Shown: piece after piece, positions 1 to 31,844 of the stretch
Layout: every line of letters begins with the position of its first letter
How positions within the stretch are numbered: position 1 is the stretch's first letter
Origin: Bacteroidales bacterium
GTDB taxonomy: Bacteria > Bacteroidota > Bacteroidia > Bacteroidales > NBLH01
NCBI GenBank assembly: GCA_029933755.1
Contig: JAOZNO010000001.1
Coordinates: forward strand, 1-31,844
Reading direction: 5' to 3'
Length of the DNA: 31,844 nucleotides
The notes under the pieces: model-generated
Told to the model about the DNA's origin: nothing
Database searches by the model: none
The model's input: only the letters and a program-made list of their open reading frames with translations
Made by a program: the position numbers and the translations under genes

Positions 1-108
1 TTCATTATAAATACCATCGCGGTTTTCGCCACGCCACTGACTGGCTTCTTGTGCATATATAAAACTAGAAAATATCAGAAAAATAGAAATGGGAAGGAGT
101 TTATACAT
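1..108 (-). CDS. 5' part of a secreted PQQ-like beta-propeller repeat protein (runs off the window edge)
   Basis: Manual translation from ATG at 108: MYKLLPISIFLIFSSFIYAQEASQWRGENRDGIYNE. Sec signal peptide followed by the QWRGxNRDG motif typical of PQQ-binding-like beta-propeller proteins. Confidence 0.8.
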   Translation of the reverse strand, partial: MYKLLPISIFLIFSSFIYAQEASQWRGENRDGIYNE

Positions 109-150
109 AATAGTAGATCTTATTACAATATTAATTTCATGTATTCTTTG

Positions 151-206
151 TAAACTTAAATAATAAAAGGGAATTACTGTAATTTTTGATGTTAAAACTA
201 TGTTAA
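151..206 (-). promoter_or_regulatory. Candidate promoter of the beta-propeller gene: TTAACAT-N4-TTAACAT direct repeat plus a -7-like element
   Basis: ATGTTAA at 189-195 and 200-206 (11-bp period). TAAGTTTA, a TAnnTTTG variant, on the minus strand at 158-151. Confidence 0.4.
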
Positions 207-791
207 TATAATAAGTTTCTGAATTTGATATTTTACTATAATTTTTAGTTGAAAGTGTATTCATACAGAAAAGAATTCTATGAGACGTGTGCTCAGCTTA
301 TATAGCTTGGGATGCCCAAATCAAGGGAGCATTTTTTAAATTATTACAATCAATAAGGAAAGCTATGAGATGCATAGCTTTGCAAGCGTGATAGCAATGT
401 TTTCTTAGCTTATTAAAAAATAAAAAACGATATTCCTAATAAATCGAAAACTGCTTTTAATTTTCTAATATTTTTGCTGTTCATCCTTAAATTGCTGGTT
501 GAAAAGAAACTAAATAGATTACGAATAAAATTAAAAACACTTTACCCGAAACTTGAAGCTTGACTTGATACATAGGACAGAATGGATAGTTTGCTTTTCA
601 TTATCAGAAAGATCTTTATTTAACCTTAGCTTTTACAAATTTGTTTTTTTCTGGGGGATTCAATGCCCTGAATATTTTTTGGGTTGCAAACAATCCTGAA
701 GGTATTTAAAAGCGAAGACAAAAATAGAAAAATAAATCTACTTGTTTGCGTTCACAAAAGGCTATAGGATTATAACTTCTGCTTGGTTAAA

Positions 792-863
792 TGAAAATAT
801 ATAAAAATAAATCGAAAATAAACGAAAACAATACGAAAACATAAGAAAATTTATTTATCTTTG
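792..863 (+). promoter_or_regulatory. Phased operator array and -7 promoter element upstream of the DeoR gene
   Basis: nGAAAA-type units start at 792, 802, 813, 823, 834 and 844 (spacing 10,11,10,11,10; CGAAAA exact at 813, 823, 834). TATCTTTG at 856-863 matches the Bacteroidota TAnnTTTG element. Confidence 0.6.
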
Positions 864-889
864 TCTAGCCTTTAAATAGTAGTTTTCTT

Positions 890-1672
890 ATGAAAGTATT
901 TTTAGACGATAGAAAATTAAAGATCCTGGAGCTCATTGCGGGGAAGGAATCTGTTTCGGTTAAGGAGTTAAGCATACTGCTAAAGGTTAGCGAGGCTACC
1001 ATACGGACTGATTTGAGTGTTCTTGAAGAAAGAGGAAAAATTGTTCGATATCATGGTGGTGCACGCCTTATAGAAAATAGGTATAAGCAAGAACTTACCT
1101 ATCAGAATAGAAAGAACCTAAACTTTCAGCAAAAGAAAGAAATCGGGAAGTTTGCAGCAACTTTAATTAAATCTAACGATTCTGTTTTGCTTGATGCTAG
1201 TACAACATCGCTTGCTTTGGCTCAATCTTTAAGAAATAGAGAGGATATAAGAGATGTTACGATTATACCCTTAGGTATTTGGACTGCAATTGAGTTTTTA
1301 GGTTATGATAATTTTAACATTTTGCTTCCGGGTGGCTATCTTAGGCATGCATCTGCCTCTTTGACCGGATTACCGACAAATGATTTTTTTGAAGGGCTTA
1401 TAGTTCAAAAGGCTTTTTTAGGTGCATGGGGAATTTCCGTCGAACAGGGACTAACTGATAGCCATTTGCTAGAAATCGAATTTAAAAAAATGATCTTGAA
1501 AAAAGCAAAAGAAGTTATCGTGATTGTAGATGGGAGCAAGTTTAATCAATCCGGACTTGCCAGCTATGCTTCAATTGATAAAATATCGCAAATAATTACT
1601 GATAAAACAGCTCCGCTTGAAGAAATAGGAAAAATACGCAAACTTGGGGTTAAAGTTATCGTGGCAAGCTAA
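890..1672 (+). CDS. DeoR/GlpR-family transcriptional regulator
   Basis: N-terminal HTH (VSVKELSILLKVSEATIRTDLSVLE, RYHGGA) and C-terminal sugar-phosphate sensor domain (LLDASTT, KAFLG, DGSKF, IITD). Confidence 0.95.
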   Translation: MKVFLDDRKLKILELIAGKESVSVKELSILLKVSEATIRTDLSVLEERGKIVRYHGGARLIENRYKQELTYQNRKNLNFQQKKEIGKFAATLIKSNDSVLLDASTTSLALAQSLRNREDIRDVTIIPLGIWTAIEFLGYDNFNILLPGGYLRHASASLTGLPTNDFFEGLIVQKAFLGAWGISVEQGLTDSHLLEIEFKKMILKKAKEVIVIVDGSKFNQSGLASYASIDKISQIITDKTAPLEEIGKIRKLGVKVIVAS

Positions 1673-1767
1673 TATTTGTCATAAAACAAAATTAGGTGTT
1701 CTATGAAAATTCAAATATCAATGCTAGTTCCGCTATTGCGGAAGCTCTCAAATTTTCAAAGCTCGAT

Positions 1768-1783
1768 TTTACTTTTGTAAATG
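1768..1783 (+). promoter_or_regulatory. Candidate -7 promoter element upstream of pduL
   Basis: TTTACTTTTGTAAATG contains TACTTTTG (TAnnTTTG). The identical 16-mer lies upstream of ackA at 9594-9609. Confidence 0.45.
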
Positions 1784-1881
1784 CGATGTACTAAGCTAGT
1801 TGAAGTAAGTGTTTTGAAAAATTTGTATAACGATGAGATTTGGATATTTAGAGCTTAACTAAGGAGAATAAATTATAAGTT

Positions 1882-2544
1882 ATGATGAATATAGATGAAG
1901 CGGTAATTGATCGTATTGTTGATGAAGTTAAAAAGAATCTTGCTGCTCCGCTTAGTAAAATAAATGGTAATTTAATTCCATTGGGTGTTTCGAACAGGCA
2001 TATACATCTAACACTTCAAACATTCAAAAAACTTTTTGGTGATAATACTGAATTTGAAGTGATGCGTCCTTTATATCAACCCGGCGAATTTGCCTCTAAA
2101 CATGTTGTAACCATTATTGGTGCAAAGCAAAGAAGCATTCAAGGGGTTAGAATACTAGGGCCTTTAAGAAATTATGATCAGGTTGAAGTTTCATTAACCG
2201 ATGCGGTAGTTTTGGGCATTAGCCCTCCGGTTGTTAATTCAGGAACCTTAGATAATGCTTCACCTTTAACTCTTGTTGGACCTAAAGGTTCTGTTTATCT
2301 TAATAAATGTGCAATAGTTGCATCAAGGCATATTCATATGACAAATGCTGATGCCAGAGGATTTGGTGTAAGTGATGGTGATTATTGTAAAGTCCGTATA
2401 GCTGGAGACAAAGGAACTATTTTTGAAAATGTTTTAGTTAGAATTAATGATGACTGGAAGCTTCAAATACATCTTGATACTGACGATGCAAATGCTGCAA
2501 ATGTACGTTCAGAAACTTCTGTTGAATTTGTTGGAAAAATGTAA
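1882..2544 (+). CDS. pduL: PduL-type phosphotransacylase with N-terminal encapsulation peptide
   Basis: Motifs GVSNRHIHL, LYQPGEFA, VRILGP, RHIHM, HLDTDDANAA. N-terminal amphipathic helix IDEAVIDRIVDEVKKNL. Confidence 0.95.
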   Translation: MMNIDEAVIDRIVDEVKKNLAAPLSKINGNLIPLGVSNRHIHLTLQTFKKLFGDNTEFEVMRPLYQPGEFASKHVVTIIGAKQRSIQGVRILGPLRNYDQVEVSLTDAVVLGISPPVVNSGTLDNASPLTLVGPKGSVYLNKCAIVASRHIHMTNADARGFGVSDGDYCKVRIAGDKGTIFENVLVRINDDWKLQIHLDTDDANAANVRSETSVEFVGKM

Positions 2545-2547
2545 ATT

Positions 2548-2835
2548 ATGAAACTCGGACTTGTTATTGGTAAGCTTGTATCAAGTAGAAAAGAAGGCAA
2601 TCTTGATGGTAAAAGAATATTAGTTGTTCGTTATCTTAATGATGAGATGAAAGATACTAAAAAAACGGTAGCTTGTGTTGATACAGTTAATGCTGGTGAG
2701 GGCGAAGTCGTTCTTTTATGTTCTTCATCTTCGGCAAGACTAACAGATACAACTAAAAATGTGGCAGTTGACAATAGTATTATTGGAATTGTAGATTCAA
2801 TTTCTATTGGAAAAGAATATTTATACAAAAAATAA
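2548..2835 (+). CDS. BMC pentamer shell protein (EutN/CcmL family), BMC-P #1
   Basis: VIGKLVSSRK..LDGKRILVV..CVDTVNAGEGEVVLLCSSSSAR..VDNSIIGIVD. Confidence 0.92.
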   Translation: MKLGLVIGKLVSSRKEGNLDGKRILVVRYLNDEMKDTKKTVACVDTVNAGEGEVVLLCSSSSARLTDTTKNVAVDNSIIGIVDSISIGKEYLYKK

Positions 2836-2917
2836 ATTTTAATAGAGTGTGTCCATAATGTCACTATTTGTAGAGCTTTGTGTGTTTGAAACGTATTTTA
2901 AAATGTGAACAAGTTGG

Positions 2918-2979
2918 CAGTAAACAGTCTACAGTACGCAGCAGATCTGCAAAGTCTGCTTACTGAGAACTGAAGACTG
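2918..2979. repeat. Inverted heptamer-periodic REP-like element inside the BMC operon
   Basis: CAGT at 2918, 2925, 2932 and ACTG at 2962, 2969, 2976 (period 7 on both arms), around a GCAGATCTGC palindrome at 2941-2950. Confidence 0.6.
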
Positions 2980-3056
2980 TTCTCGTTTCTAAGAAGAAAA
3001 GAAATTTAAATTAGTAAATGGCTGACTTTATAGACTAAATCTAAATAGAATCATAG

Positions 3057-3353
3057 GTGGAAATATCTTTACAAAAAATAATCGAAATTGTTACCGAAGA
3101 AGTAATAAAGGAGTTAATTAAAAAAGGCATTAAAATAGATGAGTCTTTTATTAGAAAAACTGAAAACAACAATAATAATAAGTCATTTGAGATTGATATG
3201 AGGAGGTTTAAAACGCCTATTGTAACAGAAAACATATTAGGTTCAATTGATAAAAATATTAATAAAATAATTGTTCCGGCTAAAACTATTATTACGCCGG
3301 GGGCAAGGCATATAGTTAAGAAAAATAAACTTACTATAATTTACAAATCTTAA
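3057..3353 (+). CDS. Small BMC-associated protein: encapsulation peptide plus EutQ-N-terminus-like domain
   Basis: GTG start. N-terminal amphipathic LQKIIEIVTEEVIKELIKK, Asn-rich linker, C-terminal IVTENIL..TIITPGARHIVKK resembling the IITPxAR motif of BMC accessory proteins. Confidence 0.7.
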   Translation: MEISLQKIIEIVTEEVIKELIKKGIKIDESFIRKTENNNNNKSFEIDMRRFKTPIVTENILGSIDKNINKIIVPAKTIITPGARHIVKKNKLTIIYKS

Positions 3354-3368
3354 TAAATATATAGAATC

Positions 3369-3650
3369 ATGGTAAAAGGAGTCGCTTTAGGTTTTGTTGA
3401 AACACGGGGTAATACCGGAGCTATTAATGCAATTGATGCAATGCTCAAAACCGCAAATGTTGAATTTTCAAAGAAAGTTGAAATAGGTGGTGCATATATA
3501 ACTGTTATTGTCAGAGGCGAAGTAGGTGCAGTACGATCATCTGTTGAAGCTGGTGCAGAAGCAGCTGCCAAAATTGGTGAGTTGGTTAGTACAAATATTA
3601 TTGCCTCAGCCGATGAGGAAGTTTTTGATTTAATTGGTATAAAAAAATAG
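3369..3650 (+). CDS. BMC hexamer shell protein, BMC-H #1 (divergent C-terminus)
   Basis: ALGFVETRG..IDAMLKTANV..IGGAYITVIVRGEVGAVRSSVEAG. Lacks the usual C-terminal PRP/RP motif. Confidence 0.93.
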   Translation: MVKGVALGFVETRGNTGAINAIDAMLKTANVEFSKKVEIGGAYITVIVRGEVGAVRSSVEAGAEAAAKIGELVSTNIIASADEEVFDLIGIKK

Positions 3651-3659
3651 GAGGAAAAA

Positions 3660-3962
3660 ATGATAGAAGCATTAGGAATTATCGAAACCATTGGGTTCAC
3701 TGCCGCCATTGAAGCAGCAGATGCGGCTGTAAAATCAGCAAATATTAAGCTTGGTAACTGGGTTAAAGTTGGTGGCGGACATGTAAATATTATTATTCGT
3801 GGTGATGTTGCATCAGTAAAGGCTGCCGTTGAGGCTGGTGTTGAAGCTGCATCAAGAATTGGTACTGTACAGTCTCAAGTGGTATTACCTCGTCCATCAG
3901 ATAAGTTGATGCCTAAATTTCAACTTGATCCTATTAAAGCAGTAAAAAAAACAACTAAATAA
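3660..3962 (+). CDS. BMC hexamer shell protein, BMC-H #2
   Basis: ALGIIETIG..AADAAVKSANI..VGGGHV..RGDVASVKAAVEAG..VLPRP. AGGAGG at 3649-3654, 5 nt before the ATG. Confidence 0.95.
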   Translation: MIEALGIIETIGFTAAIEAADAAVKSANIKLGNWVKVGGGHVNIIIRGDVASVKAAVEAGVEAASRIGTVQSQVVLPRPSDKLMPKFQLDPIKAVKKTTK

Positions 3963-3973
3963 TCTGACTCAAT

Positions 3974-5407
3974 ATGAATTTTGATATTAGTGAGACACAA
4001 TTAAACGATATTGTTGAAAATGTTGTAAGGCAAGTTGTATCGCAAACCACTAATTCTGAAAATAGCATTATTGAGTCTGGTAAAGGCGACAATGGTGTTT
4101 TTGAAGACATGAACGATGCAGTAGAAGCTGCTTATGTGGCATTTCAGGAGTATAAGGAAAGAAGTACTCAGTGCAGAAAAGATATTACTGATGCAATTAG
4201 GAAAATGGCAATTGACCACAAAGAAGAACTCTCTCAATTAACTATAGAAGAGACGACTATGGGAAGGCTTGATCATAAAATTGCAAAATACATAAACGCT
4301 TCAGAAAACAGTCCAGGTGTTGAAGATTTACAACCCCGGGCTTGGTCAGGAAAAAATGGTTTGGCTCTTGATGAATATGCACCATTTGGCGTAATAGGTA
4401 ATATTTCTCCTAGTACACATCCAGGACCGGTATTGATTAATAATATTATTATTCAGTTAGCTGGTGGAAATACCATTGCTTTCAATCCGCATCCAAATGC
4501 AAAAAAAATTAGCAATAAAGTTATTCAACTGGCTAATAAATATATGATTGAAGCTGGTGCACCGGCAAATTTGGTTACAAGTATTAAAGAGCCTACTTTA
4601 CAATCGGCTGAAGCTTTATTTAGTCACGAAAAAGTTGCTTTTCTTTCTGTAACAGGAGGTCCGCAAGTTGTTGAAATGGCTCAAAAGTTTCCAAAAAAAC
4701 TTATGGCAGCCGGCCCGGGTAACCCACCTGTCTTGGTTGACGAAACAGCTGATCTTGTTCATGCGGCAAAAGAAATTACGGATAGTGCAAGTTTTGATAA
4801 CAATATTCTTTGTATAGGCGAGAAAGAAATATTTGTCGTTGAATCAGTTTTCGATGCATTTATGAGTGAAATGGAAAAGGTCGGAAATGTTAGGCTTACA
4901 ACCAGCCAAATGGACGAGCTTGGAGAGAAAGCATTGTTTCAGTCAGGTGAACATTGGCTGATAGGAAGAGATCTTGTTGGAAAAAATGCAAAGGTACTGG
5001 CAAATGCAATAGGATTAAATGTATCTGAAAATGCTCCATTATTAATTGGAGAAACGGATAAGAATCATCCATGGGTATTAGCAGAACAAATGACCTGTTG
5101 TATTCCTGTAGTCAAAGTAAAAGATTTTAAAGAAGGAACTCAGGCTGCGATTGAAGCCGAACACGGATTCAGGCACACAGCCAGCGTATTTACCAAAGAT
5201 ATAGACCGTGCTACAAAATATAGCAGGGTGTTGGATTGTACTGTTAATGTTATAAATGGCGGTACTCTTAGGGGAAATGGTGGCGATTTAGGTGAAGGAT
5301 ACTTTTCACACACTATTGCAACCCCAACCGGCGAGGGTATTACTACTCCTCTTGACTTTGTTAGGAAACGACGTATAATGACTCATCCGGCATTACGATT
5401 TATTTAA
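3974..5407 (+). CDS. CoA-acylating aldehyde dehydrogenase (EutE/PduP family) with N-terminal encapsulation peptide
   Basis: PFGVIGNISPSTHP, FNPHPNAK, VTGGPQVV, AAGPGNPPVLVDETAD, catalytic SFDNNILCIGEKE, TIATPTGEG. N-terminal helix ISETQLNDIVENVVRQVVS. Confidence 0.95.
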   Translation: MNFDISETQLNDIVENVVRQVVSQTTNSENSIIESGKGDNGVFEDMNDAVEAAYVAFQEYKERSTQCRKDITDAIRKMAIDHKEELSQLTIEETTMGRLDHKIAKYINASENSPGVEDLQPRAWSGKNGLALDEYAPFGVIGNISPSTHPGPVLINNIIIQLAGGNTIAFNPHPNAKKISNKVIQLANKYMIEAGAPANLVTSIKEPTLQSAEALFSHEKVAFLSVTGGPQVVEMAQKFPKKLMAAGPGNPPVLVDETADLVHAAKEITDSASFDNNILCIGEKEIFVVESVFDAFMSEMEKVGNVRLTTSQMDELGEKALFQSGEHWLIGRDLVGKNAKVLANAIGLNVSENAPLLIGETDKNHPWVLAEQMTCCIPVVKVKDFKEGTQAAIEAEHGFRHTASVFTKDIDRATKYSRVLDCTVNVINGGTLRGNGGDLGEGYFSHTIATPTGEGITTPLDFVRKRRIMTHPALRFI

Positions 5408-5437
5408 AAATTTACAAATATTAAAGGAGAATATAAA

Positions 5438-5710
5438 ATGGCAGCAAGAAACGCAATTGGAATTTTAGAAACAAAAGGATTTGCCTGTTTGGTAATAGGG
5501 GCAGATACAGCTCTTAAATCAGCAAATGTTGAACTTGTAGAGTGGAGACAAGTTGGTAGCGGTTATGTGTCTTTTGTTATTGAAGGCGATGTGGCAGCAG
5601 TTAGGGCTTCTATTGAAGCTGGTGCGGAAGCCGCATCTAAAGTGGGACAAGTATTATCCCAATTAATTATAGCACGTCCTGTAGATGAAATTGACACAAT
5701 ATTTTCATAA
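5438..5710 (+). CDS. BMC hexamer shell protein, BMC-H #3
   Basis: AIGILETKG..GADTALKSANV..VGSGYV..EGDVAAVRASIEAG..IIARP. AAGGAG at 5424-5429. Confidence 0.95.
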   Translation: MAARNAIGILETKGFACLVIGADTALKSANVELVEWRQVGSGYVSFVIEGDVAAVRASIEAGAEAASKVGQVLSQLIIARPVDEIDTIFS

Positions 5711-5721
5711 GCTAATTATTT

Positions 5722-6000
5722 ATGATTTTTGCAAAAGTTATAGGAACAATTGTTTCTACTCAGAAGGATCCTAATCTGAATGGTAAAAAACTATTGCTAT
5801 GCAAGGAAGTGGATCACAGTGGGAAACCCCTGGAAACTTATCATGTGGCCGTAGATGCGGTGCAAGCCGGTGAAGGAAGTTTTGTGCTTCTTTCATATGG
5901 TTCTTCTGCCCGCATGACTGATGAAACAAAAAATGCACCTATTGATGCAGTTGTAATAGCAATAATTGATGATGTTCAGATAACACATCAATTTAAATAA
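5722..6000 (+). CDS. BMC pentamer shell protein, BMC-P #2 (canonical)
   Basis: AKVIGTIVSTQKDPNLNGKKLLL..AVDAVQAGEG..GSSAR..PIDAVVIAIID. Confidence 0.95.
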   Translation: MIFAKVIGTIVSTQKDPNLNGKKLLLCKEVDHSGKPLETYHVAVDAVQAGEGSFVLLSYGSSARMTDETKNAPIDAVVIAIIDDVQITHQFK

Positions 6001-6007
6001 AAGACAG

Positions 6008-6271
6008 ATGAAACTTGGGGTAGTTATTGGTGTAGTTTGGGCTTCACGGAAAGTCGAGGCGCTAGATGCTTGCAGAATGTATATTGTACAACCTGTTTCG
6101 TCTGAAAACAATCCGGTAGAGTCACCTTTGGTGGTTGCTGACCCTAAAGGTTTAGCGGCTTCAGGTGATAAAATTGTTTATGTTACCAGTACAGATGCCG
6201 TAGAGGCTTTTGATAGTGGTTTTGTTCCGGTAAATGCTAGTGTTATTGAACTGGTTGATGTAGTTGTTTAA
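6008..6271 (+). CDS. BMC pentamer shell protein, BMC-P #3 (divergent)
   Basis: MKLGVVIGVVWASRK..YIVQP..VADPKGLAASGDKIVYVTSTDA..PVNASVIELVD. Confidence 0.85.
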   Translation: MKLGVVIGVVWASRKVEALDACRMYIVQPVSSENNPVESPLVVADPKGLAASGDKIVYVTSTDAVEAFDSGFVPVNASVIELVDVVV

Positions 6272-6311
6272 CCTGCACTATTTAAAGAGAATTTATGAAT
6301 TAATCAGGTTA

Positions 6312-6590
6312 ATGTTTTTAGCAAAAATCATAAGAAAAGTAATTTCAACAGAAAAACATGATGCCTATAAAGGCAGAATTGTTTTTGTTGTTCAACCTGT
6401 AAAACCTAATGGTGAAAATATTGGTAATGAATGGGTAGCTGTAGATTATGTTGGTGCCGGAGTTGGCGATACGATTATTTGTGGCGGTGCTCCCGGAGTG
6501 TCAAAAAATATATTTAAACTTGAATTGGCTCCAATAAGGACTTTAATAATAGCGGTAGTTGATAAAATCGACTATAGGGATATAGAATAA
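6312..6590 (+). CDS. BMC pentamer shell protein, BMC-P #4 (divergent)
   Basis: Start moved from the ORF-track 6264 to ATG 6312: MFLAKIIRKVISTEKH..VVQP..AVDYVGAGVGDTII..PIRTLIIAVVD. Confidence 0.87.
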   Translation: MFLAKIIRKVISTEKHDAYKGRIVFVVQPVKPNGENIGNEWVAVDYVGAGVGDTIICGGAPGVSKNIFKLELAPIRTLIIAVVDKIDYRDIE

Positions 6591-6697
6591 TTTTCATGTG
6601 TTTATTTTTGATTATTTTTATTTGCCACATGTTACCGCATGATGTAAAATAATCATTGCCTTGAATGTTTAATAATTATTTTAATCATGCTTGTTTC

Positions 6698-7996
6698 ATG
6701 ACAATAAAAGAAATAGAAAGTTTAGGAATTGTTGGTGCTGGTGGAGCAGGTTTTCCTACGCATGTGAAGCTAAACAGCAAGCCTGATACTATTATTATGA
6801 ATGCAGCGGAATGTGAGCCTCTGCTTCATAAGGATATGGAGCTTATTTTGAACTATACCGATAAAGTTTTGCTTGGTTTGAAAATAGTAATGGAAATTAC
6901 TGGTGCAAAACAAGGTATTATTGGAATAAAAGAGAAGCATCCCCACGAAATAGACTTGTTAAACTCAAAGGTTTCGGGCAATATAAAAGTAATACCTATT
7001 GAAGATATTTATCCTGCCGGAGATGAGGTAACTTTGATTTACATGACCACAAAAAGAGTTGTTCAGCCAGGTGCTCTTCCTATTTCCGTGGGCTGCGTAG
7101 TGCAAAATGTTGAAACATTATTGAATATTGGATTAGGAAAACCCGTTACAGATAAATATGTATCAATTGCAGGTGCGGTTGAAAAGCCGGCAACTGTGAG
7201 AGTTCCGGTTGGAACTACTTATGCTGAGATATTGTCCCACTTTAAAATTACGGTTGATGATTATTCAATTCGTGTAGGTGGGCTAATGATGGGAGCACTT
7301 GAAGCTGATTTGAATTCAGTTGTTGATAAAAAAACTGGGGCATTAATCGTCCTTCCCTCTGATCATCACTGTGTGAATGTTTACAATCGATTTGCCTTAG
7401 AAGAATATACTGATAAAATTGCTAAAGCAGCCTGCGATCAATGTACTTTTTGTACAGAATTATGCCCCAGGTATCTTCTTGGTCAGCCTGTAATGCCTAA
7501 TATTGCAATGAAGAACAGAATGTTTTCCAATTTAGAACAAAAGGTGGTTTTTGCAGGCAATTTTTCTTGCTGCGAGTGTAATTTATGTACTATGTATGCT
7601 TGTCCTGAAGGCCTCGATCCAAGAGGTGCAACAGTTATGGAAAAAAGATGGTCAAGAGAACTGGGATTAAAATGGGATGGAAAAGAAGCAGTTCCGCATC
7701 CTATGAATGATTATCGGAAAGTTCCGACACAAAAACTAATGCAAAGGCTTGATGTATTAATGTTTAAAGATGAAGGGCCTTTAATTGAACTAAATTTATC
7801 TTCAACAGAAGTTCGTATCCCTTTTAACAAACACATTGGAGCCGTTTCGCAACCAATTGTTAATGTTGGGCAAATCGTAAATAAATACGAACTGATAGCC
7901 AGGGCTAATGGTCAGGTTTCAAGCAATATACATTCATCAATAGATGGAATAGTTAAAAACATTTCAGAAACAGAAATATTAATACAAAAAAATTGA
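6698..7996 (+). CDS. pduS: PduS/RnfC-like flavin/Fe-S oxidoreductase
   Basis: GIVGAGGAGFPTHVK, NAAECEPLL, YPAGDE, QNVET, SLBB-like region, two Fe-S motifs (CDQCTFCTELCP; CCECNLCTMYACP), C-terminal sandwich domain (HIGA..HSSIDG). Start probably ATG 6698 rather than 6665. Confidence 0.9.
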   Translation: MTIKEIESLGIVGAGGAGFPTHVKLNSKPDTIIMNAAECEPLLHKDMELILNYTDKVLLGLKIVMEITGAKQGIIGIKEKHPHEIDLLNSKVSGNIKVIPIEDIYPAGDEVTLIYMTTKRVVQPGALPISVGCVVQNVETLLNIGLGKPVTDKYVSIAGAVEKPATVRVPVGTTYAEILSHFKITVDDYSIRVGGLMMGALEADLNSVVDKKTGALIVLPSDHHCVNVYNRFALEEYTDKIAKAACDQCTFCTELCPRYLLGQPVMPNIAMKNRMFSNLEQKVVFAGNFSCCECNLCTMYACPEGLDPRGATVMEKRWSRELGLKWDGKEAVPHPMNDYRKVPTQKLMQRLDVLMFKDEGPLIELNLSSTEVRIPFNKHIGAVSQPIVNVGQIVNKYELIARANGQVSSNIHSSIDGIVKNISETEILIQKN

Positions 7997-8568
7997 TGCT
8001 GACAAGAAACGCAATAGGGATAATAGAGCTTTCCAGTATAACTAAAGGTTATCAGGTACAGGATGCTGTACTGAAATCTTCTAATACAGAAAAGCTAATT
8101 TCCAGATCTATTTGCCCTGGAAAATACTTCATAGTAATTAAAGGCGATGTAGCGGATATAGAAATTGCAATTAGTATAGCAAAGGAAACGGGTGGTTATG
8201 CAATAGTTAATTTAACTTCTATCCCCAATTTGGATCCAAAAGTTTTTCCGGCCATTACAAGTTCTAATGTAATTGAACATGATAAGGATCAGAAAAAAGT
8301 TGGAGCATTGCTAATTATTGAAACTTTTTCAGTTGTTTCGGCAATAAAGGCCGCAGATTTTGCTGCAAAGGAAGCAGAACTTGATATCCGGCATATTCAT
8401 GTAGCAATGGCAATAGGCGGGAAAGGAGTAGTTGTTATTACTGGTGAAATAAGTGCACTGGAAGCGGCAGTTATACCTGCTATTGAATATTGTAAAGAAG
8501 ATGGAATGCTTGCGGACTATACAATTGTACGTAACCCGCACCCAGAAGTTTTAAAAGAGTTAATATAA
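7996..8568 (+). CDS. pduT: PduT-like tandem-domain shell protein (BMC-T) with pore Cys
   Basis: AIGIIELSSITKG, ICPGKY (cluster-binding Cys motif), second domain IETFSVVSAIKAADFAAK..AIGGKG. ATG at 7996 overlaps the pduS stop (TGATG). Confidence 0.9.
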   Translation: MLTRNAIGIIELSSITKGYQVQDAVLKSSNTEKLISRSICPGKYFIVIKGDVADIEIAISIAKETGGYAIVNLTSIPNLDPKVFPAITSSNVIEHDKDQKKVGALLIIETFSVVSAIKAADFAAKEAELDIRHIHVAMAIGGKGVVVITGEISALEAAVIPAIEYCKEDGMLADYTIVRNPHPEVLKELI

Positions 8569-8587
8569 AAATAAAAAGGATAATATT

Positions 8588-9409
8588 ATGGCTACAGAAT
8601 TTGAAATTAAGAAACAGATTGTAGAAATTGGGAAAAGAATTTGGACAAGAGGCTATGTTGCTTCTAATGACGGTAATATGACCGTAAAATTGAACGACAA
8701 GGAGATACTTGCTACACCAACAGGAATTAGCAAAGGGTATATGACTGAGGATATGATAATTAAATGCGACCTTGACGGGAACGTTATTTCCGGGAATCCG
8801 AAATATAAACCATCAAGTGAGGTTAAAATGCACCTTGCCGTGTATAAAGCACGACCTGATATAAAATCAGTAGTACATGCACATCCACCTTATGCTACAA
8901 GTTTTGCTGTTGCAGGAATACCATTGGACAAATGTGTGCTTCCGGAAGCAATTATTGTAATTGGTGCTGTACCTATTGCGCCATATGGCTTACCTTCTAC
9001 TATGGAAATACCTGACAGGATGATGCCTTTTATTAAAGATTCAGATGTGATTTTATTAGAAAATCACGGGGCTTTAACCTTTGGGACTGATTTGTTGAAT
9101 GCATATCATAAAATGGAAACGCTTGAGCATACTGCAAACATTGTTTGGAAATCTATTCAATTAGGGAATGTTAACATTATGCCTTCTAAAGAACGTGACC
9201 GTTTATTAGCCTTAAGAGAAAAATTCAATTTAACAGGAGAAGTAGCAGCTTGTAATACAGCACCTTTGGGACAGGAATCGCAAAATATCATGGCTTTTGG
9301 TCAATATTCAAAAAATCAGAAACAAGAAACAAATGATACAAATACTGTTTCAGAAGATGCTATTAAAGAAATAGTTGGTAAAGTTTTGGATAAACTTAGA
9401 AATAGTTAG
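8588..9409 (+). CDS. Class II (metal) aldolase, FucA/RhaD/AraD family, with C-terminal encapsulation peptide
   Basis: GNMT, TPTGISKG, PSSEVKMH, metal ligands HAH and ENHG. C-terminal helix VSEDAIKEIVGKVLDKLRNS after a polar linker. Confidence 0.93.
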   Translation: MATEFEIKKQIVEIGKRIWTRGYVASNDGNMTVKLNDKEILATPTGISKGYMTEDMIIKCDLDGNVISGNPKYKPSSEVKMHLAVYKARPDIKSVVHAHPPYATSFAVAGIPLDKCVLPEAIIVIGAVPIAPYGLPSTMEIPDRMMPFIKDSDVILLENHGALTFGTDLLNAYHKMETLEHTANIVWKSIQLGNVNIMPSKERDRLLALREKFNLTGEVAACNTAPLGQESQNIMAFGQYSKNQKQETNDTNTVSEDAIKEIVGKVLDKLRNS

Positions 9410-9593
9410 TAAGCACTAAGTGCTATTTAATGTTGCTTACGCACTCGTGCAAAGCTCTTACTATATGCAGGTTGCTTAAATATACAAATAAAAATGTCAC
9501 GGAACTTACTTGCTAATTAGTGCATGAACGGAAACTAAGTGTTTGGATGGGAAATTTTAAGTTCTAGGCTTGTGAAATCTTAAAATTCAAGAG

Positions 9594-9609
9594 TTTACTT
9601 TTGTAAATG
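9594..9609 (+). promoter_or_regulatory. Candidate -7 promoter element upstream of ackA
   Basis: TTTACTTTTGTAAATG, identical to 1768-1783, contains TAnnTTTG. Confidence 0.45.
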
Positions 9610-9674
9610 ATTGTTTTTTAAGATGAGTATAACGAAGAAATTGGAATTTCCGGTCAAACACTAATTACTAAAAT

Positions 9675-10847
9675 ATGAAAATCTTAATTGCAAATCCCGG
9701 GAGTACTTCTTACAAATGTAAGCTTTATGATGCCGATGATATGACTATTCTTTTTGAAGCAACAGTAGAAAGAATCGGTTCTGATGATGGTATTTACTCT
9801 TATAATTTTTTTGGTTCAGAAATAAAGTCTGAAGTGCTTGATATACCAAATTATTATAAGGCGGTAGAGCTTACAGTTGAATCATTAAAAGGAAAATATT
9901 CAGTTGATGAACTTTCTGCAGTAGGTTTTAAAACGGTTCATGCCAAGGGAGTTACAGGTTGTGTTGAGCTTAGTGAAGATGTGCTTAATGCCATGGAGGA
10001 GTATAGGTTTTTGGCACCTGTACACACAGATGTGTATATAACCGCTATTGCTATTTTTAAAGAATTATTACCAACAAAGCCTTTGGTTGGATTATTTGAA
10101 ACTCACTTTCATAAAAACATTCCTGCTGAAGCTTATATGTATGGAATCCCATATGAACTGTATAAGAAACATGGAATAAGAAAATTTGGGTTTCATGGCT
10201 CATCACATAGATATATTGGGCAACAGGCCAAAGAGTTATTTGGTGCTGACAAAGTAATTTCCTGTCACCTTGGCGGAAGCTCATCTGTTTGTGCCATCAA
10301 AGATGGTTGGTCTATTGATACTTCTATGGGGATGAGTCCACAAAGTGGCTTGCTAAATGCAAAGCGGGTAGGGGATTTGGATCCATTTGCACTTTTATTT
10401 TTGATGGAAAAAGAAAAGCTTTCACCCGAAGAAATGGGGAATATTCTTATGTCAAATGGAGGCCTTTACGGTATATCCGGTGTGAAAAGTGGTGATTTTC
10501 GTGATATTGAAGAAAAAATGGCCAAAGGAGATCAGCGCTCCCAGCTTGCTTTCGATACTTTTGCATACTATGTTAAAAGGTATATTGGTGAGTATATAGC
10601 TATTTTAAACGGTGCTGATTGCATTGTCTTTACTGCAGGCGCAGGTCAAAAAAGCCCCTTGCTTCGTAAAACAATACTATCCAATATGGAAAACATAGGT
10701 ATTACGCTTGATGATAAAAAAAATAACTCGAAACTTTCAGAGGGGTTAATTTCAAGTAGTGATTCAAAAATAAAAGTAGCTGTTATACCAACAAATGAAG
10801 AGTATATTGTTGCCTCAGAAGTAAAAAAATATTTAGCTGGGCTCTGA
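9675..10847 (+). CDS. ackA: Acetate/short-chain acyl kinase, divergent active site
   Basis: ANPGSTSYK, ERIG, GFHGSSH, CHLGG, DTSMG, RVGDLDP, PTNEE. Confidence 0.92.
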   Translation: MKILIANPGSTSYKCKLYDADDMTILFEATVERIGSDDGIYSYNFFGSEIKSEVLDIPNYYKAVELTVESLKGKYSVDELSAVGFKTVHAKGVTGCVELSEDVLNAMEEYRFLAPVHTDVYITAIAIFKELLPTKPLVGLFETHFHKNIPAEAYMYGIPYELYKKHGIRKFGFHGSSHRYIGQQAKELFGADKVISCHLGGSSSVCAIKDGWSIDTSMGMSPQSGLLNAKRVGDLDPFALLFLMEKEKLSPEEMGNILMSNGGLYGISGVKSGDFRDIEEKMAKGDQRSQLAFDTFAYYVKRYIGEYIAILNGADCIVFTAGAGQKSPLLRKTILSNMENIGITLDDKKNNSKLSEGLISSSDSKIKVAVIPTNEEYIVASEVKKYLAGL

Positions 10848-11031
10848 AAAATATTTTCTCTAATCTGTTTTAGGAATTAATCAGGTTAAAATAGTAACTG
10901 TTAATTAAACAAAAGCTACAAATTACAGCACAATACTCTTTCGGTAGATAGTTATCACGAGACTGGCATGTTTGAGCTGAAATTTATGGACAATAGTTAC
11001 ACATTGCTGCCATTGTTCAAGTGTAATATCA

Positions 11032-11090
11032 TTTAAGGCCACCTCTAATAATTAATTTGCCACAAAGTAATTAATAGAGATGGCCTTAAA
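11032..11090. repeat. Long imperfect hairpin
   Basis: 28-bp arms at 11032-11059 and 11063-11090 with 3 mismatches and a 3-nt loop (CCA). Confidence 0.75.
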
Positions 11091-11142
11091 CCAGTACTAA
11101 TTGATAATTGATAATTCAAAAAGAATATTATAGTTTGCCTAC

Positions 11143-11174
11143 AAAAAAAGCCTCTCACTTTCGTGAAAGGCTTT
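11143..11174 (-). terminator. Rho-independent terminator of the tRNA(CAT) gene
   Basis: Minus strand AAAGCCTTTCAC-GAAA-GTGAGAGGCTTT followed by a U run. Confidence 0.8.
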
Positions 11175-11180
11175 CTACAG

Positions 11181-11254
11181 TGGGCCCACATGGGTTTGAA
11201 CCATGGACTCCCTGATTATGAGTCAGGTGCTCTAACCAACTGAGCTATGGGCCC
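11181..11254 (-). tRNA. tRNA with CAT anticodon, most likely tRNA-Ile2 (lysidine); elongator Met not excluded
   Basis: GGGCCCA acceptor, D arm GCTCAGTTGGTTAGAGC, anticodon arm CCTGA-CTCATAA-TCAGG, T arm CATGG-TTCAAAC-CCATG, A73, no encoded CCA. TACTTTTG -7 element at 11285-11278. Confidence 0.93.
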
Positions 11255-11418
11255 TGAAATTGAATAATTTCGGATTGCAAAAGTAAATATATTTTTATAA
11301 TATCTAAACTTTTTTGAATATTTATTACCAAATGATGTAATAAAATTAATTCAGTAGTGTATATTCATAAAATTCAGGCTTATTTAGTATCTTCGAAATT
11401 TAATTTTAAATATTGATA

Positions 11419-12054
11419 ATGAGTAAGCTATTGAAAAATATAGATAATATTATTTTTGACCTTGGAGGTGTTATTTTGGAGATAGATTTAGATATGATAA
11501 AAAAAGGTTTTATGAGTTTGGGTTTTAATGATTTAGAGTCTAGTTTTGAGACTTTTAAGCATAACCAAATTTTTGAAAAATTTGAAAGGGGTCAAATTGA
11601 ACCCCAGGTTATGCGCAATGAGATTAGAAAAGCAAGCCCTAATCCGTTTTCTGATAAAGAGTTTGAGAAGGTTTGGAATTCGGTTATCATTAATTACCCT
11701 AAAGAAAATATTCAGTTATTAAAAGATTTACATGGTAAGTATACAACATTTCTGCTAAGCAATACGAATGAAATACATTATGATTTTTATACAAAAATGC
11801 TTAGTCAGGAGTTTGGTATAGAGAAACTTGATTTACTATTTAATAAAGCCTATTACTCGCATACTTCAGGAATGAGAAAACCTAATCCTAAATTTTTTGA
11901 ACTTGTACTCAATGAAAACAGTTTAAAACCCGAAAACACACTGTTTATTGATGATTTTGAAGAAAATATTGAGGCAGCGAAATTATTAGGTATAAAAACA
12001 ATTCACCTAACAGGTTTTAATCTTGCTGATACTTTAGGAACTGTAAACAAATAA
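11419..12054 (+). CDS. HAD-family phosphatase (YihX-like)
   Basis: IIFDLGGV motif I, LLSNTN, GMRKP, FIDD. ATG 11419 preferred over TTG 11413. Confidence 0.9.
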   Translation: MSKLLKNIDNIIFDLGGVILEIDLDMIKKGFMSLGFNDLESSFETFKHNQIFEKFERGQIEPQVMRNEIRKASPNPFSDKEFEKVWNSVIINYPKENIQLLKDLHGKYTTFLLSNTNEIHYDFYTKMLSQEFGIEKLDLLFNKAYYSHTSGMRKPNPKFFELVLNENSLKPENTLFIDDFEENIEAAKLLGIKTIHLTGFNLADTLGTVNK

Positions 12055-12113
12055 GTGTTTTTATTCATTTACAGCTCCTTAGTATACAACAAAATTATTA
12101 AAAAATAGTGGTA

Positions 12114-13163
12114 CTATTTTAATTGATCTTTTGTTAATTCTTTATATTCCTGTCTGTTATTGTATATGTCAAGGGCAAGATACATTGCCTGTCTAAATGA
12201 TTCTGCACTAGCTTTATTCTTGCCTGCTAAATCATAAGCTGTACCATGTGCCGGCGATGTACGAACTACAGGCAGGCCCGCAGTAAAGTTTACACCCTTA
12301 GAAAAAACCAATGATTTAAAGGGAGCCAAGCCCTGATCGTGATACATTGCCAAAATTGCATCAAATTTAGAATAATCATCAGAGCCAAATAGGCCATCTG
12401 CCGGATATGGGCCTAAAGCCATAATATTCTCATTTCTTGCCTCTTCTATTGCAGGGATAATAATTTCCAGCTCTTCTGTCCCTATCAGTCCTTGATCGCC
12501 TGCGTGTGGATTAAGTCCAAGCACAGCAATTTTAGGATTTGTTATAGCGAAATCTTCAATTAATGATTTGTTTAAAAGACGTAATTTTTTAAGTATTTCT
12601 TTTTTTGTAATTGCTTCTGCAACATCCTTTAATGGTATGTGCCCTGTAACTACACCAACCTTAATGTTATCACTAACCATAAGCATAAGAACATTATTTA
12701 CTTCAAACTTGCTTTTTAGATATTCTGTATGCCCGGGAAAATCAAATCCTTTAATTTGAATATTTTTTTTATTAATTGGTCCTGTTACCAAAATATCAAT
12801 CTCACCTGCTTTAATGTCCTCCACTACTTTTTCAAGAGACATAAACGATGCTTCTCCTGCCATTTGTGTTGATTTTCCTAATTCAACACGAATATTATCA
12901 TCAAGACAGTTAATAATATTAGCCCTTTTATGATTTGCTTCAGAAGGGACTCTTATATTATTCATACTAAAATTAGTGATATTTATAGCTTTACGGTGAT
13001 AAGCAACAATTTTAGATGAGCCATATAATATTGGGGTAAATAAATCAAAAATACGGGTGTCAGTAAGTGATTTAATAATTACCTCGTAACTAATTCCATT
13101 AATATCTCCCTGACTAATTCCTAATTTTAACCTTTTACTAGTCTTTTTTTGCTTTAAATCCAT
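12114..13163 (-). CDS. pdxA: 4-hydroxythreonine-4-phosphate dehydrogenase
   Basis: GDINGISYE, VTGPINK, FPGHTE, TGHIPL, GLNPHAGD, GPYPADG, AMYHDQG, VRTSPAHGTAYD. Confidence 0.96.
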   Translation of the reverse strand: MDLKQKKTSKRLKLGISQGDINGISYEVIIKSLTDTRIFDLFTPILYGSSKIVAYHRKAINITNFSMNNIRVPSEANHKRANIINCLDDNIRVELGKSTQMAGEASFMSLEKVVEDIKAGEIDILVTGPINKKNIQIKGFDFPGHTEYLKSKFEVNNVLMLMVSDNIKVGVVTGHIPLKDVAEAITKKEILKKLRLLNKSLIEDFAITNPKIAVLGLNPHAGDQGLIGTEELEIIIPAIEEARNENIMALGPYPADGLFGSDDYSKFDAILAMYHDQGLAPFKSLVFSKGVNFTAGLPVVRTSPAHGTAYDLAGKNKASAESFRQAMYLALDIYNNRQEYKELTKDQLK

Positions 13164-13173
13164 TTAGTCTTTT

Positions 13174-14607
13174 TTAATATTTTTTTAGAAAGTCAAATAG
13201 CAAACGAGTTCCTACTCCAGTTCCGCCAGTTGTATAATAATGTATGTTTTTATGTACATAAGATGGTCCTGCTATATCCAAGTGAATCCAGGGATAATCA
13301 ACATAATATTCAAGAAACTTACCTGCAGTAATTGCACCGGCAACTCGTCCTCCAATATTTTTCATATCAGCAATACTTGACTTCAATAACTCTTTATAAT
13401 CATCCCAAAAAGGAAACCGAACAATACGTTCAGAAGTGCAGTCTCCACTATTGGTTAATTCATTAAAAGTATCATCACTTGCAGTTCCCATAGCTACAAT
13501 ACCATAATGGCCTATTGCAAAAGCAGCAGCACCAGTTAGCGTAGCTAAATCAAAAACCAATTCAGGATCATATTTTTTTGCATAACTTAAAGCATCTGCC
13601 AATATTAACCTTCCTTCAGCATCGGTATTTAAAACTTCAACTGTTTTACCATTATGCATTGTAATTACATCACCAGGAACATAAGCATTTGGGCCGATAG
13701 CATTATCAGTGACAGGAATTAAGCCAATCACTTTTACCGGAAGCTTTGCTTTTGAAATTGCAGCCATTGTTGTTGCAACAATTGCAGCTCCACCCATATC
13801 AGATTTCATATAATCCATACTGTCAGCGGTTGGTTTTAAGCTGTAACCACCTGTATCATAAACAATACCTTTACCAACAAGTACAATTGGTTTGGCATTT
13901 TTGGCATTTTCAGGTGTCCAACTTAGAATTATAAATCGGGGAGGAATTTTACTTCCTTTGTTTACAGCAAGCACACCACCCATTTTCAAACTTTCAATTT
14001 GCCGTTTTTCCAGAACTTCTAATTTAAAACCTGATTGCTCACTTAATGCCTTTACTTCTTTAACCATTTGCTTAGTGTCCAAAAAAGAGTGTGGTTCATT
14101 AACAAATGTTCTTGCACTAAAAACGGACTCTACCAAAATTGACAACTCCTTTACTTCATGTTCTTTCAAGTCATCGTTAATTAACTTAATCGATTCTAAC
14201 GAGTTCTTTTTATCCTCTTTGTCTTCAAAATATTTAAGAAACTGGTAATGACTTAAAGCGAGTCCTTCAGTATAATCTAAAAGTAGTTGTTTATTGTTAT
14301 TTGTTTCCACAATCTGAATTTGTTCTATATTATTGGGGTTCAAATAACTTTTAAGTTTTGCTGCAGATCTTCGAAGTTCTTCCCTTTTTAGGTTATCATC
14401 ATCTTTATCGGGTATAAACTGTACAAAAACCCACCTTTTATACTGATTTATAGCTATAAATTTCTCTTTTCTCTCCTGAGCTTTTTTAATGTAACTAAGC
14501 TCATTGTCAGTTAACTGAAAGCCTTTTAATAGCTCAGAACTATCTGTTAAAACTATTAAGGCTTCATTATCCTTTACAGAGGCTTGTTTTGATATATTTA
14601 TTGACAT
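13174..14607 (-). CDS. pepA: Leucyl aminopeptidase (M17)
   Basis: LVGKGIVYDTGG, MKSDMGG, NTDAEGRL, DLATLTGA, WIHLDIAG. Confidence 0.95.
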   Translation of the reverse strand: MSINISKQASVKDNEALIVLTDSSELLKGFQLTDNELSYIKKAQERKEKFIAINQYKRWVFVQFIPDKDDDNLKREELRRSAAKLKSYLNPNNIEQIQIVETNNNKQLLLDYTEGLALSHYQFLKYFEDKEDKKNSLESIKLINDDLKEHEVKELSILVESVFSARTFVNEPHSFLDTKQMVKEVKALSEQSGFKLEVLEKRQIESLKMGGVLAVNKGSKIPPRFIILSWTPENAKNAKPIVLVGKGIVYDTGGYSLKPTADSMDYMKSDMGGAAIVATTMAAISKAKLPVKVIGLIPVTDNAIGPNAYVPGDVITMHNGKTVEVLNTDAEGRLILADALSYAKKYDPELVFDLATLTGAAAFAIGHYGIVAMGTASDDTFNELTNSGDCTSERIVRFPFWDDYKELLKSSIADMKNIGGRVAGAITAGKFLEYYVDYPWIHLDIAGPSYVHKNIHYYTTGGTGVGTRLLFDFLKKY

Positions 14608-14876
14608 AATATTTTAATATTAATTCAAGTAAAATTATAAACAGCGAAAATATTAAATAAAAACCTTCTATCTAAATTTTTGAACAATATTAAATAAAAC
14701 ATAAACAAATTTATATGTAAGTTTGCCGACTTATAAATAAGTGTTAGAATAAAAAATAAAGCTTTAGCCTGAATTATTCAGGTAGTGATGAAATACAGTT
14801 TTATACAAAGAAAATATTGATATTTCTAAGCTGTTTAATGAGTAAATACTAATTTTAAAGATAAATTACTGAGAAA

Positions 14877-15998
14877 ATGAACTATAACTATATATTTAAA
14901 AAAGCACTTGATTTTAACTTTTTAAGCATTGATGAGGGGATGTATTTGTACGAAAAAGTACCTGTACCTGATTTAATGTGGCTAGCTAATGAAGTTAAGA
15001 AAAAAATTCATGGTGAAAACAGCAATAAGGTAGGTTGGATTATTGACAGAAATGTTAATATCACGAATGTATGTATTGCGCAATGTAAATTTTGCAATTT
15101 TTATCGTCGGCCTGGTGCCCCGGATACGTATATAACAAGTACAGAAGAGTATAAAGAGAAAATTGAGGTGTTACGTAAATTTAACGGAAATCAATTGTTA
15201 TTGCAAGGGGGCTTACATCCTAAATTAGGATTAGAATTTTATTCAAAATTATTTAGTGATTTAAAATCATCATATCCTGATTTAAAGCTACATGCTTTAG
15301 GCCCGGCAGAAATAGCTCATATAGCACGTATTGAAAAGCAGTCATATAAGTTTATACTTGAAAAATTGATTGAGGCCGGACTTGATAGTCTTCCTGGTGC
15401 CGGAGCTGAAATTTTGGTTGACCGTGTGCGAAAAACGGTTTCAAAAGGAAAATGTAGTGCAGATCAATGGCTTGATGTAATGCGTGAAGCACATAAACTG
15501 AATATGATTACATCTGCAACTATGATGCTGGGGCATATTGAAACCAAAAGAGAAAGAATGGAACACCTCGTGAAAATCAGGCAGGTTCAGTCTGAAAAAC
15601 CAGAAAATTCTCCTGGATTTATTTCTTTTATTCCATGGCCATTTATGGATGAAGGAACACAGTTAAATGTAGAAGATGGTGTGGTTAATAATGTAAAATC
15701 TGAAGAATATATCAGAACCATCGCAATAAGCAGAATTATGTTACCAAATGTAAAAAATATACAGGCTTCGTGGTTAACAGTTGGTGAAGAAACTGGTAAA
15801 ATATGCCTGCATGCGGGTGCTAATGATTTTGGATCAATTATGATTGAAGAAAATGTTGTTTCTGTAGCTGGTGCGACACAAGAGTTTGATGCTGAGGGAA
15901 TTCAAAAAGCAATTATTGATGCTGGATTTACACCTTTTCTACGTGATCAAACCTATCATCCTGCGGTTAATGCAGACAAAGTGCTTATTAGGGCTTAA
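14877..15998 (+). CDS. mqnC: Radical SAM cyclic dehypoxanthine futalosine synthase (CofH/MqnC family)
   Basis: RNVNITNVCIAQCKFCNF (CX3CX2C), LLQGG, SLPGAGAEIL, ATMMLGHIE, NIQASW, GANDFGSIMIEENV. Confidence 0.85.
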   Translation: MNYNYIFKKALDFNFLSIDEGMYLYEKVPVPDLMWLANEVKKKIHGENSNKVGWIIDRNVNITNVCIAQCKFCNFYRRPGAPDTYITSTEEYKEKIEVLRKFNGNQLLLQGGLHPKLGLEFYSKLFSDLKSSYPDLKLHALGPAEIAHIARIEKQSYKFILEKLIEAGLDSLPGAGAEILVDRVRKTVSKGKCSADQWLDVMREAHKLNMITSATMMLGHIETKRERMEHLVKIRQVQSEKPENSPGFISFIPWPFMDEGTQLNVEDGVVNNVKSEEYIRTIAISRIMLPNVKNIQASWLTVGEETGKICLHAGANDFGSIMIEENVVSVAGATQEFDAEGIQKAIIDAGFTPFLRDQTYHPAVNADKVLIRA

Positions 15999-16056
15999 TT
16001 CTAAATCTCTGTGGTACTACTGAAAACTTAGTAGGTAACTAATTAAAATGTATCTT

Positions 16057-16127
16057 GGTTATTTGTTTATACGTTTATGCCCTTATATTGCTTAATTATC
16101 TAGTCATAAACAAATCAACGAATAACC
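16057..16127. repeat. Imperfect inverted repeat, REP-like
   Basis: 23-bp arms at 16057-16079 and 16105-16127 with 4 mismatches. A 19/20 copy of the left arm lies at 20897-20916. Confidence 0.6.
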
Positions 16128-16417
16128 ATGGTGACTTTATACTGAAAATTACCTTATGGTCAAGCACCCACGAAAATGGTAGTAGAGCCATCTCTGTAAA
16201 TATAGATGTTTGTGATTTGCTTATATAGCTTAATCGTTTTTGTAAGCTCATAATTTAAATTGGCAATTTGTATTTCTTGGCAAATTCTTTGTTTAGACTT
16301 AAATGATTTATCTACTGATATATTTTTATATCCAAAAATGTAAAGTATATTTGTAATTTCAATAAGTATTTTTTTAGATTAATTAAATACTTTCTAAATT
16401 ATTTGCATTAAGATTCA

Positions 16418-18778
16418 ATGAAGATACGCGCAAAAATATTCTTATTTATTTTTATAACATCATTTATTGTTTTTGCTGTAGTTATTGGAGTAATTGTTTT
16501 CAGTTACAGAAATAATGCATTAAAAGAAGCAAATCGCTTGGCAGATTCTTTTGCTCTACAAGCTGCAAAATCAGTAAAGTCAACTCTGGAGAAAGATTTA
16601 GGTGTTACACAAACACTTGCCATGGCTTTTGACGGTTTTGATAAAATCCCAAATAAGATTAGGCAACCTATTTATGAGAATATAATTGGAAATATTTTGG
16701 AAGGACATCCAGAATATCTTGCTGTTTGGATGTCGTGGGAACTAAGATTTATTGACCCTCAATACACAAGGCCTTATGGCAGACAACGAACAGTTACTGT
16801 TTTGGAGTCAGGTAATTTACGTTTTATTGTTGATACGGTAGAAACTGATGGTGATGTGCTTGGGAGTATGTATCACGATCAAAAAATATCAATGAAGGAT
16901 TTGTTAACTAATCCATATTTCTATATTTATTCTCCGGAAGAAGGCGGAGACTCTATTCTTGAAACAAGTGTTGCAGCTTCAATAATGAAAGATGGAGAGT
17001 TTGTTGGATTAGCAGGAATTGATATTACGCTTTCACGTTTTCAGAATTTAACTGATCAGATAGAACCATTTGAGGGTAGTTTTGCATTTCTTTTAGCAAA
17101 TAATAGTACAATAATTTCCTTTCCGGACGAAAAAAATGTTGGAGATAGCCTAATTAAGGTTTTTCCCGAGTTTGAAAATCAGGGAGTTATTGAAAAAATA
17201 AGAGAGGGTAGAGTTTTTTCTTTTGAATATGAAGATAGTACGTCCTATTCCAGCTATGTTTCTTTTGCACCTATAAAAGTAGGAAACACGGGTACACCTT
17301 GGGCAATATGCCTTATTGCACCAACAAAAAAGGTTGAAGAAGAAGCGAATGCGAATTTTATAAAATCATTATTATTTGGTTTTAAAGGACTGTTTGGTTT
17401 CTCGCTAATTTCACTTTTTATTGCACAACGAATTACGCTTCCTTTAAAACAATCTACTTCAATTTTAAAAGATTTAGATAAAGGAATTATTGATTTTTCG
17501 AAAAAGGTAAGTGCTCGCTCTAAAGATGAATTGGCTGAAATGGCCAGATCTTTAAATCATCTAATGACTACATTAAATGAAACAGCTAACTTTGCAAAAA
17601 AGATAGGACAAGGGGATTTTTCTTCTAAATATGAGGCACTTAGTGAACATGATGTTTTAGGAAATGCCCTTATCGATATGAAAAATAACCTGCAAAATGC
17701 TCAGGAGCAGGAAGATATTAGAGATTTAGAGCGAAAAAAACTAAACTGGTCACAGGACGGCATTTCTGAGCTAGGTGAAGTATTAAGAAAAAGTTCTGAT
17801 AATTTTGAAGAATATTTATTTAATATTATTAGTAAAGTTGTAAGCTATCTGGGAGCTGAGCAGGGTGGAATATTTCTGCTGAATGATGAAGATTTGGAGA
17901 AACCATTCTTAGAATTACGTACAGCTTTTGCCTATGATCGGAAAAAAGTGCTTGAGGCAAAAATTGAGATTGGTGAAAGCCTTGTTGGAAGATGTTTTCA
18001 GGAACAAGAACTTATTCATTTAACAAACTTACCCGAAGGTTATACTTTTATAACATCAGGCTTAGGAGGGCATGATCCTAAGAGTCTTTTACTGTTACCT
18101 TTAATGTTTGAGGCAGAAACTTTTGGTGTTGTTGAAATTGCATCTTTACGTGTTTTTGCTGATTTTGAAATTGACTTTTTAACAAGTATTGGTGAGCGAA
18201 TTGCCTCATCAATTTCGGTGGCACATAAAAATTTAAGAACAAAAGATTTACTTGAAAAGTACCAAATCCAATCTGATGAAATTCAGGAAAGAGAACATGC
18301 AATACAGGAAAACCTAATTGAACTTCAAAAAGTACAGGAAGAAGCAGAAATTAAAGAAATGGAAACGGAAGGTGTTATTAGTGCATTAACCAAAATTGGC
18401 TCTGTAGTTTGGTATGATATGAATGGGGTCATTTTAAAGATAAAAGATCCTAATCTTTTTGATGCCGGACTCACTGAAAGTGATATGATTGGCAAAAATC
18501 AAAGTGAGTTTGCGCCCGAAGCAAAAGAAGATCCTGAAGCATATAAGAATTTCTGGGACGACCTGAGAGCCGGATTTTCAAGAAAGCGAATGTTTAAAAC
18601 CGAGTTGAATGGTGGAACTTTGTGGATATCAGAGATTTACACACCCATTAAAGATAATAAAGGGAATCCGTATAAAGTTATAAATATTGGCTTTAATATA
18701 TCTGGGCAAAAAGTGCTTGAAGGAAAAATTAAAGACTTACGAAAAGAAATTAAGGAATTAAAAGATCAACTTTCCTAA
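16418..18778 (+). CDS. Membrane sensor: TM-dCache-TM-HAMP-GAF-coiled coil-PAS, no output domain
   Basis: Two TM segments around a Cache-like region (NPYF..GLAGIDI), HAMP (KDELAEMARSLN), GAF (GESLVGRC..PKSLLLLPL..GVVEIAS), PAS (YTPIKD..KVINIG). No HisKA/HATPase, MCP or GGDEF motif seen. Confidence 0.85.
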   Translation: MKIRAKIFLFIFITSFIVFAVVIGVIVFSYRNNALKEANRLADSFALQAAKSVKSTLEKDLGVTQTLAMAFDGFDKIPNKIRQPIYENIIGNILEGHPEYLAVWMSWELRFIDPQYTRPYGRQRTVTVLESGNLRFIVDTVETDGDVLGSMYHDQKISMKDLLTNPYFYIYSPEEGGDSILETSVAASIMKDGEFVGLAGIDITLSRFQNLTDQIEPFEGSFAFLLANNSTIISFPDEKNVGDSLIKVFPEFENQGVIEKIREGRVFSFEYEDSTSYSSYVSFAPIKVGNTGTPWAICLIAPTKKVEEEANANFIKSLLFGFKGLFGFSLISLFIAQRITLPLKQSTSILKDLDKGIIDFSKKVSARSKDELAEMARSLNHLMTTLNETANFAKKIGQGDFSSKYEALSEHDVLGNALIDMKNNLQNAQEQEDIRDLERKKLNWSQDGISELGEVLRKSSDNFEEYLFNIISKVVSYLGAEQGGIFLLNDEDLEKPFLELRTAFAYDRKKVLEAKIEIGESLVGRCFQEQELIHLTNLPEGYTFITSGLGGHDPKSLLLLPLMFEAETFGVVEIASLRVFADFEIDFLTSIGERIASSISVAHKNLRTKDLLEKYQIQSDEIQEREHAIQENLIELQKVQEEAEIKEMETEGVISALTKIGSVVWYDMNGVILKIKDPNLFDAGLTESDMIGKNQSEFAPEAKEDPEAYKNFWDDLRAGFSRKRMFKTELNGGTLWISEIYTPIKDNKGNPYKVINIGFNISGQKVLEGKIKDLRKEIKELKDQLS

Positions 18779-18789
18779 ATTGCATTGTT

Positions 18790-18909
18790 GTGTCCACTCC
18801 GAAAAACCGCTAAGCGGATCCCCTATAAAATACAAAAAAGGGATCAGTCTGTATATCGGTTCTTTAAGAATCCATGGCTATGAAAGGATAATTTTAGTTT
18901 TCGGAGTAG
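18790..18909. mobile_element. MITE-like element
   Basis: Inverted repeat ACTCCGAAAA (18796-18805) / TTTTCGGAGT (18898-18907), flanked by a 10-bp direct repeat TTGCATTGTT (18780-18789 and 18910-18919). Confidence 0.65.
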
Positions 18910-18930
18910 TTGCATTGTTTTTTTTTACAT

Positions 18931-19893
18931 TCAAAAAACAGCTTTTGCAATTTTATAAATATTATCAGCTTTTCCCATAGAATAATAATGCACAGAAGGT
19001 ACATTGTTTTTTATAAGCTCTTTTGACTGTTCAATAGCCCATTCAACACCAAGCTGTCTGACATCTTCATTTGTTTTGCATTTACGTACTTCATTTGCCA
19101 ATTCTTCGGGAATGTCAATTTGAAATGTTGCTGGTAAAATGTTAAGGTGACGTTTTATTGAAATTGGCTTTATACCCGGTATTATTGGTACATTGATATC
19201 ATTTTGTCGGCAAAGATTAACAAAGTCAAAATATTTTTTATTATCAAAAAACATCTGCGTTACTATATATTCAGCACCTTCATCAATTTTCTTTTTTAAG
19301 TAAGATAAATCTGTTTGAATGTTCGGAGCTTCAAAATGCTTTTCAGGATATCCGGCAACACCAAAAGAAAAATCCATTTTTGTCGTATTTTCCAGTTCCT
19401 CATCTAAATAGGTACCATTATTCAACTTTTGAATTTGTTTTATTAATTCTAAAGCATGTGCATGGCCATCTTTTTCCGCTTTAAATTCTTTATCAGCAGA
19501 TAATGGATCACCTCTTAAAACTAATAAGTTTCTTATACCTAAAAAATGAAGGTCGATTAAAGCATTTTCAGTTTCCTCTTTTGAAAACCCTCCACAAATA
19601 ATATGTGGCACAACATTAACTTCTCTGTATTTGTATTTTATAGCTGCGGCAATGGCAACTGTTCCCGGACGTTTATGAACGGTTTTACGCTCAAGCAAAC
19701 CGGATTTATGCATTTTGTAAACAACCTCTTCCCTGTGGTAAGTAATATTTAAATACTTAGGTTTAAACTCCATCAGTGGATCTATAACGTCGTATATCAG
19801 GTTAATATCTTTTCCTTTTAATGGAGGTAATATTTCAAATGAGAATAAGGGTTTTTTTGATTTATTTATGTGGTCAATTACTTTATTTTGCAT
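18931..19893 (-). CDS. metF: 5,10-methylenetetrahydrofolate reductase
   Basis: FSFEILPP, LLVLRGD, VAGYPEKH, GAEYIVTQMFFD, PIIPGIKP, VHYYSM. ATG 19893 (MQNKVID) preferred over 19959. Confidence 0.95.
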   Translation of the reverse strand: MQNKVIDHINKSKKPLFSFEILPPLKGKDINLIYDVIDPLMEFKPKYLNITYHREEVVYKMHKSGLLERKTVHKRPGTVAIAAAIKYKYREVNVVPHIICGGFSKEETENALIDLHFLGIRNLLVLRGDPLSADKEFKAEKDGHAHALELIKQIQKLNNGTYLDEELENTTKMDFSFGVAGYPEKHFEAPNIQTDLSYLKKKIDEGAEYIVTQMFFDNKKYFDFVNLCRQNDINVPIIPGIKPISIKRHLNILPATFQIDIPEELANEVRKCKTNEDVRQLGVEWAIEQSKELIKNNVPSVHYYSMGKADNIYKIAKAVF

Positions 19894-20095
19894 ACTATAA
19901 ATGTTTTGAATGGGCAAATTTAACAAAAAGACTTTGTAATTGTACTTCTTAACCCGCATTATTTATGGATTTTTCTATACATGAACCTTTACATGCGAAG
20001 CATAATTATTGGGGTTAACAGCAATCATTTCGTAAAAACAACTTGATTAAATCCGAAATTTTCTATAAATTGCTATAAACTTTAAATAAAAACAG

Positions 20096-20452
20096 ATGAA
20101 ATTATTAAAAAAGATAATTATTGCAACAGGTGTTTTGTTTGGGCTTGCAGCCTCTTTGTCACTTTTTCAGCGCAAAACAATATTACTTACTGGCAGGGTT
20201 GATTACACCGGAAATAAAAAGAATGAAGATGCTAAAGAGCTCAAGTTAGAAAAAGAGCACAGTATTAGAAAAATAAGTGGGAATAACGAAGGTTTTATCC
20301 TTTATAAAAACAATGAAGAATTCCTAAAAAGTTCAGAAAGAAATCCGATATCAGTAGTTGGTACTCACCTTGGTAAAGGTATCTATAAAGTTGTTCCCGT
20401 AAATTCTGCTAAGCGACCGGCTGATATAGTTATTGAGCTGGTAGAATCTTGA
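20096..20452 (+). CDS. Hypothetical protein with N-terminal membrane anchor
   Basis: 118-aa ORF with hydrophobic IIIATGVLFGLAASLSLF. No family recognised. Confidence 0.6.
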   Translation: MKLLKKIIIATGVLFGLAASLSLFQRKTILLTGRVDYTGNKKNEDAKELKLEKEHSIRKISGNNEGFILYKNNEEFLKSSERNPISVVGTHLGKGIYKVVPVNSAKRPADIVIELVES

Positions 20453-20460
20453 TACAATTT

Positions 20461-20640
20461 TTATAAACCATATTCATTTCCATCCCATGCATATTTAGCA
20501 TTTTCAGTTAACATTGATTTAAGTGGTGACATTACATCGGCAAAGCAATATCCTGCCACCAGGGTTAACGAAACGGAAATTAGAGTAAGCCATCTTACTG
20601 CTTTTGAGTCTCTTAATGAGTTTTGTATTTGTTCAGTCAT
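20461..20640 (-). pseudogene. Truncated 5' fragment of a Bacteroidota MFS transporter
   Basis: Manual translation, 59 aa: MTEQIQNSLRDSKAVRWLTLISVSLTLVAGYCFADVMSPLKSMLTENAKYAWDGNEYGL*. Matches the LRDS..RW..L....GY...DV.SPL..EYG N-terminus I recognise in Bacteroidota MFS proteins, but stops after TM1. Confidence 0.75.
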
Positions 20641-20660
20641 AATTTTAGTAATTAATCATT

Positions 20661-20801
20661 GAGTCTGCTCCGAAAAGTCTAAAATACTCAAATTTATGTG
20701 TTTTAGTGTCGGCGTGAATCTGCTAATTATCTGATTACAAGATGATATTATTGTTTGATTTTTGCTGAAATACTCACACCGACACTTATCGGAGTGCCGT
20801 C
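20661..20801. mobile_element. MITE-like element
   Basis: Starts GAGTCTGCTCCGAAAAGT, ends ACTTATCGGAGTGCCGTC. Internal IR AGTGTCGGCGTGA (20705-20717) / TCACACCGACACT (20774-20786). 6-bp direct repeat ATCATT at 20655-20660 and 20802-20807. Confidence 0.7.
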
Positions 20802-20918
20802 ATCATTAAGTCATTGGTAATTTAAAATAGATGTTAATTACTATCAATGGCTCTGGTTTAAATGTCCTGTGGTTTTTTGATTTTATAACGTTTTGATTAT
20901 TTGTTTATCCGTTTATTT

Positions 20919-21080
20919 GGTGATTCTATGGTAAACGATAAATCTATTTTTGAAATAGGTGGAAAAAATAAGAAGCAAAGCCTGATAAAAGATACAAAAA
21001 CTGCCTTTATTGTTAAGGATAATATTAAATTAGGTGTTAATAATATAATTCCTTTATGGTTATTTGGCTTTTTGTACTAA
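20919..21080 (+). pseudogene. 3' remnant of an AAA-family ATPase gene (AAA_14/DUF4143-like)
   Basis: Manual translation GDSMVNDKSIFEIGGKNKKQSLIKDTKTAFIVKDNIKLGVNNIIPLWLFGFLY*, the characteristic FEIGGKNK..IPLWLFGFLY C-terminus. In-frame stop at 20886-20888 upstream. Confidence 0.8.
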
Positions 21081-21201
21081 TAAAAACAGCTTAAGATTAA
21101 AATAGTTTTATTGATATATGGTTTTCATTATCAGAAAAATATATATTTTTGGAGGTTGTAAGAAAATATATTTGACTATCAAATAATTAAAAAAATATTA
21201 T

Positions 21202-23418
21202 ATGCTTAAAATTTACCTTTTCAGAAATATTTTAATTGTCATTTTATTCTTATTTAGTTTTAACTCAATCATCTCTCAAAACATTAATCATTGGGAAATG
21301 GTTGTGGCAGCAGACGATTCCTGGCAATATTTTCTAGGCAATTCAGAACCACCTGTTGAGTGGACTGATGTTGCTTTTGATGCTTCTTCATGGTTAACAG
21401 GTACAGGTGGAATTGGTTATGGAGACGGTGATGATGGAACTATAATAAGCGCGGTCACTTCTGTCTATCTTCGAAGTAATTTCAATTTGATTGATACGTC
21501 GATTATTTCATGGGCTATTTTACATGTAGATTATGACGATGCTTTTGTTGCATATTTGAATGGACATGAGATTATTAGGGCAAATATTGGAACCGTAGAT
21601 GTTCGACCAAATTATTATTCATTAGCCAGTGAATTACATGAGGCTCAAATGTACACAGGTGGAATTCCTGAACGCTTTATTATCAATAAGGATACACTTA
21701 AAAAATATATGGTTGAAGGAATTAATGTTTTGGCTTTACAAGTACATAATTTTGAAGCAAACTCTTCTGACTTGTCATCCACAACCTTTTTCTCAGTGGG
21801 TATTGAAGATGCAAGTACACCATACAGAAATGTTCTGGCTTGGTTTAATGACCCAATGGATGAAAACTCAAATCTGCCAATTTTGCTTATTGATACATGG
21901 GGCCAAACCATTATTGATGAACCTAAAATTACATCATGGTTAAAAGTAATTGATAACGGACCGGGACAATTGAATAATTACTTCGATACGCCAACAGATT
22001 ATGATAGTTATATAGGAATTGAAATTCGTGGGCAATCATCTCAAATGTTTCCTAAAAAAAGCTTTTCAGTTGAAACTCGCGATGAGTTTGGTGATGGCAT
22101 TAATGTAAGTCTCCTTGGAATGCCGGAAGAAGAAGACTGGGTACTTTATGCACCTTATTCAGATAAAACCATGTTGCGAAATGCAATTACCTACCATTTG
22201 GGTAGAAAAATGGGTGACTGGCAGCCAAGATATAAGTTTTGTGAAGTATATTTAAATGGAAACTATCATGGTGTATACATGCTTATTGAAAAAATAAAAC
22301 GAGATGGAAACCGTGTGGATGTAAATAAACTAAAACCGGATGAAATTTCAGGTGATGATTTAACTGGTGGTTATATCCTTAAGGTTGATAAGATTTGGGA
22401 TCTAATGCCAAGTGAGTATTTTTACACACAACCTACTTATTCTTATAATAATGCAAGAAACTATGCTTTTACTTATGTATACCCCAAATTTGATGATATA
22501 GTAACGGAACAAAAATCTTACATTTACAATTATCTAAGAGATCTTGAAAATTCATTAAATGCAAATACATTTAAAGATCCTGATATTGGATTTAGAAAGT
22601 ATATGGATGTTAATTCATTTATAGATTTTCAAATAATTAATGAGTTGACAAATAATGTGGATGGTTATAGATACAGTACCTATTTTTATAAGAAAAAAGA
22701 TTCAAATGAAGGTAAATTATTTGCCGGTCCTTTATGGGATTTTAATCTCGGCTTTGGTAATGTAGATTATGCTCCTTCAAATTTGGCTACTGATGAATGG
22801 TTATATCCAAACTATGGACCCGATGAAAACTATCCAATGCATTGGTGGGCACGTTTGATGGAGGACAATGATTATCATAATGCCTTTGTAGACAGATGGG
22901 TCGAATTAAGAGCAGGCCCTTTTAAAACAGATTCAATTATGGCTTATTTAACAGATACCATTGATTATCTGGGTGGAGCTATAGACCGTAATTTTGATCG
23001 GTGGCCTGTTATTGGTGAGTATATCTGGCCAAACTATTTTGTGGGAAATTCTTATGGACAAGAAATAGATTTTTTAAAAACATGGATAACAAATCGTTTA
23101 GATTGGATGGATGCAAATATTTCACATGTAACAAGTATCCCGTTTGAAGTAGTCCAGAATAGTAACTTGTTAATATTCCCAAATCCCGTTAAGGAGAAAT
23201 TTACGATACAGCTTTTTATTCGTGACTTGAGTAAAATTGATATTGAAATTATTGATTTACAAGGGAAAAGTGTTTTTATTTCAAAATATTCACCTGTTTC
23301 ATCAGGGAGTCTAAGTTTTCAGGTAGGTATACCAAAACTAAAGAACGCTTATTATATTCTTAAGGTTCGACAAAAAGACCGAGTAATTGGGATGAAAAAA
23401 ATAGTAATAAACAATTAA
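21202..23418 (+). CDS. CotH-kinase-family protein with N-terminal beta-sandwich and C-terminal T9SS sorting domain
   Basis: Signal peptide, LHVDYDDAFVAYLNGHEI sandwich domain, IGIEIRGQSS..PKKSFSVE, EEDWVLYAPYSDKTMLRN, GPLWDFNLGFGN. C-terminal IFPNPVKE..YYILKV..KKIVIN. Confidence 0.9.
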   Translation: MLKIYLFRNILIVILFLFSFNSIISQNINHWEMVVAADDSWQYFLGNSEPPVEWTDVAFDASSWLTGTGGIGYGDGDDGTIISAVTSVYLRSNFNLIDTSIISWAILHVDYDDAFVAYLNGHEIIRANIGTVDVRPNYYSLASELHEAQMYTGGIPERFIINKDTLKKYMVEGINVLALQVHNFEANSSDLSSTTFFSVGIEDASTPYRNVLAWFNDPMDENSNLPILLIDTWGQTIIDEPKITSWLKVIDNGPGQLNNYFDTPTDYDSYIGIEIRGQSSQMFPKKSFSVETRDEFGDGINVSLLGMPEEEDWVLYAPYSDKTMLRNAITYHLGRKMGDWQPRYKFCEVYLNGNYHGVYMLIEKIKRDGNRVDVNKLKPDEISGDDLTGGYILKVDKIWDLMPSEYFYTQPTYSYNNARNYAFTYVYPKFDDIVTEQKSYIYNYLRDLENSLNANTFKDPDIGFRKYMDVNSFIDFQIINELTNNVDGYRYSTYFYKKKDSNEGKLFAGPLWDFNLGFGNVDYAPSNLATDEWLYPNYGPDENYPMHWWARLMEDNDYHNAFVDRWVELRAGPFKTDSIMAYLTDTIDYLGGAIDRNFDRWPVIGEYIWPNYFVGNSYGQEIDFLKTWITNRLDWMDANISHVTSIPFEVVQNSNLLIFPNPVKEKFTIQLFIRDLSKIDIEIIDLQGKSVFISKYSPVSSGSLSFQVGIPKLKNAYYILKVRQKDRVIGMKKIVINN

Positions 23419-23464
23419 TATACGAGGGAATTTGCTGAAACTAAGCTTCTTGTTTTATTTGTTT

Positions 23465-23548
23465 AAAATTGTCTTTATTGTTAAGGAGGATATTGAATTA
23501 GGTGTTAATAATGTAATTCCTTTATGGTTATTTGGGTTTTTGTACTAA
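23465..23548 (+). repeat. Second copy of the AAA-ATPase 3' end (direct repeat of 20997-21080)
   Basis: 84 nt with 77/84 identity to 20997-21080. Translates KIVFIVKEDIELGVNNVIPLWLFGFLY*. Confidence 0.9.
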
Positions 23549-23555
23549 ATTTCAT

Positions 23556-23590
23556 AAAAAATGAGTTATGAAATAAATTCATAACTCATT
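23556..23590 (-). terminator. Terminator of tRNA-Cys
   Basis: Perfect 13-bp stem AATGAGTTATGAA / TTCATAACTCATT with a U run on the minus strand. Confidence 0.75.
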
Positions 23591-23599
23591 GAGTATCAG

Positions 23600-23670
23600 A
23601 GGTCACGAGCGGATTCGAACCGCTGTAGCTGGTTTTGCAGACCAGAGCCTAGCCGCTCGGCCACGTGACC
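23600..23670 (-). tRNA. tRNA-Cys (GCA)
   Basis: Acceptor GGTCACG/CGTGACC, U73, anticodon arm CTGGT-CTGCAAA-ACCAG, T arm AGCGG-TTCGAAT-CCGCT. TAATTTTG -7 element at 23694-23687. Confidence 0.96.
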
Positions 23671-23942
23671 ATTATTTATTGGTCTGCAAAATTATAAATA
23701 ATCTCTGAATAATTCCATAATAACTTCATTTTTTATTCAATTTAATCTTAATTCCTTTGAAAAAGTATTTTGCGATACAATTTTTGAAACTAGGAAAACA
23801 ACTAAGGTCATAATTAAGGACATAGTAAGTAAATAAAGCAATATATAACATCGGTTGTTTTTTTTGAAAAACTTTAATTATGAGTTAAATTTGTATTAAC
23901 AAATAGCGATACATATTTATCTTAACTCTTAAATTTACAACT

Positions 23943-24671
23943 ATGAAAAAAGCACTTATTACTTTAATACTTTTGGTTGGATTTTTAAATCTTACAGCGC
24001 AAAATGCATCTGTTGCATGGTATAACTGGAGCAATCCGGAGACTTTTCTATTAAGTCCGCCACCCTTAATTACGGGTTGGGGCGTTTATAGTGATTCACT
24101 TTCTCACACTTTTAATGGAAAAATGTTTTATGAATTCAATGGGGAGTATTATCCAATTAGTAACTGGGCAGAATATTATTTATGGTTTGTTAATAAATAT
24201 TGGTATAATTTCACTGATCCACAATTGTATGAATACTACTACCTTCAAAATGACGATTATGAAATGGCACGTTATATTGCGGGAGACAATTATCAGGGGT
24301 ATTATTACCCTTCACGAATAAATATTACTTTTGTTGGTAAGGATGTTGATGTTAATAGACTGAATGCTAATAGCAAATATATAGCCTCAAATGACAAAAA
24401 AGTAAAAAAGCTTGAAAAGCAAGTCACGTTTTCAGAAGAACAGTATAAAAAGGAGCATGATATTAAGAAAAATGAACAAATTGGAAATAAAAATCAAGCT
24501 AAATTGCATAAAATTGAAACAAAAAATGAATTAAATAATAAGGAGTATAAACATAAAACAAATAACAACTCTTCAACTAATGGAAATTCTAGTGGAAACA
24601 CCATGAAATCAGAAGGTATACCATCATCAAACACACAAAAGAAATCATCGGGCAGCAAAACAATTAAGTAG
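23943..24671 (+). CDS. Secreted hypothetical protein, Tyr/Trp-rich core with low-complexity tail
   Basis: Sec signal (MKKALITLILLVGFLNLTAQ), aromatic-rich core, N/S/K-rich C-terminus. Confidence 0.75.
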   Translation: MKKALITLILLVGFLNLTAQNASVAWYNWSNPETFLLSPPPLITGWGVYSDSLSHTFNGKMFYEFNGEYYPISNWAEYYLWFVNKYWYNFTDPQLYEYYYLQNDDYEMARYIAGDNYQGYYYPSRINITFVGKDVDVNRLNANSKYIASNDKKVKKLEKQVTFSEEQYKKEHDIKKNEQIGNKNQAKLHKIETKNELNNKEYKHKTNNNSSTNGNSSGNTMKSEGIPSSNTQKKSSGSKTIK

Positions 24672-24695
24672 TAAATTTAAAAAAATAAATATGGG

Positions 24696-24728
24696 AAAAG
24701 TAGCATGGTAAACTATGCTACTTTTTTT
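24696..24728 (+). terminator. Rho-independent terminator
   Basis: AAAAGTAGCATGG-TAAA-CTATGCTACTTTTTTT. Confidence 0.8.
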
Positions 24729-24804
24729 ATTGATATTTACTTAATGTAAGATATACTACACAACAAACTTTTTATTATTATCTTTGAGTTTAAATAAATT
24801 CAAA

Positions 24805-26964
24805 ATGACACATAAAAAGAAAAAACGCAAAGGGAAAAAATTACCCTCATATAATCAAAAAACACTAAAGAAATTTATTATTGATATTTTTCGGAAAGAT
24901 GCCGGAAAACTGTATAATTATAAACAAATTGCCAAACAGCTTGATATAAAAGATCACGAAACCCGAAAACTTATTAATAATGTTCTTTATCAATTTGTAA
25001 ATGATGGAAAATTAGAAGAAGTTTATACCGGGAAATTTAAATTTATAGCCAAAGGGGCATTTATTACGGGTATTGTTGATATGACCATGCGAGGAACCGC
25101 ATATATTGTATCCGATGATATTGAGGAAGATATTTTTGTTTCTCAAGTTAATTTAAATCATGCTTTGCATGGTGATGAGGTTAAGGTTTATATTGCTGCA
25201 CGAAAGAAAAAACGACAGCTGGAAGGTGAAGTGGTTGAAATTATTAAGCAATCACGTACAACTTTTGTTGGTGTACTTGAAATTTCAAAGCATTTTGCCT
25301 TTTTAATTCCTGAAGGAAGAAACATGCCTCATGATCTTTTTATTCCGCTAAATAAGTTAAAAGGTGCAAAAAATGGTGTAAAAGCAATTGCTGAAATAGT
25401 AGAATGGCCAAAAGGAGCAAAAAACCCAATTGCGGAAATAATAGAAGTGCTTGGAACACCGGGCGACAATGAGGTGGAAATGCATGCAATACTTGCTGAA
25501 TTTGAATTGCCTTATAAATATCCTGAAAAGATTATTGCTGAGGCTGAAAAAATTGCTAATGAAATAAAACCTTCGGACATTAAAAATCGAAGGGATTTTA
25601 GAGAAATTACAACGATAACGATTGACCCTGAAGATGCAAAAGACTTTGACGATGCTTTATCAATCAGAACTTTAGAAAATGGTAATTACGAAATTGGAGT
25701 ACATATTGCTGATGTATCACATTATGTAGAACAGGGAACTTTGCTTGATGAAGAAGCCTACAACAGGGCAACATCAGTCTACCTAGTTGATAGGGTGATA
25801 CCGATGTTACCTGAACGTCTTTCAAACCTAATTTGCTCATTACGTCCTGATGAGGAAAAACTTACCTTTTCAGCAGTTTTTGAAATGGACGATAATGCAA
25901 ATGTAATAAGCAAATGGTTTGGTAAAACAATTATTAAGTCTGACAGGCGATTTACATACGATGAGGCTCAGCAAATTATTGAAACCGGAACAGGTGATTT
26001 TGAGGATGAGGTTTTAAAAATGAATGAATTAGCTCAAAAATTACGAGAACAACGATATAGAAAAGGCTCTATTTCATTTGATAAAATAGAAGTTAAATTC
26101 CACATTGATGAAAACGGGAAACCGATAGACGTTTATTTTAAAAAATCAAAAGAAGCCAATAAATTGATTGAGGAGTTTATGTTGTTGGCAAATAAGAAGG
26201 TGGCAGAAGAAATAGGAAAAGGAAAGTCGAAAAATGCAGAAAAGACCTTTGTTTACCGTATTCATGATGAACCTGATCTTGATAAACTAAATACATTTTC
26301 GAACTTTATTAAGCGATATGGTTATAAAATTAACCTGAAAAGCAAAAAAGAAATTGCCAGCTCAATGAACAATCTTTTGGAAACTGTACAGGGGAAATCA
26401 GAACAAAATGTAATTGAAAACCTGGCAATCCGTTCTATGGCTAAAGCGGAATATTCTACAGACAATATTGGTCACTATGGCTTGGCCTTTGACCATTATT
26501 CGCATTTTACTTCGCCAATACGGCGTTATCCTGATTTGATGGTACATCGCTTACTGGAGTTATATAATAGTGGTGGGCAATCTGCAAATAAGGCTGAGTA
26601 TGAGAATAGTTGTAAGCATAGTTCAAAAATGGAACGTACCGCAGCAATGGCTGAAAGAGCTTCAATAAAATATAAGCAGGTTGAGTTTATGCAGGATAAA
26701 TTGGGGCAAATTTTTGATGGAGTAATTTCAGGTATTACCGAATGGGGTATGTATGTTGAAATTGTTGAAAATAAGATTGAAGGAATGGTTTCTTTACGTG
26801 AAATGGATGATGATTTTTATATTTTTAACGAAAAGGAATACTCTATTATAGGACAATCTCATGGCAAAAAATTCACTATTGGAGATCAGGTACAAATTCA
26901 AATTAGCAAGGCAAACCTTCGACGTAAACAACTTGATTTTATCTTGGTTGATGAACTAGAATAG
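24805..26964 (+). CDS. rnr: Ribonuclease R
   Basis: HTH and CSD domains, RNB motif TIDPEDAKDFDDA, HIADV, HFTSPIRRYPD, C-terminal S1. ATG 24805 preferred over TTG 24784. Confidence 0.96.
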   Translation: MTHKKKKRKGKKLPSYNQKTLKKFIIDIFRKDAGKLYNYKQIAKQLDIKDHETRKLINNVLYQFVNDGKLEEVYTGKFKFIAKGAFITGIVDMTMRGTAYIVSDDIEEDIFVSQVNLNHALHGDEVKVYIAARKKKRQLEGEVVEIIKQSRTTFVGVLEISKHFAFLIPEGRNMPHDLFIPLNKLKGAKNGVKAIAEIVEWPKGAKNPIAEIIEVLGTPGDNEVEMHAILAEFELPYKYPEKIIAEAEKIANEIKPSDIKNRRDFREITTITIDPEDAKDFDDALSIRTLENGNYEIGVHIADVSHYVEQGTLLDEEAYNRATSVYLVDRVIPMLPERLSNLICSLRPDEEKLTFSAVFEMDDNANVISKWFGKTIIKSDRRFTYDEAQQIIETGTGDFEDEVLKMNELAQKLREQRYRKGSISFDKIEVKFHIDENGKPIDVYFKKSKEANKLIEEFMLLANKKVAEEIGKGKSKNAEKTFVYRIHDEPDLDKLNTFSNFIKRYGYKINLKSKKEIASSMNNLLETVQGKSEQNVIENLAIRSMAKAEYSTDNIGHYGLAFDHYSHFTSPIRRYPDLMVHRLLELYNSGGQSANKAEYENSCKHSSKMERTAAMAERASIKYKQVEFMQDKLGQIFDGVISGITEWGMYVEIVENKIEGMVSLREMDDDFYIFNEKEYSIIGQSHGKKFTIGDQVQIQISKANLRRKQLDFILVDELE

Positions 26965-27106
26965 AGATATTTGCACCTATTATAAAAAGCCTGAAACCAA
27001 GAGCGGCTTTACGAGGGCTTTGCCTGAAGCAATCTCAAACTATTCAGGAAGTGGTAAATTCAAATATTCTGACTGTTTTCTTAGTCTACTTTAGTGTGGC
27101 TAGGCA

Positions 27107-28282
27107 CTATGGCTTTGCCAAATTCCCCATAAACAATATCGTACCTGTGGAATTTTCTCTAATTAAGAACATGAAAGGGTGATCTGCTTTAAAAAGTGTT
27201 GGCTTAGTTGCGTTACCAACAATTGCTGATCGGGATACAACAACAGCTGTTGCAGCACTTGCCTTAGTGCCACTTTCATTAAGTTCAATTGCTGCTTTGT
27301 GTATAACATTGCTTATAAATAGTTCTTTACTTCCTGTAATACCTGAAAAATCAGCTGAGGAATTAAAAATGGAGGCTAATCCCATTTCGATTAAATATTT
27401 ATTTAATTCGTATTCGCTTTTGAGCTTAAATTTTGGCAAGTGTAGTTCAAGCTTTTCTTTTTTGAAGCTAGAGTATATTTTTCTAAAATAAAGACTATTA
27501 ATTGATTCTGATAAATTTTCTGAAGGATTCTTTGGCAATAAGATAATCATAGAGGCTTCATTGTTTTCATATGGTATTTCTATTGCGCTTAATAAATTAT
27601 CTGTATAGTAAGAATAATTAGATGTGTCAGTCATGTAGTCACAGCTTGAAGAATCTTTTTGACTTGTTTTAAATATGCCCTTGTAGGTGTTTTCTTTAGG
27701 AAATTTTATGTTCCATTTACTAAAATAATAAATGGCATTAACTAACACAAGCATTGTTGAATTTGATAAAACATTGGGAGCAATAAAATCGCTAATCATT
27801 CCCTTGGTTGTTTTTTCTACCCATGAGTTAATTTCGTTTCTTGCTTTTTTTCGTCCCTTTTCACTTGAAAAGTTGGCTGTATTTACTTCTGACTTAAAAT
27901 CATATGAGATTAATTTCCGGTATTCTTTTTCAAGTTTATAAGAGTTTTCTAACCAAAGAGCATTCGCTGAATAAAGTTCTAGCTTTTTGTTAAAGCTTAA
28001 TGATTCATTTAAGTCATAAAAATCTTTATTTACACTTTTGTCCACATTAGGAAAAAGAATTTTCTCCATCTCCAGTTTAGTACTGTCTTTTGCTCCGGCA
28101 TAAGTCATGGCAAGTGCACTCGAAATACTGTATGCAGAAATTAAGGTGTTTTCATTTTCTGTATTAATCCTTTTCAATAAGTTAAAAGAAAGGGTATTAA
28201 TATTTTTGACAATATGTTTTGTTTGGGCGATATTCATAAGATAAAAAAATATAAAGATGCTTACCAGGATAATTTTTTTCAT
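27107..28282 (-). CDS. Secreted serpin
   Basis: Signal peptide, SAYSISSALAMTYAGA, LVNAIYY, LPKFKL, hinge ESGTKASAATAV, FKADHPFMFLI..ILFMG. Confidence 0.93.
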   Translation of the reverse strand: MKKIILVSIFIFFYLMNIAQTKHIVKNINTLSFNLLKRINTENENTLISAYSISSALAMTYAGAKDSTKLEMEKILFPNVDKSVNKDFYDLNESLSFNKKLELYSANALWLENSYKLEKEYRKLISYDFKSEVNTANFSSEKGRKKARNEINSWVEKTTKGMISDFIAPNVLSNSTMLVLVNAIYYFSKWNIKFPKENTYKGIFKTSQKDSSSCDYMTDTSNYSYYTDNLLSAIEIPYENNEASMIILLPKNPSENLSESINSLYFRKIYSSFKKEKLELHLPKFKLKSEYELNKYLIEMGLASIFNSSADFSGITGSKELFISNVIHKAAIELNESGTKASAATAVVVSRSAIVGNATKPTLFKADHPFMFLIRENSTGTILFMGNLAKP

Positions 28283-28414
28283 AGCTCATAACTTAGATAT
28301 TGTCAAATTTACAGAAAATCTATGTTAAAGTAATTATTAATTTATGATTACTTGCTTATTTTATTGTAATGCAGAAGATTATTTGATAAACTTAGTAAAG
28401 TAATTAATGGATCA

Positions 28415-30652
28415 TTAAGAACTTTGATAAATAATGAAATCTCGTTGTGATTTCAGTAAGTTTATAATATCAAGTAGCATATTTTTTGTTTCACTCAAAA
28501 TACCCAAATATAATAGTGAATTTTTTGTGCCTGCTTGTGCATTTTTAATCCTTTTAATTTGGTTACGCCTAAATTTATCTATTGCATCTAATATTTTTTG
28601 CTGATGTTTTAAAGCATTATCAATATTACCAAACCGAGTATTTTTAATGATTTCAAGAATTTCATTTAATAAGCCCTGTAATAGCTGTTCCAGTTCTTTT
28701 AGTTCTGCAATTTGAGTCTCGTCAAAACCGGTATGTTGATTATCAAAATGTTGATAAGCCGGGCGAATAATAAATGTAATTGCATGAGCAATTTCTCTTA
28801 AGTAGTCTAAAACCTGCACATAATAATGCCCGGTTTCTATCGAATCATCTTGTAATTCTTGAATTGTTCCCTCTAAACTATCTTTTAATGATTTTGCTTT
28901 ATCGTTTAGTTTATCAACTTTTTGACTTAACTTTTTTAATGCTTTTCTGTCCTCAGTAGCAATTGCATCAACAGCCTTACCATATATCTCAGAAATATTA
29001 GTTATTGTATTAATAACATTAATTGAACATGCTTCTAATATATTAACATGTTCTTGCTCTCCATTTTCTCCGTTTAAATTATCATCATCACCGGAACGTT
29101 TTTTATGTACGGATTTAGACTTAATTAATATAAATGCCGCCAAAATTAACAAAACAGGAACCATGGCAAAACCCACAGAATATATACTCATTGCAACCAA
29201 AAATGCAACAGTAAACGCAATAAATGCCGTAAAGAACCATCCGCCAATTACAGTCATTACACCACTTACACGATAAACTGCACTATCACGCCCCCATGCA
29301 CCGTCTGCCAGTGAAGTTCCCATGGTAACCATAAATGTTACGTAAGTTGTGGATAAAGGAAGTTTCAGAGAAGTGGCAAAGCTAATAAGAATACTAGCCA
29401 CAGTTAAATTTACACTAGCTCTTACGAGGTCAAAAGATACATTCTCGTCACTTTTAGTTTGTTTAGGTACATCAAAACGTTTTTTAATTGACTCCTGAAT
29501 AGGTGCAGGAACTATATAATTAATTGCATTTGATGCTTTTATTGATTGGCGAACAATATATCGTGAGAAAACTGATGATTCAAACTGTTCTTTTCCTTCT
29601 TGATTTTGTTTGCTTAAATTTAGAGTAGTGGCCGTAACGCTTCTGGCTTTTTTCGAGAGCCAAAGGGTTATAACCATTATAAGTCCGGCAATTAGTAGGT
29701 ATAAAGTTGGTGTCTTTACTTTGGCAGACAGTATTGCCATTGAAAAATCATCAGCATTAATGCCTTCGGCAGCATGCCATGCCTCGTATGATTTAACACC
29801 AGCCAAAGGAACACCAATAAAGTTTACCAGGTCATTTCCTGCAAAGGCCATAGCCAAAGCGAAAGTTCCTACCAGGATAATCATTTTAAATATGTTAACT
29901 TTTGTGAAAGTTTGCAAAAGCTTCAAAATAATTGTCCAGAAAATAAAACTTATAATAATAATTTGTAAGGTATTGTTATGTATCCATTCTTTTGTTGCTA
30001 CATCCATAAATGAAGCTCCTTTTGCTCCCTTTATTAAAATAAAATAGGTTATAGATGTAATAGCAATACCACCCCATAACGCTCCATAATATTTATATGA
30101 TTTTTCGTAATTAAATGAAAATACAATTCTTACTAAATATTGAATTGCTGCACCAATGGTAAATGCAACAACTACAGAAAGTAAAATTCCTGCTATGATT
30201 AGCAGTGCTTTACCAGAGTTTATGTATTCACCTAATGAACTAAGGCCAGCTTCACTATCAGCAATCTTTAATATTGCTACGGCAACTGCTGCACCAAGTA
30301 ATTCAAATACAATAGATACTGTGGTTGAAGTAGGCAGACCAAAAGTATTAAAGGTATCTAACAAAATAATATCTGTTAACATTACTGCTAAAAAGATGAT
30401 CATAATGTTAGTGAAACTGAACATTTCCGGATGAAAAATGCTTTTTCGGGCAACTTCCATCATTCCACTTGAAAAGGTGGCACCGAAAACAATTCCTAAG
30501 CTGGCAACGATCATAATAACCCAGAAAGGTGCTGCTTTTGAGCCAATTGCAGAATTAAGAAAGTTAACAGCATCATTACTTACACCCACTACCAAATCTG
30601 AAACCGCCAGTATTACTAGTACAATAATCAATAAAATAAATACAATTTCCAT
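28415..30652 (-). CDS. PiT-family inorganic phosphate transporter with C-terminal PhoU-like domain
   Basis: GVSNDAVNFL, LPTSTT, FAGNDLVNFIG, LPLSTT PHO4 motifs and a helical C-terminal extension. Confidence 0.9.
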   Translation of the reverse strand: MEIVFILLIIVLVILAVSDLVVGVSNDAVNFLNSAIGSKAAPFWVIMIVASLGIVFGATFSSGMMEVARKSIFHPEMFSFTNIMIIFLAVMLTDIILLDTFNTFGLPTSTTVSIVFELLGAAVAVAILKIADSEAGLSSLGEYINSGKALLIIAGILLSVVVAFTIGAAIQYLVRIVFSFNYEKSYKYYGALWGGIAITSITYFILIKGAKGASFMDVATKEWIHNNTLQIIIISFIFWTIILKLLQTFTKVNIFKMIILVGTFALAMAFAGNDLVNFIGVPLAGVKSYEAWHAAEGINADDFSMAILSAKVKTPTLYLLIAGLIMVITLWLSKKARSVTATTLNLSKQNQEGKEQFESSVFSRYIVRQSIKASNAINYIVPAPIQESIKKRFDVPKQTKSDENVSFDLVRASVNLTVASILISFATSLKLPLSTTYVTFMVTMGTSLADGAWGRDSAVYRVSGVMTVIGGWFFTAFIAFTVAFLVAMSIYSVGFAMVPVLLILAAFILIKSKSVHKKRSGDDDNLNGENGEQEHVNILEACSINVINTITNISEIYGKAVDAIATEDRKALKKLSQKVDKLNDKAKSLKDSLEGTIQELQDDSIETGHYYVQVLDYLREIAHAITFIIRPAYQHFDNQHTGFDETQIAELKELEQLLQGLLNEILEIIKNTRFGNIDNALKHQQKILDAIDKFRRNQIKRIKNAQAGTKNSLLYLGILSETKNMLLDIINLLKSQRDFIIYQSS

Positions 30653-30676
30653 TATTAACTTATATTAAATTTAGTG

Positions 30677-30761
30677 CAAAGCTAAAGTTACAAGTCACTA
30701 AACTAATGAAAACAATATTAAGTTTATCTTAAGTTTATGTTAAGTTTACGTTAAGTTTTTA
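30677..30761 (-). promoter_or_regulatory. pit promoter: four 11-bp direct repeats (PhoB/OmpR-type operator) and -7 element
   Basis: TTAAGTTTATC, TTAAGTTTATG, TTAAGTTTACG, TTAAGTTTTTA at 30718, 30729, 30740, 30751. TAGCTTTG on the minus strand at 30684-30677. Confidence 0.7.
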
Positions 30762-31257
30762 TTCCAAGTTTTTTCTTAACTAAAGCTTCAACATTGTCTC
30801 GTTTTTCTGAATACAGAAGTTGTCCGTTACTATTGTCAATAATGAATCGATACCCGTTTTCTTTGGCTACAGATGCTATTGCCTTTTTGAGTTTAATAAT
30901 TGCTTTTTGATACAGTTCTGTCTTTTTTTGCCCAATTTCCTTTTGGGCATTAAGTTGGAATTGTCTTAAATCAGCTTGTAGTTTATTTAGTTCGTTCTCT
31001 TTTTCTTTTTTAAGAAAATCAGAAAGACTTTCTTTTGACTTGGTGAATTCTTCAAGCTTTTTCTTGTACTCAATATTTTTTGAATTTATATAGTCGTTAA
31101 TTGGTTTAATATATGCTTCAAGCTCTTTGTTAGCAGAAGCAATTTCTGGCATTTCCTGTAGTATCTTATCTGCATTTACAAATCCATATTTAAACTCTTG
31201 AGCCGATAGGTTAAAAGAACCAAAAATAACAATCAATATTATAATTAAGTTTTTCAT
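30751..31257 (-). CDS. skp: OmpH/Skp periplasmic chaperone
   Basis: Signal peptide, KYGFVNADKILQEMPE, coiled-coil body, AKENGYRFIID..LLYS. Confidence 0.88.
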   Translation of the reverse strand: MKNLIIILIVIFGSFNLSAQEFKYGFVNADKILQEMPEIASANKELEAYIKPINDYINSKNIEYKKKLEEFTKSKESLSDFLKKEKENELNKLQADLRQFQLNAQKEIGQKKTELYQKAIIKLKKAIASVAKENGYRFIIDNSNGQLLYSEKRDNVEALVKKKLGIKT

Positions 31258-31698
31258 ATAAAAAATCTTTAAGTTAATCTGATAAAAGTATAGGTTTTTA
31301 AAATAGTAATTAAGAATTTTTGATTAATTAGGTAATAATATCTATAAGTATTAGTATATAGGGGGTAAATTAATGATTTGTATAATTTATAATTGTACCT
31401 TATTGATTAGTAGAGGCTAAGTCTTATAAAAACCGTGCCAACTTCACTTTACTTTGTAAATTATTTTTAACATTTTTCAAGTGATAATTATATTAAATAA
31501 TCTTATCAACAATATAAATATTAAATTTCATATTGGTTTTCAATATGATAAAAATATTATGAACAAAATTAGACCTTTCTAAAGTGCCTTTTTAAAAATT
31601 TAGGTTTTTTAGATTTCTTTTTATTAAATATCTTGCAAACGGAAATAAATACCATAACTACTTAATTATCAATAATACTGTTTAAAAAACAAAGAATA

Positions 31699-31844
31699 AT
31701 GTACATTGAACCCATGATCCTAAAAGACTCCAAGAAGAAAAAATCATACACTTTTGATGAAGCTTTTAAAAAAGCATTGAACTATTTTGATGGTGATGAA
31801 CTTGCTGCAAGAGTTTGGGTAAATAAATATGCCTTGAAGGATTC
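31699..31844 (+). CDS. nrdJ: 5' part of adenosylcobalamin-dependent (class II) ribonucleotide reductase (runs off the window edge)
   Basis: Manual translation MYIEPMILKDSKKKKSYTFDEAFKKALNYFDGDELAARVWVNKYALKDS, the YF.GDELAARVWVNKYA.KDS N-terminus of Bacteroidota NrdJ. An alternative ATG lies at 31714. Confidence 0.82.
   Translation, partial: MYIEPMILKDSKKKKSYTFDEAFKKALNYFDGDELAARVWVNKYALKD

Follow-up and report, generated by a model that had tools for sequence, protein, structure and literature searches.

Among the catalogued types of bacterial microcompartment (BMC) is MIC4, "metabolosome with incomplete core 4" (Sutter 2021, Supplementary Data 2). Bacteroidetes and Ignavibacteria are among its named hosts, and Melioribacter roseus is counted as an exemplar (Sutter 2021). 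The literature that we searched contains no experimental study of a MIC4 locus. For loci with PduS and PduT that lack an alcohol dehydrogenase, work published in 2024 described the pair as an NAD+-recycling electron-export module, and a homologous pair was tested biochemically (PMC11626177).

We analyzed a stretch of 31,844 nucleotides (the window; contig JAOZNO010000001.1 of assembly GCA_029933755.1) that carries a BMC locus. The host is an uncultured Bacteroidales metagenome-assembled genome (MAG) from hydrothermal-vent or sediment metagenomes.

The Locus Is a Member of MIC4

Using an ORF check and Pfam and NCBIfam profile scans, we found 15 genes between positions 890 and 10847, all on the + strand, intact, and free of internal stops. 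They encode three BMC-H, one BMC-T, and four BMC-P shell proteins, five enzymes, one regulator, and one unknown protein. An earlier note, made from the sequence alone, had described 15 co-oriented genes forming a full BMC set, and every gene that it named was matched by the scans.

Each feature listed for MIC4 is present. The enzymes comprise an aldehyde dehydrogenase (AldDH) with an N-terminal peptide, a phosphotransacylase (PTAC), a pfam00596 aldolase, and a pfam00871 kinase. The shell proteins include a BMC-P triplet, one further BMC-P, two near-standard BMC-H proteins, and one odd BMC-H, and the redox pair is a PduS adjoining a PduT with a pore cysteine. The genomes of 18 other species also have the complete 15-gene order; it is kept at 62-77% identity in Melioribacter loci, but without PduS and PduT. 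Since the gene set matches MIC4 and the role of PduS/PduT is published, the locus is a new member of an already catalogued type and not a new kind of microcompartment. PVM, PVM-like (in the 2021 sense), and ACI were rejected as types.

The first interpretation stood in part. The gene scans and RpoB bore out a complete metabolosome of the aldolase-signature kind in a true Bacteroidales genome, and context bore out the proposed chemistry (both below). The suggestion of an uncharacterised subtype was not: four pentamers, PduS/PduT, and the missing dehydrogenase are all listed MIC4 features (Sutter 2021), and PduS/PduT without an alcohol dehydrogenase, taken as a mark of that subtype, is the arrangement explained in 2024 (PMC11626177).

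Regulator, Core Enzymes, and Shell

The first gene encodes a DeoR-family regulator (890-1672) with HTH_DeoR (PF08220) and DeoRC sugar-phosphate sensor (PF00455) domains. It scores under the cut-off of every NCBIfam equivalog, including FucR, and is kept at the first position in 27 related loci. The PduL-type phosphotransacylase (1882-2544; PF06130, 227 bits; NF011652, 231 bits, cut-off 209) begins with an amphipathic, encapsulation-peptide-like helix at residues ~4-20, as judged from its own sequence and its orthologues. The CoA-acylating AldDH of the PduP/EutE class (3974-5407; NF011927 (PRK15398), 549 bits, cut-off 403) has an N-terminal encapsulation peptide, with the helix kept in orthologues, and its catalytic cysteine lies in ..ILCIGEKE..; 4C3S and 5JFL are the closest solved structures.

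A conserved BMC-associated ORF of 98 amino acids (3057-3353) has 26 orthologues in the same position and no sequence match in Pfam or the PDB. An N-terminal encapsulation-peptide-like helix and a variable linker precede a small alpha/beta C-terminal domain with an invariant K-T-P ... P..T..T..A pattern. The AF2 model (pLDDT 81) weakly matched an "Ethanolamine utilization protein" and a PduM family protein in AFDB, and the NCBIfam scan gave a weak match to TIGR02536. This tagged protein may be a conserved lumenal component.

Of the pentamers, BMC-P 1 (2548-2835; PF03319, 84 bits) is the "additional" one outside the triplet and occupies an equivalent position in related loci. The tandem triplet (5722-6000, 6008-6271, and 6312-6590; PF03319, 104, 61, and 68 bits) has orthologues of 93, 87, and 93 amino acids; the ORF of its last member, BMC-P4, opens at 6264, and we corrected the start to the ATG at 6312, where the domain and the orthologues begin. 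BMC-H 1 (3369-3650; PF00936, 80.6 bits) has odd edge residues, with ..IIASAD.. replacing (P/A)RPH. BMC-H 2 (3660-3962; KSAN/LPRPS) and BMC-H 3 (5438-5710; KSAN/IARPV), each with 93 bits to PF00936, are near-standard. A PF00936 search and tblastn with all shell proteins found only one BMC locus in the MAG, the one on this contig.

The PduS/PduT Pair

PduS (MNdh; 6698-7996; PF01512, PF13534, PF13375) combines an FMN-NADH domain, two 4Fe-4S motifs, and a C-terminal RnfC_N barrel. Although its ORF runs from 6665, homology with related locus L006 and the sequence itself place the start at 6698. The PduT-type, tandem-domain BMC-T (BMC-T^SE; 7996-8568; two PF00936 domains) was likewise moved from the ORF start at 7993 to an ATG at 7996 that overlaps with the stop codon of PduS (TGATG); the two genes are translationally coupled. 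The pore motif SICPGK contains the pore cysteine, and (S/T)IC(P/S)GK is kept in 34/34 orthologues. By homology, the pair resembles the experimentally studied Clostridium botulinum pair.

Co-folding of PduS with PduT gave an ipSAE of 0.44, versus 0.00 for the best control, and the interface lies where the pore motif meets the Fe-S region. Among solved complexes, 55 of 80 attain this mark, as do 3 of 110 mismatches, and passes of 0.60 or less count as weak; the predicted complex lends weak support to a PduS-PduT contact.

Aldolase, Kinase, and Substrate

The class II (FucA-like) aldolase (8588-9409; PF00596, 168 bits) consists of a catalytic domain (residues 1-~225), a variable linker, and a C-terminal encapsulation peptide (..EDAIKEIVGKVLDKLRN). 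Its Zn ligands and catalytic Glu (E78, H97, H99, H160) are invariant. The top NCBIfam matches are divided among OtnC-like decarboxylase, FucA, and ribulose-5-P epimerase models, all below the equivalog cut-offs; the best is 3-oxo-tetronate-4-P decarboxylase, with 130 bits versus a cut-off of 250. As no equivalog cut-off is reached, the substrate was assigned from context alone.

This context is consistent across relatives and host. In 80 related loci, the only neighbors that recur are genes for fucose, rhamnose, and lactate: an FGGY kinase resembling rhamnulokinase (37 loci), LutB (20), LutC (15), FucI (12), RhaA (11), a fucosidase of family GH29 (6), and a permease of the MFS type (6). Neither MtnK/MtnA-like nor tetronate nor pentulose genes recur there. 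Peptide-less paralogues of the aldolase, ~65-75% identical over the catalytic domain, occur in plain Aldo-FGGY-FucI-MFS-GH29 clusters (L033, L052, L062); the C-terminal extension is found in shell-linked aldolases and missing from these copies in unambiguous fucose clusters. In the host itself, the fucose cluster (contig C131: AraC, FucK, FucI, FucU, AKR, Zn-ADH, FucP) lacks an aldolase, and the rhamnose cluster (C785) terminates in LutABC. In a sister species, the BMC locus is convergent to a LutC-LutB cluster, a linkage that agrees with lactate as the end product. The flanks of related loci, the peptide-less paralogues, and the aldolase-less host fucose cluster point to a route from fuculose- or rhamnulose-1-P to lactaldehyde, and the organelle most likely burns lactaldehyde made from fucose or rhamnose.

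There is a small chance, against these neighborhoods, that the aldolase of this MIC4-type organelle cleaves another ketose phosphate, giving acetaldehyde or glycolaldehyde. Candidate substrates are 5-deoxy- or 5-methylthio-ribulose-1-P (DHAP shunt), ribulose- or xylulose-1-P (yielding glycolaldehyde), and tetronate-type compounds. The sub-threshold scores above favor this possibility, as do the nearest solved structures, which include the uncharacterised aldolases 6VOQ and 6VOP together with 6BTD (all ~30% identity); FucA enzymes are also among the nearest structures. In addition, no fucose or rhamnose gene, nor any other sugar gene, borders the locus within the window, the linkage coming from other contigs and from relatives. 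The host also has two more class II aldolases that could serve as cytosolic-route enzymes: one, in the rhamnose cluster, is a double-domain protein of 428 aa, and the other, on C13, has 218 aa.

The AckA-family acyl kinase (9675-10847; PF00871, 334 bits; TIGR00016, 343 bits) has no visible encapsulation peptide. Alignment to 1TUU revealed the substitutions R91K, L122V, D148E, N211G, and GIGEN to GAGQK (M. thermophila numbering), which are kept in ~40 of 46 orthologues; on contig C32 the host also has a housekeeping AckA, which is canonical. Because the changes are conserved across ~40 orthologues, they mark a subfamily rather than decay, and by sequence the kinase is a distinct BMC-linked AckA subfamily. 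Since D148E and R91K fall on positions considered catalytic in acetate kinase, activity is not certain.

Taken jointly, we consider it probable that this is a complete, intact MIC4 organelle locus with a fucose/rhamnose lactaldehyde pathway, PduS/PduT recycling, and a history of horizontal acquisition. In the cytosol, L-fucose and/or L-rhamnose would be isomerised and phosphorylated by FucI/FucK and RhaA/RhaB, whose genes are present on other contigs of the host. The ketose-1-phosphate would enter the shell, where the peptide-tagged aldolase would release DHAP and L-lactaldehyde. The tagged AldDH would then convert lactaldehyde to lactyl-CoA, making NADH; tagged PduL would form lactyl-phosphate and recycle CoA; and the untagged, specialised kinase would produce L-lactate and ATP, with LutABC presumably taking lactate to pyruvate. 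The general scheme in the earlier note (ketose-1-phosphate to DHAP plus aldehyde, then acyl-CoA, acyl-P, and acid plus ATP) is thus still the best reading. The 15-gene locus contains no alcohol dehydrogenase; by analogy with the published module, lumenal NADH would be re-oxidised by PduS, and electrons would pass via the 4Fe-4S cluster in the PduT pore to an outside acceptor. The sugar phosphate is probably sensed by DeoR.

Repeats and Residence in the Host Genome

Three spacers contain insertions. A MITE-like interspersed short repeat (2846-3046) fills the P1/orf98 spacer, which is 2 bp in Melioribacter loci; 61 contigs in the MAG hold a further 65 matches to this repeat of at least 100 bp. 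An inserted piece of ~100 bp in the P4/pduS spacer (6592-6693) could not be aligned to the sister genome; it is missing from one contig of an independent run, and there is a depth spike at this point. The aldolase/ackA spacer holds a 154-bp MITE (9514-9667) with 21-nt terminal inverted repeats (9514-9534/9647-9667) and 46 other matches of at least 100 bp on 45 contigs, at most 95% identical. The sister genome has an additional MITE-like insertion between pduT and the aldolase gene. A terminator-like hairpin (9412-9424) lies directly 3' of the aldolase gene. The motif TAnnTTTG occurs at plausible sites upstream of deoR (856-863), pduL (1770-1777), and ackA (9596-9603), but the "Bacteroidota-type promoters" noted earlier lack statistical support (62 observed versus 54.6 +/- 7 expected).

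The insertions, the hairpin, and the altered catalytic residues of the kinase would fit a passenger that was acquired recently and is decaying or silenced, with the three repeats breaking co-transcription and no functional organelle being made. We regard this as very unlikely. The reading frames are intact in 15/15 genes, the insertions are strictly intergenic, and the kinase substitutions are those conserved among orthologues. Moreover, the proteins of the locus are 81-85% identical to those of the same-genus sister species (G010), versus 81-92% for housekeeping neighbors, a housekeeping-like divergence that suggests purifying selection. That divergence also bears on whether the locus is foreign to this genome, either mis-binned or an Ignavibacteria-type fragment joined chimerically at the repeat/tRNA region (10.9-11.7 kb), which we also regard as very unlikely. 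The type is typical of Ignavibacteria, and short repeats and a tRNA-Met (11180-11254, - strand; ARAGORN, Rfam), the downstream border, separate ackA from the flank. No independent contig spans 11086-11668, where the locus appears to join the tRNA-Met/HAD flank; the neighborhood differs in the sister species (LutC-LutB), whose HAD/tRNA contig stops precisely at that tRNA. However, the two in-operon MITE families recur on 45-61 other contigs of the MAG and the sister species has the same locus, which argues against mis-binning. The sister species also carries a repeat copy matching at least 20 contigs of this MAG, the run that is probably the source covers the locus (~10x) and the flank (~9x) evenly, and the nearest loci are in Bacteroidia-labelled MAGs. 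An incorrect join at ~11 kb would still leave the locus in this genome.

The Bacteroidota host claimed earlier was placed by a marker gene: the named best matches of an RpoB fragment (contig C812) are all "Bacteroidales bacterium", at 82-88% identity. The same contig also encodes a T9SS-tailed CotH protein. Past the tRNA-Met, HAD, PdxA, M17, and other genes form a conserved housekeeping flank that is syntenic in congeners without a BMC locus at that site.

Distribution and Transfer

Within the genus, 2 of 12 species carry the locus. No AldDH more than 45% identical turned up in 300 other genomes from the order, and in a 400-genome sample of the phylum an orthologue was found in only four, all outside the host's class. 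These surveys agree with the earlier remark that BMCs are uncommon in Bacteroidota, as this locus type is rare in Bacteroidia. The nearest loci include those of Bacteroidales Bin_72 and of a Saprospiraceae MAG with a 7.2-Mb contig. In a concatenated tree, the window falls within a clade of five Bacteroidia-labelled MAGs (100% SH-aLRT) among Ignavibacteria loci. Since the backbone that nests this clade in Ignavibacteria has only 87-88% SH-aLRT and the MAGs are in many cases coarsely labelled, the tree does not prove which way the transfer went; judging from these sequences, this Bacteroidales lineage probably acquired the locus horizontally from an Ignavibacteria-centred pool.

Gene content of the locus

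The metabolosome locus lies on a 31.8-kb contig of a metagenome-assembled genome (MAG) that comprises 5.1 Mb in 1089 contigs and is 87% complete. Between positions 890 and 10847 we found 15 intact genes, every one on the plus strand. In order, Pfam and NCBIfam identify DeoR, PduL, a BMC-P pentamer, a 98-aa open reading frame (ORF) that belongs to no family, two BMC-H proteins, an aldehyde dehydrogenase (AldDH), a third BMC-H, three further BMC-P, PduS, a BMC-T, an aldolase and an AckA-family kinase. The AldDH is of the CoA-acylating type (NF011927, 549 bits), the BMC-T has tandem domains and PduS is of the flavo-iron-sulfur type. The inventory of a 15-gene BMC set drawn up in the earlier note is therefore correct. 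Using homology and sequence, we moved three start codons: that of PduS to 6698, that of the fourth pentamer to 6312 and that of PduT, the BMC-T, to an ATG at 7996 that shares one base with the stop codon of pduS. No further shell genes were found in the MAG outside the locus.

Several of the encoded proteins carry encapsulation-type peptides. PduL, the AldDH and the 98-aa protein have amphipathic N-terminal helices of this kind, and their orthologues retain them. In the aldolase, a catalytic domain of ~225 residues with invariant Zn ligands and an invariant catalytic Glu leads through a variable linker to an amphipathic helix at the C terminus, which is conserved. The same note had described Bacteroidota-type promoters, a claim that found no statistical support, as enrichment of the Bacteroidota -7 motif was not significant. 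Matches in a sigma-70 scan were at chance level, and Rfam returned two tRNAs and nothing else.

The locus belongs to a catalogued BMC type

One BMC type in the catalogue of Sutter et al. (2021, Nat Commun 12:3809, Supplementary Data 2), "metabolosome with incomplete core 4" (MIC4), corresponds to the locus in every item. The catalogue lists 15 MIC4 loci, among them Melioribacter roseus MROS_0101/0104, in hosts that include Bacteroidetes and Ignavibacteria. MIC4 enzymes are an AldDH with an N-terminal peptide, a phosphotransacylase (PTAC), a pfam00596 aldolase and a pfam00871 acetate kinase (Sutter et al., 2021); the window encodes all four (PF00171/NF011927, PF06130, PF00596 and PF00871), co-oriented. 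By sequence pattern, the AldDH has an amphipathic helix at residues ~8-22, which orthologues keep, then a linker and the Pfam domain from residue 44. In the catalogue's AldDH tree, the MIC4 enzyme is placed next to those of MUF2/MUF3 (Sutter et al., 2021). The MIC4 shell has a BMC-P triplet, at times with one extra BMC-P, and its BMC-H complement is a single standard protein or, alternatively, a mostly standard pair plus one with unusual interface residues (Sutter et al., 2021). In the window, three tandem PF03319 genes (5722-6590) accompany a fourth at 2548-2835. The second and third BMC-H are near-standard (KSAN/PRPS and KSAN/ARPV), and in the first, ASAD replaces the RP motif. MIC4 also has a PduS homologue adjoining a BMC-T of the PduT type whose pore cysteine is conserved (Sutter et al., 2021), and here the two genes adjoin and the pore motif SICPGK is present in 34 of 34 orthologues.

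Gene order also agrees. The M. roseus locus, whose shell genes carry the MIC4 label in trees of the catalogue (Sutter et al., 2021), was named "PVM-like" by Axen et al. (2014). In a MAG of this species (L017) and in two Melioribacter isolates (L018 and L023), the order is that of the window minus PduS/PduT, with 62-77% protein identity; Rosettibacter isolates likewise share the order but lack the pair in the main locus. A scan of species-representative genomes with the aldolase yielded at least 587 relatives. We fetched 80 related loci, 18 of which contain all 15 genes in identical order, with protein identities of 55-90%. The locus is thus a well-preserved new member of MIC4, and "incomplete core" refers to the absence of an alcohol dehydrogenase. 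The suggestion that it might be an uncharacterised subtype is not supported, as the features that appeared unusual are those that define MIC4 and the PduS/PduT mechanism has been published. The locus itself is therefore not news, its type having been catalogued in 2021 and its cofactor-recycling pair explained in 2024; its interest is modest, and lies in a sharper substrate prediction, two conserved parts and the presence of the cassette in Bacteroidales. Compared with its MIC4 relatives, the window copy differs in its host, a Bacteroidales genus in which only two of 12 species carry the locus, in the MITE-like insertions in three of its spacers, and in having lost its physical linkage to the genes found after most related loci, which encode the kinase, the isomerase and Lut proteins.

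Four other BMC types were considered and rejected on defining features. The PVM of Planctopirus limnophila (Erbilgin et al., 2014) resembles the locus in its chemistry, with a class II aldolase signature, AldDH, PTAC and acetate kinase, together with DeoR, a BMC-P triplet, predicted fucose and rhamnose substrates and lactaldehyde as the toxic intermediate. However, PVM hosts are restricted to Planctomycetes and Verrucomicrobia, the PVM shell has two BMC-H and three BMC-P with no BMC-T in the main locus, NAD+ is recycled by a lactate/malate-dehydrogenase-like enzyme, any PduS/PduT pair is mostly in satellite loci, and the gene order is unlike that of the window. With a Bacteroidales host, three BMC-H, four BMC-P, a BMC-T and no dehydrogenase, the window locus is not a PVM. 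[quoted passage not shown] Together with MUF3, these Firmicutes loci resemble the window in encoding an aldolase, AldDH, PduL, sometimes AckA, PduS/PduT and DeoR, and their aldolases carry C-terminal peptides, but the proteins are only 35-50% identical and the gene order is different (L067, L070-L072 and L078-L083). The AldDHs of the Firmicute aldolase loci L067 and L078-L083 are only 37-39% identical to that of the window, which together with the different gene order excludes the PVM-like type. MUF3 fails on its defining features; it has a single BMC-P. The ACI type, confined to Acidobacteria, has a hydroxyacid dehydrogenase in the locus and its AldDH on a satellite locus; here the AldDH is in the main locus, a pfam00389/02826 gene is absent and the host is not an acidobacterium.

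Neighbouring genes point to fucose and rhamnose as probable substrates

The catalogue gives MIC4 no function and groups it with incomplete-core types that lack an obvious aldehyde-generating signature enzyme (Sutter et al., 2021), although a companion survey noted that the class II aldolase may imply a PVM-like role. The aldolase itself reached no curated equivalog cut-off: it scored 120-125 bits against FucA models (cut-offs 250-264) and 75 bits against RhaD (cut-off 170), and its nearest solved relatives are ~30% identical. We therefore infer its substrate from context rather than from family membership.

To identify recurrent neighbours, we clustered all flanking ORFs of the 80 related loci. 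A rhamnulokinase-like FGGY kinase adjoins 37 of them. Other neighbours are the lactate-utilisation proteins LutB (20 loci) and LutC (15), L-fucose isomerase (12), L-rhamnose isomerase (11), GH29 fucosidase (6) and an MFS permease (6). Copies of the aldolase that lack the peptide, ~65-75% identical over the catalytic domain, occur in clusters of aldolase, kinase, FucI, permease and fucosidase genes with no shell genes within 10 kb. These copies form a natural control, linking the enzyme to fuculose-1-phosphate and the tail to encapsulation. The host encodes corresponding sugar clusters on other contigs. One (C131) carries AraC, FucK, FucI, FucU, AKR, Zn-ADH and FucP and lacks an aldolase; another (C785) carries AraC, RhaT, RhaA, RhaB, a 428-aa double class II aldolase and LutA, LutB and LutC. 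The sister species has its BMC locus tail-to-tail with a LutC-LutB cluster that matches the one on C785.

From these gene identities, tags, motifs and linkages we infer the substrates of the pathway. Fuculose- or rhamnulose-1-phosphate would be cleaved to DHAP and L-lactaldehyde; L-lactaldehyde would be converted through lactyl-CoA and lactyl-phosphate to L-lactate and ATP; L-lactate would be oxidised to pyruvate through LutABC; and PduS/PduT would recycle NAD+. Because the neighbouring genes, the peptide-less aldolases, the host clusters and the Lut linkage in the sister species all agree with it, this route from fuculose- or rhamnulose-1-phosphate through lactate to pyruvate is the best reading. 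The comparison of 80 loci thus gives MIC4 a concrete substrate assignment, from fucose or rhamnose by way of lactaldehyde and lactate to pyruvate via LutABC, and since cultured carriers exist (the Melioribacter and Rosettibacter isolates), the prediction is directly testable.

Two flanking genes were considered as further members and set aside. PdxA (12114-13163), a candidate tetronate-pathway partner for an OtnC-like "aldolase", is encoded on the other strand, and congeners that have no BMC locus keep it in synteny with M17 and MqnC. The HAD hydrolase gene (11413-12054) accompanies PdxA and M17 in the sister genome, and none of the related BMC loci contains it.

We also observed variants of the aldolase and Lut modules. 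In six loci (L010, L036, L039, L041, L046 and L055), a peptide-tagged aldolase, often together with AckA, is found with sugar genes, and shell genes are absent from the surrounding ~10 kb; here the aldolase module forms a satellite to a shell locus that lies elsewhere. The 428-aa protein of the host (C785, fetched as L086, 10082-11368) contains two tandem class II aldolase domains and is encoded between rhamnulokinase and LutABC, and similar aldolase-like genes follow LutB in L012 and L030. In the sister-species locus (L006), which has a full LutB/LutC copy downstream of ackA, a second copy of the LutB/LutC junction lies upstream of deoR (768-1076; ~310 bp, 67% identical to C785 13372-13682). 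This second junction may be a trace of cassette insertion or rearrangement beside Lut genes. In L008, LutB-LutC is directly upstream of deoR.

PduS and PduT resemble an electron-export module

The adjoining pduS and pduT genes resemble the MNdh/BMC-T^SE module (Sutter et al., 2024, PNAS, PMC11626177). In that study, the Clostridium botulinum GRM1 pair oxidised NADH and passed electrons across the shell, and 361 loci were found to have the pair but no alcohol dehydrogenase. Shared features are a PduS homologue next to a PduT homologue with a CP(G/S)K cluster motif, in a locus that does not use B12 and has an AldDH but no alcohol dehydrogenase; the biochemistry, however, was performed on the C. 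botulinum GRM1 pair and not on a MIC4 pair. Co-folding of the window's PduS and PduT gave weak support (ipSAE 0.44, compared with 0.00 for the best control). Among solved complexes 55 of 80 attain this mark, as do 3 of 110 mismatches, and passes at or below 0.60 count as weak. The modelled interface joins the PduT pore motif to the PduS Fe-S region. Farther downstream, the window contains an MqnC/CofH-type radical SAM gene (14877-15998) of the futalosine route to menaquinone. This gene lies in the housekeeping flank and is kept in congeners; it is relevant to the identity of the quinone that could ultimately take electrons exported by PduS/PduT.

A divergent kinase and a tagged 98-aa protein are conserved

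Two conserved, unstudied parts of the locus stand out. Aligned to 1TUU, the kinase (9675-10847) departs from canonical acetate kinase at R91K, L122V, D148E, N211G and GIGEN to GAGQ(N/K). These changes are common to ~40 of 46 BMC-linked orthologues (from L006-L077), and the second AckA of the host, a housekeeping copy on contig C32, is canonical. The pattern suggests a subfamily whose acyl specificity has changed, plausibly to lactyl-phosphate, rather than decay. For the second part, the 98-aa protein (3057-3353, plus strand), we found 26 orthologues, each in the corresponding position of its locus. Nothing meaningful came from Pfam scans of 20 orthologues or from profile and fold searches of the PDB. 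The predicted structure is a confident small alpha/beta model, whose only AFDB matches, all weak, are to other BMC-associated small proteins.

A far broader proposal can be built on these parts, though we consider it rather unlikely as a whole. MIC4 would be a distinct, "all-oxidative" form of deoxy-sugar catabolism with no alcohol branch, in which all lactaldehyde passes through lactyl-CoA to lactate and ATP by way of a dedicated R91K/D148E/N211G lactyl-phosphate kinase and lumenal NADH is drained via PduS/PduT to a respiratory or fermentative acceptor. The tagged 98-aa protein would be a previously unrecognised core-organising component, and the operon would move between FCB lineages as a self-sufficient cassette, here into vent/sediment Bacteroidales.

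The locus resides in a Bacteroidales genome

RpoB places the MAG in Bacteroidales, in agreement with the Bacteroidota host proposed from the window alone. An Ignavibacteria host, suggested by the names of the aldolase matches, is ruled out by RpoB and by sampling of the genus and order. The locus is resident in this genome, because 45-61 other contigs of the MAG contain the two MITE families of its spacers, the sister genome's locus shows housekeeping-like divergence, the sister's copy holds a repeat insertion that matches at least 20 contigs of the MAG, and read depth is even over the locus and its flank in the hydrothermal-vent metagenome that is the probable source run.

No AldDH more than 45% identical was found in 300 other genomes of the order, and 400 genomes of the phylum contained four orthologues, all outside the host's class. 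In a concatenated tree of four proteins from the related loci, the window and its sister group with three more MAGs labelled Bacteroidia, in a clade with full support. This clade is nested amid Ignavibacteria loci, on branches with only 87-88% support, and Kryptoniota, KSB1 and Firmicutes loci fall outside. Horizontal acquisition is likely, in a direction that is unproven, and the cassette is seen outside its usual Ignavibacteria hosts, in a Bacteroidales lineage.

Repeats and borders

The downstream border between the BMC locus and the HAD-PdxA-M17-MqnC flank is marked by a tRNA-Met gene (11180-11254, minus strand), 333 bp past ackA, and the sister species' flank contig ends exactly at tRNA-Met. 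Across the ackA-tRNA-HAD join, Logan contigs break at repeats and at the tRNA, and none spans 11086-11668. For an empty-site comparison, a congener that lacks the locus (G006, 59% complete) has PdxA, tRNA-Met and then other genes; the window's contig starts 890 bp before deoR, and the sister species' locus is in another neighbourhood.

Within the operon, short interspersed repeats fill three long spacers (2846-3046, 6592-6693 and 9514-9667). The 154-bp spacer element has 21-nt terminal inverted repeats. In the sister genome, another insertion, distinct from these, separates pduT from the aldolase gene (L006 8721-8884). Upstream of ackA, a TAnnTTTG site (9596-9603) is within the MITE, which may therefore supply a promoter. 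Immediately after the aldolase stop, a 75-bp stretch that includes a terminator-like hairpin (9406-9480) is 89% identical to a sequence in G006 (L090 16454-16528) and is probably another small mobile or terminator element.

Follow-up and report, generated by a model that had tools for sequence, protein, structure and literature searches.

The window analysed here, a stretch of 31,844 nucleotides from contig JAOZNO010000001.1 of a Bacteroidales bacterium, contains one bacterial microcompartment (BMC) locus between positions 890 and 10847. Its 15 ORFs, assigned by Pfam search, share one orientation and encode a DeoR-family regulator, a PduL-type phosphotransacylase (PTAC), four EutN-type pentameric shell proteins (BMC-P), three BMC-H shell proteins, an aldehyde dehydrogenase (AldDH), a PduS-like protein, a tandem-BMC PduT-like protein, a class II aldolase, an acetate kinase and one 98-residue product without a Pfam match. 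The source genome is metagenome-assembled, of Ignavibacteria type, 87% complete and divided into 1089 contigs, and all genome-wide statements below refer to that part. The first-pass annotation had reported neither an alcohol or lactate dehydrogenase nor a B12-dependent or glycyl-radical enzyme at this locus. Now that every ORF has been assigned by Pfam, both statements hold, with none of these families represented among the 15 ORFs.

The regulator gene (890..1672, +; Pfam HTH_DeoR and DeoRC) keeps its position in most syntenic loci and is preceded by a threefold CGAAAA repeat (813-849) that is unique in the genome. It is followed by the PTAC gene (1882..2544, +; Pfam PTAC, E 1.5e-67, residues 34-208), whose product, on our reading of the sequence, begins with an encapsulation-peptide-like helix, DEAVIDRIVDEVKKNL, and by the first BMC-P paralogue (2548..2835, +; EutN_CcmL). 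The conserved 98-residue protein (3057..3353, +) starts with a sequence resembling an encapsulation peptide, continues through an NNNNN linker and ends in a small domain with a weak match to NCBIfam TIGR02536 (E 3.3e-4), and its ORF occupies an identical position in all syntenic loci. Two BMC-H genes (3369-3650 and 3660-3962, together 3369..3962, +; Pfam BMC domain) lead to the AldDH gene (3974..5407, +; Pfam Aldedh), whose product belongs to the NCBIfam PRK15398 subfamily (549 bits, cut-off 403) and carries the N-terminal encapsulation peptide ETQLNDIVENVVRQVV followed by a linker. A third BMC-H gene (5438..5710, +; Pfam BMC domain) precedes a BMC-P triplet (5722-6000, 6008-6271 and about 6312-6590, together 5722..6590, +; EutN_CcmL in all three); the domain of the last member begins at residue 17 of the ORF that opens at 6264, which makes the ATG at 6312 its probable start. 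Downstream of pduS and pduT lies a class II aldolase gene of the fuculose-/rhamnulose-1-phosphate type (8588..9409, +; Aldolase_II, E 3e-49, residues 10-185), whose product ends in a linker and the encapsulation peptide SEDAIKEIVGKVLDKLRNS and is the predicted signature enzyme of the locus, releasing lactaldehyde. The acetate-kinase family kinase (9675..10847, +; Acetate_kinase, E 1.4e-99), in which we read no encapsulation peptide at either terminus, is predicted to catalyse the ATP-yielding step in the cytosol.

The PduS and PduT homologues and their junction

The PduS homologue (6698..7996, +) is an MNdh-type NADH dehydrogenase by its domains, which run from an FMN/NADH domain (Complex1_51K, residues 6-144, E 3e-44) through SLBB (154-180, a weak match below the cut-off) and two 4Fe-4S motifs (Fer4_17, 245-307) to a C-terminal RnfC_N barrel (368-427). 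We place its start at 6698 rather than at the upstream ATG at 6665, since its homologues, also of 432 residues, align from residue 1. The first cluster motif reads C246-x2-C249-x2-C252-x3-C256-P and the second C291/C292-x-C294-x2-C297-x4-C302-P, and the eight cluster cysteines are kept in 80-81 of 81 homologous sequences; the earlier observation of two Fe-S motifs is fully borne out. RnfC of the Rnf complex (7zc6) aligns with PduS across the FMN/NADH domain, SLBB and both 4Fe-4S motifs (E 2e-45), and the FMN/NADH glycine motif of PduS, GAGGAGFPTHVK, falls on that of RnfC. The two differ in that the RnfC_N barrel of PduS is C-terminal, a circular permutation visible as a two-piece alignment, and in that PduS partners a shell protein whereas RnfC partners membrane subunits. 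The four-domain order, the eight cysteines with the glycine motif, and an adjacent BMC-T^SE gene within an AldDH-bearing locus all agree with the description of MNdh. Since PduS lacks an encapsulation peptide, docking on PduT is the probable means of its recruitment.

The PduT homologue (7996..8568, +), a BMC-T^SE tandem-domain shell trimer, contains two Pfam BMC domains. Its top NCBIfam match is eut_PduT, at 108 bits and under the 250 cut-off of that model, and it aligns over its full length with the PduT entries 3n79, 3pac and 3nwg of the PDB (E 1e-33 to 1e-35). Cys40, within SICPGKY, coincides with the pore cysteine of these solved PduT-type proteins and is present in all 77 sequences compared, in keeping with the earlier claim that PduT retains the ICPGK cysteine. 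By homology to Salmonella and Citrobacter PduT, we infer a 4Fe-4S cluster on the three-fold axis of the trimer. The pore motif is ICPGK here (residues 39-43), and among the relatives 75 have ICSGK and two ICPGK; the C-S-G-K form usual in relatives differs slightly from the published BMC-T^SE motif CP(G/S)K.

The two genes overlap by one nucleotide in a TGATG stop/start (7994..7998, +), as noted in the first pass, with pduS ending in the TGA of 7994-7996 and pduT opening with the ATG of 7996-7998; alternatively, translation could begin at an in-frame TTG at 7993. This overlap, which would aid co-production of the two proteins, is retained in 41 of the 50 close relatives with a readable pduS-pduT junction, and the genes are adjacent in essentially all of 80 related loci. 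Conservation of the overlap, the pore cysteine and the cluster cysteines at these frequencies argues that the features of the pair are not due to chance.

A model of PduS with the PduT trimer scored 0.87, compared with 0.48 for the best of three controls; that mark was attained in 51 of 78 solved complexes and in 2 of 108 mismatched pairs. The modelled interface sets PduS residues 243-255 and 303-306, in the Fe-S motifs, against PduT residues 40-43 and 67-72, in the pore loop, and after a numbering offset of +2 it agrees with the Cys38/Phe67-Val69 footprint reported in PMC11626177. The complex was folded without Fe-S clusters and its high score may reflect likeness to known family members; read in this way, the prediction lends support to a PduS Fe-S domain seated on the pore of the PduT trimer.

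Relation to known microcompartments

By gene content, compared with the catalog description, the locus is of the MIC4 type, a "metabolosome with incomplete core" in the catalog of Sutter et al. 2021, whose entry lists 15 loci, including that of Melioribacter roseus from MROS_0101 onward (PMC8217296, Supplementary Data 2). Common to both are an AldDH with an N-terminal encapsulation peptide, PTAC, a pfam00596 aldolase, a pfam00871 kinase and the lack of an alcohol dehydrogenase; two similar BMC-H proteins with one unusual BMC-H; a BMC-P triplet with one extra BMC-P; and, within the operon, PduS adjoining a PduT-type BMC-T with a pore cysteine. The catalogued hosts are Ignavibacteria, Calditrichaeota, KSB1 and Bacteroidetes. 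We see no essential difference between this description and our locus, and the 15 catalogued loci compare with 46 related loci of full gene order found here in species-representative genomes of Ignavibacteria, Calditrichota, KSB1, Kryptoniota and others. Homologues of Fe-ADH, Zn-ADH, AKR and Ldh are absent from the interior of all 46, and no glycyl-radical enzyme was found in MIC4-like loci.

We also considered filing the locus as PVM or PVM-like, and rejected this in favour of MIC4 as 890-10847 contains no Ldh/Mdh-family gene. The PVM locus of Planctomyces limnophilus (Erbilgin et al. 2014), as far as it is described in PMC4207490, resembles ours in its class II aldolase, AldDH, PduL, acetate kinase and DeoR regulator, in its multiple BMC-P proteins and in its predicted substrates, fucose and rhamnose via lactaldehyde. 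It differs in a lactate/malate-dehydrogenase-family gene, predicted to act as the alcohol dehydrogenase (PMC4207490), which is absent here. In addition, PduS/T are rare in PVM loci and mostly satellite (18 of 20, PMC11626177), whereas here they lie inside the main operon.

The PduS and PduT of the Salmonella enterica PDU1 locus are homologous to the proteins described here (E 1.5e-33 for the match to PDB PduT 3n79), and Salmonella PduS binds FMN, two 4Fe-4S clusters and PduT. Unlike ours, that locus also encodes an alcohol dehydrogenase, PduQ, and a diol dehydratase that depends on B12, and its PduS was first assigned as a cobalamin reductase. A closer functional parallel is the model that Sutter et al. 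2024 (PNAS, PMC11626177) put forward for MNdh and BMC-T^SE, which has biochemical support, obtained in vitro with O2 as acceptor. The same study counts 361 loci with PduS/T and without an alcohol dehydrogenase, describes the same yield advantage and includes the argument that an alcohol side product is avoided. The MNdh/BMC-T^SE pair of Clostridium botulinum GRM1 likewise consists of a four-domain flavo-Fe-S protein with RnfC_N at its C-terminus and a tandem BMC-T partner with a pore cysteine in a C(P/S)GK loop; the genes are directly adjacent and co-occur with AldDH, and the interface involves the Fe-S domain and the pore loop, as predicted here. The proposed role is identical: regeneration of lumenal NAD+ with export of electrons, replacing an alcohol dehydrogenase. 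GRM1, however, is a choline BMC, whereas ours is an aldolase/lactaldehyde MIC4 whose locus contains no alcohol dehydrogenase, so there is no redundancy. Both the locus type and the idea of NAD+ recycling by PduS/PduT are already published, and our locus is an ordinary further member.

Recycling of lumenal NAD+

A metabolosome has to regenerate its NAD+ inside a protein shell. In the pathway that we propose, the encapsulated class II aldolase would split L-fuculose-1-phosphate or L-rhamnulose-1-phosphate into DHAP and L-lactaldehyde, the encapsulated AldDH would convert lactaldehyde to lactyl-CoA with formation of NADH, PduL would turn lactyl-CoA into lactyl-phosphate, and the kinase outside the shell would release lactate and ATP. 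Regeneration of lumenal NAD+ would fall to the PduS homologue in place of an alcohol dehydrogenase, MNdh being an RnfC/NuoF-like flavoprotein. NADH would be oxidised at the PduS FMN, and its two 4Fe-4S clusters would relay the electrons to the pore of the PduT trimer, where three Cys40 residues would hold a further 4Fe-4S cluster and from where the electrons would leave to a cytosolic acceptor; no gene for such an acceptor was found linked to the locus. Homology suggests both the oxidation of NADH by PduS and the transfer of electrons to the PduT cluster.

On this basis, and with function assigned by homology, the locus probably encodes a metabolosome of MIC4 type, related to the PVM organelle for fucose and rhamnose, in which PduS and PduT reoxidise lumenal NADH and send its electrons outward across the shell. 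The first-pass annotation had put forward this role for AldDH-derived NADH, with all of the aldehyde then free to enter the acyl-CoA/ATP branch. Its proposal finds support in the intact domains and motifs, in the conserved adjacency and overlap of the two genes and in the docked model. It finds further support in the lack of an alcohol dehydrogenase in this locus and in the 46 syntenic ones, and in our finding no encapsulated one elsewhere in the assembled part of the genome.

The search for such an enzyme, suggested in the first pass, covered the 87% of the genome that is assembled and revealed no alcohol dehydrogenase with an encapsulation peptide. There are no BMC domains in this part outside the window, and hence no satellite shell locus. 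Four Fe-ADH family genes are present, on contigs C304, C1066, C589 and C631, none of which encodes a terminal extension or reaches the FucO (lactaldehyde-reductase) equivalog cut-off; the best score on that model among the reductases of the genome is 275 bits, against a cut-off of 523. The genome also has three Zn-ADH genes and a single Ldh/Mdh gene (Ldh_1_N, contig C411). A fucose cluster on contig C131, comprising a kinase, FucI, FucU, an AKR, a Zn-ADH and FucP, supplies two candidate cytosolic aldehyde reductases in its AKR and Zn-ADH. Given these and the Fe-ADH genes, a 1,2-propanediol branch may exist outside the shell. Among the Zn-ADHs, that of C131 was inspected in detail and has no extension resembling an encapsulation peptide. 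We rejected a satellite alcohol dehydrogenase, as no such extension occurs in the reductases inspected (the four Fe-ADHs and the AKR and Zn-ADH of C131), although the 13% of the genome that is missing may contain an encapsulated enzyme. The CGAAAA repeat of the locus recurs neither at the fucose cluster nor at the rhamnose cluster (C785), and 11-mers shared between intergenic regions are AT-rich chance matches only, from which no regulon can be defined.

These reductases bear on a different account, which we regard as unlikely, in which NAD+ is recycled mainly in the cytosol: NAD(H) or lactaldehyde would cross the shell, a reductase would form 1,2-propanediol, and PduS/PduT would be an accessory or condition-specific valve. 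The two candidate enzymes of the fucose cluster and the four Fe-ADH genes would provide the means, exchange of cofactors through larger pores has been considered possible, and Salmonella pduS and pduT knockouts merely slow growth (PMC11626177). Against this, the inspected reductases lack targeting extensions at either terminus and fall well short of the lactaldehyde-reductase cut-off, homologues of the C131 AKR and Zn-ADH stand beside none of the 46 syntenic loci, and the repeat upstream of deoR is missing at the sugar clusters. Two relatives bearing the same locus, one with a closed 4.5-Mb chromosome and the other assembled mostly as one 7.2-Mb contig, have no Fe-ADH above the cut-off, and the fixed position of pduS-pduT within the operon, with its conserved overlap, also speaks for electron export by PduS/PduT over a cytosolic route.

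Two further roles for PduS carry still less weight. Axen et al. 2014 (PMC4207490), considering PduS homologues in loci without B12 enzymes, raised the ideas that electrons move inward to serve the activase of a radical enzyme, or that PduS acts as a reductase converting lactaldehyde to propanediol, the latter as a speculation on SPU and GRM5 loci. Two glycyl-radical systems are indeed present in the genome, a HypD-like one (C344) and an unassigned PFL2-family enzyme (C552), but they lie on other contigs, unlinked to shell genes and with activases of their own, and we rejected them as partners of PduS/PduT. Such enzymes are likewise missing from every MIC4-like locus, PduS aligns along its whole length with RnfC and has no additional substrate domain, and the NADH-producing AldDH is the only lumenal redox enzyme. 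Published EPR and voltammetry, moreover, support a path from NADH through FMN and the Fe-S clusters to BMC-T^SE (PMC11626177), and we judge inward flow very improbable. Least credible, to the point of being nearly negligible, is a cobalamin reductase serving a B12-dependent enzyme. The literature citing Cheng and Bobik 2010 and Parsons et al. 2010 gives this as the original assignment of Salmonella PduS, but the locus encodes no B12-dependent enzyme, EutB had no match in the genome while its positive control did, and Sutter et al. 2024 (PMC11626177) argue against a direct role in B12 metabolism. A genome search for diol dehydratase also returned no matches, but its positive control gave none either.

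Electron export by PduS/PduT also connects with the metabolic surroundings of these loci. Beside the 46 syntenic loci we find a sugar kinase in 25, lutB in 14, fucI in 10 and rhaA in 6, with the lactate-oxidation genes lutABC linked to the locus in many relatives, and the rhamnose cluster of the genome itself contains lutA and lutB, which agrees with lactate rather than 1,2-propanediol as product. It is conceivable, and we advance it tentatively, that in MIC4 PduS/PduT is the sole obligatory regenerator of lumenal NAD+ and part of an oxidative, respiration-linked route that yields no 1,2-propanediol. Lactaldehyde would then give lactate and ATP, and the linked, NAD-independent LutABC would oxidise lactate to pyruvate. 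If so, MIC4 would offer a natural, non-redundant system in which to study in vivo how electrons are exported through a protein shell, and a way to identify the cytosolic acceptor; among carriers of the locus, Melioribacter roseus is in culture.

The paradigm that electrons leave by way of an Fe-S cluster in a shell pore is recent, and its support comes only from work in vitro. To this the locus adds no new principle, but it places the module in a widespread environmental lineage, hard-wired in the operon and without an alcohol dehydrogenase as backup. Loci of this kind offer the cleanest natural setting for a genetic test of the model and for identifying the cytosolic electron acceptor, and they are equally suited to asking whether fucose and rhamnose carbon goes entirely to lactate and pyruvate.

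Gene content of the MIC4 locus

The window's microcompartment (BMC) locus is of type MIC4 in the 2021 BMC catalog (PMC8217296), which places this type in Ignavibacteria, Calditrichaeota, KSB1, Bacteroidetes and other hosts and files Melioribacter roseus MROS_0101 and the following genes under it. "MIC" denotes a metabolosome with an incomplete core, short of some of the usual core enzymes (PMC8217296); here it is the alcohol dehydrogenase (AlcDH) that is absent. ORF calling and Pfam searches identified 15 genes at 890-10847, all on the forward strand: a DeoR regulator (890-1672), the PduL phosphotransacylase (1882-2544), the first of four BMC-P proteins (2548-2835), a 98-aa ORF with no Pfam hit (3057-3353), two BMC-H proteins (3369-3650, 3660-3962), a CoA-acylating aldehyde dehydrogenase (AldDH, 3974-5407), a third BMC-H (5438-5710), three further BMC-P (5722-6000, 6008-6271, about 6312-6590), PduS (6698-7996), a tandem-domain PduT (7996-8568), a class II aldolase (8588-9409) and an acetate-kinase family kinase (9675-10847). 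As the first-pass annotation had stated, none of the 15 belongs to the AlcDH, lactate dehydrogenase, B12-dependent or glycyl-radical enzyme families. The inspected termini of PduS and the kinase carry no encapsulation peptide.

The fourth BMC-P ORF was listed with a TTG start at 6264, yet its EutN domain runs from residue 17 on; the ATG at 6312 is the likely true start, and with it the gene no longer overlaps the BMC-P gene before it. In the 98-aa ORF, an N-terminus resembling an encapsulation peptide is followed by a low-complexity linker and then by a small C-terminal domain (…IITPGARHIVKK…); its only match, a weak one at E 3.3e-4, is to the C-terminal part of TIGR02536 'eut_hyp'. Upstream of deoR, three CGAAAA copies (plus AGAAAA) at 10-11 bp spacing occupy 813-849. 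This triple is the only one in the available sequence of the source MAG, being absent from its fucose (contig C131) and rhamnose (C785) clusters, and would be compatible with a locus-specific operator. Downstream of the BMC genes lie unrelated housekeeping genes (HAD hydrolase, PdxA, M17 peptidase), where relatives have FGGY kinase/LutABC genes.

The pduS stop codon (TGA, 7994-7996) overlaps the pduT ATG (7996-7998) in TGATG. Homologues of PduS that are likewise 432 aa long, with alignments starting at residue 1, support its start at 6698. Pfam identifies in this protein Complex1_51K, a weak SLBB, a 4Fe-4S dicluster and, at the C-terminus, RnfC_N. The alignment of PduS to 7zc6 RnfC falls into two segments, which shows the circular permutation described for the PduS family; GAGGAGFPTHVK and the two Cys motifs are in register. 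PduT can be aligned from end to end with solved PduT-type proteins, and its pore Cys lies in ICPGK. The overlap, the pore Cys and the two Fe-S motifs reported in the first-pass annotation thus all stand.

Related loci and their sugar and lactate neighbourhood

Species-representative genomes searched with PduS yielded 80 loci, which were then characterised by ORF calling and BLAST labelling. The nearest relatives of the source MAG are Ignavibacteria-type MAGs. The full order DeoR-PduL-P-orf98-H-H-AldDH-H-P-P-P-PduS-PduT-aldolase-kinase is kept in 46 of the 80, from Ignavibacteria, Melioribacter, Calditrichota, KSB1, Kryptoniota, Zhuqueibacterota and other hosts, with PduS 56-81% identical to the window's copy. 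The 98-aa ORF has a conserved counterpart of ~100 aa between the first BMC-P and first BMC-H in every MIC4-like locus (L010-L061). PduS identity is 45-48% in a second group, mostly Acidobacteriota (Terracidiphilus), where pduS-pduT is placed divergently beside a similar core. The stop/start overlap recurs at 41 of 50 readable junctions in the first group (33 of 1 nt, 7 of 4 nt, 1 other), and gaps are the rule in the second. The pore Cys is present in 77/77 PduT sequences and the eight cluster Cys in 80-81 of 81 PduS sequences.

In the Acidobacteriota loci L063-L089, chiefly from Terracidiphilus, one strand holds a core of PVM/MIC4-like type (DeoR, aldolase, BMC-P, AldDH, BMC-H, PduL, kinase) and the other holds pduS-pduT, the two genes being 6 to >100 nt apart and not overlapping. 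Five loci in Bacteroidota, Calditrichia and Planctomycetota MAGs (L020, L031, L043, L085, L087) carry pduS-pduT, sometimes with the aldolase, but have neither a shell gene nor an AldDH gene for 10 kb around, and are satellite-type copies of the module. In the Planctomycetes-Verrucomicrobia (PVM) BMC type, an Ldh/Mdh-family gene is the presumed NAD+ regenerator (PMC4207490) and the PduS/T pair is seldom present, and then usually in satellite loci (PMC11626177). The window's locus lacks the former and holds the pair inside its main operon, and is therefore not PVM in the strict sense.

Among the 46 syntenic loci, a sugar kinase follows on the 3' side in 25, lutB or lutABC-type lactate oxidation genes in 14, fucI in 10 and rhaA in 6. 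In 14 loci (including L027:13944-18217 and L029:13913-20160), an FGGY sugar kinase and LutABC-type genes (LUD-domain, Fe-S, CCG) lie directly 3' of the BMC kinase, some with fucI or rhaA. The source MAG's rhamnose cluster (C785, L107:6024-13466) encodes a RhaT-like transporter, RhaA, a kinase, a 428-aa aldolase, LutA and LutB before the contig ends. The 428-aa protein is a tandem of two class II aldolase domains and has no encapsulation peptide, so the encapsulated aldolase is accompanied in this genome by another that is apparently cytosolic.

Alcohol dehydrogenases and possible alternative routes for NADH

In the source MAG (5.1 Mb, 1089 contigs, 87% complete), BMC domains are confined to the window. 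It encodes four Fe-ADH family genes, three Zn-ADH genes and one Ldh/Mdh gene. None of the four Fe-ADH genes has a terminal extension or reaches the lactaldehyde-reductase equivalog cut-off (523 bits; top score 275 bits), and the satellite encapsulated AlcDH that would have spoken against the earlier proposal was not found in this 87% complete genome. Two relatives with the same locus, G002 (L029; a closed 4.5-Mb chromosome) and G003 (L019; 7.4 Mb, mostly one 7.2-Mb contig), have no Fe-ADH above the Pfam family cut-off genome-wide; members of the Zn-ADH family do occur in them, each well away from the BMC locus. The source MAG also encodes two glycyl-radical enzymes unlinked to shell genes: one like trans-4-hydroxy-L-proline dehydratase, cut by the end of contig C344 (L095), and an unassigned member of the PFL2 family beside a GntR-type regulator on C552 (L108:367-4964).

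NAD+ might instead be recycled by cytosolic reductases, with cofactor or aldehyde leaking across the shell. The best candidates for such lactaldehyde reductases are a DkgA-like AKR and a threonine-dehydrogenase-like Zn-ADH, the latter below all equivalog cut-offs, in the C131 fucose cluster (L106:923-8762; kinase, FucI, FucU, AKR, Zn-ADH, FucP). However, neither has an encapsulation-peptide-like extension, and no operator-like repeat is common to them and the BMC locus. Their homologues are also unlinked to the MIC4 loci of other genomes: no homologue of the MAG's Fe-ADH, Zn-ADH, AKR or Ldh/Mdh lies inside any of the 46 syntenic loci, and a distant threonine-dehydrogenase-like gene occurs ~10 kb upstream in only two. 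We regard this route as rather unlikely. Considerably less probable is inward electron flow, or action of PduS as an aldehyde reductase; the lumen offers no acceptor to serve, and the MAG's two glycyl-radical systems are unlinked, each with its own activase. A role for PduS as cobalamin reductase is hardly credible, as the locus holds no B12 enzyme to serve and a search of the 87% complete genome found no EutB. The published electron-export mechanism is probably the best explanation for the pair.

Proposed electron export through the shell

By that mechanism, PduS would oxidise lumenal NADH at FMN, and electrons would pass through its two clusters to the PduT pore cluster and out of the shell. 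A predicted complex of PduS with three PduT copies scored 0.87, against 0.48 for the best control; this mark is reached by 51/78 solved complexes and 2/108 mismatched pairs, a calibration from which the multi-copy job departs. The predicted interface joins PduS 243-255 and 303-306, the two Fe-S motifs, to PduT 40-43 (the pore loop) and 67-72. With a +2 numbering offset, the PduT residues match Cys38 and Phe67-Val69, which X-ray footprinting of the C. botulinum complex assigns to its lumenal interface (PMC11626177). The model, folded without clusters and perhaps partly reflecting family likeness, supports PduS-PduT binding.

Axen et al. 2014 (PMC4207490) had already put forward the idea that PduS/PduT shuttle electrons where a locus lacks B12 enzymes. 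Sutter et al. 2024 (PMC11626177) renamed PduS MNdh and PduT BMC-T^SE, found BMC-T^SE adjoining 97% of MNdh genes, counted 361 loci with the pair but no AlcDH, and supported the mechanism by NADH oxidation kinetics, EPR, voltammetry and footprinting; the advantage they put forward is that the whole substrate can go to the CoA product. The first-pass proposal, that the pair reoxidises AldDH-derived NADH through the shell in place of an AlcDH, is the thesis of that study. The first-pass observation is correct and the interpretation reasonable, and both were already in the literature.

New here are the lack of a detected encapsulated AlcDH in the source MAG (87% complete), a broader count of MIC4-like loci, the conservation of the stop/start overlap, the supportive complex model and the lut linkage. 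This last, circumstantially, fits a route in which lactaldehyde would be converted to lactate, with ATP gained, and an NAD-independent enzyme would then yield pyruvate, in place of a 1:1 split with 1,2-propanediol.
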